40,639 nucleotides of DNA from a virus. Shown here piece after piece: positions 1 through 40,639 of the stretch. The notes under the pieces were generated by a model. The model was not told the DNA's origin. It made no database searches and worked only from the letters and a program-made list of their open reading frames with translations. The stretch lies in the IMG/VR virus record IMGVR_UViG_3300045988_026640. One strand, written 5' to 3'. Both the position numbers and the translations under genes were made by a program. Positions within the stretch are counted from its first letter, which is position 1. Each line of letters begins with the position of its first letter.

Positions 1-264
1 TATGGTGACGCAAGGGTCTATGGTGACGCAAGGGTCTCTGGTGACGCTGAGGTCTCAAAATTAAATGACTACATCGTTTTCAAAAACAACTGGTCTAGTG
101 GCCGGTACTTCACTTACACACGATCAAATAAGATGTGGAAAGTTGGCTGTTTCTATGGAACAGGCGAAGAACTTATCAAAAAAGCATATCAAGACAGCAA
201 AGATAGCGGCAAGCATTACGAAGCTTACGTAAATTTAGTTAAAACATTAGAACAAGAGGAGTAA
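1..264 (+). CDS. C-terminal part of the hexapeptide-repeat protein (continuation of the CDS starting at 40294)
   Basis: Frame 1 is open from nt 1 (YGDARVYGDARVSGDAEVSKLNDY...) to TAA at 262-264. It continues the repeat frame seen at the 3' end of the window. Confidence 0.75.
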   Translation, partial: YGDARVYGDARVSGDAEVSKLNDYIVFKNNWSSGRYFTYTRSNKMWKVGCFYGTGEELIKKAYQDSKDSGKHYEAYVNLVKTLEQEE

Positions 265-266
265 TC

Positions 267-587
267 ATGAAAGAAAATAACAAACAAGTCGTATTTTACA
301 GCGCTGAGAAAGATGGATTTCTTGAAAGTTACAAAGACAAAGGAAGTCTAGTATTTACAGCAACATTTACTGACCGTTTGAGAGATGCACTATACTTGCC
401 TCTCGAACCATACGAAAAACAAAAAAACGATCTTGACAAGCTTGCTGAAACGTTTGGCTGCGAAGTGCTTAATGTGGAAGTTGAATACAACGTAACTAAA
501 CTTGACGGTTCGGACTTCGAACGTACAGAGCGTGAAGAATCCATGAAAGATGGTATCAAAGCACTCCTAGAATTCTTGGCGAAGTAA
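267..587 (+). CDS. Hypothetical early protein (106 aa)
   Basis: ORF with SD-like AGAGGAG upstream of the ATG. Tightly packed after the preceding stop. No motif recognised. Confidence 0.6.
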   Translation: MKENNKQVVFYSAEKDGFLESYKDKGSLVFTATFTDRLRDALYLPLEPYEKQKNDLDKLAETFGCEVLNVEVEYNVTKLDGSDFERTEREESMKDGIKALLEFLAK

Positions 588-707
588 CATAACATGAAGT
601 GGTGGGAGGGTAGGTATTAAAAAAGCACCTCCGGAAACAATCCAAAAGGTGCAACGCTCATCAAAACAATTTACTTGATTATAACACAAAAAGAAAAGGA
701 GGAACAA

Positions 708-1511
708 GTGGCAAATAGAAGGATGTTCAGTAGAGATGTCGTAATGACTGATGATTTTCTTGACTTACCTCCTACAACAAAGGCTTTATACTTCTTCTTA
801 AACCTAGAGGCTGACGATGATGGTTTTGTCGGAAACCCTAAAACTATCATGCGATTGGTTGGCGCAACGAAAGAAGACATGAAACTTCTAATCGAGGGCA
901 ACTATGTACTGTTGTTTAACAGTGGAGTGGTAGTTATAACAGATTGGACAGAACACAATTCTATTAGGAAGGATAGAAAGAAACCCACTAGATTCACAGA
1001 GGAAATGCAACAAATAGCACTGGTAGAAGGCAATAAATATCAGTGGTTGTCAGATGTGCAACCAACTGACAACCAACTGACAACCAAATGTCAGACAAAT
1101 GGTTGCATAGGAGAGGATAGGATAGGAGAGGATAGGAGAGGAGAGGTAAGAGAAGAAAAACAACCTACCACTACTCCCCCTCTTAATCAAGACCTTGTAA
1201 ATCTTTATCAATCTTTCGAAGCTGAGATAGGCAGACCGCTATCACCACTCCAAACGCAAGACTTACAGTACATGCTAGAAGATTTTAACGCTGACGTTAT
1301 TCTTGAAGCACTAAAAGAAGCAGTAAGCCAAGGTAAGGCAAACTTTGCATATATTAAGGCTATCTTAAACCGATGGAAACAAGACAACTTAATGACGGGT
1401 GAACTTGTTAGGAATAGCAAAGCAAATCATAAGGGCAAGAAACAACAAAAGAAAGAGCCACAAACTTATGAAGAATGGGTAGCTACTCGAACGGATGAAA
1501 ACCCATTTTAG
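708..1511 (+). CDS. Phage replisome organizer / DnaD-like replication initiation protein
   Basis: GTG at 708 follows AAAGGAGG; the ORF track starts at TTG 675. The N-terminus (ANRRMFSRDVV...DFLDLP...ALYFFL) fits a replisome-organizer N domain. The C-terminus (FAYIKAILNRWKQDNL) fits a DnaD/DnaB_2-type domain. A DnaC-like loader gene follows. Confidence 0.8.
   Translation: MANRRMFSRDVVMTDDFLDLPPTTKALYFFLNLEADDDGFVGNPKTIMRLVGATKEDMKLLIEGNYVLLFNSGVVVITDWTEHNSIRKDRKKPTRFTEEMQQIALVEGNKYQWLSDVQPTDNQLTTKCQTNGCIGEDRIGEDRRGEVREEKQPTTTPPLNQDLVNLYQSFEAEIGRPLSPLQTQDLQYMLEDFNADVILEALKEAVSQGKANFAYIKAILNRWKQDNLMTGELVRNSKANHKGKKQQKKEPQTYEEWVATRTDENPF
1041..1150. repeat. Putative origin of replication: iteron cluster inside the replisome-organizer gene
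   Basis: CAACCAACTGA occurs at 1059-1069 and 1070-1080, with a degenerate third copy at 1081-1091. An inverted GGTTGTCAG lies at 1045-1053. ATAGGAGAGGATAG occurs at 1107-1120 and 1122-1135, with a third overlapping copy at 1132-1145. Confidence 0.5.
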
Positions 1512-1528
1512 GAAGGGGTGATATCTAT

Positions 1529-2374
1529 ATGCTATCGCAAGCTGAAATTATAGCAAACACAAAAAGGCTAGGGGACGTTTGTCCTATTCATGGGGTACCG
1601 ATGTTACAGCTTAATATCCCCGTTAAAATTGCGGGTGAAGAACAACCACGCAAACCCTCTCCAGTTTGTCCAAAGTGTGCCAAAGAGCAAAGAGACAAAA
1701 AGGAAGAAGAGATGGCAAAAGAGAGCATGAAGAGAAACCTCTATCTGAGAACGTATGACGTGCTTATGAGAGATAGCACTATTCCCGAAGAGCTAAAGTC
1801 AGCATCTTTTGATAACTTCATCGCTAGAACGCAAGAGGAAAAGAATCTGCTAGATTTCGTGAAGAGACAAACGCAGAAATATCTTGATGGCGTAGGCGGG
1901 AACACCTTGCTAACGGGAACTACTGGAATCGGTAAAACTCACTTGACTATTGCAATGGCTAAAACGCTGAATGAGACTTTCAAGGAAAGAGGAACACCAA
2001 AGAGTGTGCTATTCGTGAATTTGACCGAAATATTACGGAAAGTCCGAGAGAGCTTTAAGTTTGAGAGCAAAGAGGGTTACTATTCAAGACTGTTGATGGA
2101 GGTTGATTATCTCATCCTGGACGATCTAGGCGTTAAACAAAGTGATTCAGGGCGCTCTAAGTCAGCGTGGGAAGAAGAATTTATCTTTGACGTGCTCAGT
2201 CATCGCAAGAATACGATTATCTCAACCAACTTAAGCAATGATGAAATTGCAAACCTTTACAGCGAACGTGTCGCAAGCCGCATTCGGACAGGACTGGAAG
2301 GGAATGTATTTAAAGCACTCAACATCAAAGATAAGCGCTATACACTCAATCAGCTAAAACAGCTAGAAGGATGA
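1529..2374 (+). CDS. DnaC/IstB-like AAA+ helicase loader with N-terminal Cys-rich (zinc-ribbon-like) segment
   Basis: Walker A is GTTGIGKTH and Walker B is YLILDDLG. The N-terminus carries CPIHG...CPKC. The gene lies directly downstream of the replisome organizer. Confidence 0.8.
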   Translation: MLSQAEIIANTKRLGDVCPIHGVPMLQLNIPVKIAGEEQPRKPSPVCPKCAKEQRDKKEEEMAKESMKRNLYLRTYDVLMRDSTIPEELKSASFDNFIARTQEEKNLLDFVKRQTQKYLDGVGGNTLLTGTTGIGKTHLTIAMAKTLNETFKERGTPKSVLFVNLTEILRKVRESFKFESKEGYYSRLLMEVDYLILDDLGVKQSDSGRSKSAWEEEFIFDVLSHRKNTIISTNLSNDEIANLYSERVASRIRTGLEGNVFKALNIKDKRYTLNQLKQLEG

Positions 2375-2378
2375 TGCT

Positions 2379-2561
2379 TTGACAGAAACGGAAGTAAAAC
2401 TAAAACTCTTTGAAGACTACGAGCGTATTCATGGACTTGTATTCTCACAAGAGCACAAACAGAAAATGATGGACGAGCTAGATTTATACTCGTTTATCAG
2501 CAAAATCAACGAATATATGTATTTCGCTAAGAAATCAACACAGGTTTTTAGCGCACACTAG
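2379..2561 (+). CDS. Hypothetical protein (60 aa, TTG start)
   Basis: ORF packed 4 nt after the previous stop, with GAAGGA upstream. No motif recognised. Confidence 0.45.
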   Translation: MTETEVKLKLFEDYERIHGLVFSQEHKQKMMDELDLYSFISKINEYMYFAKKSTQVFSAH

Positions 2562-2695
2562 GAAACCCCTCTAAAATCGATTTTAAGACGTGTGTTTTGT
2601 TTGGTGGTATAAATAGACTAGAGCACCGTTAAAATTGCACTACACCCCCTTAAAATGCGAAATAAGGGTATTTAAATCAAAAAGGAAGACAGAAC

Positions 2696-3451
2696 ATGAC
2701 AAATCAACTACAAACACAAAACAAAAGGGATATTTCAACAGATACAAGTGCATGGACATTTCAAGATATCAAACGGTACTACGACCCGCAAGATTTGTTA
2801 ACAGAAAAACAAGTTGGGCAAGCTTTGTCGTTGATTAAAGGACGAAATCTCAACCCATTGCTAAACGAGGTCTATATCGTAGCTTACAAAAAGAAAAATG
2901 GTGGGGCTGAATTTAGCTTAATCGTCTCAAAAGAAGCATTTTTGAAGCGTGCAGCACAAAACCCAAACTATGAAGGTTTTGAAGCTGGAGTGGTAGTTGT
3001 TGACGATTCTGGTGATATGGTAGAGCGAAAAGGGGCACTGTTACTACCTAACGACACGCTCGTTGGTGGTTGGGCAAGAGTTTACCGCAAGAATTTCAAG
3101 GTTCCTGTAGAGGTTTTTGTTAGTCGTGAAGAATACGACAAAAAGCAAAGCACTTGGAACGCCATGCCAGCTACCATGATTAGAAAAACCGCTCTTGTCA
3201 ATGCCTTACGTGAAGCTTTCCCAGAGGATTTAGGAAATATGTACACTGAGGATGACGGCGGTGAAACATTCGACAGAATCAAGGATGTAACGCCACAAGA
3301 GACACAAGAGGATGTTAGAGCTCGTAAGCTGGCGCAAATCGAACAAATGAAGCAAGAACAAACGCATTTCCAACAAACAAGTGAAAGCAATTCTCAACCG
3401 GTTGCCAACTCACAAAACGAGCCAGTTCAAGGCGAACTTCTCGACTATTAA
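2696..3451 (+). CDS. recT: RecT-family single-strand annealing recombinase
   Basis: RecT-like segments: NPLLNEVYIVAYK, GGWARVYRK and MIRKTALVNALREAFPEDLG. SD AAAGGAAG lies upstream of the ATG. Confidence 0.8.
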   Translation: MTNQLQTQNKRDISTDTSAWTFQDIKRYYDPQDLLTEKQVGQALSLIKGRNLNPLLNEVYIVAYKKKNGGAEFSLIVSKEAFLKRAAQNPNYEGFEAGVVVVDDSGDMVERKGALLLPNDTLVGGWARVYRKNFKVPVEVFVSREEYDKKQSTWNAMPATMIRKTALVNALREAFPEDLGNMYTEDDGGETFDRIKDVTPQETQEDVRARKLAQIEQMKQEQTHFQQTSESNSQPVANSQNEPVQGELLDY

Positions 3452-3464
3452 CGAGGTGCGAACA

Positions 3465-4448
3465 ATGCAAGAATTACAAGTTAATATTGAACAAGCCAAA
3501 GTTGAGATTGTAGGGCAAGAGGTTTTTGAAAAAGGCATTGCTGATGTAGTTGCTAAGTATCAAAATTACACAGTCACCGCTGGCACTATCAAAGACGACA
3601 AGAAAGTCTTGGCTGAATTACGAAAATTAACCAAGCAAATTTCAGACGAACGTATCAAAATCAAGAATGAGTTATCAAAACCAGCGACGGATTTTGAAAA
3701 ATATATCAAGGAAACAGAGAAACCTCTTAAAAACATTATCAACCAAATCGCAAATGATGTGAAAGAGTTTGAAAATCATCAAAAAGCACTGAGATTGGAC
3801 ACGGTTAAAAGTTATTTAGCTAACAAAGCCAGTGAATATATGATTGACCCTCGCATTTTTGATGGAAAAGCAACGGAATACATCAAAAATGGCGATTTTA
3901 TGGCGGACGGTGTAACTCTTAAAAAAGCGACTATGAAGGCATTAGACGACATGGTTACTTTTGAATATCAAAAACAAGAGGAATTTAAAAAAGCCACTCA
4001 ATCCATATCCGGACTTTGTTCAGAGTACGGAATGACCGACCAACCGTATATCCGCATGCTTCAAAATCTGACATTGGCAGAGGTGTTAGATCAGATTCGT
4101 TCAGACCATGCTTTTGAATTGCAAAAACAAGAAGCATTGCGACAAGCTGAGTTGCAAAATCAAAAAGAAAAGATTGCAGAAACGAAACCAACGGCATTAG
4201 TTGTCGATTCAGAAACAGGCGAAATTATCGAAAACACGCCAATAGCCGAGGAAGCCAACACCCCAGAGTCAAAACGTTATCGCCAAAAAATGACACTTGA
4301 AGTCTACTTTGAAGATTCAGACGACAAAGACAGATTCAAGCGCCTGCTTAGCGAAAACGGATGGGAATACAAACAAAACTACACCGTCAGCGGCTATCAA
4401 AACATAGCTAGTGTGAGTGAAGAAGAACTGAAAACACATTTAAGTTAA
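3465..4448 (+). CDS. Coiled-coil protein of the type found next to phage RecT (DUF1351-like)
   Basis: ATG 3465 follows GAGGTG. The 3381 start in the ORF track would overlap recT by 70 nt. The protein is lysine/glutamate-rich and helical and sits between RecT and SSB. The family name comes from memory of synteny, not from a search. Confidence 0.55.
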   Translation: MQELQVNIEQAKVEIVGQEVFEKGIADVVAKYQNYTVTAGTIKDDKKVLAELRKLTKQISDERIKIKNELSKPATDFEKYIKETEKPLKNIINQIANDVKEFENHQKALRLDTVKSYLANKASEYMIDPRIFDGKATEYIKNGDFMADGVTLKKATMKALDDMVTFEYQKQEEFKKATQSISGLCSEYGMTDQPYIRMLQNLTLAEVLDQIRSDHAFELQKQEALRQAELQNQKEKIAETKPTALVVDSETGEIIENTPIAEEANTPESKRYRQKMTLEVYFEDSDDKDRFKRLLSENGWEYKQNYTVSGYQNIASVSEEELKTHLS

Positions 4449-4516
4449 TGTCAATACTGAAATCTAAACCCATGCTGGACGATTTCTTAAATCGTGAATA
4501 GAAAAGGAAAATAAAC

Positions 4517-5020
4517 ATGATCAATAACGTTGTATTAGTTGGTCGCCTAACCCGTGACCCAGAACTAAAATACACCGGCAACAATATCGCAGTAGCATCT
4601 TTCAGCCTTGCGGTTAACCGTAACTTCAAAGACGCTAACGGCGAACGTGAAACAGACTTCATCAACTGTGTTATCTGGCGCCAGCAAGCTGAAAATTTGG
4701 CTAACTGGGCTAAAAAAGGCGCTTTGATTGGAATTACTGGACGCATTCAAACCCGTAGCTATGAGAATCAGCAAGGTCAAAGAGTGTATGTGACTGAGGT
4801 AGTCGCTGAAAACTTCCAAATGTTGGAAAGCCGTGCGGCGCGTGAAGGTAGTAACGCAAATCAAGGCAACACGTCTGGAGCGTTTAGCAATGACAACGGC
4901 TATGCAGGGCCTTATGGACAACAAGCACCGCAACAGCAAGGGCCAAACTTTGCAAGAGAAAGCGGACCTTACGGGAACGCAAACCCAATGGATATCAGCA
5001 GTGACGATTTGCCGTTCTGA
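4517..5020 (+). CDS. ssb: Single-stranded DNA-binding protein
   Basis: The N-terminal OB-fold signature is [20 protein letters not shown]. The tail is Gly/Gln/Pro-rich and the acidic C-terminal tip is DDLPF. Confidence 0.92.
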
Positions 5021-5029
5021 GGTTGAAGC

Positions 5030-5491
5030 ATGAAAATGACTTTAAATATCGAACCAAAATCTCAAACAAGGCCACGATTTAGCAAGTTTGGAACTTACGA
5101 AGACCCTAAAATGAAGGCATGGCGTAGACAGTGCTCACAACTTATCGAACAAGAATATGACGGACAATTCTATGACGGACCGATTTCAGTAGATGTCACG
5201 TTTTACATGAAGGCTCCTTTGAACGTATCGAAAAAGCCCACGCCTAAAGCTAGAGCTAAAACGTGGGATATATTTCACCGATTTATGGATGAAAAACTTT
5301 GGCATGCTATGCGTCCAGATATTGACAATCTAGTCAAAGCGCTATTTGATAGCATCTCAAACGCTGGATACAACAAGGTGGATAAGAAGGGTATCGTGTG
5401 GACTGATGACAGTATTGTATGCGAGCTAAAAGCTCAGAAACGATACAGCAGCAATCCACGCATTGAGTTTGAGATTAAGGAGCTGGAATGA
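5030..5491 (+). CDS. rusA: RusA-family Holliday junction resolvase
   Basis: Size of about 150 aa, a conserved RPDIDNLVKALFDSI-type acidic motif, and a position after the SSB/recombination genes. Confidence 0.72.
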   Translation: MKMTLNIEPKSQTRPRFSKFGTYEDPKMKAWRRQCSQLIEQEYDGQFYDGPISVDVTFYMKAPLNVSKKPTPKARAKTWDIFHRFMDEKLWHAMRPDIDNLVKALFDSISNAGYNKVDKKGIVWTDDSIVCELKAQKRYSSNPRIEFEIKELE

Positions 5492-5727
5492 AAAGCAAAG
5501 TTAAAGACAAGTTAGTCGGTATCTACGCTCCAGGCAATTATGACCACACTAGCGTACTAGGTCAGACGCAAGAGTTTTCGAGATGGTTCTGGGCTAATCA
5601 CGAAGATATGGAGTTTATCAGCGCCAAGCTAGGTATCGACGTTAAAAAGCTCAATCGCATTCTGACACTGGAGCAGCTGCCGGATGAAGAATTGTTAAGA
5701 AAGATGGTTGAGCTATGCAATGGTTAA
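5488..5727 (+). CDS. Hypothetical protein (79 aa)
   Basis: The ATG overlaps the previous stop (ATGA coupling). No motif recognised. Confidence 0.5.
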   Translation: MKSKVKDKLVGIYAPGNYDHTSVLGQTQEFSRWFWANHEDMEFISAKLGIDVKKLNRILTLEQLPDEELLRKMVELCNG

Positions 5728-5990
5728 GGCAATTTATAGCGAAGAATCCGGCAAAGGTTTTCAGAGAAGGACCGGAACCGATAACTATGGGAATTAGAAA
5801 TATGAAACGCAAAGTGAAATTTTTTGACAAACTATATGACACTGACACGCTTGACGAAGAAATTAACGCCTGGGTAGAAGGCTACAACAAGGAACTGATA
5901 GATGTAAGACTAACCGTAGACTGGGAAGATGGCAACGACTACGTTAAATATACTGCCACAGTAATCTATAGGGACAGAACCGAGGGATGA
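5715..5990 (+). CDS. Hypothetical small protein (start uncertain; ATG 5802 is an alternative)
   Basis: ORF in the packed early operon. The segment from MKRKVKFFDKLYDTDTLDEEINAW resembles small Cse60-like phage proteins (weak recollection). Confidence 0.45.
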   Translation: MQWLRQFIAKNPAKVFREGPEPITMGIRNMKRKVKFFDKLYDTDTLDEEINAWVEGYNKELIDVRLTVDWEDGNDYVKYTATVIYRDRTEG

Positions 5991-5991
5991 T

Positions 5992-6150
5992 ATGAAATAC
6001 AAAGTTATAGTTTACTACGACAACATGGAAGACAGTGAGCATGTCTTCAGTAATAAAAACGATGCGATTAATGAATTACACCGCTTACGTGGTGTTAAAT
6101 ATCGCAATGCACGAAAATATAAGTTTGAAATGGTGGAAGTAGATGGATAG
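5992..6150 (+). CDS. Hypothetical small protein (52 aa, below the ORF-track cut-off)
   Basis: Read manually as MKYKVIVYYDNMEDSEHVFSNKNDAINELHRLRGVKYRNARKYKFEMVEVDG. It begins 2 nt after the previous stop, with GAGGGA upstream. Its stop overlaps the next ATG at 6143. Confidence 0.4.
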   Translation: MKYKVIVYYDNMEDSEHVFSNKNDAINELHRLRGVKYRNARKYKFEMVEVDG

Positions 6151-6640
6151 ACAAGAAGCAATCGAAAAATTATCGACAATCGGGCATATCTCTGTATCAT
6201 ACGCAGAAGACCTATACGATTCTTTCTTCCCTAAACCAGCCATCCCGCAGTTTGTGGCAGATTGGATTAAGTATTGTAAATTTACTAACGTTAATCTGGG
6301 GCGGGCTTTATTTATTAGTGATATAGATTTTTACAATTATGAAAGTCAAGAAGATTGTTCAAAACTAAAAGAATTTCTAGGAACAGAGACAAACCAAGAA
6401 ACTTTCGCCCTCGCTTGGACTTTAGGCTACGAGGTCGAGAAAGAACCTAAATACGAGGTTAGAATCAAGGGGATTGACTATAAATATTGTGTATTAAAAA
6501 ATGGCGATTATTGGTATTTTGGTGAAGATTGGGTGGATAAGAAGATTAAAACGCAATCGTTTACACGCAAAGAGCTAGAAGCTAACGGTTTCGGATGGGT
6601 CTTCAACTGCGAGGGGATTGAAATCAAGGAGGTGGAATAA
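6143..6640 (+). CDS. Hypothetical early protein (165 aa; resembles DUF1642-type streptococcal phage proteins)
   Basis: ORF coupled to both neighbours. The IPQFVADWIKY segment recalls DUF1642. Unverified. Confidence 0.5.
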   Translation: MDRQEAIEKLSTIGHISVSYAEDLYDSFFPKPAIPQFVADWIKYCKFTNVNLGRALFISDIDFYNYESQEDCSKLKEFLGTETNQETFALAWTLGYEVEKEPKYEVRIKGIDYKYCVLKNGDYWYFGEDWVDKKIKTQSFTRKELEANGFGWVFNCEGIEIKEVE

Positions 6641-7152
6641 TGAACAGACTTAAACAGTTAAGAAAATCAAGGAAAATGAAGCAAACGGAATTAGCTGACT
6701 TAGTTGGTGTCACAAAGAGAACTTATATCTATTGGGAACAAGGAGAACGCCAAATTAAACCAGATAAACTCGGACAGTTAGCTGACCATTTCAATGTATC
6801 CATCCCTTACTTGCTAGGGTACGATAGCGATAACACATTCTCAGATTTAATTACCTGTATCAATGTTTGGGCTGATGAGCGCAATCTTAAGCAAGCAGAC
6901 CCTAAGATTCAGTGGATGCGCATTACTGAGGAAGTCGGAGAGATTCGAGATGTGCTCTTAAAACCAACCAAGTTTACGCAACCGCAAGCAGCGCTTAAGG
7001 ACGCTATCGGTGACACGCTAGTAACAATCATCGTACTAGCGCACCAGTTAGACCTGGATGTAACTGAGTGCCTAAGCATTGCTTACGAGGAAATTAAAAA
7101 CAGGCAAGGTAAGATGATAAATGGAACGTTTGTCAAGGAGGAAAATCTTTGA
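6640..7152 (+). CDS. Fusion protein: N-terminal XRE-type HTH plus C-terminal MazG-like nucleotide pyrophosphohydrolase
   Basis: Residues 1-60 (LKQLRKSRKMKQTELADLVGVTKRTYIYWEQGERQIKPDKLGQLADHFNVSIPYLLG) form a Cro/C1-type HTH. Residues 75-165 (EEVGEIRD...DAIGDTLVTIIVLA...AYEEIKNRQGK) fit the all-alpha MazG-like fold. Confidence 0.7.
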   Translation: MNRLKQLRKSRKMKQTELADLVGVTKRTYIYWEQGERQIKPDKLGQLADHFNVSIPYLLGYDSDNTFSDLITCINVWADERNLKQADPKIQWMRITEEVGEIRDVLLKPTKFTQPQAALKDAIGDTLVTIIVLAHQLDLDVTECLSIAYEEIKNRQGKMINGTFVKEENL

Positions 7153-8303
7153 AATTTATTGATCTATTCGCTGGTATCGGTGGTTTCCGTTTCGGAATGG
7201 AGAGTGCCGGACATGAATGCGTGGCATTTTGTGAAATTGAAAAATTCGCTAGAGCAAGTTACAAAGCAATCCATAACACTGAAGGAGAAATAGAATTACA
7301 TGACATCACACAAGTCACCGACGACGAAATTAGAAGCATCGGACACGTTGACGCAATCTGCGGAGGATTTCCGTGCCAAGCTTTCAGCATTGCTGGAAAT
7401 CGAAGAGGATTCGAAGATACTCGAGGAACTCTCTTCTTTGAAATCGCAAGGTTCGCCTCTATACTCAAACCTAAGTATCTATTCCTTGAAAATGTCAAAG
7501 GACTCCTTAATCATGACAAAGGAGATACCTTTGAGGTCATCCTCTCAGCGTTGGATGAACTCGGGTATGATGTGGAGTGGCAAGTGCTTAACAGCAAAGA
7601 TTTCGGAGTGCCACAAAATCGGGAACGTGTGTTCATTATCGGACATCTTAGAGGAGAACGTGGACGAAAAATTTTTCCTATCGGAGGAGAAAACGAAAAA
7701 TCTAGTGCTGAACGGTTAGGAATTAATATTTTAGGAAACGCCAAAAACCCTAATGGGACGGCGAAAGGGACTAGAGATATAGTGCATGACCTTGAAGGGA
7801 TTGAGGGAGCGTTGACAGCAACCGACTACAAAGGACCAAAACAAGTTGCTATCCCAAACGAAATTAAAAAATACGGAGTGTTACAACCCAACTTCAATCA
7901 AAGCGGAGTGGTTTACAAAACGGATGGAATCTCACCAACAATAAGAACAATGCAAGGTGGTGGCCTTGAACCCAAAATCCGTGTCCGTGAAGCAACCAAG
8001 CAAGGATATGCTGAAGCAAGCGTGGGAGATAGTGTTAATTTAGCACATCCGAACTCTAAAACACGTAGAGGGAGAGTTGGAAAACAGATTGCCAACACTC
8101 TATTGACCGGCGAGAGCCAAGGCGTGGTAGAGCCTAGTTTTCGTATTCGCAAACTAACACCTCGAGAGTGTTGGAGATTGCAAGGTTTCCCAGATTGGGC
8201 GTTTGATAAAGCGCAAGAGGTCAATAGCAACAGTCAGCTATACAAACAAGCCGGAAACAGCGTTACTGTGAATGTTATTAAAGAAATAGCGAGGTATCTA
8301 TGA
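7149..8303 (+). CDS. DNA (cytosine-5) methyltransferase, orphan
   Basis: Motif I FAGIGGF, IV GFPCQAFS, VI ENVKGL, VIII QNRERVF, IX TPRECWRLQGFPD and X GNSV are all present and in the canonical order. The TTG start overlaps the previous stop. No restriction endonuclease candidate lies nearby. Confidence 0.92.
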   Translation: MKFIDLFAGIGGFRFGMESAGHECVAFCEIEKFARASYKAIHNTEGEIELHDITQVTDDEIRSIGHVDAICGGFPCQAFSIAGNRRGFEDTRGTLFFEIARFASILKPKYLFLENVKGLLNHDKGDTFEVILSALDELGYDVEWQVLNSKDFGVPQNRERVFIIGHLRGERGRKIFPIGGENEKSSAERLGINILGNAKNPNGTAKGTRDIVHDLEGIEGALTATDYKGPKQVAIPNEIKKYGVLQPNFNQSGVVYKTDGISPTIRTMQGGGLEPKIRVREATKQGYAEASVGDSVNLAHPNSKTRRGRVGKQIANTLLTGESQGVVEPSFRIRKLTPRECWRLQGFPDWAFDKAQEVNSNSQLYKQAGNSVTVNVIKEIARYL

Positions 8304-8590
8304 AGAAACATAAAGATCTAACCATTGCCACAATTCTACTACTAGTCTCACTAGCGATTAACGTGACTACTGTTCTACGAGTGGTCAATAGACCAGTAGA
8401 AGCTATCGTGGTGCGCAAGGCTGATAACGCCACTGTATTGCATGGAAAGATTACCGGCAAGGAAATGGTCGGGAAACTCTATACGCTCGATTGTGGGGCG
8501 TATGGTAAATTCCTTGTCAGCAAGGAACAGTACGACAGCGTGCAAGTTGGGGACGATATTCCCAGCTATTTGAAAGGGAGAGGCTCATGA
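8300..8590 (+). CDS. Small membrane-anchored protein (96 aa)
   Basis: N-terminal TM helix is LTIATILLLVSLAINVTTVL. ATGA coupling to the methyltransferase gene. Confidence 0.55.
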   Translation: MKKHKDLTIATILLLVSLAINVTTVLRVVNRPVEAIVVRKADNATVLHGKITGKEMVGKLYTLDCGAYGKFLVSKEQYDSVQVGDDIPSYLKGRGS

Positions 8591-9294
8591 GCGTGAAATA
8601 CAAATATTCCGGGTTGACCAAGGAATTATATCAACGGTTAGTCAGCGAGCATGCATCACTGAGGAAAGCACACCCGAGAGATTATAAGCGGTTCTTCCAA
8701 GATGTGAAACAGTGCAGTGAGTTACAAGCTCGCATCATTTATCAAGCGTTTAATAGCGCAGTCGTTGAACGCCAGAGAATCTCACCTCGAACAGTCGAGA
8801 GGTTAGAAGGTGTCATTTCTGACGAGCTATTCAACGACCTTCAAGATTATCTGTCTACTAATTACACAAGAGGTAAAACCACACGTCCAGTGTTGGATAA
8901 AATCAATGCAGGACTGCCAGAACACTTATTCAAGCGTTTCCAGGAAGAAGTGGAAGAGCTACGCAAGGAACACCCTAACAACCTAAACAACTACATTAGA
9001 GAGGTTAAGGGCTGCGACCAGAAAGCGGCTAACAAAACCCAAAACGCCCTCAATTGTTGCTATGCGGAAAAAGCCGCCCTAACACCGTTGAAGGCTGTCC
9101 AAATGGAAGGAATGTTGTCAAGAGAGCTGTTCAGCGAGATTATTGATTATGTCTTCAATAACTATGAATGGAGCGAGAGATTGGACAATGAAGTTGATCG
9201 CATCATTCTTAAATATAGAACTAAGGGCGAGGTAGGTCGTAATAAAGCAACGGTCAGAAAAGCCCTATATACAGCCTACATGTTAGGTGTGTAG
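8587..9294 (+). CDS. Hypothetical protein built from two tandem ~95-aa paralogous modules
   Basis: Internal duplication is visible in the translation. The shared pattern is GL..L..R...LRK.HP...VK.C...EG..S.ELF...DY...NY, in residues ~9-104 and ~109-200. Confidence 0.55.
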   Translation: MSVKYKYSGLTKELYQRLVSEHASLRKAHPRDYKRFFQDVKQCSELQARIIYQAFNSAVVERQRISPRTVERLEGVISDELFNDLQDYLSTNYTRGKTTRPVLDKINAGLPEHLFKRFQEEVEELRKEHPNNLNNYIREVKGCDQKAANKTQNALNCCYAEKAALTPLKAVQMEGMLSRELFSEIIDYVFNNYEWSERLDNEVDRIILKYRTKGEVGRNKATVRKALYTAYMLGV

Positions 9295-9333
9295 CTAGAA
9301 CGGTTTACGAGGGTTCGACTCCCTTGCTAGCTA
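9293..9333 (+). other. tRNA-like minihelix (acceptor-like stem plus canonical T-arm); not a full tRNA
   Basis: AGCTAGA (9293-9299) pairs with GCTAGCT (9326-9332) as 6 bp plus one mismatch. This stem encloses GAGGG-TTCGACT-CCCTT (9309-9325), a T-stem with a 7-nt TTCGANN loop. No D arm or anticodon arm is present. Confidence 0.3.
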
Positions 9334-9679
9334 TTGTCTGTCAAATACACTAAAAAATGAAGCTAAATAAATATATAGATTTTTAGTGGCTTGAACACTT
9401 TTTTAACACCGGACAAGCTGACAGACCTTGTCCAAACAAACCCAGCAAATTTAAGAAAAAAAGGATGTGAAACACCCTCTTTCTTATTGATATCTTGCAT
9501 TACAAAATAGCCAAAGATCTTGCTGGTGTCGATGGCTAGGAAGGAGGTAGCACCAAGGCTCACAAACTCAATCTTTTCATATCTCTTAATACTGAGCCGA
9601 AGAAAATAAAAAAGACCGACACAATGGCCGGCACTCTTTGAAACACGATATAACTATTATATCACACAAGAGGGGTGTC

Positions 9680-10117
9680 ATGGCAAGTATCAATCTATTT
9701 GCGGAAGTAGATAAAACCGCAACTAAAAAGAAAGCTATAAAGGTGCTAAGAAGGTATCGCATGCTAACACGAATAGCGGGCTTGGAATACGCCCCTAAAG
9801 TGACAGCTTCGTTCTCGTTAGAACCCAAATCATTCGACGGCATGGTCCATAGTCAGACCGAAAGCATAGTAACACGCAAGGTGGCCGCTGAGCAAGACTT
9901 GCAAGCTATTGTCAGAGCTATCAACGCGTTATCAGATAGGCATTACAGCCAGATATTGATAGAGTGTTATTGCAGAAACAGAAAGCAATACAACATTGAA
10001 GTCTATATGGACCTTGGATATTCTGAAAGTGAATATTATCGAATGAGAGAACAGGCAATTTTGGAGTTTGCGGAGAATTACCGCAACGGAGAATGTCTGG
10101 TATTTCTGGGAGATTAA
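9680..10117 (+). CDS. ArpU-family late-gene transcriptional regulator
   Basis: ATG 9680 follows AGAGGGG. Size is ~145 aa with a sigma region-4-like C-terminus (YSQILIECYC...EYYRMREQAILEFAENY). The position immediately upstream of terS is typical of the RinA/ArpU/Ltr group. Confidence 0.7.
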   Translation: MASINLFAEVDKTATKKKAIKVLRRYRMLTRIAGLEYAPKVTASFSLEPKSFDGMVHSQTESIVTRKVAAEQDLQAIVRAINALSDRHYSQILIECYCRNRKQYNIEVYMDLGYSESEYYRMREQAILEFAENYRNGECLVFLGD

Positions 10118-10194
10118 GACGAAGAAAACACTCGATAAATGTTAGAATTTGAGCGTTTATTAGCGATATAATATTAGTATTGATAATTATAGCT

Positions 10195-10225
10195 AGACAA
10201 CTCATTTTGTGGGTTGTCTTTTTTA
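10195..10225 (+). terminator. Intrinsic terminator between the late regulator and terS
   Basis: AGACAAC (10195-10201) pairs with GTTGTCT (10213-10219) around an 11-nt loop. A T6-7 run follows at 10219-10225. Confidence 0.55.
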
Positions 10226-10748
10226 TGCACAAAAATCTAGCAGTGAAGGAGGTGGACATATTGGGCTAAATCAACGACAAAAACTATTTGCTAGCGAGTA
10301 TATCAAGCTAGGTAACGCTACACAAGCAGCTATCAACGCTGGATATAGCGAAAAGACGGCAGGGCGTATCGCTGGGCAAAACTTGAAAAAACTTGAAATT
10401 AAACGCTTTATCCAAGCCGAAGTTGAGAAAATGCACGATGAGAACATCATGGGTGCTAAAGAAGCCCTGTCCATTTTATCCGACATTGCTAGAGGTAAAC
10501 GTGATGAAGAAGTCCTCATGATGAATCCATTGACTGGTGAAGTTGAACGGCTTATGAAAAAGGCTGACAACAACACAGTTATCAAGGCAATTGTTGAAAT
10601 CCTGAAACGTTATCCAACGGCTAAACAGTCCGAGAAATTGGAACTTGAAATCAGAAAGCTAAGAGAACAGCTTGATAGCGGTGTTGAAGGCACAATGAAC
10701 GTCAACATCATCAATTCATGGGAGGATATCCCAGATGGCGACGATTGA
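10209..10748 (+). CDS. terS: Terminase small subunit (start uncertain; true start possibly ATT at 10260)
   Basis: LNQRQKLFASEYIKLGNATQAAINAGYSEKTAGRIAGQNLKK is a typical TerS HTH N-terminus. The 3' end overlaps terL. GTG 10209 lies inside the terminator hairpin loop. A strong SD, GAAGGAGGTGG (10246-10256), precedes the in-frame ATT at 10260. Confidence 0.8.
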   Translation: MGCLFYAQKSSSEGGGHIGLNQRQKLFASEYIKLGNATQAAINAGYSEKTAGRIAGQNLKKLEIKRFIQAEVEKMHDENIMGAKEALSILSDIARGKRDEEVLMMNPLTGEVERLMKKADNNTVIKAIVEILKRYPTAKQSEKLELEIRKLREQLDSGVEGTMNVNIINSWEDIPDGDD

Positions 10749-12039
10749 CATTCAGAAAAACGTTAACCCGCATTTTAAATCGGTTTGGCAGTCTAACAAA
10801 CCTTACAACGTTTTAAAAGGTGGACGGAACTCTTTCAAATCCTCGGTTATCGTGCTAAAGCTCGTCTATATGATGATTAAATACATCATGAAGGGCGACA
10901 AAGCAAATGTTGTTGTCATTCGTAAGGTGGCTAATACAATCCGTGACAGCGTGTTTAACAAGGTTCAATGGGCTATTAGTCTATTTGGTCTGGATAGCCA
11001 GTTTAGAGCTACCGTGAGCCCGTTTAAGATAGTCCACAAGCGTACTGGTTCGACATTCTATTTCTACGGTCAAGACGATTTCCAGAAACTGAAATCAAAT
11101 GACATCGGGAATATCATTGCAGTCTGGTACGAGGAAGCAGCTGAGTTTAACAATGCTGAGGACTTCGACCAGTCTAATGTTACTTTTATGCGGCAAAAGC
11201 ATGAGAAAGCCCCGTTTGTGCAGTTTTTCTGGTCGTACAACCCACCTAGAAACCCATATAGTTGGATAAACGAGTGGTTTGAGGACATCAAGACCAACGA
11301 GAACTATCTAGCACACTCAAGCACTTACCTTGACGATAAGTTAGGTTTCGTGACTGAGCAAATGCTAGAGGATATTGAACGTATTAAGCAGAATGATTAC
11401 GATTACTACCGATATTTGTATCTTGGTGAAGCGGTTGGTCTGGGTAATCAAGTGTATAACATGAGTACGTTTCACGCTATCGATAGTTTACCCACGGACG
11501 ATAGACTTATCGGGATATCATTCGCAATGGATACCGGACACCAACAATCAGCTACTGCATGCGGTGCTTACGGTCTGACCGCTAAAGGGAATGTGATACT
11601 ACTTGATACATTCTATTACAGTCCAGCTGGTCAAGTTGTTAAAAAGGCACCGAGTGAGTTAACTGTCATGGTCAGCAACTTCATTGACAAGGTACTCAAA
11701 CAGTACCGAGTGCCAAAACTGAGAATGACAATCGATAGCGCCGAGGGTGCATTAAGAAACCAATATTTCAAAGACTTTGGCGAACGATGGCATCCAGTGG
11801 CTAAGAAGAAGAACCAAACCATGATAGACATGGTTATCAGTTTACTAGCTGAGGGGCGTTTCTACTACTTGGACATTCCAGCTAACAAGATATTCTACGA
11901 GGAACATAAGATGTACCGCTACGATGAGAAAACGATACATTCTGACGATCCAAAAGTTATCAAAGAGGATGACCACTGTTGTGATGAATTTAAATATTTT
12001 GTACTAGACAACGCTAGAGACTTAGGTCTCAAAGTGTAG
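10735..12039 (+). CDS. terL: Terminase large subunit (PBSX/Terminase_3-like, headful type)
   Basis: Walker A-like VLKGGRNSFKSS, Walker B-like AVWYEEA and a C-terminal nuclease region with acidic residues. Lies between terS and the portal gene. Confidence 0.9.
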   Translation: MATIDIQKNVNPHFKSVWQSNKPYNVLKGGRNSFKSSVIVLKLVYMMIKYIMKGDKANVVVIRKVANTIRDSVFNKVQWAISLFGLDSQFRATVSPFKIVHKRTGSTFYFYGQDDFQKLKSNDIGNIIAVWYEEAAEFNNAEDFDQSNVTFMRQKHEKAPFVQFFWSYNPPRNPYSWINEWFEDIKTNENYLAHSSTYLDDKLGFVTEQMLEDIERIKQNDYDYYRYLYLGEAVGLGNQVYNMSTFHAIDSLPTDDRLIGISFAMDTGHQQSATACGAYGLTAKGNVILLDTFYYSPAGQVVKKAPSELTVMVSNFIDKVLKQYRVPKLRMTIDSAEGALRNQYFKDFGERWHPVAKKKNQTMIDMVISLLAEGRFYYLDIPANKIFYEEHKMYRYDEKTIHSDDPKVIKEDDHCCDEFKYFVLDNARDLGLKV

Positions 12040-12051
12040 GAGAAAGAAAGA

Positions 12052-13560
12052 ATGGGAATTATACAGACCATTAAGAACATCTTCAAAAGGAGTAATTATG
12101 TGATGACTAATCAAAGTCTAAACAGTATCACCGACCACCCTAAAATCGCTATCTCACCCGAAGAATACAATCGTATCATGGATAATCTTAGATACTTTGC
12201 CGGAGTCTTTGACCGTGTGACTTACCGAGATAGCAACGGGGCACAAGTTAAGCGAGACTTTAACCATTTACCTGTTGGACGTACAGCGTCGAAGAAGGTA
12301 GCCAGTCTCGTATTCAATGAGCAAGCTACGATTCAAGTCGATAACGAGGTGGCCAATGAGTTTATCAATGAAACATTGAAAACTGATAGATTCAGCAAGA
12401 ACTTTGAGCGCTATCTGGAATCATGCCTTGCCCTCGGTGGGCTTGCTATGCGTCCATACGTGGATGAAGGCCGTGTCAGAGTGTCATTCGTGCAAGCACC
12501 AGTCTTCTTGCCATTGCAGTCAAACACTCAAGACGTATCGAGTGCTGCAATCGTTACTAAGACACTCAAAACAGAGGGGCAGAAAGTAAAATACTACAGT
12601 TTGATTGAGTTTCATGAGTGGACTAAGGATAGTTATACGATAACTAATGAGCTATACGAGTCTGAATCTAAAACTCGTATCGGTCAACGTGTCCCTCTAT
12701 CAATGCTCTATGAGGATTTAGAAGAGACTGTCACACTCAATGGGCTTACAAGACCATTATTCACGTACCTTAAGCCTCCAGGGATGAACAACAAGGACAT
12801 TAACAGTCCTTTAGGTTTGTCTATTTTTGACAACGCTAAGACTACGATGGACTTTATCAATACCACCTATGACGAGTTTATGTGGGAGGTCAAAATGGGT
12901 CAGCGTAGAGTTGCAGTACCTACTCAAATGATTAAGACTGAGTACGACACCAGCGGTGAGAAAGTAACAGTCAAGCGTGAGTTTGAAACAGGCCACAATG
13001 TCTATGAGCAATTCGATAGCGGTGATATGGATAAGGGTATCGGTATTACTGACCTTACTACAGATATCCGTTCGGACGATTACATTAAGGCTATTAACAA
13101 GGGATTGAGCCTATTTGAAATGCAATTAGGGGTGTCCGCTGGCATGTTCAGCTTTGATGGAAAATCTATGAAGACTGCCACCGAGGTTGTATCAGAACAA
13201 TCAGACACGTATCAAATGCGTAACTCTATCGCCACTCTTGTAGAGCAATCTTTGAAGGAATTGGTAATCTCAATTCTAGAGATTGCTAAAATCTACAACC
13301 TCTACACTGGTGAAATTCCAACGATGGATGAAATCAGCGTGGACTTGGATGATGGAGTATTCACTGACCGAAACGCTGAGTTTGATTACTGGTCTAAGAT
13401 GGTAGCCGCCGGGTTTGCACCTAAGACGATGGCCATCGAGAAAACTCTTAATGTCACCGAGGAACAAGCTCAAGAGATTTATCAATCTATCAATGATGAA
13501 ACAATGGTAAGCGCTGATAGCTTTAGGACTACTGACGAGGTTGATATTTATGGGGAGTGA
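12052..13560 (+). CDS. Portal protein (SPP1 gp6-like size and position)
   Basis: A 502-aa ORF directly after terL, with SD GGAGAAAG upstream. Called from conserved order and size. Confidence 0.85.
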   Translation: MGIIQTIKNIFKRSNYVMTNQSLNSITDHPKIAISPEEYNRIMDNLRYFAGVFDRVTYRDSNGAQVKRDFNHLPVGRTASKKVASLVFNEQATIQVDNEVANEFINETLKTDRFSKNFERYLESCLALGGLAMRPYVDEGRVRVSFVQAPVFLPLQSNTQDVSSAAIVTKTLKTEGQKVKYYSLIEFHEWTKDSYTITNELYESESKTRIGQRVPLSMLYEDLEETVTLNGLTRPLFTYLKPPGMNNKDINSPLGLSIFDNAKTTMDFINTTYDEFMWEVKMGQRRVAVPTQMIKTEYDTSGEKVTVKREFETGHNVYEQFDSGDMDKGIGITDLTTDIRSDDYIKAINKGLSLFEMQLGVSAGMFSFDGKSMKTATEVVSEQSDTYQMRNSIATLVEQSLKELVISILEIAKIYNLYTGEIPTMDEISVDLDDGVFTDRNAEFDYWSKMVAAGFAPKTMAIEKTLNVTEEQAQEIYQSINDETMVSADSFRTTDEVDIYGE

Positions 13561-13566
13561 TAGGGT

Positions 13567-14742
13567 ATGGCTAAGAAAAAACCTATCAAGTTAAATGACC
13601 AGCAATTAATGTTGATGGCTGATAATGTTTCAGACATCTATCGTCAGTTATGTAACGACCTATTTGACAATGTTGTGGAGCGTTTGCATGATCGCGGGAC
13701 TTATTACCTTGACCAACAGCCTTATCTTTGGCAACTAGAAAAGATGGCTGATGTTGGGATGCTAAACAACCACAATATCAAACTGATTGCTGAGCGGTCT
13801 GGGATTGCTGAAAAACAAATCAGATACATCATCGAGAATGAGGGTTATAAAGTCTACAAAGACACTCATGAGCAATTGAACTCTAACGCTTACGATTACA
13901 AGGTTATGAAAGACCTTATAAGCTACTCTAACCAAGCTGTCAATGACGTACATAATCTTATCAATACAACACTGCCGAAGAGCGTGCAAGCGACTTACAA
14001 GGACATTATCGAGACGACAGTAGCCAAAGTTATCACTGGTATGGCTACGCCTCAAAAAGCCCTTGATGAGACGATAATGAAGTTTCAAGAGCGGGGGTTC
14101 TATGGCTATACCGACAGAGCAGGGCGGAGACAGAGGGCTGATGCTTACGCTAGGGCGGTTATTAAAACGACTGCTAGACGTACATTCAATGAAATGCGAA
14201 TGAGACCAGCGCAAGAGCTAGGGATTGATACCTTTTATTACTCCATTAAGGCAGCAGCTAGAGAAATGTGTGCACCTATCCAAAATCAGATAGTGACCAC
14301 AGGGCGAGCTAGGACTGAAGAAGGCGTTAAGATATTTGCTCTTGATGATTATGGCTATGGCAAGCCCGGAGGATGTCAAGGGGTAAACTGTGGACACACT
14401 ATGACCCCTTTCATTCCCGGCGTCAACTACATGCCAGACATTGACGATGATTTGAAAGGCTTGACTGAAGAACAAGCTATAAAGAACGCTAATGTCCAGA
14501 GCAAACAACGAGCAATGGAACGAGCTATTAGGAGCACCAAAGAACGTCTACACGTTGCCGAAGTCATGCGCAACGATGAATTAACCAGTAAATACAAAAC
14601 AAGGCTTACAGAGCAGAATAGAGCCTTGAAATCGTATGTTGATAAACACCCATTCTTGTATCGAGATAGAGAGCGTGAGAAATACCACGAAGACCCTATT
14701 GCTATCGGTCGATTGGCAAAAAATAGAAAGATGGTGATCTAA
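13567..14742 (+). CDS. Minor head / head-morphogenesis protein (SPP1 gp7 / Mu F-like)
   Basis: Lies directly after the portal gene. Contains a GVNCGHTMTPF segment resembling the conserved NCRC motif region of the gp7/Mu F family. Confidence 0.72.
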   Translation: MAKKKPIKLNDQQLMLMADNVSDIYRQLCNDLFDNVVERLHDRGTYYLDQQPYLWQLEKMADVGMLNNHNIKLIAERSGIAEKQIRYIIENEGYKVYKDTHEQLNSNAYDYKVMKDLISYSNQAVNDVHNLINTTLPKSVQATYKDIIETTVAKVITGMATPQKALDETIMKFQERGFYGYTDRAGRRQRADAYARAVIKTTARRTFNEMRMRPAQELGIDTFYYSIKAAAREMCAPIQNQIVTTGRARTEEGVKIFALDDYGYGKPGGCQGVNCGHTMTPFIPGVNYMPDIDDDLKGLTEEQAIKNANVQSKQRAMERAIRSTKERLHVAEVMRNDELTSKYKTRLTEQNRALKSYVDKHPFLYRDREREKYHEDPIAIGRLAKNRKMVI

Positions 14743-14774
14743 TTCTTGACTTGTAGGAACAGACTACTAAAAAA

Positions 14775-14802
14775 ACCGTATCAATTTTGATGCGGTTTTT
14801 CT
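14775..14802 (+). terminator. Intrinsic terminator after the packaging/portal operon
   Basis: ACCGTATCA (14775-14783) pairs with TGATGCGGT (14788-14796), with one G-T pair and a 4-nt loop. TTTTT follows. Confidence 0.7.
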
Positions 14803-14873
14803 TATTGACCTGTCGAATGTCGTAAAACTAGGCAAATTCAGTCCCTTGGACGTAAAACAAAGGAGTTTTAAAC

Positions 14874-15485
14874 ATGAGTTTGAAACGTGACATGTTAGTT
14901 GAAGCTGGTATCACAGACAAGGCAGTGATTGATTCCTTAATGAATGCGTACGGTTCAGGGATTGAGAATGCCAAAGCACAAGCTAAGTCTGAGCTACAAG
15001 CTGAAAATGACAGCCTTAAGCAACAACTTGAGCAGCAAAGCCAAGCTCTCAACGACTTGCAAGCTAAAGAGGGAGCGAGTGAGGAACTCAAACAACAATT
15101 GACGGACTTACAAGCTAAATTTGACACTTACAAGTCAGAGAATGAAGCTAATCTTGCGAAAGTTACCAAATCTAACGCTATTCGCCTAGCGTTGAAGGAT
15201 GTGGACGCTCACAACTCGGATGACCTTGCCAAATTCATCAATTTTGACGATATCGAACTTGATGAAGCTGGTAAACCTAAACTAGACAAGGTTATTAAGG
15301 GATTGAAAGAGACAAGCCCGTATCTTTTCAAACAGCAAAGCGAGCAGCCTAAAATCTTTGCCGGTGGGAATCCAACTGCTAGTCAGAATGGGCTCACTAA
15401 AGAAGATTTCAAACGTATGGGAATCAATGAGCGTCAAGAGCTCTTTGATAAAGACCCAGAGCTATATCAACAATTGAAAGGATGA
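14874..15485 (+). CDS. Capsid scaffolding protein
   Basis: Acidic, Gln/Glu/Ala/Lys-rich coiled-coil protein of 203 aa immediately upstream of the major capsid gene. SD AAAGGAG. Confidence 0.7.
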   Translation: MSLKRDMLVEAGITDKAVIDSLMNAYGSGIENAKAQAKSELQAENDSLKQQLEQQSQALNDLQAKEGASEELKQQLTDLQAKFDTYKSENEANLAKVTKSNAIRLALKDVDAHNSDDLAKFINFDDIELDEAGKPKLDKVIKGLKETSPYLFKQQSEQPKIFAGGNPTASQNGLTKEDFKRMGINERQELFDKDPELYQQLKG

Positions 15486-15493
15486 TTTAATCT

Positions 15494-16339
15494 ATGGTTC
15501 TTGGAACAACAACGACTGCACAAGTCATCAATCCACAGGTTATGGCTGATATGGTATCAGCTAAATTACCTAAACTTATCAAATTCACACCACTCGCCGT
15601 GGTAGAAACTACCCTTGTAGGTCGTCCAGGGGACGAGCTTACAGTGCCACAATGGACATATTCTGGTGATGCCACTGAAATCACTGAGGGTCAAGCTATT
15701 CCAGTTGACCAACTTGGCACAAAAGAAACAAAAATGAAGATCAAACAAGCTGGTAAGGCTATCGAAATCACTGATAAAGCCGCTTTGGTTGGACATGGCA
15801 ATGTCTACGGTGAGGCAACTAACCAGATCGCACTTGCTATCGCTAACAAAGTCGATAACGACCTTGTGGATGTGGCTAAAACAGCAACACAAAACATTAC
15901 TGAAGCTCCTGTTTCAGTAGCAAACATTGACAAAGCCTTGGAAATCTTCGCTGATGAAGAAGACGCTCGCTATGTTGCCCTTATCAATCCAAAGGATGCT
16001 ATCAAATTGCGTGCTGACGCTGGCCAAAACTGGTTGAAAGGCTCAGAAGTGGGCGCTGACGTTGTCGTTTCTGGCACTTTTGGTGAAGTGTCTGGCGTGC
16101 AAATCGTCCGCACTAAAAAGGTCGAAGAAGGAAAAGGCTTCCTCGTTAAAGTCTCATCACTTCAAACCGACACAGATGACGATGCCAAATACGGAGCTTT
16201 CGTGATCAACTTGAAACGTGATGTCATGATTGAGAATGACCGTGACATCTTGAAAAAGACTACTGTTTACTCTGGCGATGAGTATTACGGCGTCTACCTT
16301 TACGACGACTCTAAGGTCGTTAAGTTCGGAGGTGCTTAA
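15494..16339 (+). CDS. Major capsid protein
   Basis: A 281-aa ORF after the scaffold gene. Called from position, size and composition typical of siphoviral major capsid proteins. Confidence 0.75.
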   Translation: MVLGTTTTAQVINPQVMADMVSAKLPKLIKFTPLAVVETTLVGRPGDELTVPQWTYSGDATEITEGQAIPVDQLGTKETKMKIKQAGKAIEITDKAALVGHGNVYGEATNQIALAIANKVDNDLVDVAKTATQNITEAPVSVANIDKALEIFADEEDARYVALINPKDAIKLRADAGQNWLKGSEVGADVVVSGTFGEVSGVQIVRTKKVEEGKGFLVKVSSLQTDTDDDAKYGAFVINLKRDVMIENDRDILKKTTVYSGDEYYGVYLYDDSKVVKFGGA

Positions 16340-16524
16340 TGGGTATGCTAATGCGTCGTCATTACAACGGCGAGCAAGAAGCACCCGTTATTGACGTTCA
16401 AGAACAAGTGACTGAAACACTAGAGAACAAGACCGTTGCTGAATTGCGAGTAATCGCACAACAACGAGACTTGACTGGTGTTTCAACGCTTACCAAGGCG
16501 GAACTCTTAGACCTCCTAAAATAA
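16339..16524 (+). CDS. Small head-associated protein with Rho-N/SAP-like helix-extended-helix motif
   Basis: C-terminus is TVAELRVIAQQRDLTGVSTLTKAELLDLLK. The ATG overlaps the capsid gene stop by 1 nt. Confidence 0.55.
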   Translation: MGMLMRRHYNGEQEAPVIDVQEQVTETLENKTVAELRVIAQQRDLTGVSTLTKAELLDLLK

Positions 16525-16541
16525 CAGAAGGAGGTGGTTGA

Positions 16542-16931
16542 ATGACATATTTAACCGAAACAGAATTTTTGAAACTTGGTTTTGAAGATGTAGAAGATTT
16601 TGAAACGCTATCAGCTAGAGCTAGTCTCATCATTGATGCTTATATCAAGAACTTCTACGATTTCAACGATTTTGAGACAGATTTCGAAACTCGCAAGAAG
16701 GCTGTAAAGAAAGCAGTCGCTTATCAAATCGCCTATCTAGATTCAAGCGGCATTATGACCGCCGAGGATAAGGCCTCACTAGCAAGCATGACCGTAGGAC
16801 GTACTCATGTAAGCTATCAGAACGGCTCTAAATCGTCCAACGGTGGTCAGAAGTACAATCTATCTCTTGATGCTCTAAACTGGCTGACATTGGCTGGTTT
16901 TGGTTACAAGGCGGTGGGCTATGATAGATAA
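16542..16931 (+). CDS. Head-tail connector (gp6-like DNA-packaging/adaptor protein)
   Basis: Called from position after the capsid genes and a size of 129 aa. SD GAAGGAGGTGG. Confidence 0.6.
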   Translation: MTYLTETEFLKLGFEDVEDFETLSARASLIIDAYIKNFYDFNDFETDFETRKKAVKKAVAYQIAYLDSSGIMTAEDKASLASMTVGRTHVSYQNGSKSSNGGQKYNLSLDALNWLTLAGFGYKAVGYDR

Positions 16932-17253
16932 ACGCATGCTAGTTGACACTGTCACAATCCAGAAGCCCGCTAGCGTTGATAAGTGGGGGAAAGAGACCTA
17001 TTCAGACCCTATTACATTGAAACATGTAAGGTTTGATAGGTCGGTATCTCATACTGGCAGCGGTCAAAGTCGAAACGAGAATAATTTCTCAGTCCTCATG
17101 ATCTATCCAAGATATACACCTATCGAGTTGGATAATAGCTGGGTGGATGGTCGAGTTAAGGATAACAACCAAGACTATATCATTCGCAAGATTATCCCTC
17201 AGTATCATCCGTTTAAGCATACAATCCTATGCTACGAAATCGAGGTGATTTGA
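16921..17253 (+). CDS. Head closure / neck protein
   Basis: ATG 16921 overlaps the previous stop region. Called from position in the neck module. The ORF track begins at 16900. Confidence 0.5.
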   Translation: MIDKRMLVDTVTIQKPASVDKWGKETYSDPITLKHVRFDRSVSHTGSGQSRNENNFSVLMIYPRYTPIELDNSWVDGRVKDNNQDYIIRKIIPQYHPFKHTILCYEIEVI

Positions 17254-17648
17254 TGGGTGCTGATGTAACTATCAAGGTAGATTTGAATGGACTTGAAAAG
17301 AAGTGCAGTCCCGAAGCGGTCAGACGTGGTCAGATTGCCATGAGTAATCAAATGCTTTTGGATATGAACAAGTACACACCAGTACAGTCTGGACACTTGA
17401 GAGGTAGCGGGCACTCTAACGTTGATACGTTGGTATGGTCAACACCTTACGCAAGAATTAGGTTCTACAATCGTAGACTTAAGCTATTCTTTTCAGAAAA
17501 ACAACGTAAGTTTTTCTTTGCAAATAAAGACAGACTGCTAGCACAGAAACCAAAACCTGGCACTGGTGGGCGATGGGACAAAAAAGCCGCTGCTAAACAC
17601 AGCAAGCAGTGGGGACAAGTAGCAATCAGAGCAATGGGAGTGAAATAG
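17253..17648 (+). CDS. Neck / tail-completion protein
   Basis: ATG 17253 overlaps the TGA of the previous gene, with GAGGTGA upstream. Called from position in the neck module. Confidence 0.5.
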   Translation: MGADVTIKVDLNGLEKKCSPEAVRRGQIAMSNQMLLDMNKYTPVQSGHLRGSGHSNVDTLVWSTPYARIRFYNRRLKLFFSEKQRKFFFANKDRLLAQKPKPGTGGRWDKKAAAKHSKQWGQVAIRAMGVK

Positions 17649-18052
17649 TGAATAACAATGATTTTTCAGAGGTGTTGCAATATTTCCTAGCCGGTCTAGG
17701 TTTGCCACTGACACCTCGATTAGATTACTTAAACGAAGGCGAAGACTTGGTGATATACGCATTACCTGGTGGCAAGGTTGAAGACGAAGACATGGCTGGC
17801 ACACAGATTTTGTCGTTGCCATTTGAAATCGCCATTAAGTCTAAAGATCAGCAAAAGGTCAATGCAACTCTTTGGAAGATTAACACTGAGCTTTCCAAAA
17901 TCGGTCTCGAATTACCAAGTTTAAACAATTCTTACACATTCTTGTCATTGAAAGTTGAGACACCAAGTCTTAACGATGTCAATGACCAAGACTATTACAT
18001 TTACTTGCTTGATTTGCAAGCAACTATTGAAGTAGAAAGGAGCCTTAATTAA
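17648..18052 (+). CDS. Tail terminator-like neck protein
   Basis: GTG 17648 overlaps the previous TAG (TAGTG) after GGGAGTGA. It is the last gene before the major tail gene. Confidence 0.5.
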   Translation: MNNNDFSEVLQYFLAGLGLPLTPRLDYLNEGEDLVIYALPGGKVEDEDMAGTQILSLPFEIAIKSKDQQKVNATLWKINTELSKIGLELPSLNNSYTFLSLKVETPSLNDVNDQDYYIYLLDLQATIEVERSLN

Positions 18053-18615
18053 TGGCTAAATTTAAAAATGCGATTCGCAAACACTATATCGCACCTTACG
18101 ATCCAGAACATCCAGACACTCCACCAACTGATGACAAATATATGTGGGTTGCCAAGGGCATCAAAGAATCTGCACCAGAAAACGACGCAGAAGACGATGA
18201 CATTGCATATTTCGATGGTGATGGTACTAAAGAAAAAATCATTACTTCAAAATCTCGCGGTCGTTCGTTTGAGGGGCACCGTGATTACGACGATAAAGCC
18301 CAAAACTTTGTCGCAGAAAAAGAAGACGCAGTAGCTGATGATCTCATTATTTGGTACAAGGAAGTAGTACCAACAGGCAAATACTACAAGGAAGGCCCTG
18401 CACGTTTGTCTGAAATCGAAATTGGTGACGGTGAAGCGTCTGAACTTGAATCAATCAAGTTCCAAGTAAACTGGTCACGCACACCAGAGAAACATGAAAT
18501 CACTGCATCACCAGTCGCAGCCGCCGCAGTATCTGGAACTGGTTCGGAAACTTCTGGGCGTGCCGCTCGTTCTGGTGAAACATCAGAAACAGGCACACCA
18601 GTCGTGGGCGGATAA
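18052..18615 (+). CDS. Major tail protein
   Basis: A 187-aa ORF immediately upstream of the chaperone pair and tape measure gene. A strong terminator follows it, typical of highly expressed structural genes. Confidence 0.7.
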   Translation: MAKFKNAIRKHYIAPYDPEHPDTPPTDDKYMWVAKGIKESAPENDAEDDDIAYFDGDGTKEKIITSKSRGRSFEGHRDYDDKAQNFVAEKEDAVADDLIIWYKEVVPTGKYYKEGPARLSEIEIGDGEASELESIKFQVNWSRTPEKHEITASPVAAAAVSGTGSETSGRAARSGETSETGTPVVGG

Positions 18616-18645
18616 TCTAATTAAATAAAACAAGATAAGACAACT

Positions 18646-18679
18646 AGAGGGTAGGGGTTAGCCCTTACCCTCTTTTTTT
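18646..18679 (+). terminator. Intrinsic terminator after the major tail gene
   Basis: A 12-bp stem pairs AGAGGGTAGGGG with CCCTTACCCTCT (one G-T pair) around a 4-nt loop. T7 follows. Confidence 0.8.
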
Positions 18680-18701
18680 CGTAAAAGGAGAACAAAAAAA
18701 C

Positions 18702-19064
18702 ATGGTAGTAATTAAAAAACGTAGCAATGTCATCCCAGTCGATTTCGGTGAGTTCCAACTTAACTTCCCTGTATCAGATAGCAATATCCAACGCATGAAG
18801 GCGGTTGGTGAGGATTTGCAAGCTAAAGGGCAAGCGTTCCAAGAAACAAGCGATGAAGAAGCTCTCGGAGCGTTGAAAACATTGGTAGAAGATGGTTTCA
18901 ATCAAGTATTCGATGATGAAGAAGCGTTCAAACAAGTCTATGCATTCGCTGGTCAGTCAACAATTAACGCTATGTTCTATCTTATTGAAGCCATCAAAGG
19001 CATTTCAGAGGAATTTGAAAGCCAAAATTCAAAAGCCGCCCTCGACAAATATCTAAATGATTGA
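18702..19064 (+). CDS. Tail assembly chaperone (gpG-like position)
   Basis: Acidic 120-aa ORF directly upstream of the tape measure region. Confidence 0.6.
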   Translation: MVVIKKRSNVIPVDFGEFQLNFPVSDSNIQRMKAVGEDLQAKGQAFQETSDEEALGALKTLVEDGFNQVFDDEEAFKQVYAFAGQSTINAMFYLIEAIKGISEEFESQNSKAALDKYLND

Positions 19065-19719
19065 TTTATCACGAAAACTAACAGACAAGTTAGTGATTGA
19101 TGATAAAGAGTACGCCCTTGATTTGTCTTTTGATACCGTCCTTAAAATGTTCGAGATGATGAGGGATGAAGATATACCAGAGTATGTCAAACCGCATTTC
19201 GCTATCCGGATGTTAATCAGTAAAAGCCTAGCTGGAGATACCAGAGAGGAAAAGGCAGAATCGTTTAACAATGATTTTGAAAACTACTCGATTGAAGAGA
19301 TGTCTAAGGTCTTTAAGTCGGTATTTGAAGAGCATATCAGCTTGTCAGACGTCAAGGACAACCATGTTGAGTACGATTTGGCTGGTAACCCTATGAAGAC
19401 CACCGCAAGCGATGATACGAAGCAGAGAGCGCCTTATGACATTAGGTACGACGGTGACTATATCTATGCGTCATTCTTGCAGGCTTACGGCATTGATCTA
19501 TTCGATGTTCAAGGGAAACTTCACTGGAAGAAGTTCAACGCTCTACTTTCTGGACTTCCAGAGGGCACCAAGTTTATGGAAGTTATCAAAATCCGGAAAT
19601 GGAAACCACAAAAGGGCGACTCGGCAGAGTACAAAGAGGAAATGCGTAGACTTCAGAAAGATTATGCTCTCCCTAACGAAGTAATCGAGGAAGATGAAGA
19701 ATATGAAGAAGAATTTTAG
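19057..19719 (+). CDS. Second tail assembly protein (Gp15-like), own ATG
   Basis: An ATGATTGA overlap joins it to the previous gene. The C-terminus is acidic (EEDEEYEEEF). It lies immediately before the tape measure gene. Confidence 0.6.
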   Translation: MIDLSRKLTDKLVIDDKEYALDLSFDTVLKMFEMMRDEDIPEYVKPHFAIRMLISKSLAGDTREEKAESFNNDFENYSIEEMSKVFKSVFEEHISLSDVKDNHVEYDLAGNPMKTTASDDTKQRAPYDIRYDGDYIYASFLQAYGIDLFDVQGKLHWKKFNALLSGLPEGTKFMEVIKIRKWKPQKGDSAEYKEEMRRLQKDYALPNEVIEEDEEYEEEF

Positions 19720-19735
19720 AAAGGAGGGATAATCT

Positions 19736-22700
19736 ATGGCAGATGGTACAGTCACCATCAAGGCGTTATTTGACGGAAAAGACGCTGAGAGTGGGGCTAA
19801 ACGTATCAAGGGAGCTTTGGAAGGCTTGAAAGGTTCAGCTGGTAAGGTTGGTTCAGTGTTTAAATCTGTTTTAGGCGCTAATTTAATCGGTGGGGCCATT
19901 ATGGGCGGTATTAGTGCTCTCGGTAATGGCATGAAGTCAATGGTAGGTGAGCTTAACAGCTCGACCAAGGCATGGAAGACCTTTGAAGGCAACATGCAAC
20001 AGATTAACATGCCAACCGACCAGATTAAGCAAGTCAAAGGCGAGTTGCAAGACTTTGCCACTAAAACCATCTATTCAGCGTCCGACATGGCTTCTACTTA
20101 CTCACAGTTAGCGGCAGTCGGAACGAAGAATACAACCGAGCTCGTTAAGGGCTTTGGTGGTCTTGCAGCGGCAGCAGAGAATCCGCAACAAGCCATGAAA
20201 ACCTTGAGTCAACAAGCAACCCAAATGGCAGCTAAGCCCAAGGTCCAATGGCAAGACTTCAAACTTATGCTAGAACAAACGCCTGCCGGTATTGCGGCGA
20301 TTGCGAAAGAAATGGGCATGAGTACCGCTGAAATGGTTCAGGCAGTCCAGGACGGCAAGATTAAGACCGAGGATTTCTTCGACGCTATTGCTAAAGTTGG
20401 GAACAACGACACATTCAGCAAGATGGCGACAGAATTCAAGACCGTTGACCAAGCCATTGACGGGATGAAAGAGTCTCTTGCTAATAAGCTGATGCCACAG
20501 TTTGAGAAACTCAATCAAATCGGTATCAAGGCAGTCGTTGGGCTTACCGATGCATTAGAAAGAGTTGATATCAACGGAATTGCTGACAAGATTGGCAGTG
20601 GTTTGTCTTCGCTTTGGCAAGGTTTCTCTAATACCGGAGCTTTAAAAAATCTAGGTGCGACCTTCACTTACATTTCAAGCTCAATCAAGCAACTTTTCAG
20701 CAATATCGACGGTAGCAAGCTCATGCAGGGCATTGGCTCAGTGTTTGGTGACATTGCTAACGGCATTTCACAAGCTTTAAACATTGCCACAACATCAGTC
20801 AGAAGCTTCATCAGCTCATTTGCTGATACTGGAGCGTTTCAGTCGTTCAAAGCAGCGGTGGAAGATACTTGGAACGCTCTTAAAACTATCGGTTCGTCAT
20901 TCGGTGAGGTGCTAGGTAGCTCACAAATGCAGTCAATCATTTCAGGTATTGGCTCAGCTCTTGGAACGCTTGTAAACTGGATATCTCAAGCTATTTCAGC
21001 GGTATCTAAATTTGTTAGCTCATTGCCACCGGGTGTCCTAAACGGTATCACAAGCGGTATTTTGGCAATGGTAGCAGGGTTCATGACTGCCAAGGCTGGG
21101 ATTTCAGCGGTAGGTGCTGCATTGAAAGGCTTGGACTTTCTTAAAAGTCTAAATCCATTCAAAAAATTTGGAGCGGATGCAGCAGCAGGAACAGAACAAG
21201 CCGCTAACAGTGCGAGACGTTCTAAATCAACCATCACTCAGCTATTTAGTGGTATATCCAACGTTATCAAGTCGTCTGGTAATGCAATCAAAGGAATCTT
21301 GACAGCTATATTCAAAGGTATTGCTGAAACTTACAAAGGTTTCGGGCAAGGGATGAAATACGTTTTACAAGGTCTTAAAGGATTGAATCCAGTCACCTTG
21401 CTTTCATTCGGTGCTGCCGTAGCCGTTGCCGCAGTCGGTATCGGTGCGGGAATTGCGTTGATCGTTGCTTCGTTCTCACTATTAGCAAGCCATGCTAGTG
21501 GTGTTTCCCAAATCATTGGCTCTATCGGTTCAGCATTTGGCACCGTTGTCGAATCCATTGGTAAGGCAGCAGGAACTATCGTTGAAGCGTTCGGGACTGC
21601 ATTCGCTACCGTAATTACAGCAGTAGGACAAGCTGCGCCTGGACTTGCACAATTATCACCATTGGTCGAAGCCGTTGGCACTGCTCTAGGCAATGCAGCG
21701 CCATTCATTACAGCATTTGGTAATGCTTGGACGTCTATTTTAGGAACGTTGCCAGCTATCATCAGTGCATTTAGTGGATTAGCAACCGCTCTAGGGTCTG
21801 CGATTAGCCAGATAGTTACAGCAGTAACTCCGATTGTTCAAATTATTGGGAATACGATTACAGCCGTAACTCAAATCATAGCTAACGCTATCGTGGCAAT
21901 AGCACCAGTCATCGCTAATTGTATCGTCCAAGTTGCTCAAGTTATCGGACAATTCGGACCACAGATTGCAATGGTTTTACAAGTAATCGTGCAAGCCATT
22001 CAAGCAACGGCACCAGTCATTATGACTTTGATTCAAGGAATTGTCACAGTCGTTCAGACAATGGCACCGGTCATTAGTCAAGTGATTTCGGCCATTGTTA
22101 CAGTCGTTCAGACTCTTGCACCTATTATCAGCCAAATCATTTCAGCAATTGTTACAGCAATCACTCAAATTGTGCCTATCATCACGGCAATTGGTGGTGT
22201 GATTAGCGCTGCATTTAGTGGCATTGCATCGGTTGTGTCAGCAGCGGGAATGGCGATTGCTACCGCTGCAATGGGTATCGGTACGGCTATCAGTACGGCC
22301 CTAAGTGGTGTGGCAAGCATTATCAGTGCCACTGGTTCAGCTATTGGTGCAGCCTTGCAGGGTATTGCTAGCGTAGTGCAATCAGTTGGGACGTCAATCA
22401 GTACAGCGGCAGAAGGTATCGGAAACGGTATCAAATCAGCGTTTGAAGGCATTTCAAGTGTAATCACTTCCGCTGGTAGCGCTATTAGTAGCGTATTGAA
22501 TAGCCTAGCCAATGTGTTCAACTCAATCGGTACGGCTGCTCAAAAAGCGGGGTCTGGTTTCAATCAGCTTGCTAATGGCGTGGTCAAAATCACCAATACC
22601 AACCTTGGAGACATGGCTGCATCTCTTGCGGCGGTTGCTAAAGGTGTTGGGTCAATCGGTAACAACTCAGCAGGACTAGCTCAAGCGGGAACTGGTATGA

Positions 22701-24343
22701 CCAAGCTTGGAGATGGTATGAGCAAGGTGTCTAGTTCAGCATCTAGTGCTGTATCTGGTTTGACATCATTCTCAAGCACGATTACAAGTATTCAATCATC
22801 ATTCACTAGCTTGCAATCATTGTTGACTACGGCAGGAACAGCATTCAGCACGTTCTCAAGTCAAGCTAGTCAATCGCTTGCTGGTTTAACGGCTATTGTA
22901 GCTCCTATCACAGCGTTTAGAACGCAAATCATGACATTGGCGCCAGCCTTGATGGTTGCTGCGACTGGTTTAACTCAGTTCAGTACAGTTTCAATGACGC
23001 TGACAGCAAGCATGACTTCTATCAGCTCAAGCATGACTATGCTAACTACTAGCTTAACGATGTTAGCTGCTCAGTTGACTATGATCACTACGAGCATGAC
23101 CATGATGGCCACTAGCTCAACAATGTTAGGTACTAGCTTAACTCTTGTAGGTACTCAATTCACTATGATTGGTACTTCACTAACCATGCTAAACACTCAA
23201 TTCATGATGTTTGCCACTAGTTTAATGCAAATGACATCACAGCTCATGATGGCAGGGTCAGCGGTAACCATGTTTGGTGCTCAACTCATGACCGCTCAGA
23301 CTGGTTTCAGCATGGTTTCCATGATGGCTACTATGGTATCTAGTCAGCTTGCTATGCTTGCTAGCTCAGCCCAAATGGCAGGAGCTGGACTTGCAATGGT
23401 AAGTGCTCAAGTCATGATGTTAGCTAGCGTATTTGCAACCGTGGGAGCGGCGGCAATGACATTACAGGCTACGATGATGTCATTAGGCATGGCAGTTAGT
23501 GCTGGCATGATGTCAGCGGTCCAAGCGGTAACATCCGGGGCAATGCAAATGACTGCGGCTCTACGTTCTAGCGGTACGCAAATGGTTGCTAGCACACAAG
23601 CCTTCATGAATCAGATTGTGTCAGCAGTACGAAATGGCATGAATCAAGTGGTTGCGGCTATTCGTGCTGGTGGTGCTCAAATGGTATCAGCTATGCAAGC
23701 AAGCGGTCAGCGATTAGTTGCAGTTACGCAAGCAGCCGTTAACCAAGCAGCAGCCGCAGCTAGAGCAGGCTATGGAGCCTTTTTCTCAGCCGGTGCTTAC
23801 ATGGGGCAAGGTCTTGCCGCTGGTCTTAATTCTGCATTAGGTGCAGTTACAGCCGCAGCTAATGCCCTTGTTGCACAAGCGGAAAGAGCAGCACGAGCTA
23901 AAGCCAAAATCCATTCACCTTCTCACTTATTCCGTGACCAAGTTGGTTGGTATATTGGTCTTGGGATCGCTCGAGGTATCGACGAATCAGCTCCAGAGGT
24001 TGCTAATAGCTTGGACTTCATCCGTGACCAAGTCAACGGCTTCAATGTTCGAGCTAATGCCATGCTTACGGGTGCTACTTCAAACATGGCTAGTCAGCTT
24101 AAGATGGAAGTCTTGCGAGATAAAACTCCAGACGCCACCATTTCAGCACGTCAAGAAGCGTATGCTGCACATTCAGCCGGATTGCTTAATGACGTGATTG
24201 ACGCTCTTGTAGATGTCAAGGAACAGATTGCACAAGGTCAAAACATGGTGCTTGATACTGGTGCATTGGTCGGTGGTACGGTTAACAACTTTAACAGTGC
24301 TATTGACACAATTAAAACTTTGAAAGGACGACACAGATTATGA
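19736..24343 (+). CDS. Tail tape measure protein (1535 aa)
   Basis: Largest ORF in the window, located after the chaperones. It has long low-complexity helical repeat blocks rich in Ala/Ser/Thr/Ile/Val/Met. Confidence 0.92.
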   Translation: MADGTVTIKALFDGKDAESGAKRIKGALEGLKGSAGKVGSVFKSVLGANLIGGAIMGGISALGNGMKSMVGELNSSTKAWKTFEGNMQQINMPTDQIKQVKGELQDFATKTIYSASDMASTYSQLAAVGTKNTTELVKGFGGLAAAAENPQQAMKTLSQQATQMAAKPKVQWQDFKLMLEQTPAGIAAIAKEMGMSTAEMVQAVQDGKIKTEDFFDAIAKVGNNDTFSKMATEFKTVDQAIDGMKESLANKLMPQFEKLNQIGIKAVVGLTDALERVDINGIADKIGSGLSSLWQGFSNTGALKNLGATFTYISSSIKQLFSNIDGSKLMQGIGSVFGDIANGISQALNIATTSVRSFISSFADTGAFQSFKAAVEDTWNALKTIGSSFGEVLGSSQMQSIISGIGSALGTLVNWISQAISAVSKFVSSLPPGVLNGITSGILAMVAGFMTAKAGISAVGAALKGLDFLKSLNPFKKFGADAAAGTEQAANSARRSKSTITQLFSGISNVIKSSGNAIKGILTAIFKGIAETYKGFGQGMKYVLQGLKGLNPVTLLSFGAAVAVAAVGIGAGIALIVASFSLLASHASGVSQIIGSIGSAFGTVVESIGKAAGTIVEAFGTAFATVITAVGQAAPGLAQLSPLVEAVGTALGNAAPFITAFGNAWTSILGTLPAIISAFSGLATALGSAISQIVTAVTPIVQIIGNTITAVTQIIANAIVAIAPVIANCIVQVAQVIGQFGPQIAMVLQVIVQAIQATAPVIMTLIQGIVTVVQTMAPVISQVISAIVTVVQTLAPIISQIISAIVTAITQIVPIITAIGGVISAAFSGIASVVSAAGMAIATAAMGIGTAISTALSGVASIISATGSAIGAALQGIASVVQSVGTSISTAAEGIGNGIKSAFEGISSVITSAGSAISSVLNSLANVFNSIGTAAQKAGSGFNQLANGVVKITNTNLGDMAASLAAVAKGVGSIGNNSAGLAQAGTGMTKLGDGMSKVSSSASSAVSGLTSFSSTITSIQSSFTSLQSLLTTAGTAFSTFSSQASQSLAGLTAIVAPITAFRTQIMTLAPALMVAATGLTQFSTVSMTLTASMTSISSSMTMLTTSLTMLAAQLTMITTSMTMMATSSTMLGTSLTLVGTQFTMIGTSLTMLNTQFMMFATSLMQMTSQLMMAGSAVTMFGAQLMTAQTGFSMVSMMATMVSSQLAMLASSAQMAGAGLAMVSAQVMMLASVFATVGAAAMTLQATMMSLGMAVSAGMMSAVQAVTSGAMQMTAALRSSGTQMVASTQAFMNQIVSAVRNGMNQVVAAIRAGGAQMVSAMQASGQRLVAVTQAAVNQAAAAARAGYGAFFSAGAYMGQGLAAGLNSALGAVTAAANALVAQAERAARAKAKIHSPSHLFRDQVGWYIGLGIARGIDESAPEVANSLDFIRDQVNGFNVRANAMLTGATSNMASQLKMEVLRDKTPDATISARQEAYAAHSAGLLNDVIDALVDVKEQIAQGQNMVLDTGALVGGTVNNFNSAIDTIKTLKGRHRL

Positions 24344-25068
24344 TTACTAAAATCAAAGAATATATAGCGTTTGGCGATTTTAATAGCCGGGACGCTGGTT
24401 GGTACCTACAAAAACGTGAAGCACCTACCCCAGACGAAAAAGAGATTGTCGAGTCTATTCCCTATATGCAGGGAGAACTTGACTTCTCTAGTATTCTGAG
24501 TGAGCGTATCTTCGAGTCTAGAGAAATCACATACGAGTTTAAGCTACCTTTCACTGAGTACGAAGACCGTAAAACGGCAGAGCGTACGATTAAATCTCAA
24601 ATGGTTACTAAAACAGAGCGTAAGCTATTTGATACGCATGATAGACGCTACTACTGGATGGGTAAGATTAAGCACATCAAGGTAGCTGACGACCCTATCA
24701 AGAAGAATCTGGTAGCTACCATTGTATTCAAGTGCTATCCGTTCGCATACCACGAAAACGACTATTTCGATGATGTGTGGGACACTTTTGATTTTGAAAG
24801 TGATGACTCAACGTGGACTAAATGGCAACTTGGCTATACAAGAGCAGAAAAAACTATCTATTTCGTAAATTCTGGCGATACATCCATCAACCCAGTAATT
24901 TATTGCGACGAAGACATCACACTGACTGATTCAGAAGGGGTTGTGTACGATTTGAAATCGGGAGAGAGCAAAGAGTTTGCGCTAACTTTGTATCAAGGTA
25001 TCAATTATTTTAAGGCTAAAGGTAATGGCACGATTGCCATGCATTTTAGTAACGAGGTGATGGCATGA
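24340..25068 (+). CDS. Distal tail protein (Dit)
   Basis: A 242-aa ORF coupled (ATGA) to the tape measure stop. Canonical TMP-Dit-Tal order. Confidence 0.75.
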   Translation: MITKIKEYIAFGDFNSRDAGWYLQKREAPTPDEKEIVESIPYMQGELDFSSILSERIFESREITYEFKLPFTEYEDRKTAERTIKSQMVTKTERKLFDTHDRRYYWMGKIKHIKVADDPIKKNLVATIVFKCYPFAYHENDYFDDVWDTFDFESDDSTWTKWQLGYTRAEKTIYFVNSGDTSINPVIYCDEDITLTDSEGVVYDLKSGESKEFALTLYQGINYFKAKGNGTIAMHFSNEVMA

Positions 25069-26924
25069 CTGTATCCGGAAAAATTGAAGTGCTCAACGTT
25101 AGTCATACAGGCTACGCTGTTAAGGTATCTAATTTAAGAAGCGATACCGGCGTTCAAACAGTGCTGTTTCCGACGTGGAGCCGTGCTGAAAAATATTCAC
25201 CAGCATTTGGGAAAATCGCAGACCAAGATGACATCATTTGGTACGAAGGCGTTAAACAAGGTGATTGGTACTGCACTGTTAATATTTCAGACCATGGCTA
25301 TGACCGAGGTGAGTATTTCACGCATATATATGTGATAGATAACTCAGGTCAACTTATCGCGCTTGGTGGTGAAAAAATTAAAGTCCCAGAACCGCCAGCA
25401 GAAGCCAAAAAAAAAGGCGGCTATGCCATCTATTGGTGGGCCAGTTTCTACGATAGGCGCTGGGATAAAACTAACAGAATCACGTCGTTGAGGAAGACTA
25501 TCCACTATCCATACAGCCCTAGAGGGGGCAAGGTAATTTCTGGTGAGTTAACACAGGCATTAAACACAATCCACGAACTTACATTCGTGATGCCGTTCAG
25601 CCATCCCATGTATAACAAAATGGTGCCTTTTAAGTCAATCGTCGAAGTGGTTAATCTGTTTGACGATAAGGTTGAATTCGTGGGGCGTGTTCTTACAACA
25701 ACTAACGAAATGACAACGAATGGTTTCGCTCAGAAAGTAGTGTGCGAGGACTTCTTATCATACCTTCACGATTCTGCTCAGTGGTTCCAAAAGTTACCAA
25801 ACGGCGGGGCAGAATCATACTTGAAGGAGATTTTGAGGGTTGCAAACAGCAGTGTCGAAGATTACAAGCGCATTAATTTAGGCACTTGTACGGTCAAGAG
25901 TAGGACAGACAAACCTTGGCGTTATATCGGGTATGAAGGTACCTGGGACGCTGTCAGAGAGCGTATCATTAATAATATCGGTGGGTATTTAAGGCTCTAT
26001 GAGCACAACACCCGTCTATACGTTGATTGGACTTCTCAAATCGGCGAAACCAAGAAATCACCTATCCAAATCGGACAGAACATTAAATCTGCCCGTCGAG
26101 AACTAGATTTCGACGGGCTAGCTACCCAAATCATGCCAGTCGGTGCCGATGTCCAAAAAGAACAACCAGACGAAGACCAAAGTCCCGATGTCACAAGGGA
26201 GCAGGTCACAATTTGGGAAGTAAACAACAAAAGTTTGTATCTGCAAGACGATGAGCTCGTCAAGGAATTTGGTGTCATTCGTAAACCGGTAATCTGGACA
26301 GAGATTGACAATCCAAAAACCTTGCTAGCTCGTGGTAAGCAGTATTTGCGAAACCAAAAAATCGCACTCGCAAAATGGGCAGTCTCAACAGTAGAACGCT
26401 ATTTGATTGATAATCGTTACGATAAATTTGAAATAGGGAATAAACACCCGATTATTAATGCGCCTCTAAGCAGTATAGAAACATTGCAAATTATGGAAAA
26501 AAAAATTGATATACTGAACCCGCAATTAGTTGATCTAACTATCGGTTCACAACCTCAATCGCTATCTGCTTATCAATTGCAACTTCAAGAAGCGGAAAAA
26601 TCTATCGAGCGTGTCAAACAAGATACTGCAATTGCAACTAAAGAGAAACGACTTAAATCGTTGCGGGACCAACTTGCAGCACTCAAGAACAAGCCTAGTG
26701 TGGCACCTACAGCACCTACAGCGCCTACCCCACCCAAGCCAAACGCTAGTGCAGAAGAAACTGCGGCTTACGATAAGCAGTACGCTGATTATCTAACAGC
26801 CAAGGCGAACTATGACAATCAGCTTGCAGCGTTTAATATGAGCGAGCAAGAGCGCACTAAGGCGATTAAGGACCTAGAAGCCGAAATCGCAAAACTACAA
26901 CAAGAATTGAATGGAGGTAATTAA
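25065..26924 (+). CDS. Tail-associated protein (Tal / prophage tail endopeptidase-like) with N-terminal GBS Bsp-like repeat domain
   Basis: Residues ~10-110 (HTGYAVKVSNL...VLFPTWS...DDIIWYEG...YFTHIYVID) match the Bsp-like repeat pattern. From about residue 130 the protein resembles the Tal N-domain. The C-terminus is a coiled coil plus APTAPTAPTPPKP. Confidence 0.75.
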   Translation: MTVSGKIEVLNVSHTGYAVKVSNLRSDTGVQTVLFPTWSRAEKYSPAFGKIADQDDIIWYEGVKQGDWYCTVNISDHGYDRGEYFTHIYVIDNSGQLIALGGEKIKVPEPPAEAKKKGGYAIYWWASFYDRRWDKTNRITSLRKTIHYPYSPRGGKVISGELTQALNTIHELTFVMPFSHPMYNKMVPFKSIVEVVNLFDDKVEFVGRVLTTTNEMTTNGFAQKVVCEDFLSYLHDSAQWFQKLPNGGAESYLKEILRVANSSVEDYKRINLGTCTVKSRTDKPWRYIGYEGTWDAVRERIINNIGGYLRLYEHNTRLYVDWTSQIGETKKSPIQIGQNIKSARRELDFDGLATQIMPVGADVQKEQPDEDQSPDVTREQVTIWEVNNKSLYLQDDELVKEFGVIRKPVIWTEIDNPKTLLARGKQYLRNQKIALAKWAVSTVERYLIDNRYDKFEIGNKHPIINAPLSSIETLQIMEKKIDILNPQLVDLTIGSQPQSLSAYQLQLQEAEKSIERVKQDTAIATKEKRLKSLRDQLAALKNKPSVAPTAPTAPTPPKPNASAEETAAYDKQYADYLTAKANYDNQLAAFNMSEQERTKAIKDLEAEIAKLQQELNGGN

Positions 26925-26926
26925 AC

Positions 26927-29419
26927 ATGCCACAAACCGAAGCAGAGGGACGTTTGAACCTCTATGATGATGTTACTCCTTTGGAAAACACCAAGAACAT
27001 TAATGTTTTGACAAAGGCAATTCGCAAAAAAACAAGAGGGGCTGACGTTCGAGAAGCTATTGCCAAAGCCATCGAAACGACATATTCAGACGGCGCTACT
27101 AACGGAAATACTAACATGGAAGTTATTAAAGCCCGTGGGCTTTCTGGCAACCTTGATGACCGTCTCAGTACTATTGAGAATACACTTCTAGGAAAAGCCA
27201 GCGCTGATTTCGTTGAAAAGAAATTCAACAAGATTGAGTCCAACGCACCGAAAGCTGTTCTCGATTCGTTATCAGAAATCAGTAGCACCTATCCAAACGG
27301 TGCTAACGGTATCGTTGTAGCCAAGGACACCGGGAAGTGGTACTACTACGACGAAGGAGCTCGCTCTTGGAAAGAAGGGGGCGTTTACCAGTCTCGTGGC
27401 CTTGCCAGTAATGAAGTAACCGCTGATAACATTGACTTTGCGCAAGGCATCAAACAGCTACTCACAGACAAGATCACTGGAACTTATTGGCACAACGCAA
27501 ACGGAAAAATTATTTCAAATCCTAACGACACGATGGGACGATTTTTGCCGATAAATGTGCTTAAAGGGAAGACTTACTACATTGTCAATGTTCGTGGATA
27601 TTTCACACACATCACGGCCGTTGATGGTAGGTACATTAAGAATCTATCAACTGGAGATACATTAGTTACTACAGAATATACCGCCACAGAAGACGCTGTT
27701 TTATATGTTTCAGTGCGGAACGCCGACCCAGCGCCTAGAGTATTCAATGCGTCTGTCGCAGAATTAGCGGCGGCTAACGTTGATATGAATAATCTTCCAG
27801 ACGACTATATCTCGCTAAAAATCCCAAAATTGTCAGTCGATGTCAAAGCTACTGACCTTGATTTTGTCAAAGAGGTAAAACAGCTTATCGATGAGAATAC
27901 ACTAACCCGTGGATGGTACTACACGGGCAATGGCCAAAACAAAAGCGATTCGCCTAACTGGGGAATTTATCCGCCTTATTTTCTTGAGAAAGGCAAAACA
28001 TACGGTCTCAAGGGTGTTCGTGGGGTATTCTGTTACTTTTTCAGTATCGACAATCGTAAACTAAAGCAGTTTGCCACAAGAGACATGCTAATCAGTGAAG
28101 ATTTCACACCGTCTGAAAACGGCTATTTATTGATAACGCGTCAACTTACTGATCAACCTTCGAAACTCATTCAAGGTGGGCTTGGTGCAGCTTCTAAATT
28201 GCCGAACTTAAACTATGGAGCCACCGCCCTAACAAGTGATACACCTATCACTTTTCCAAAATTAAAAAATGATTACACAATCAAAAAGGCAGGTGGCGAT
28301 TTCAGTACACTTTCTGAAGCAATCAAAGTTTTGGGTGAGGGTGGCGCTGATAATCCTATCAATCTGTATATCCATTCTGGCGAGTATGACATCTTACAAG
28401 AGTTGGGTGGTGATGGTTTCCTTCGAACAGTCGAAAACACTAACAGCGAGCGTCAAGGAATTGAAGTGCCAGATTACGTCAACATTATCGGCGTCGGCGA
28501 TGTACGTCTTAAATTGGAGGTTCCAGACGACAAGACTACCAGAAACACATCAACACGTATTAGTGTTTTGAATGTTTGGCGTCACAATACGATTAAGAAC
28601 ATCAAGATCACTGTCCGAAATACCCGTTACGCCGTCCACGATGAAACGAATAATCAATTTGCTAACAACGATGTTAAGTATATTGATTGTTACTTCGAGC
28701 ACTTAGGGAACAAAGCTGGCGTTTGGAACTCAACACAAGCCTATGCTGCCGGCATGGGTAGTGGTGGTAATTACTACTTTGAAAACTGTACATTCAAGTC
28801 AGTAGCTATCCCGTTCTCAATGCACGATAATTTCAATGTTGAATCAAACCGTGTCAAGATTTCAAAATGTACCTTTATCACTGGCAATGAAGATGTTGCT
28901 ATCCGTTTCGGTTCTTACGGTACGGGTGCTAAGAAATCAGTTGTTACCATCGAGAACTGTAATATTGATAAGACGGTTAAATCATTCGAAGAACAAGGCA
29001 ATTCACGACATGGAAACCACTTTCTTATCTCTGGTGGTGGTAATACTGTAGTGCCTTACATCACCATCAACAGTGCCGGACGAAAAGAGCGCATTGAGTT
29101 TGCTGACGAAGTGAGGACGCTCAAGAATACCGGTCAAGCTAAAATCACAATCGGTACACCAGTCAAATTGGTTGGGAACACCGTCCAACCGTTGGGGGCA
29201 GAGGAACCTTATTTATTCTATGGTGTATCACTTGACGACATCGAGCCCGGGGCTACTGGTGTGATTAAATACGCTGGTTATCTTGCCAAAGAAGACACTG
29301 GTATCAACTCGCTTTTGGTTGGTCAACGCATTGGCTTGGTCGATGGGCGTTTGGCAGTGGTCAATTCTAACGATTTCATCGCATACGCAACCGATGGCGG
29401 TAATATTCTGTTGAAATAA
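26927..29419 (+). CDS. Receptor-binding / tail fibre protein with duplicated ~105-aa modules and a probable right-handed beta-helix
   Basis: The N-terminus (NMEVIKARG...LDDRLSTIEN) is typical of tail-fibre shoulders. Two paralogous modules cover residues ~165-268 and ~307-410. The C-terminal half has repeated N/H/C-rich rungs: YAVHDETNN, YFENCTF, SMHDNFN, ISKCTF and IENCNI. Confidence 0.65.
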   Translation: MPQTEAEGRLNLYDDVTPLENTKNINVLTKAIRKKTRGADVREAIAKAIETTYSDGATNGNTNMEVIKARGLSGNLDDRLSTIENTLLGKASADFVEKKFNKIESNAPKAVLDSLSEISSTYPNGANGIVVAKDTGKWYYYDEGARSWKEGGVYQSRGLASNEVTADNIDFAQGIKQLLTDKITGTYWHNANGKIISNPNDTMGRFLPINVLKGKTYYIVNVRGYFTHITAVDGRYIKNLSTGDTLVTTEYTATEDAVLYVSVRNADPAPRVFNASVAELAAANVDMNNLPDDYISLKIPKLSVDVKATDLDFVKEVKQLIDENTLTRGWYYTGNGQNKSDSPNWGIYPPYFLEKGKTYGLKGVRGVFCYFFSIDNRKLKQFATRDMLISEDFTPSENGYLLITRQLTDQPSKLIQGGLGAASKLPNLNYGATALTSDTPITFPKLKNDYTIKKAGGDFSTLSEAIKVLGEGGADNPINLYIHSGEYDILQELGGDGFLRTVENTNSERQGIEVPDYVNIIGVGDVRLKLEVPDDKTTRNTSTRISVLNVWRHNTIKNIKITVRNTRYAVHDETNNQFANNDVKYIDCYFEHLGNKAGVWNSTQAYAAGMGSGGNYYFENCTFKSVAIPFSMHDNFNVESNRVKISKCTFITGNEDVAIRFGSYGTGAKKSVVTIENCNIDKTVKSFEEQGNSRHGNHFLISGGGNTVVPYITINSAGRKERIEFADEVRTLKNTGQAKITIGTPVKLVGNTVQPLGAEEPYLFYGVSLDDIEPGATGVIKYAGYLAKEDTGINSLLVGQRIGLVDGRLAVVNSNDFIAYATDGGNILLK

Positions 29420-29461
29420 TTTTAAAAAATGGGGGTTAAATAAAATGTTAAGGAGTGTTGA

Positions 29462-29902
29462 ATGCACAAACCAGACGGAATCTTTGGCATCTTCCAAGTG
29501 GTCAAAGATTTCTACGACCACGGCATAGACGAACATCTATGGGTATTCCTACTTATGTTGGTTATCTTAGCTGACATTTTTTTGGGAGTATCCAGAGCTT
29601 GGGCTTTCCATGAGTTTTCGAGCTCAAAATTCAGAAAAGGGCTAGTCGGTCATATAGCAATGTTTACGTTTGTAGCCATATTTTACCCGTTCGCAATCTA
29701 CATGAATCTGGGTGGCGTCCTAGATACATTTATTTTTGCAATGATTGCGGCCTACGGCTCTAGTATTCTAGCTAACTTGTCAGCTCTAGGGGTAGAAATC
29801 CCTTACTTTGATAAATACATTAAGCAAAATATCGACAAAGAGAAATTTGATTTAACCTCAAAGATTGAGGAAGAAGAAAAAGGAGAAAATGAAAATGATT
29901 AA
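29462..29902 (+). CDS. Holin (three TM segments, charged C-terminus)
   Basis: TM helices LWVFLLMLVILADIFLGV, IAMFTFVAIFYPFAIY and FIFAMIAAYGSSILANL. The tail is acidic/basic. SD AAGGAG. Confidence 0.7.
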   Translation: MHKPDGIFGIFQVVKDFYDHGIDEHLWVFLLMLVILADIFLGVSRAWAFHEFSSSKFRKGLVGHIAMFTFVAIFYPFAIYMNLGGVLDTFIFAMIAAYGSSILANLSALGVEIPYFDKYIKQNIDKEKFDLTSKIEEEEKGENEND

Positions 29903-30125
29903 CTTTAAACTACGTTTGCAAAACAAAACAACTTTGGTAGCACTTATCTCAGCAGTATTCTTGATGTTGCAACAATTCGGACTTACAATCCCTAGCAATA
30001 TTCAAGAGGGCGTTAATACCCTCGTTGTGATCTTGGTAATCCTTGGAATTGTTACCGACCCAACCACTAAAGGCGTAGCTGACAGCGAGCAAGCTTTAAA
30101 CTACCACGCACCTCGTGAGGACTAG
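29889..30125 (+). CDS. Second holin (phi LC3-family-like, two TM segments)
   Basis: MKMINFKLRLQNKTTLVALISAVFLMLQQFGL...LVVILVILGIVTDPTTKG matches the phi-LC3-type holin pattern. ATG 29889 follows AAAGGAGAAA. The ORF track starts at 29865. Confidence 0.7.
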   Translation: MKMINFKLRLQNKTTLVALISAVFLMLQQFGLTIPSNIQEGVNTLVVILVILGIVTDPTTKGVADSEQALNYHAPRED

Positions 30126-30128
30126 CTT

Positions 30129-30581
30129 ATGGCTAGACTCATGACTTCCATCAACCAAATTAAAGGCGGTGATGTTCTCAAATCCGGGGACACCACTTCC
30201 GTATTTGGTTTTGAAATTCTAGGGTACGATGGAAAATGCATGGAATTGTCTGGGACTGGTAAGCTAACGCTGTCCAATGACGAAACGGTGGCACTCTATC
30301 AAGATGTTACCGTTGAAAACGGGACATTCTCATTCTCAATGGGTAACGTGGTAGCTACTGGCACTTACTACCTAGAGATTAAACTAGATGGGCATATTTT
30401 CCCATCTAATAATTTCAAAGTTAAAGTGAAGAGTTCACTAAATGCAGATCATACTATTCCATCAGACAAGAGCCCTAAATTAAAGTTACTAGCGGATGAA
30501 TTGCGAGAATCTGGCTTAATCAGTGGTGGCACTGATACCACGGAAGACCTCGTAAATGTCTATAATCTAGCTAAAATCTAA
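30129..30581 (+). CDS. Hypothetical protein (150 aa) between holins and lysin
   Basis: ORF with a beta-rich composition. Its C-terminal EDLVNVYNLAK motif is shared with the next ORF. Confidence 0.55.
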   Translation: MARLMTSINQIKGGDVLKSGDTTSVFGFEILGYDGKCMELSGTGKLTLSNDETVALYQDVTVENGTFSFSMGNVVATGTYYLEIKLDGHIFPSNNFKVKVKSSLNADHTIPSDKSPKLKLLADELRESGLISGGTDTTEDLVNVYNLAKI

Positions 30582-30595
30582 GAAAGGAAACATAT

Positions 30596-30910
30596 ATGAG
30601 TAAATTACATGATTTCGCCCAAGCCGTGGGTGCCGATATCAAAGAAATCAAGGCATCTATTGCTAGCAAGGTTACTGGTGTCAGCGAGGAACGCTTGACG
30701 CAAGCCATTACGCAAGCGAAGGCTGACATCATCGGCAATGCGCCAGAAGAACTCGACACGCTCAAGGAAATCGCTGATAAAATCACTGCAGCGGGTGGTA
30801 ACACTGACAGTGGCATCATTGCGAAAATGACCGAATTGGGAACTCGTATTGACACTATCGAGCAAGAAGACCTTGTGAGCGTCTATAATGCTGCAAAGAA
30901 CACTCTCTAA
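30596..30910 (+). CDS. Hypothetical protein (104 aa) with tail-fibre-like GNAPEELDTLKEIA motif
   Basis: SD AAAGGAAA. The N-terminus is paralogous to the next ORF. The C-terminal motif EDLVSVYNAAK is shared with the previous ORF. Confidence 0.55.
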   Translation: MSKLHDFAQAVGADIKEIKASIASKVTGVSEERLTQAITQAKADIIGNAPEELDTLKEIADKITAAGGNTDSGIIAKMTELGTRIDTIEQEDLVSVYNAAKNTL

Positions 30911-30924
30911 CAGGGGGGTGAATT

Positions 30925-31197
30925 ATGAGCAATTTAAGCAAGGCTATTGAAGCCATAGGGCGTGATATTGGTGAAATTAAAGGTAAACAATCTTCATCAT
31001 TGACTATCAATCAAGCGTATGGGTTATTTCCAACATATAATAACTTTTTTCTACAGGTTTTAGAACAAAACAAATTTGCGGCAGACCCGCTTGTAACAAA
31101 ATCTCAATTACCTACAAGTGACATTGATGATTTAAAACAGAAGGTTTCTGATTTGGAAAGAATGCTTACGGAGATTAAACAGAGCATTCAAAAATAA
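30925..31197 (+). CDS. Hypothetical protein (90 aa), coiled-coil C-terminus
   Basis: SD GGGGGGTG. The N-terminus MSNLSKAIEAIGRDIGEIKGK parallels MSKLHDFAQAVGADIKEIKAS of the previous ORF. Confidence 0.55.
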   Translation: MSNLSKAIEAIGRDIGEIKGKQSSSLTINQAYGLFPTYNNFFLQVLEQNKFAADPLVTKSQLPTSDIDDLKQKVSDLERMLTEIKQSIQK

Positions 31198-31214
31198 TTT
31201 AGGAAAGGAGAAAC

Positions 31215-32600
31215 ATGACATCAAAAGCACAATTATTAAACACACTTGAAAGCCTAGTCAATCAACGTGTAACCGTGCCCACTAACCCTTATGGCGGGCA
31301 ATGTGCAGCTTTGATTGACTACGTTTTACAGTATGCAGGTTTATTTAACCTTGATTTCAGCTACATGAATGCGATTGACGGATTAGATCGTGCTGAAAAC
31401 CTAGGACTTAAAGTCACACGCTTTAACGGCGCAAACAACCCACCAGTTGGAAGTGTTTGGGTGACTAACTGCTTGCCATACCATCAATTTGGGCATATCG
31501 GTTTTGTGGTTGCAGAAAATCCAGACGGGACAGTAGTCACAATCGAGCAGAATATTGACGGCAACGGGGACGCTCTATATAACGGCGGGTGGACACGTAA
31601 GGTTACTAGAAATCTTGATAGCGCTGGTAATTTTAGCTATATCGACTGGAATGCACCAAGTCAGCAAATGGTTGGATGGTTTGAATTGCCGTTTGATGGT
31701 ATGACCGAGAACGCCTATTTTATTGACGTATCAGCTTACCAACCGGGCGACCTAACTAGTATCTGTAATGCTAGTGGCACGAACAATACAGTTATTAAAG
31801 TGACCGAGGGTGTGGGTTGGGTTAGTCCAGTGGCTACTCAGCAAACCAACACAAGTAATTGTATTGGTTACTACCACTTTGCACGTTTCGGTGGAGATGT
31901 CGCAACGGCACAAGCTGAAGCGAATTACTTTATCAGTAACCTGCCATCTCACCCACGCTATTTAGTGTGTGATTATGAAGATGGCGCTAGTGGAGACAAG
32001 CAAGCTAACACTAATGCAGTATTGGCGTTCATGGATGTTTGTAAGTCAAACGGCTTTGAGCCCATCTACTACAGTTACAAGCCGTACACGTTTGCAAATG
32101 TATATGTAGATCAAATCACTGCACGCTATCCGAATAGCCTATGGATTGCGGCTTACCCAGATTACGAGGTACGCCCAGAACCTTATTGGGGTGTATATCC
32201 AAACATGGAGCACACACGCTGGTGGCAGTTTACATCAACCGGCTTAGCTGGCGGTTTGGATAAGAATGTCGTTATCATCAATGATGGTGATAGTTTAGTA
32301 AATCAGAAAGAGGAAGAAGAAAATATGGATTATGTATTGCGTAGCGAAAGTGGAAGTCAAGGATATCTTGGTGTAGTTAATGGCCGTGTATTTGGTATCG
32401 GTTCAATGGGAACAGTGGATGCTCTACGCTCAGCGGGTGCTAAACACTTGACTTTGCCAGACGATGATTTTGACCGTTTCTTGAATAGCCAATCAAACGA
32501 CACTGCGGCAGTCTCTAAAGCAATCAATGAAGCTAGTGCATCAGTCGTTAAAGCGATTGAAGAACGTGCGGCAGTCACACAAGGACAAACTGGTGTATAA
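31215..32600 (+). CDS. Endolysin: CHAP amidase/endopeptidase + GH25 muramidase + C-terminal (binding?) domain
   Basis: The CHAP domain carries Cys (GGQCAALIDY) and His (FGHIGFVV). The GH25 signatures are YFIDVSAYQ and VCDYEDG. SD AAAGGAGAAA. Confidence 0.9.
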   Translation: MTSKAQLLNTLESLVNQRVTVPTNPYGGQCAALIDYVLQYAGLFNLDFSYMNAIDGLDRAENLGLKVTRFNGANNPPVGSVWVTNCLPYHQFGHIGFVVAENPDGTVVTIEQNIDGNGDALYNGGWTRKVTRNLDSAGNFSYIDWNAPSQQMVGWFELPFDGMTENAYFIDVSAYQPGDLTSICNASGTNNTVIKVTEGVGWVSPVATQQTNTSNCIGYYHFARFGGDVATAQAEANYFISNLPSHPRYLVCDYEDGASGDKQANTNAVLAFMDVCKSNGFEPIYYSYKPYTFANVYVDQITARYPNSLWIAAYPDYEVRPEPYWGVYPNMEHTRWWQFTSTGLAGGLDKNVVIINDGDSLVNQKEEEENMDYVLRSESGSQGYLGVVNGRVFGIGSMGTVDALRSAGAKHLTLPDDDFDRFLNSQSNDTAAVSKAINEASASVVKAIEERAAVTQGQTGV

Positions 32601-32692
32601 TTAAATAAAAGAACCACGAAAACTATAAACTGAAAAGGAGTATATCACCTCCCGACAGACCACAGTTCGGACATCATGGTGGTAGTGGTCGA

Positions 32693-32721
32693 AGCCTCAG
32701 CATTGTGCTGGGGCTTTTTTT
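32693..32721 (+). terminator. Intrinsic terminator 1 after the lysin gene
   Basis: AGCCTCAGC pairs with GCTGGGGCT (9 bp, one G-T pair) around the loop ATTGT. T7 follows. Confidence 0.75.
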
Positions 32722-32767
32722 GTGTTATCATATACGTGGTTTTGAGAATATCCTTCATAGGTAGACG

Positions 32768-32795
32768 CCGCCCTTTTATGGGCGGTTTTTTATTT
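32768..32795 (+). terminator. Intrinsic terminator 2 after the lysin gene
   Basis: CCGCCC pairs with GGGCGG around a 6-nt loop. TTTTTTATTTT follows. Confidence 0.75.
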
Positions 32796-32827
32796 TGCAA
32801 AAAAACTAAATTTCTTTATCAAAAGTG

Positions 32828-32856
32828 TTGACAAACTATAGTATATGTACTATAAT
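32828..32856 (+). promoter_or_regulatory. Perfect-consensus sigma-70-type promoter of the moron cassette
   Basis: TTGACA (32828-32833), an exact 17-nt spacer, then TATAAT (32851-32856). It lies 30 nt upstream of the ORF at 32886. Confidence 0.7.
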
Positions 32857-32885
32857 ATATATAGAAAGTAAGAGAGGTAAAGAAA

Positions 32886-33137
32886 ATGAACACATACAAA
32901 GAACAACTTCAAGAATTGCAAGAATACGCTTTTAACGTCTTGAGAGAATACCCTCTCGACAAGACAGCTGCTAATGTAATTGCTGCCCTTGGCAATGCAA
33001 ACAATCAAGATCGCATTGAGTTTTTCAAGCTAAACAAAGACGAAGATGTTGTTAAAGTTTTTTACGGCTTGGCAGAAAGTGGAACGATTGAAAAATGGCT
33101 TGAAACATACGATTTCTTATATTATGTCAACAGATAA
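32886..33137 (+). CDS. Small acidic cytoplasmic protein (83 aa), moron gene 1
   Basis: SD AGAGAGGTAA. I counted 14 acidic and 9 basic residues. No signal peptide or TM segment. It has its own promoter and flanking terminators. Confidence 0.65.
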   Translation: MNTYKEQLQELQEYAFNVLREYPLDKTAANVIAALGNANNQDRIEFFKLNKDEDVVKVFYGLAESGTIEKWLETYDFLYYVNR

Positions 33138-33148
33138 AGGAATAGATA

Positions 33149-33325
33149 ATGGACGCACAAACAAAAGCAACTAAAAAATGGAACGAGCAGAACCGAGAAC
33201 ACAGAAATTATCTGTCAAAACGCTCATCAGCTCGTAGCTTTATCAGAAACCACGCTTCTAGCTCGGATTTGAAAGAGCTGGAAGAATTAATCACAGAAAG
33301 AAGGAACAGGCTCATGACTGAATGA
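33149..33325 (+). CDS. Small basic protein (58 aa), moron gene 2 (below the ORF-track cut-off)
   Basis: Read manually as MDAQTKATKKWNEQNREHRNYLSKRSSARSFIRNHASSSDLKELEELITERRNRLMTE. I counted 13 basic and 9 acidic residues. It starts 11 nt after gene 1, with AAAGGAATAG upstream. Confidence 0.5.
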   Translation: MDAQTKATKKWNEQNREHRNYLSKRSSARSFIRNHASSSDLKELEELITERRNRLMTE

Positions 33326-33336
33326 GAACGATAAAA

Positions 33337-33360
33337 GACTAGGGTTATCCTAGCCTTTTT
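33337..33360 (+). terminator. Weak intrinsic terminator after the moron cassette
   Basis: GACTAGG pairs with CCTAGCC (7 bp with one mismatch) around a 5-nt loop. T5 follows. Confidence 0.4.
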
Positions 33361-33619
33361 GTGTCTCATAGATATAACATTAGACATTTAATCTAAGTAA
33401 AGGTACACTATAGATAGTCATTTTTATTTGTTTCTAGTCGTTTGGTTTTATTCTGTTATCAAACGACTTTTTTGTCCACCTTTCTGTCCACCTTTTTCAA
33501 AAAACTACGAAAATAAATAAAAATAAAAACTATAAAAACCTAGCAAAATCAAGTCTTTATAGTTTTCATTTATTCTTATATTCTATATCTTTTCGTTGGC
33601 AGGGGACATTTTTAAGCCT
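33361..33619. other. attP region (non-coding, AT-rich, downstream of int)
   Basis: A 259-bp gap between the moron and the integrase 3' end. It contains TGTCCAC direct repeats and an 11-bp perfect inverted repeat (33526-33536 / 33556-33566). The core cannot be defined without attB. Confidence 0.5.
33436..33475 (+). terminator. Second hairpin + T-run downstream of the moron cassette
   Basis: AGTCGTTT (33436-33443) pairs with AAACGACT (33461-33468) around a 17-nt loop. T6 follows. Confidence 0.45.
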
Positions 33620-34699
33620 TTAACCATGCGGTTTTAAAGCGTTTTGTCCACATTCTGTCCACATTTGTTTTATCTTTTCATCGTTTCTTGATTTCTGCTC
33701 TTGTAATTGATGGGCGTAGACTTCCAGTGTGATGTTTAGATTTTCATGCCCTAAAACTTGAGACACAGAAATCAAATCGATATCGTGGGCTATTAAATAG
33801 CTAGCGTAAGTGTGCCTTAATGAGTGGACACGTACTTCACGCCCAATGATTTTACGCAAGGTCTTGTTAACTGCGTTGTTGGATAGTGAAGGTAGTAGTC
33901 TACCGTCCTCGGTAGGTGGTAGTTGGTCAATAAAATTTATAAAGTCATCATCAAGTGGTATCTCTCGGATACTGCTTTTTGTTTTTGTGGGCAAGAACCC
34001 AGTATTATTTTTATAGTCCCACGTCTTATTGACTGATAACATGCCAGTTTCTCGGTTGATATCGTCCACTGTCAGCCCTAAACACTCAGCGAAACGGATG
34101 CCAGTTTTAGCTATGATATAAAGTGCTGCATAAGACGCATACTCTGGACGCTTGCTTGCCTCGTAGATCAATCGTTCGTATTCCTCAACCTCTAGGAATT
34201 TCGTTTCAATATCCCTACCTTTATTCTTTGCATTGATTTTAGCAAACTTGCAAAAGTTGCGCTTGATATATCCCTCATGTACTGCCATTTCAACGCATGA
34301 TTTGACATGCACGTTGAAACGCTCAACAGTATCTTGTGCGTGAGTTTTAGCATAGCTATTCAGCACCCGTTGGTATTGTGTGGCAGTGACAGATTTTAGT
34401 TTCTTGTCACCAAAGAATAATTCTATCTTGCGTTGGGTGTTGATGTATGCCTTGTAAGTTATCTTGGAAACGGTGGGTTTCTTATAAACTTCACACCACT
34501 GTTTGAAATAGGCGTAAAGAGTAATATCTTCATCTACATTCAAGCCGTCTTGTATTTTCAGCTCCATCTCAGCAGCAGCCTTGATAGCTTCGGATTTAGT
34601 CCTAAAGCCACCCTTTGACTTTGGTTTGCGTTTGCCAGCCGAATCGTAGTAATTTATCCGATACTCCCAACCGTTTTCTCGTTTACGATATGATGCCAT
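33620..34699 (-). CDS. int: Tyrosine site-specific integrase
   Basis: Box I is TGIRFAECLGL. Box II is HSLRHTYASYLI...LGHENLNITLEVYAH, which gives the R-H-R-Y catalytic set. The N-terminus is an arm-binding/SAM-like domain. Confidence 0.93.
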   Translation of the reverse strand: MASYRKRENGWEYRINYYDSAGKRKPKSKGGFRTKSEAIKAAAEMELKIQDGLNVDEDITLYAYFKQWCEVYKKPTVSKITYKAYINTQRKIELFFGDKKLKSVTATQYQRVLNSYAKTHAQDTVERFNVHVKSCVEMAVHEGYIKRNFCKFAKINAKNKGRDIETKFLEVEEYERLIYEASKRPEYASYAALYIIAKTGIRFAECLGLTVDDINRETGMLSVNKTWDYKNNTGFLPTKTKSSIREIPLDDDFINFIDQLPPTEDGRLLPSLSNNAVNKTLRKIIGREVRVHSLRHTYASYLIAHDIDLISVSQVLGHENLNITLEVYAHQLQEQKSRNDEKIKQMWTECGQNALKPHG

Positions 34700-34772
34700 T
34701 GTTTAGTCCTCTATTATGGTATAATAAAAGGGTGGTGGTATTTATCTCACACACTCCCTTGATATAGTTTGG

Positions 34773-34795
34773 CCAGTCGAAAGACTGGTTTTTTT
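34773..34795 (+). terminator. Plus-strand-oriented hairpin + T7 between int and the upstream membrane-protein gene
   Basis: CCAGTC-GAAA-GACTGG followed by TTTTTTT on the + strand, although both neighbouring genes are on the - strand. On the - strand the hairpin lacks a U-tail. Confidence 0.45.
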
Positions 34796-35300
34796 ATTCT
34801 TCCGGAAATAGATTTTCCAATTGATTCCACAACTTGTTAGTGTATCTCATACGTAACAATGGGCGGTAAGGATTCTTGGTGTGAATCGCAATGAATTTGT
34901 CTGTAACATTTTCGGTTGTATATTTTCTGTTATCAACTTTCTTGGCAGACATAGCACCGACAACACCACCGGCAGGGCCAAGCATTGCCCAACCAAGAGC
35001 ACCTCTAGTAATAGCACCCTTTTTCTTAATAGAACCAGTAGTTGTAGTTATCTGTCTAGTCTTTTCGTCCGTTTCTATATTTATGACATCAGATAGTGGA
35101 ATTGGGATATTAGGTGTTCCGGGCAATACCAGGATTTGTTTTTGATCATCGACAGAAATCCCAGCACCTATCTTTCTAAGGTTACAAGATTTAATGATTG
35201 CTTTGTACTGTTCCCGTGTCTGTTTCGGAATTTTAGAAAGTTTCACGGCTTGATAGACCAATACAATGGAAACGATAATTAAAAGTAATGCTAATAACAT
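34794..35300 (-). CDS. Membrane-anchored protein (168 aa); candidate superinfection-exclusion / prophage defence protein
   Basis: N-terminal TM helix is LLALLLIIVSIVLVYQAV. An internal Gly-zipper-like hydrophobic segment is GALGWAMLGPAGGVVGAM. It lies between int and the repressor gene. Confidence 0.65.
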   Translation of the reverse strand: MLLALLLIIVSIVLVYQAVKLSKIPKQTREQYKAIIKSCNLRKIGAGISVDDQKQILVLPGTPNIPIPLSDVINIETDEKTRQITTTTGSIKKKGAITRGALGWAMLGPAGGVVGAMSAKKVDNRKYTTENVTDKFIAIHTKNPYRPLLRMRYTNKLWNQLENLFPEE

Positions 35301-35305
35301 GGGTG

Positions 35306-35677
35306 TTACCTCTTTTCTAAAAATTGAATTATTTTATCCAGCTTGTCATTTATGATTTGCTGGTTTTTTATTTGCTGGCGTAAAAGTGTAGCAACGTCAT
35401 TAGTTTCTTGTTCGGGATTGAAATCAGAGTCCGAAGTTTCGAAACGTGGATCAATCGCAGATTTCTTCACACCAAAATAGTCAGCTAACTTTTGAATGTT
35501 GCCAGCTATTGGTAGCGAGCTACCTTTCATATATCCAGATAATGTACTTGTTGGGATGCCAGTAGCTTCGCTCAACTCTTTCTGTTTGATGTTGTGAGCT
35601 GAAATTAGCCCGTTCAATCTAGCAGAAACTACTTTCATAGCTTCTTTTTCTTGCGGGGTTTGTTCTCCTCTAGCCAT
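35306..35677 (-). CDS. CI-like phage repressor (XRE HTH)
   Basis: HTH is IKQKELSEATGIPTSTLSGYMKGSSLPIAGNIQKLADYFGV. It is divergent from the cro-like gene across a 190-bp switch region. Confidence 0.85.
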   Translation of the reverse strand: MARGEQTPQEKEAMKVVSARLNGLISAHNIKQKELSEATGIPTSTLSGYMKGSSLPIAGNIQKLADYFGVKKSAIDPRFETSDSDFNPEQETNDVATLLRQQIKNQQIINDKLDKIIQFLEKR

Positions 35678-35713
35678 ATTTATATAATTCCTTTCACCCT
35701 TTTTCTACCATAT

Positions 35714-35742
35714 ATAGTACAACATTTTTACACACTAGTAAA
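35714..35742 (-). promoter_or_regulatory. Candidate repressor promoter (minus strand)
   Basis: On the - strand: TTTACT (35737-35742), a 17-nt spacer, then TACTAT (35714-35719). It lies upstream of the repressor SD AAAGGAA. Confidence 0.4.
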
Positions 35743-35750
35743 TAATAAAA

Positions 35751-35790
35751 ACGAAAAAAATCGAAAAAAATTCGAAAAAAAACGAAAAAA
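35751..35790. repeat. Four helically phased CGA(A)6-7 repeats (A-tracts) between the divergent promoters
   Basis: CG dinucleotides at 35752, 35762, 35773 and 35783 are each followed by A6-A7. The spacing is 10/11/10 bp. Confidence 0.8.
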
Positions 35791-35794
35791 GGTG

Positions 35795-35823
35795 TTGACA
35801 TTCGAATTAAATCGAATTATAAT
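35795..35823 (+). promoter_or_regulatory. Perfect-consensus early lytic promoter with an embedded operator-like sequence
   Basis: TTGACA (35795-35800), a 17-nt spacer TTCGAATTAAATCGAAT, then TATAAT (35818-35823). The spacer contains the palindrome ATTCGAAT. Confidence 0.7.
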
Positions 35824-35875
35824 AAGTGTGTAAGGTTGATGAAGACCTAATAACAAAACTAAAAGGAGGATGAAT

Positions 35876-36100
35876 ATGATTCTAACTTTAAGAGCTTTGC
35901 GAACTAACTATGACCTAGACGCAAATACTGTAGCTGAAGCTAATGGAATCACTTATCAGACTTTGTTAAAGTATGAGAATGACTCTTCTAACATCCCAGT
36001 GAGCCTATTGAAGAGCCTCTCAAAATATTACAAAGTTCCAATGGATAACATTTTTTTAGGCAAAAAATCCGAATTAAATCGAACAATCGAAAACGGATAG
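35876..36100 (+). CDS. Cro-like HTH regulator
   Basis: The HTH is DANTVAEANGITYQTLLKYENDSSNIPVSLLKSLSKYYKV. ATG 35876 lies 6 nt after AAAGGAGG. The ORF-track start at 35870 abuts the SD. Confidence 0.75.
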   Translation: MILTLRALRTNYDLDANTVAEANGITYQTLLKYENDSSNIPVSLLKSLSKYYKVPMDNIFLGKKSELNRTIENG

Positions 36101-36112
36101 AAAGGAGCGAAA

Positions 36113-36247
36113 ATGAAGACACTAAAAAAACTCAAAGAATTCTTTGAGTGGAATTTAGACGGATACGATGTTGCACTTGCAATTATCGGAAGTCTTATAG
36201 GGGTATTTCTGGCAACGTTGATTTTTTGGGTTTTATTTAAAAAATAA
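36113..36247 (+). CDS. Small membrane peptide (44 aa, below the ORF-track cut-off)
   Basis: Read manually as MKTLKKLKEFFEWNLDGYDVALAIIGSLIGVFLATLIFWVLFKK. SD AAAGGAG lies 7 nt upstream. It has one C-terminal TM helix and a KK tail. Confidence 0.45.
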   Translation: MKTLKKLKEFFEWNLDGYDVALAIIGSLIGVFLATLIFWVLFKK

Positions 36248-36559
36248 AAAATTGACAGCTAGTGTGATAGCAGTTGTCACGAAAGCAACGGCTAGTGGAA
36301 ACCAAAACGAAGTCAACCAAAGATTTCTATTATGTTCTTTGTAAGCTTGATAAAAATAAATCCCCTCGTCAGTAACGGCGATGTCATGGGCGATGTCTTG
36401 AATCACTAACTTGTGGTAAATCAATTCGCCGAGCGGTTCGCCTTGTTCATCTATCAGTTTTTTATACTGTTCAGGTTTAATGCGAGGAGATTCTTGGGAA
36501 TTTCGAATATCAAGCAATGATTTTAATAATTTTCTAGCTTTTCGTGAAATGATAATCAT
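36233..36559 (-). CDS. Tail-anchored membrane protein (108 aa), antisense to the early operon
   Basis: C-terminal TM segment is WLTSFWFPLAVAFVTTAITLAVNFLFF. It has its own SD (GAGG) and an extended -10 (TGATATAAT on the - strand, 36585-36593). Its 3' end overlaps the 44-aa ORF by 15 nt. Confidence 0.6.
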   Translation of the reverse strand: MIIISRKARKLLKSLLDIRNSQESPRIKPEQYKKLIDEQGEPLGELIYHKLVIQDIAHDIAVTDEGIYFYQAYKEHNRNLWLTSFWFPLAVAFVTTAITLAVNFLFFK

Positions 36560-36619
36560 ACAGTACCTCGTTTCTTTTAAAACTATTATATCAAACGGAA
36601 AGGAATAGGAGTGAACGAA

Positions 36620-37366
36620 ATGAACGAATTAATCAATGTAACACTAAACGAAAATCATGAGCCGGTTGTTTCTGGTAGACAGCTACACGAAACACTAGGA
36701 GTTAAGACGGCTTATAAAGACTGGTTCCCACGTATGACTGAGTACGGTTTTACGGAAGGTGAAGATTTTAACCCGCTCAAAATTGAGCAGGTTCGGCAAG
36801 AAGGAACAAGGAAGGTCAAGAGACAAATTGAAGACCACGTCTTAAAGCTAGACATGGCCAAAGAAATCGCCATGATTCAACGAACAGACAAGGGCAAGGA
36901 AGTCCGAACTTACTTCATCCAAGTTGAGAAAGACTTCAATAGCCCAGAAAAAATCATGGCTAGAGCGTTGCTAATGGCTGATAAGAAAATCAAGCTCTTG
37001 GAAAGCCAAAACGAAAACCTCTTGATTGAGTTGGAAGAAGCGAATAAAAATGCTGATTACCTAGATTTGATTTTACAAACCAAGGATAGTCTAACAATCA
37101 CTCAAATCGCTCAAGACTATGGCATTTCAGCACGCAAAATGAACCAACTTCTAAAACAAGAGCGTATCCAACGCATCGTCAATGGCCAGTGGGTACTATA
37201 TGCGAAATATCTCGGTAAGGGCTATATCTCAAGCAGAACATTCGACTACACAGGAAAAGATGGCAAGGTTCATAGCAACATTACAACGGTTTGGACTCAG
37301 CTTGGACGACGTTTCTTATATGACCGTTTGAAAGCCATCGGCATTCTTCCAATTATTGAGCAGTAA
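36620..37366 (+). CDS. Phage antirepressor (AntA-like N domain + KilA-C/ORF6C-like C domain)
   Basis: The N domain reads VSGRQLHETLGVKTAYKDWFPRMTEYGFTEGEDF. The C domain reads ITQIAQDYGISARKMNQLLKQERI. ATG 36620 follows AGGAG; GTG 36611 is an alternative start. Confidence 0.85.
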   Translation: MNELINVTLNENHEPVVSGRQLHETLGVKTAYKDWFPRMTEYGFTEGEDFNPLKIEQVRQEGTRKVKRQIEDHVLKLDMAKEIAMIQRTDKGKEVRTYFIQVEKDFNSPEKIMARALLMADKKIKLLESQNENLLIELEEANKNADYLDLILQTKDSLTITQIAQDYGISARKMNQLLKQERIQRIVNGQWVLYAKYLGKGYISSRTFDYTGKDGKVHSNITTVWTQLGRRFLYDRLKAIGILPIIEQ

Positions 37367-37410
37367 CAAGATTGTCCAACAGTTGGACTAACCAAGATAT
37401 GGAGGGCAAC

Positions 37411-37692
37411 ATGACAGACCCATTCAAACCACTAGCTGACCAATTCGACAGCATGCTGACCGCAGTGATAGCAGATAAGACAAAAGCGTTCGATTTAGAC
37501 GAAACGCTACCCATGATTTTAACTGCTAAACAGTGCCAAGCCATGCTAGGAATTGGCAACTACACAGAATTTTTAAGGATAACCAACCTTGACGGTTTTC
37601 CTAAAATCGATAAAGGTCGAGGGAGTCAAATTAGATACCCACGGGATGCCGTCAGAGATTGGTTTAACACACACTGGCAAGAGATTGCATAA
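37411..37692 (+). CDS. Excisionase-like / MerR-type HTH DNA-binding protein
   Basis: LTAKQCQAMLGIGNYTEFLRITNLDGFPKIDKGRGSQIRYPRDAVRDWF fits the Xis/HTH_17 pattern. ATG 37411 follows GGAGGG. The ORF track starts at TTG 37372. Confidence 0.6.
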   Translation: MTDPFKPLADQFDSMLTAVIADKTKAFDLDETLPMILTAKQCQAMLGIGNYTEFLRITNLDGFPKIDKGRGSQIRYPRDAVRDWFNTHWQEIA

Positions 37693-37703
37693 AGGAACGA
37701 AAC

Positions 37704-38012
37704 ATGAAAAACAATCATTACATAAAAAGATTGGTAGCGTGTGCTATCCAATTCGACAAAGATTTTCACGAGATGGAAGGTGGCATCCCCGCTCTCGACA
37801 ACATTATGGAGTTAATCCTCTACATCAATCAGACAATGGATGTCTCGAAAAAAGAAAAAGACGAGCTTGATGACATCGACACAAAATGCCTGATGTACCG
37901 TGATGTTTGCAGCAAACCAGACACACCAGACAATAAATGTAAAGATCTATTTCAAGATGCAGCAATTGATTTCGTTGCCGTTTGTAGGACACACGACATC
38001 TTAGACATTTAA
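37704..38012 (+). CDS. Hypothetical protein (102 aa)
   Basis: ORF with AAAGGAA upstream. No motif recognised. Confidence 0.55.
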   Translation: MKNNHYIKRLVACAIQFDKDFHEMEGGIPALDNIMELILYINQTMDVSKKEKDELDDIDTKCLMYRDVCSKPDTPDNKCKDLFQDAAIDFVAVCRTHDILDI

Positions 38013-38177
38013 GAAAGAACACCCCTAGCCGTGGCAGTGAGCTAGTGAGGAAACTGAACGATACCAACTAAGTAAGCAACAACGATTTGATATTCATAAG
38101 TCTCCTTAAATTATATATGAATTAAAAAACCTCACTAGCTTTCTAGCGCGGTTAGGGAATAAGAAAGGAAGTTGAAA

Positions 38178-38333
38178 ATGAAAAAACTTATTAAATGGCT
38201 ATTTGTAAAAGAGAAACAAGAACCGGAATATTTCTTCGAACCCGTATGGACACCATACGAGGAAAACGAACGCAAATACGAAGCTCGCAAAAAACGTGAA
38301 CAAGAGCTTTTGGCAAAATACGGAAACCGATAA
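38178..38333 (+). CDS. Hypothetical small charged protein (51 aa, below the ORF-track cut-off)
   Basis: Read manually as MKKLIKWLFVKEKQEPEYFFEPVWTPYEENERKYEARKKREQELLAKYGNR. SD AAAGGAAG lies upstream. Confidence 0.4.
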   Translation: MKKLIKWLFVKEKQEPEYFFEPVWTPYEENERKYEARKKREQELLAKYGNR

Positions 38334-38549
38334 GATCACAATCTTCAATCCGTAGCCACGGCCCCATCGTGGAGTGTAACTTATACCTTTCCCCAAAAAA
38401 TATAAACTTTACCCACATTTCACACAAATACCTTTCTAAAAAAACATTGAAAAACATGAAACGGTGGGCTATGGGTGCGGATTGAAGCACTAAAAAAAGC
38501 ATGGGTTAGGGCCCATGCAAGAAAAAAACATTTACAAGGAGATTATACC

Positions 38550-40301
38550 ATGATTTCACAAACAATTGCAAAACCATCTTACGTTAAGACTAAAGCATTC
38601 GGTCTTTGTGGCACGCTAGCTCTCGCTACAGCATTGCTTATCGGTGCTGGGTCAGTATCAGCGGACGAAACTGCTGCACCAGTAGCAGACACACAACCAG
38701 CGGCTGCTAATGTGTACACTGCTGACAACGCTGGCAATGTGACAGTAACACCAAGCGAAACAGTGACGGAAACACCAAAATTTTTGGCACCGGCACCAGT
38801 AGAATCTCAACCAGTAGCTGAAACACCAGCAACAACTACAGAAGCAGCTCAACCAGTAGCTGAAACACCTAAACAGCCTACTGAATTTGTCAAAGAAGAC
38901 AACGAAATTAAAGTAACTAATCCAGATGTTGTCGTTGACCAATCAAACGGAACTGGTAAATACAGTGGTTTTACAGTGGAATATAAAGACGTTAAATTCC
39001 CAGATAGCATGCCTATCAATGAAGGGGATAAGGTAACATTCAACCTTCCAAAAGAAATCAACTTCCAAACAAACTATGATTTTGATGTCTATAACCCAGA
39101 AAAAGCTGTTGTTGGTAAGGCTTCAACTGACCCTAAGACACAAACAGTAACAACCGTATTTAACGATTACTTCAAGAACCATCCACTCAATAAACAAATG
39201 TCATTGAAGCTCGATGCTAAGTGGACTGACAAGGTTGAAAGTGGCAAGCCAGTTAACGTTAATTTCAATGGTACAGTGGTTACTGTAAATATTGGAAAAG
39301 AGCAAGAAATCGGTAAAGATGAATTGCTTTCTAAATGGGGTAGTCAAGACGAGAATGACCCAACTGTTATCAACTGGACTGCTCGTATTAACTACGCTAA
39401 ACGTCTATTGAATTACGTCACAATCATTGATGAGATGAGTGATAATCAAAAGCTTGTTGATAATTACTTCGAAATCAAATCGATTGAAAGCGTAGACCCT
39501 TGGATTGATAAAGGTTCTGCTATGGATTTAGTAAAATCAATCAGTAAATCAGACCACGGTTTCACAATTAAAATGGATCGCCTTGATCATATGATTTATA
39601 TTAACTATAAAACTAAATTGATTAAGCCGGTTAAAGATAGCGTAAACCCAACCAATAAGGTTGAGTTGAAAGCTGAGTCAGACGGTGCTATCTCACACAG
39701 TTATGTCCAACTTGTCGGTGGCCGTGGTGATGCCAGCGGCGAAAACAAACCAGAACCAACGTTTGAAATTCCACACGATGCACCTAAAGTTGAAATCCCT
39801 GAGTGGAATGGTGGGGTTACACCTCCAGACGCTCCGAAGTATGACAAGCCAGAATTTAATGGTGGTGTAGTGCCTAATGAAGCACCTATCCACGATAAGC
39901 CAGAATTCCAAGGCGGCATTCCGGGCATTCCAGAAGAACGTGAGCTCCCACCGTTCGAAGGCGGCGTAGTGCCAAACGATGCTCCTATCTTGGATTTGCC
40001 AGAGTTGCACATCCCAGAGGAACCAACTAAACCAACACCAGAAAAACCTAGCACGCCAGAAAAAGCCCCTAAAACGAGCGTAGAGCGTCCTAATAACAAA
40101 GTGGCACAATATACCACGGCATCTTATAAACTCGATTCTGAGCCAAAAGAGGGGGTAAATACACCCGTTTACGGTGGTACTCTTCCAGTTACTGGTGAAA
40201 AAGAAGGTATCATGTCAACTCTAGGCTTGGTGGTGATTGCAACAGGCATCACCGCATTGACTCTCGGATTCAAGGAATACAGCGAGGATGAAAATGATTA
40301 A
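38550..40301 (+). CDS. LPXTG cell-wall-anchored surface adhesin (MSCRAMM / Cna-SdrG-like A domain + Pro-rich repeats)
   Basis: ATG 38550 follows AAGGAG. The signal peptide ends SVSA/DE. The A domain has a TVTTVFNDYFKNH motif (compare TYTFTDYVD) and ends ...VQLVGGRGDASGE. About four DAPxxDxPEFxGGVxP repeats follow. The sorting signal is LPVTG + hydrophobic segment + short tail. Confidence 0.85.
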   Translation: MISQTIAKPSYVKTKAFGLCGTLALATALLIGAGSVSADETAAPVADTQPAAANVYTADNAGNVTVTPSETVTETPKFLAPAPVESQPVAETPATTTEAAQPVAETPKQPTEFVKEDNEIKVTNPDVVVDQSNGTGKYSGFTVEYKDVKFPDSMPINEGDKVTFNLPKEINFQTNYDFDVYNPEKAVVGKASTDPKTQTVTTVFNDYFKNHPLNKQMSLKLDAKWTDKVESGKPVNVNFNGTVVTVNIGKEQEIGKDELLSKWGSQDENDPTVINWTARINYAKRLLNYVTIIDEMSDNQKLVDNYFEIKSIESVDPWIDKGSAMDLVKSISKSDHGFTIKMDRLDHMIYINYKTKLIKPVKDSVNPTNKVELKAESDGAISHSYVQLVGGRGDASGENKPEPTFEIPHDAPKVEIPEWNGGVTPPDAPKYDKPEFNGGVVPNEAPIHDKPEFQGGIPGIPEERELPPFEGGVVPNDAPILDLPELHIPEEPTKPTPEKPSTPEKAPKTSVERPNNKVAQYTTASYKLDSEPKEGVNTPVYGGTLPVTGEKEGIMSTLGLVVIATGITALTLGFKEYSEDEND

Positions 40302-40639
40302 GAAATTTGAATTAGATTTATCGTCTAAAATCACAATGTTCGGAATCGAGCTATTCAGAATCAAAGCCTTGATTTCGTTCGACAATGTCAAAAAAGGCGA
40401 GTTAGGCGGATATGTTGAAAAAGAAGAAAACCTATCCCATTCTGGTAACGCATGGGTCTCTGGTGACGCAATGGTCTCTGGTAACGCATGGGTCTCTGGT
40501 GACGCAATGGTCTCTGGTGACGCATGGGTCTATGGTGACGCATGGGTCTATGGTGACGCAAGGGTCTCTGGTGACGCTGAGGTCTATGGTGACGCAAGGG
40601 TCTATGGTGACGCAAGGGTCTCTGGTGACGCTGAGGTCT
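40294..40639 (+). CDS. N-terminal part of the hexapeptide-repeat protein (continues at nt 1; 184 aa in total on the circle)
   Basis: The ATG overlaps the adhesin stop (ATGATTAA). The translation is MIKKFELDLSSKITMFGIELFRIKALISFDNVKKGELGGYVEKEENLSH, followed by 11 x (S/Y)G(D/N)AxV. There is no stop before the window end. Confidence 0.75.
   Translation, partial: MIKKFELDLSSKITMFGIELFRIKALISFDNVKKGELGGYVEKEENLSHSGNAWVSGDAMVSGNAWVSGDAMVSGDAWVYGDAWVYGDARVSGDAEVYGDARVYGDARVSGDAEV
40441..40638 (+). repeat. Tandem 18-bp coding repeat, 11 units
   Basis: The units of consensus TMTGGTRACGCNNKGGTC run back to back from 40441. The last three units (40585-40638) are the same DNA as nt 1-54. Confidence 0.95.

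Follow-up and report, generated by a model that had tools for sequence, protein, structure and literature searches.

A putative MSCRAMM-class surface adhesin encoded in the early region of a temperate Streptococcus salivarius phage

What is a gene for an apparently wall-anchored bacterial adhesin doing at the head of a phage's replication genes, and which partner, phage or bacterium, would profit from it? The window analysed here, 40,639 nucleotides of IMG/VR record IMGVR_UViG_3300045988_026640, raises this question with an ORF at 38550-40301 (+ strand) for a product of 583 aa, which an earlier note drawn from the letters alone had described as a phage-borne LPXTG adhesin. We favour, with a probability of about 0.6, the reading that the product is an MSCRAMM-class surface adhesin anchored by sortase, that a temperate S. 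salivarius siphophage carries its gene as accessory cargo, and that the bacterial host is the chief beneficiary.

Carrier phage, gene and protein layout

The window comprises the complete, circular genome of an S. salivarius phage, with genes for an integrase, cI, cro, ant, DnaB_2, a DnaC-like protein and RecT; its relatives are the S. salivarius phages Javan535, SA-TP2 and YMC-2011, and the carrier is a temperate Streptococcus salivarius siphophage. The ORF starts with ATG behind an AAGGAG, and both it and every motif listed in the earlier note are present in the sequence. More than 8000 homologues found by homology search, together with a dN/dS of 0.075 for the A domain (dS about 1.25), indicate that the ORF is real and constrained; the gene is intact, in a temperate phage of a mouth and gut commensal. 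Recent acquisition was considered on grounds of composition, and the test was negative (G+C 42.4% for the gene vs 42.0% for the phage). The family is already annotated, in YMC-2011 and as NCBIfam NF043031 ('SIALI-17 repeat-containing surface protein'), which the present protein matches in three stretches with 70.4 bits vs a cut-off of 30. No PHROGs family matches the adhesin, and literature searches found no functional study of the gene family. The label 'sialidase' given to the gene in Javan annotations was dropped, as Pfam found no sialidase domain.

Table 1 Features of the adhesin locus (window coordinates)
Feature	Position	Strand	Remarks
Early rightward promoter, TTGACA-17-TATAAT (12/12)	35795..35823	+	Upstream of cro-like gene
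Small conserved ORF, 53 aa, phrog_1022	38172..38333	+	Stands ahead of the leader in the related phage records covered
Structured 5' leader RNA	38343..38549	+	22-bp helix, 38346-38370 with 38461-38484; variable AT-rich loop inside
Candidate cis-antisense small RNA	38490..38571	-	Promoter-like TTGCAA-18-TGgTATAAT (38571 to 38542); terminator hairpin 38518 to 38499 plus U7
Signal peptide, aa 1-38	38550..38663	+	Predicted cleavage after SVSA, by inspection
Thr/Pro/Ala-rich N-terminal spacer, QPVAETP duplicated	38664..38882	+	22-nt repeat at 38806 and 38848
MSCRAMM-type ligand-binding region, aa 112-398	38883..39743	+	Big_8, Collagen_bind, TVTTVFNDYF, latch VQLVGGRGDASGE
SIALI-17 proline-rich repeats	39762..40019	+	Four good copies and one degenerate
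Pro/Lys/Glu-rich pre-anchor (wall-spanning) segment	40020..40181	+	From sequence
Sorting signal: LPVTG, 21-residue hydrophobic segment, K575, acidic tail EYSEDEND	40182..40301	+	From sequence
YdcK-type beta-solenoid repeat gene, 184 aa, 5' part	40294..40639	+	Continues at window 56-264 (window circular)

The signal peptide, recognised by inspection, has a K-rich n-region and a hydrophobic core, AFGLCGTLALATALLIGAG, and the cleavage point proposed previously, between GSVSA38 and DE, agrees with it. The QPVAETP duplication (aa 87 and 101) is encoded by an exact 22-nt repeat, as had been claimed, although the first copy lies one position ahead of the 38807 given in the earlier note. The four repeat cores behind the ligand-binding region, of the form PEF/PEW/PPF-xGG, fall at aa 417, 434, 451 and 467, and the LPVTG that had been picked out as sorting signal occupies aa 545-549 (nt 40182-40196); homologues have LPNTG, LPHTG, LPVTG or LPSTG. 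After the hydrophobic segment there is a single Lys, K575, the 31st residue counted from the Leu of LPVTG. Of the 120 closest homologues, 118 carry KK before the acidic end; the present copy has a K-to-E change, with which sortase retention could be weaker. The codons of the acidic tail hold the Shine-Dalgarno sequence (GAGGA) of the next gene, whose ATG (40294) is overlapped by the adhesin stop within ATGATTAA.

If the layout is read as a pathway, the protein would leave the cell through the Sec system with cleavage behind SVSA, and sortase A would join it to peptidoglycan at LPVTG, where the SIALI-17 region and the pre-anchor segment would hold the head off the wall.

Fold of the ligand-binding region

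Domain search, structure model and profile alignment support the Cna/Sdr-type A domain that had been proposed. Pfam places Big_8 (7e-13) and Collagen_bind (7.8e-11) in the region, both above their cut-offs (for Collagen_bind, PF05737, 42.7 bits vs 27.5). An AF2 model of the region (pLDDT 96) is all-beta with two domains, and its top Foldseek matches are SdrE, Bbp, ClfA, SdrG, Cnm, Cna and RspB, with E values of 1e-17 to 1e-15 and TM scores of 0.6-0.69; closed, ligand-bound MSCRAMM forms rank ahead of apo forms. Querying PDB sequences with this protein alone gave no matches, and a profile built from diverse homologues was needed to obtain them. This profile aligns VTvtFnDYfekh on ITYTFTDYVDKYE of SdrG and Bbp, the TYTFTDYVD motif, which reads TVTTVFNDYF here, and vklvgGsGdasGe on the SdrG latch IAFSTSSGQGQGD, whose equivalent here is GGRGDASGE; both motifs had been correctly chosen by eye in the earlier note. 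The MSCRAMM definition that we applied is said to go back to Foster et al. in 2014. Of the features that it names, two adjacent IgG-like (DEv-IgG) subdomains, a motif resembling TYTFTDYVD and a latch strand at the C-terminal end were found here, and ligand binding by dock-lock-latch or collagen hug, which it also names, is predicted.

The best structural matches, at E values of about 1e-17, are the staphylococcal dock-lock-latch proteins SdrG, SdrE, Bbp, ClfA and ClfB, with which both the TYTFTDYVD equivalent and the Gly-alternating latch align. These differ in having Ser-Asp repeats and B domains, which the phage protein lacks, and in host genus and genetic context. Cna of S. aureus, Cnm of S. 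mutans, Ace of E. faecalis and RspB share with the phage protein tandem IgG-like domains, the second of which matches Collagen_bind, and an LPXTG anchor; the profile alignment with Cna extends over about 260 residues (E 4.9e-13), and the Foldseek TM scores for the collagen-binder group are 0.63-0.69. Unlike that group, the phage-borne gene encodes a SIALI-17 stalk without Cna_B (no Cna_B match in Pfam at E<=1), and the protein is a candidate collagen binder. Because identity to solved MSCRAMMs is just 14-17%, ligand specificity is not transferable from them. By analogy of fold, the two IgG-like domains may bind a host or pellicle protein by dock-lock-latch or by a collagen hug, with the GxGxAxG strand as latch and a peptide or collagen-like ligand as the expected type.

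The cargo slot and its leader RNA

The placement of the gene at the head of the replication genes in the early region is not peculiar to this genome: the position is the same in 6/6 S. salivarius phage records examined (YMC-2011, Javan534/535/539, Javan536 and SA-TP2), and phages that share it have four different replication modules. The genes in these records (Ssal_phage00024 in YMC-2011) belong to the same NF043031 family and have the same sorting signal and leader, with an A-domain identity of 56% to YMC-2011 and Javan536 and 75-80% to Javan535 and SA-TP2; the present copy departs from them in its K-to-E tail and in an extra YdcK-like gene downstream. That gene had been taken for a hexapeptide-repeat gene when the stop/start overlap was pointed out; the overlap is real, but the product matches the YdcK-type family PF18836 (1.8e-14) and is not an acyltransferase hexapeptide protein. 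In all, three features had been called unusual, namely the position, the missing terminator with its stop overlap and the acidic tail, and all three are present but are conserved family traits rather than oddities of this copy.

Relatives of the adhesin occur on 196 IMG/VR contigs. Elsewhere the slot is empty or has other contents: an adhesin of GbpC/AgI-II type that shares the SIALI-17/LPXTG tail, chimeras, or a YdcK-like gene (in phage SVep1 a YdcK-type gene stands directly behind the leader). In O1205 and other S. thermophilus phages a 14-codon stub and the sequence after the stop have been kept, a deletion scar. Dispensability, one mark of a moron, is seen here, since related phages have the slot empty, reduced to a stub or occupied by different cargo; for another mark, an own promoter and terminator, no conserved + strand promoter or terminator was found flanking the adhesin.

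Upstream of the adhesin the only strong + strand promoter found is the perfect one before the cro-like gene (Table 1), and the stretch from there to the adhesin lacks both a + strand terminator and a conserved promoter. In S. thermophilus phages the earliest transcription starts from this same perfect sigma-A promoter ahead of cro (PMC13575424). An own promoter had been suggested for 38340-38540. None is conserved there, and a consensus scan of 38334-38549 found no dedicated sigma-70 promoter in the leader; the stretch is instead a conserved structured RNA leader. Two other candidates were set aside: a promoter-like site at 38087-38114, upstream of the 53-aa ORF, is not conserved (105 of 135 distinct loci lack a site of at least 9/12), and the -35-like hexamers TTGAAA, TTTACA and TTGAAT before the 3' helix arm recur by eye without a consistent -10. 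Since the slot lies behind the leader where the replication operon begins, transcription would by default come from the early cro promoter, probably with control at the RNA level.

From its place in an early lytic operon the gene would be expected to be repressed in lysogens, barring an unrecognised promoter or read-through.

The leader helix is paired in 99.4% of cells across 130 distinct sequences, vs 20-44% in slid controls, double changes are seen in 16 of 28 pairs, and the G.U pairs are compatible with the + strand only. The leader has an MFE of -43 kcal/mol (z = -5.5), and the helix is followed by an A-run, a second hairpin (38499-38518) and the Shine-Dalgarno sequence AAGGAG (38537-38542). 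A local hairpin in block 1, CCACG/CGTGG, was considered as a terminator or pseudoknot and rejected, RNAalifold and covariation favouring the long-range helix. Rfam gave no match in the window or the leader. The second hairpin, read on the minus strand (38518 to 38499), also covaries, its rare mismatches being G.U only on that strand, and neither the A-run nor the TATA-C-ATG spacer varies; as a hypothesis only, we propose that a cis-antisense small RNA may be made here. The same leader occurs in 287 phage records, mostly from S. thermophilus, and offers a separate, testable way into the control of early genes in the dairy phage group with the most sequences.

We tentatively suggest, with less than even confidence, that this undescribed covarying leader and the candidate antisense RNA over the ribosome-binding site mark a regulated cargo slot of the S. 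thermophilus/S. salivarius phage supergroup. Such a slot would hold interchangeable LPXTG adhesins, with MSCRAMM or GbpC/AgI-II heads on a SIALI-17 stalk, in host-associated phages and would have been emptied in dairy phages, while the RNA would set when and how much of the adhesin or of the first replication gene is made, possibly through RNase III processing or antisense control.

Possible roles of the adhesin

The benefit of the adhesin most likely goes to the bacterial host in its oral or gut niche, through colonisation or aggregation, rather than to phage replication. The closest functional precedent is the prophage-carried LPXTG surface protein SasX/SesI, a likeness of function; SasX is not known to be a two-domain MSCRAMM or to be encoded in an early or replication operon. 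Carried by a phiSPbeta-like prophage of S. aureus ST239 and S. epidermidis, SasX/SesI is credited with nasal colonisation (PMC7047976, PMC7285666). In S. mitis, PblA, PblB and the lysin of phage SM1 are phage proteins through which an oral streptococcus adheres to host components such as platelets and fibrinogen (PMC2920869); they differ from the adhesin in being virion tail proteins or a lysin that become surface-bound after lysis and are not sortase substrates. S. salivarius, a species used as a probiotic, is among the dominant early colonisers of the mouth and small intestine in humans, and its temperate phages commonly carry, exchange and keep under purifying selection complete MSCRAMM- or GbpC-type adhesins. 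If our reading is correct, phages would convey differences in adhesion and colonisation between strains of a commensal too, and not just of pathogens such as those with SasX or PblA/B. Human metagenomes often contain the gene, and existing lysogens (57.I, JIM8777 and JF) allow direct testing.

The adhesin could alternatively be made only after infection or induction and aid the phage itself, for instance by aggregating infected cells with neighbouring hosts or by tethering them in biofilm, which would bring the progeny into contact with new hosts, instead of acting in lysogenic conversion. Its place in a cro-promoter operon without intervening terminator or conserved promoter would fit such a role, as would its translational coupling to the next early gene and the location of related adhesins inside the replication modules of prophages Javan311 and Javan371 (S. 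mitis, S. parasanguinis), and early expression would presumably leave time for sortase anchoring before lysis. Yet S. thermophilus phages, both virulent and temperate, that have lost the gene by clean deletion replicate well, and the alternative cargo head is of the GbpC/AgI-II type, a family annotated as oral-streptococcal adhesins. We know of no precedent for an adhesin with a role in the lytic cycle, and we consider this role unlikely.

A quite improbable explanation is superinfection exclusion or surface masking, in which the anchored protein would change the cell surface or bind incoming phage and so block related phages. To our knowledge no MSCRAMM acts in exclusion. The protein is predicted to be located at the surface, and exclusion proteins exposed at the surface do exist in temperate phages of this group, among them Ltp of TP-J34 (PMC3952083). 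However, Ltp-type genes lie between integrase and repressor and are expressed in lysogens, and the present phage has its own candidate in that position (34794-35300). The MSCRAMM ligand trench, the strong purifying selection and the exchange of the head for a glucan-binding-type domain point to host or matrix ligands instead.

An adhesin for integrins and fibronectin, in which the RGD tripeptide would bind the former and the DKPEFxGG repeats the latter through a tandem beta-zipper, is the reading to which we give least credence. The RGD is indeed present (aa 392-394, nt 39723-39731), as the earlier note had stated, but a functional integrin motif is unsupported: the 120 closest homologues have KGD (74), RGD (45) or CGD (1), the R and D positions and the flanks vary freely within the wider family's latch motif GxGxAxG, and the tripeptide sits in a high-confidence predicted beta-strand aligned with the SdrG latch. 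The likeness of the proline-rich repeats to those of fibronectin-binding proteins, also proposed earlier, is a superficial one between DKPEFNGG and the FnBPA repeat core DKPSYQFGG, and it does not hold. Pfam gave no Fn_bind match in the adhesin at E<=1, the repeat region matched no PDB sequence at E<=10 except, by chance, a ribosomal protein, and inspection of the repeats found no ED(T/S) motif. They are SIALI-17 repeats, present in 1 to 5 copies across homologues, and because the same module is also carried by the differently headed GbpC-type adhesin, they behave as a common stalk.

Fold and motifs of the adhesin

The adhesin gene encodes 583 aa from an ATG eight bases 3' of AAGGAG; a GTG-initiated reading of 608 aa, which lacks a ribosome-binding site and runs through a conserved RNA hairpin, was rejected, placing the start at 38550. 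The ORF and every motif named in the earlier note are present: a signal-peptide-like N-terminus ending in SVSA before DE, QPVAETP at aa 87 and again at aa 101, matched by an exact DNA repeat of 22 nt, RGD at aa 392–394, four PEF/PEW/PPF-xGG repeat cores, LPVTG starting at aa 545, the C-terminal tail KEYSEDEND, and a stop overlapping the following ATG in ATGATTAA.

Pfam recognizes Big_8 (aa 148–229, 7e-13) and Collagen_bind (aa 258–357, 7.8e-11), both above curated cut-offs, and NCBIfam assigns the protein to NF043031, the 'SIALI-17 repeat-containing surface protein' family, with 70 bits where the cut-off is 30. Among 1.84 billion cluster representatives, only 307 clusters contain A-domain homologues at E<=1e-3, and an alignment of 40 of these (A1) was the input for an AlphaFold model of aa 105–410 with a mean pLDDT of 96. 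Foldseek matched this model to the ligand-binding regions of SdrE, Bbp, ClfA, SdrG, Cnm, Cna, ClfB and RspB in the PDB (E 1e-17 to 1e-15, TM 0.6–0.69, identity 14–17%), with the closed ligand-bound forms 5wtb, 5cfa and 1r17 outranking the matching apo forms 5wta, 5cf3 and 1r19. A TYTFTDYVD-equivalent motif and a latch-like Gly-rich end had been proposed from the sequence, and both equivalences are correct, since a family profile compared with PDB sequences aligns VTvtFnDYfekh with ITYTFTDYVDKYE of SdrG and Bbp and vklvgGsGdasGe with the SdrG latch IAFSTSSGQGQGD. Judged by its predicted fold and its motifs, this is a true adhesin of the MSCRAMM type. BFVD holds just one other viral protein with this fold.

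Features of the window and of compared phage loci (L-numbers are locus labels)
Feature	Position	Strand	Comment
168-aa ORF	34794-35300	-	between integrase and cI-like repressor
Perfect-consensus promoter	35795-35823	+	before cro-like gene
Second A-run-then-hairpin	38124-38148	-	gap before orf53; terminator-like
Leader RNA	38343-38490	+	long-range helix 38346-38370 with 38461-38484, 22 bp
Hairpin 2	38499-38518		
Candidate cis-antisense RNA	38490-38571	-	45-50 nt
Extended -10 promoter-like site	38571->38542	-	TTGCAA-18-TGgTATAAT; overlaps adhesin start codon
Adhesin ORF	38550-40301	+	
22-nt repeat	38806 and 38848		
RGD codons	39723-39731		
YdcK-type gene	40294-40639, continuing 56-264		184 aa
Javan311 adhesin (S. 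mitis)	L220:4746-6410		
Javan371 adhesin (S. parasanguinis)	L221:4737-6353		
GbpC-type adhesin in slot	L134:5206-7113	-	
GbpC-type adhesin in slot	L108:1436-3187		also L144, L145, L198
Chimeric adhesin	L182:6805-8463		one locus
14-codon stub MKTSKITTIEVVG-	L156:327-368		43,075-bp contig; also L094, L148, L202

A conserved cargo slot with varying occupants

Bases 1–55 of the window are an exact duplicate of 40585–40639, showing that the assembly (40,584 bp) is circular and complete; its cut point falls inside a gene. Gene order runs from the integrase, cI-like repressor, cro-like gene, antirepressor, HTH/xis-like gene and small ORFs through the adhesin and a YdcK-type beta-solenoid gene to orf106, DnaB_2, DnaC-like, RecT and DUF1351, followed by terminase, structural and lysis genes. 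The phage is a mosaic, kin to the S. salivarius phages Javan535 (structural genes), SA-TP2 and YMC-2011 (both lysogeny module) and to S. thermophilus phages. For the 168-aa lysogeny-module ORF the only matches are to PHROGs families without an assigned function; in their own phages, the superinfection-exclusion candidates Sfi21 orf203 and TP-J34 Ltp lipoprotein come from this region of the lysogeny module.

The early-region position, the tightly coupled end without a terminator and the acidic tail had all been regarded as unusual; each is real, but none is exceptional. Six S. salivarius phages (YMC-2011, Javan534, Javan535, Javan536, Javan539 and SA-TP2) have a homologue at this position, 3' of a ~50-aa ORF (phrog_1022 in the window) and 5' of the replication module, of which four different ones lie behind this slot. 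A chromosomal prophage adjoining rplS has the same arrangement, and the prophages Javan311 and Javan371 carry adhesins inside their replication modules, without the leader RNA, indicating that early-operon placement is recurrent in oral-streptococcal phages. The A domains of these two are nearer to that of the window (73–79% identity) than is that of YMC-2011 (56%), which implies that phages of different species have exchanged adhesin alleles. In the homologues generally, a terminator is lacking and the next gene starts 2–5 bases 3' of the adhesin stop or overlaps it. The common tail of the family is FKKYNEGEEE, whose Glu/Gly codons (GGTGAGGAAGAA TAA TC ATG; GAGGATGAAAATG in the window copy) contain the Shine-Dalgarno of the gene that follows; where that gene starts further away the tail reads KKYNEK. 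The window copy is out of the ordinary only in its KE, where KK is usual.

Scanning IMG/VR with the conserved leader motif gave at least 120 loci, 92 of which have a MSCRAMM gene behind the leader. Several encode there a 548–636-aa protein with Adhesin_P1_N and GbpC (AgI/II-type) domains, ending in the same SIALI-17/LPXTG/KKYNEGEEE tail. In NCBIfam the DAPxxDKPEFxGG units correspond to the SIALI-17 repeat, which varies from 1 to 5 copies among homologues and is unchanged on this wholly different head domain in sister phages. Different heads on an identical tail indicate that heads have been swapped on a common stalk, the repeats behaving as a shared proline-rich stalk or module spanning the wall. 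One further slot locus is an internal deletion, and some have a 106-aa ORF directly behind the leader. The gene 3' of the adhesin, earlier called a hexapeptide-repeat gene, encodes a YdcK-type beta-solenoid and not an acyltransferase hexapeptide protein; it contains an 18-nt tandem repeat of at least nine copies. In S. vestibularis phage SVep1 a YdcK-like gene stands directly behind the leader, making it another optional slot occupant.

S. thermophilus-type contigs have a stub or nothing in the slot. The 14-codon stub, found in a 43,075-bp contig that we take to be phage O1205, is joined to the sequence directly 3' of the adhesin stop in S. salivarius phages (ATTGAAGTGGTGGGAGGGTAGG); the slot is empty in a 37,184-bp contig, presumably phage 5093, and a 34,815-bp contig keeps the same cargo-gene start without a recognizable ribosome-binding site. 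The stub is a deletion scar, the adhesin cargo having been lost from dairy phages. This fits the biology of S. thermophilus, which has lost many surface adhesins and has a sortase pseudogene in several strains.

Leader RNA and expression

The earlier note had proposed the gap before the adhesin gene (38340–38540) as a possible promoter region. We found no conserved promoter there; this 216-nt gap is instead a conserved structured RNA, with a helix enclosing a variable AT-rich loop. Across 130 distinct sequences 99.4% of helix cells are paired, against 20–44% with partners slid; compensatory double changes occur in 16 of 28 pairs, and none of 500 shuffles reached the observed covariation score. 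By eye, length changes in one arm seem to be matched in the other in the alignments, the many G.U pairs fit the plus strand only, and the single-sequence fold has -43 kcal/mol (z = -5.5). The leader matches no Rfam family. Nor is it tied to the adhesin: unannotated copies are present in 287 phage records, mainly from S. thermophilus phages, in which the leader has the cro-like genes on one side and the replication module on the other; in Sfi11 this is a Gam/Sak4/helicase module. It may serve in regulation or as a site of processing by RNase III.

Hairpin 2 also covaries; the invariant A-run 5' of it and rare mismatches that are G.U on the minus strand only make it resemble an intrinsic terminator of leftward transcripts. 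Together with a minus-strand promoter-like site, whose TATA-C-ATG spacer is invariant, it suggests a hypothetical cis-antisense RNA facing the adhesin ribosome-binding site. The hairpin before orf53 shares the architecture of hairpin 2.

The only strong plus-strand promoter upstream of the adhesin precedes the cro-like gene, and in S. thermophilus phages promoters of this type have been shown to start transcription earliest (PMC13575424). We found neither a plus-strand terminator-like site nor a conserved promoter from there to the adhesin, so the default expectation is co-transcription with early genes. The best-supported reading of the sequence is an accessory, host-benefiting, sortase-anchored MSCRAMM adhesin in a conserved slot of S. 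salivarius-group temperate phages; the gene rides as cargo at the head of the replication operon, and the anchored protein would most likely serve the bacterial host and not phage replication. A lytic-cycle role is the chief rival, as the sequence gives no sign of expression from the repressed prophage. That the protein alters the cell surface to exclude superinfecting phages is unlikely.

RGD, repeats and relatives of the adhesin

Binding directed by RGD or to fibronectin, as the earlier note had envisaged, is also unlikely. At the tripeptide the 120 closest homologues (>=80% identical) have KGD in 74, RGD in 45 and CGD in one, and distant relatives have GSGTADG, GGGSATG and similar; the pattern conserved in A1 is GxGxAxG, with R and D at variable positions. 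In the model RGD sits within a high-confidence beta-strand (model residues 287–294), the predicted latch counterpart, and we regard it as incidental. The likeness of the repeats to fibronectin-binding repeats is unsupported: Pfam detects no Fn_bind domain in them at E<=1, and a PDB sequence search gave no meaningful match.

The A-domain dN/dS of 0.075 (dS ~1.25) points to strong purifying selection, and the G+C of the gene equals that of the phage. Among GTDB species representatives, close relatives outside phages came only from S. salivarius and from the S. parasanguinis group; one 70%-identical homologue has a non-phage context. The family is already annotated, as NF043031, in YMC-2011 ('LPXTG cell wall surface protein, collagen binding domain protein') and in Javan phages. 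The GenBank label 'sialidase' in MK448799.1, MK448800.1 and MK448979.1 (Javan535, Javan539 and Javan534) looks like an annotation error, Pfam detecting no sialidase domain in the window homologue. Our literature search found no experimental work on the family; in function, it is preceded most closely by SasX (PMC7047976, PMC7285666) and by the proteins of SM1 (PMC2920869). As far as could be checked, the head-swapping slot, its loss from dairy phages and the covarying leader RNA are undescribed, and these lift the window copy beyond routine annotation. Phages recorded from unrelated hosts, four from Listeria and MW057932.1 (Campylobacter phage CJLB-5), give distant tblastn matches with 28–29% identity across 74–97% of the A domain; the Campylobacter record is unexpected, the fold being that of a Gram-positive adhesin, and may reflect contamination or mis-assignment.
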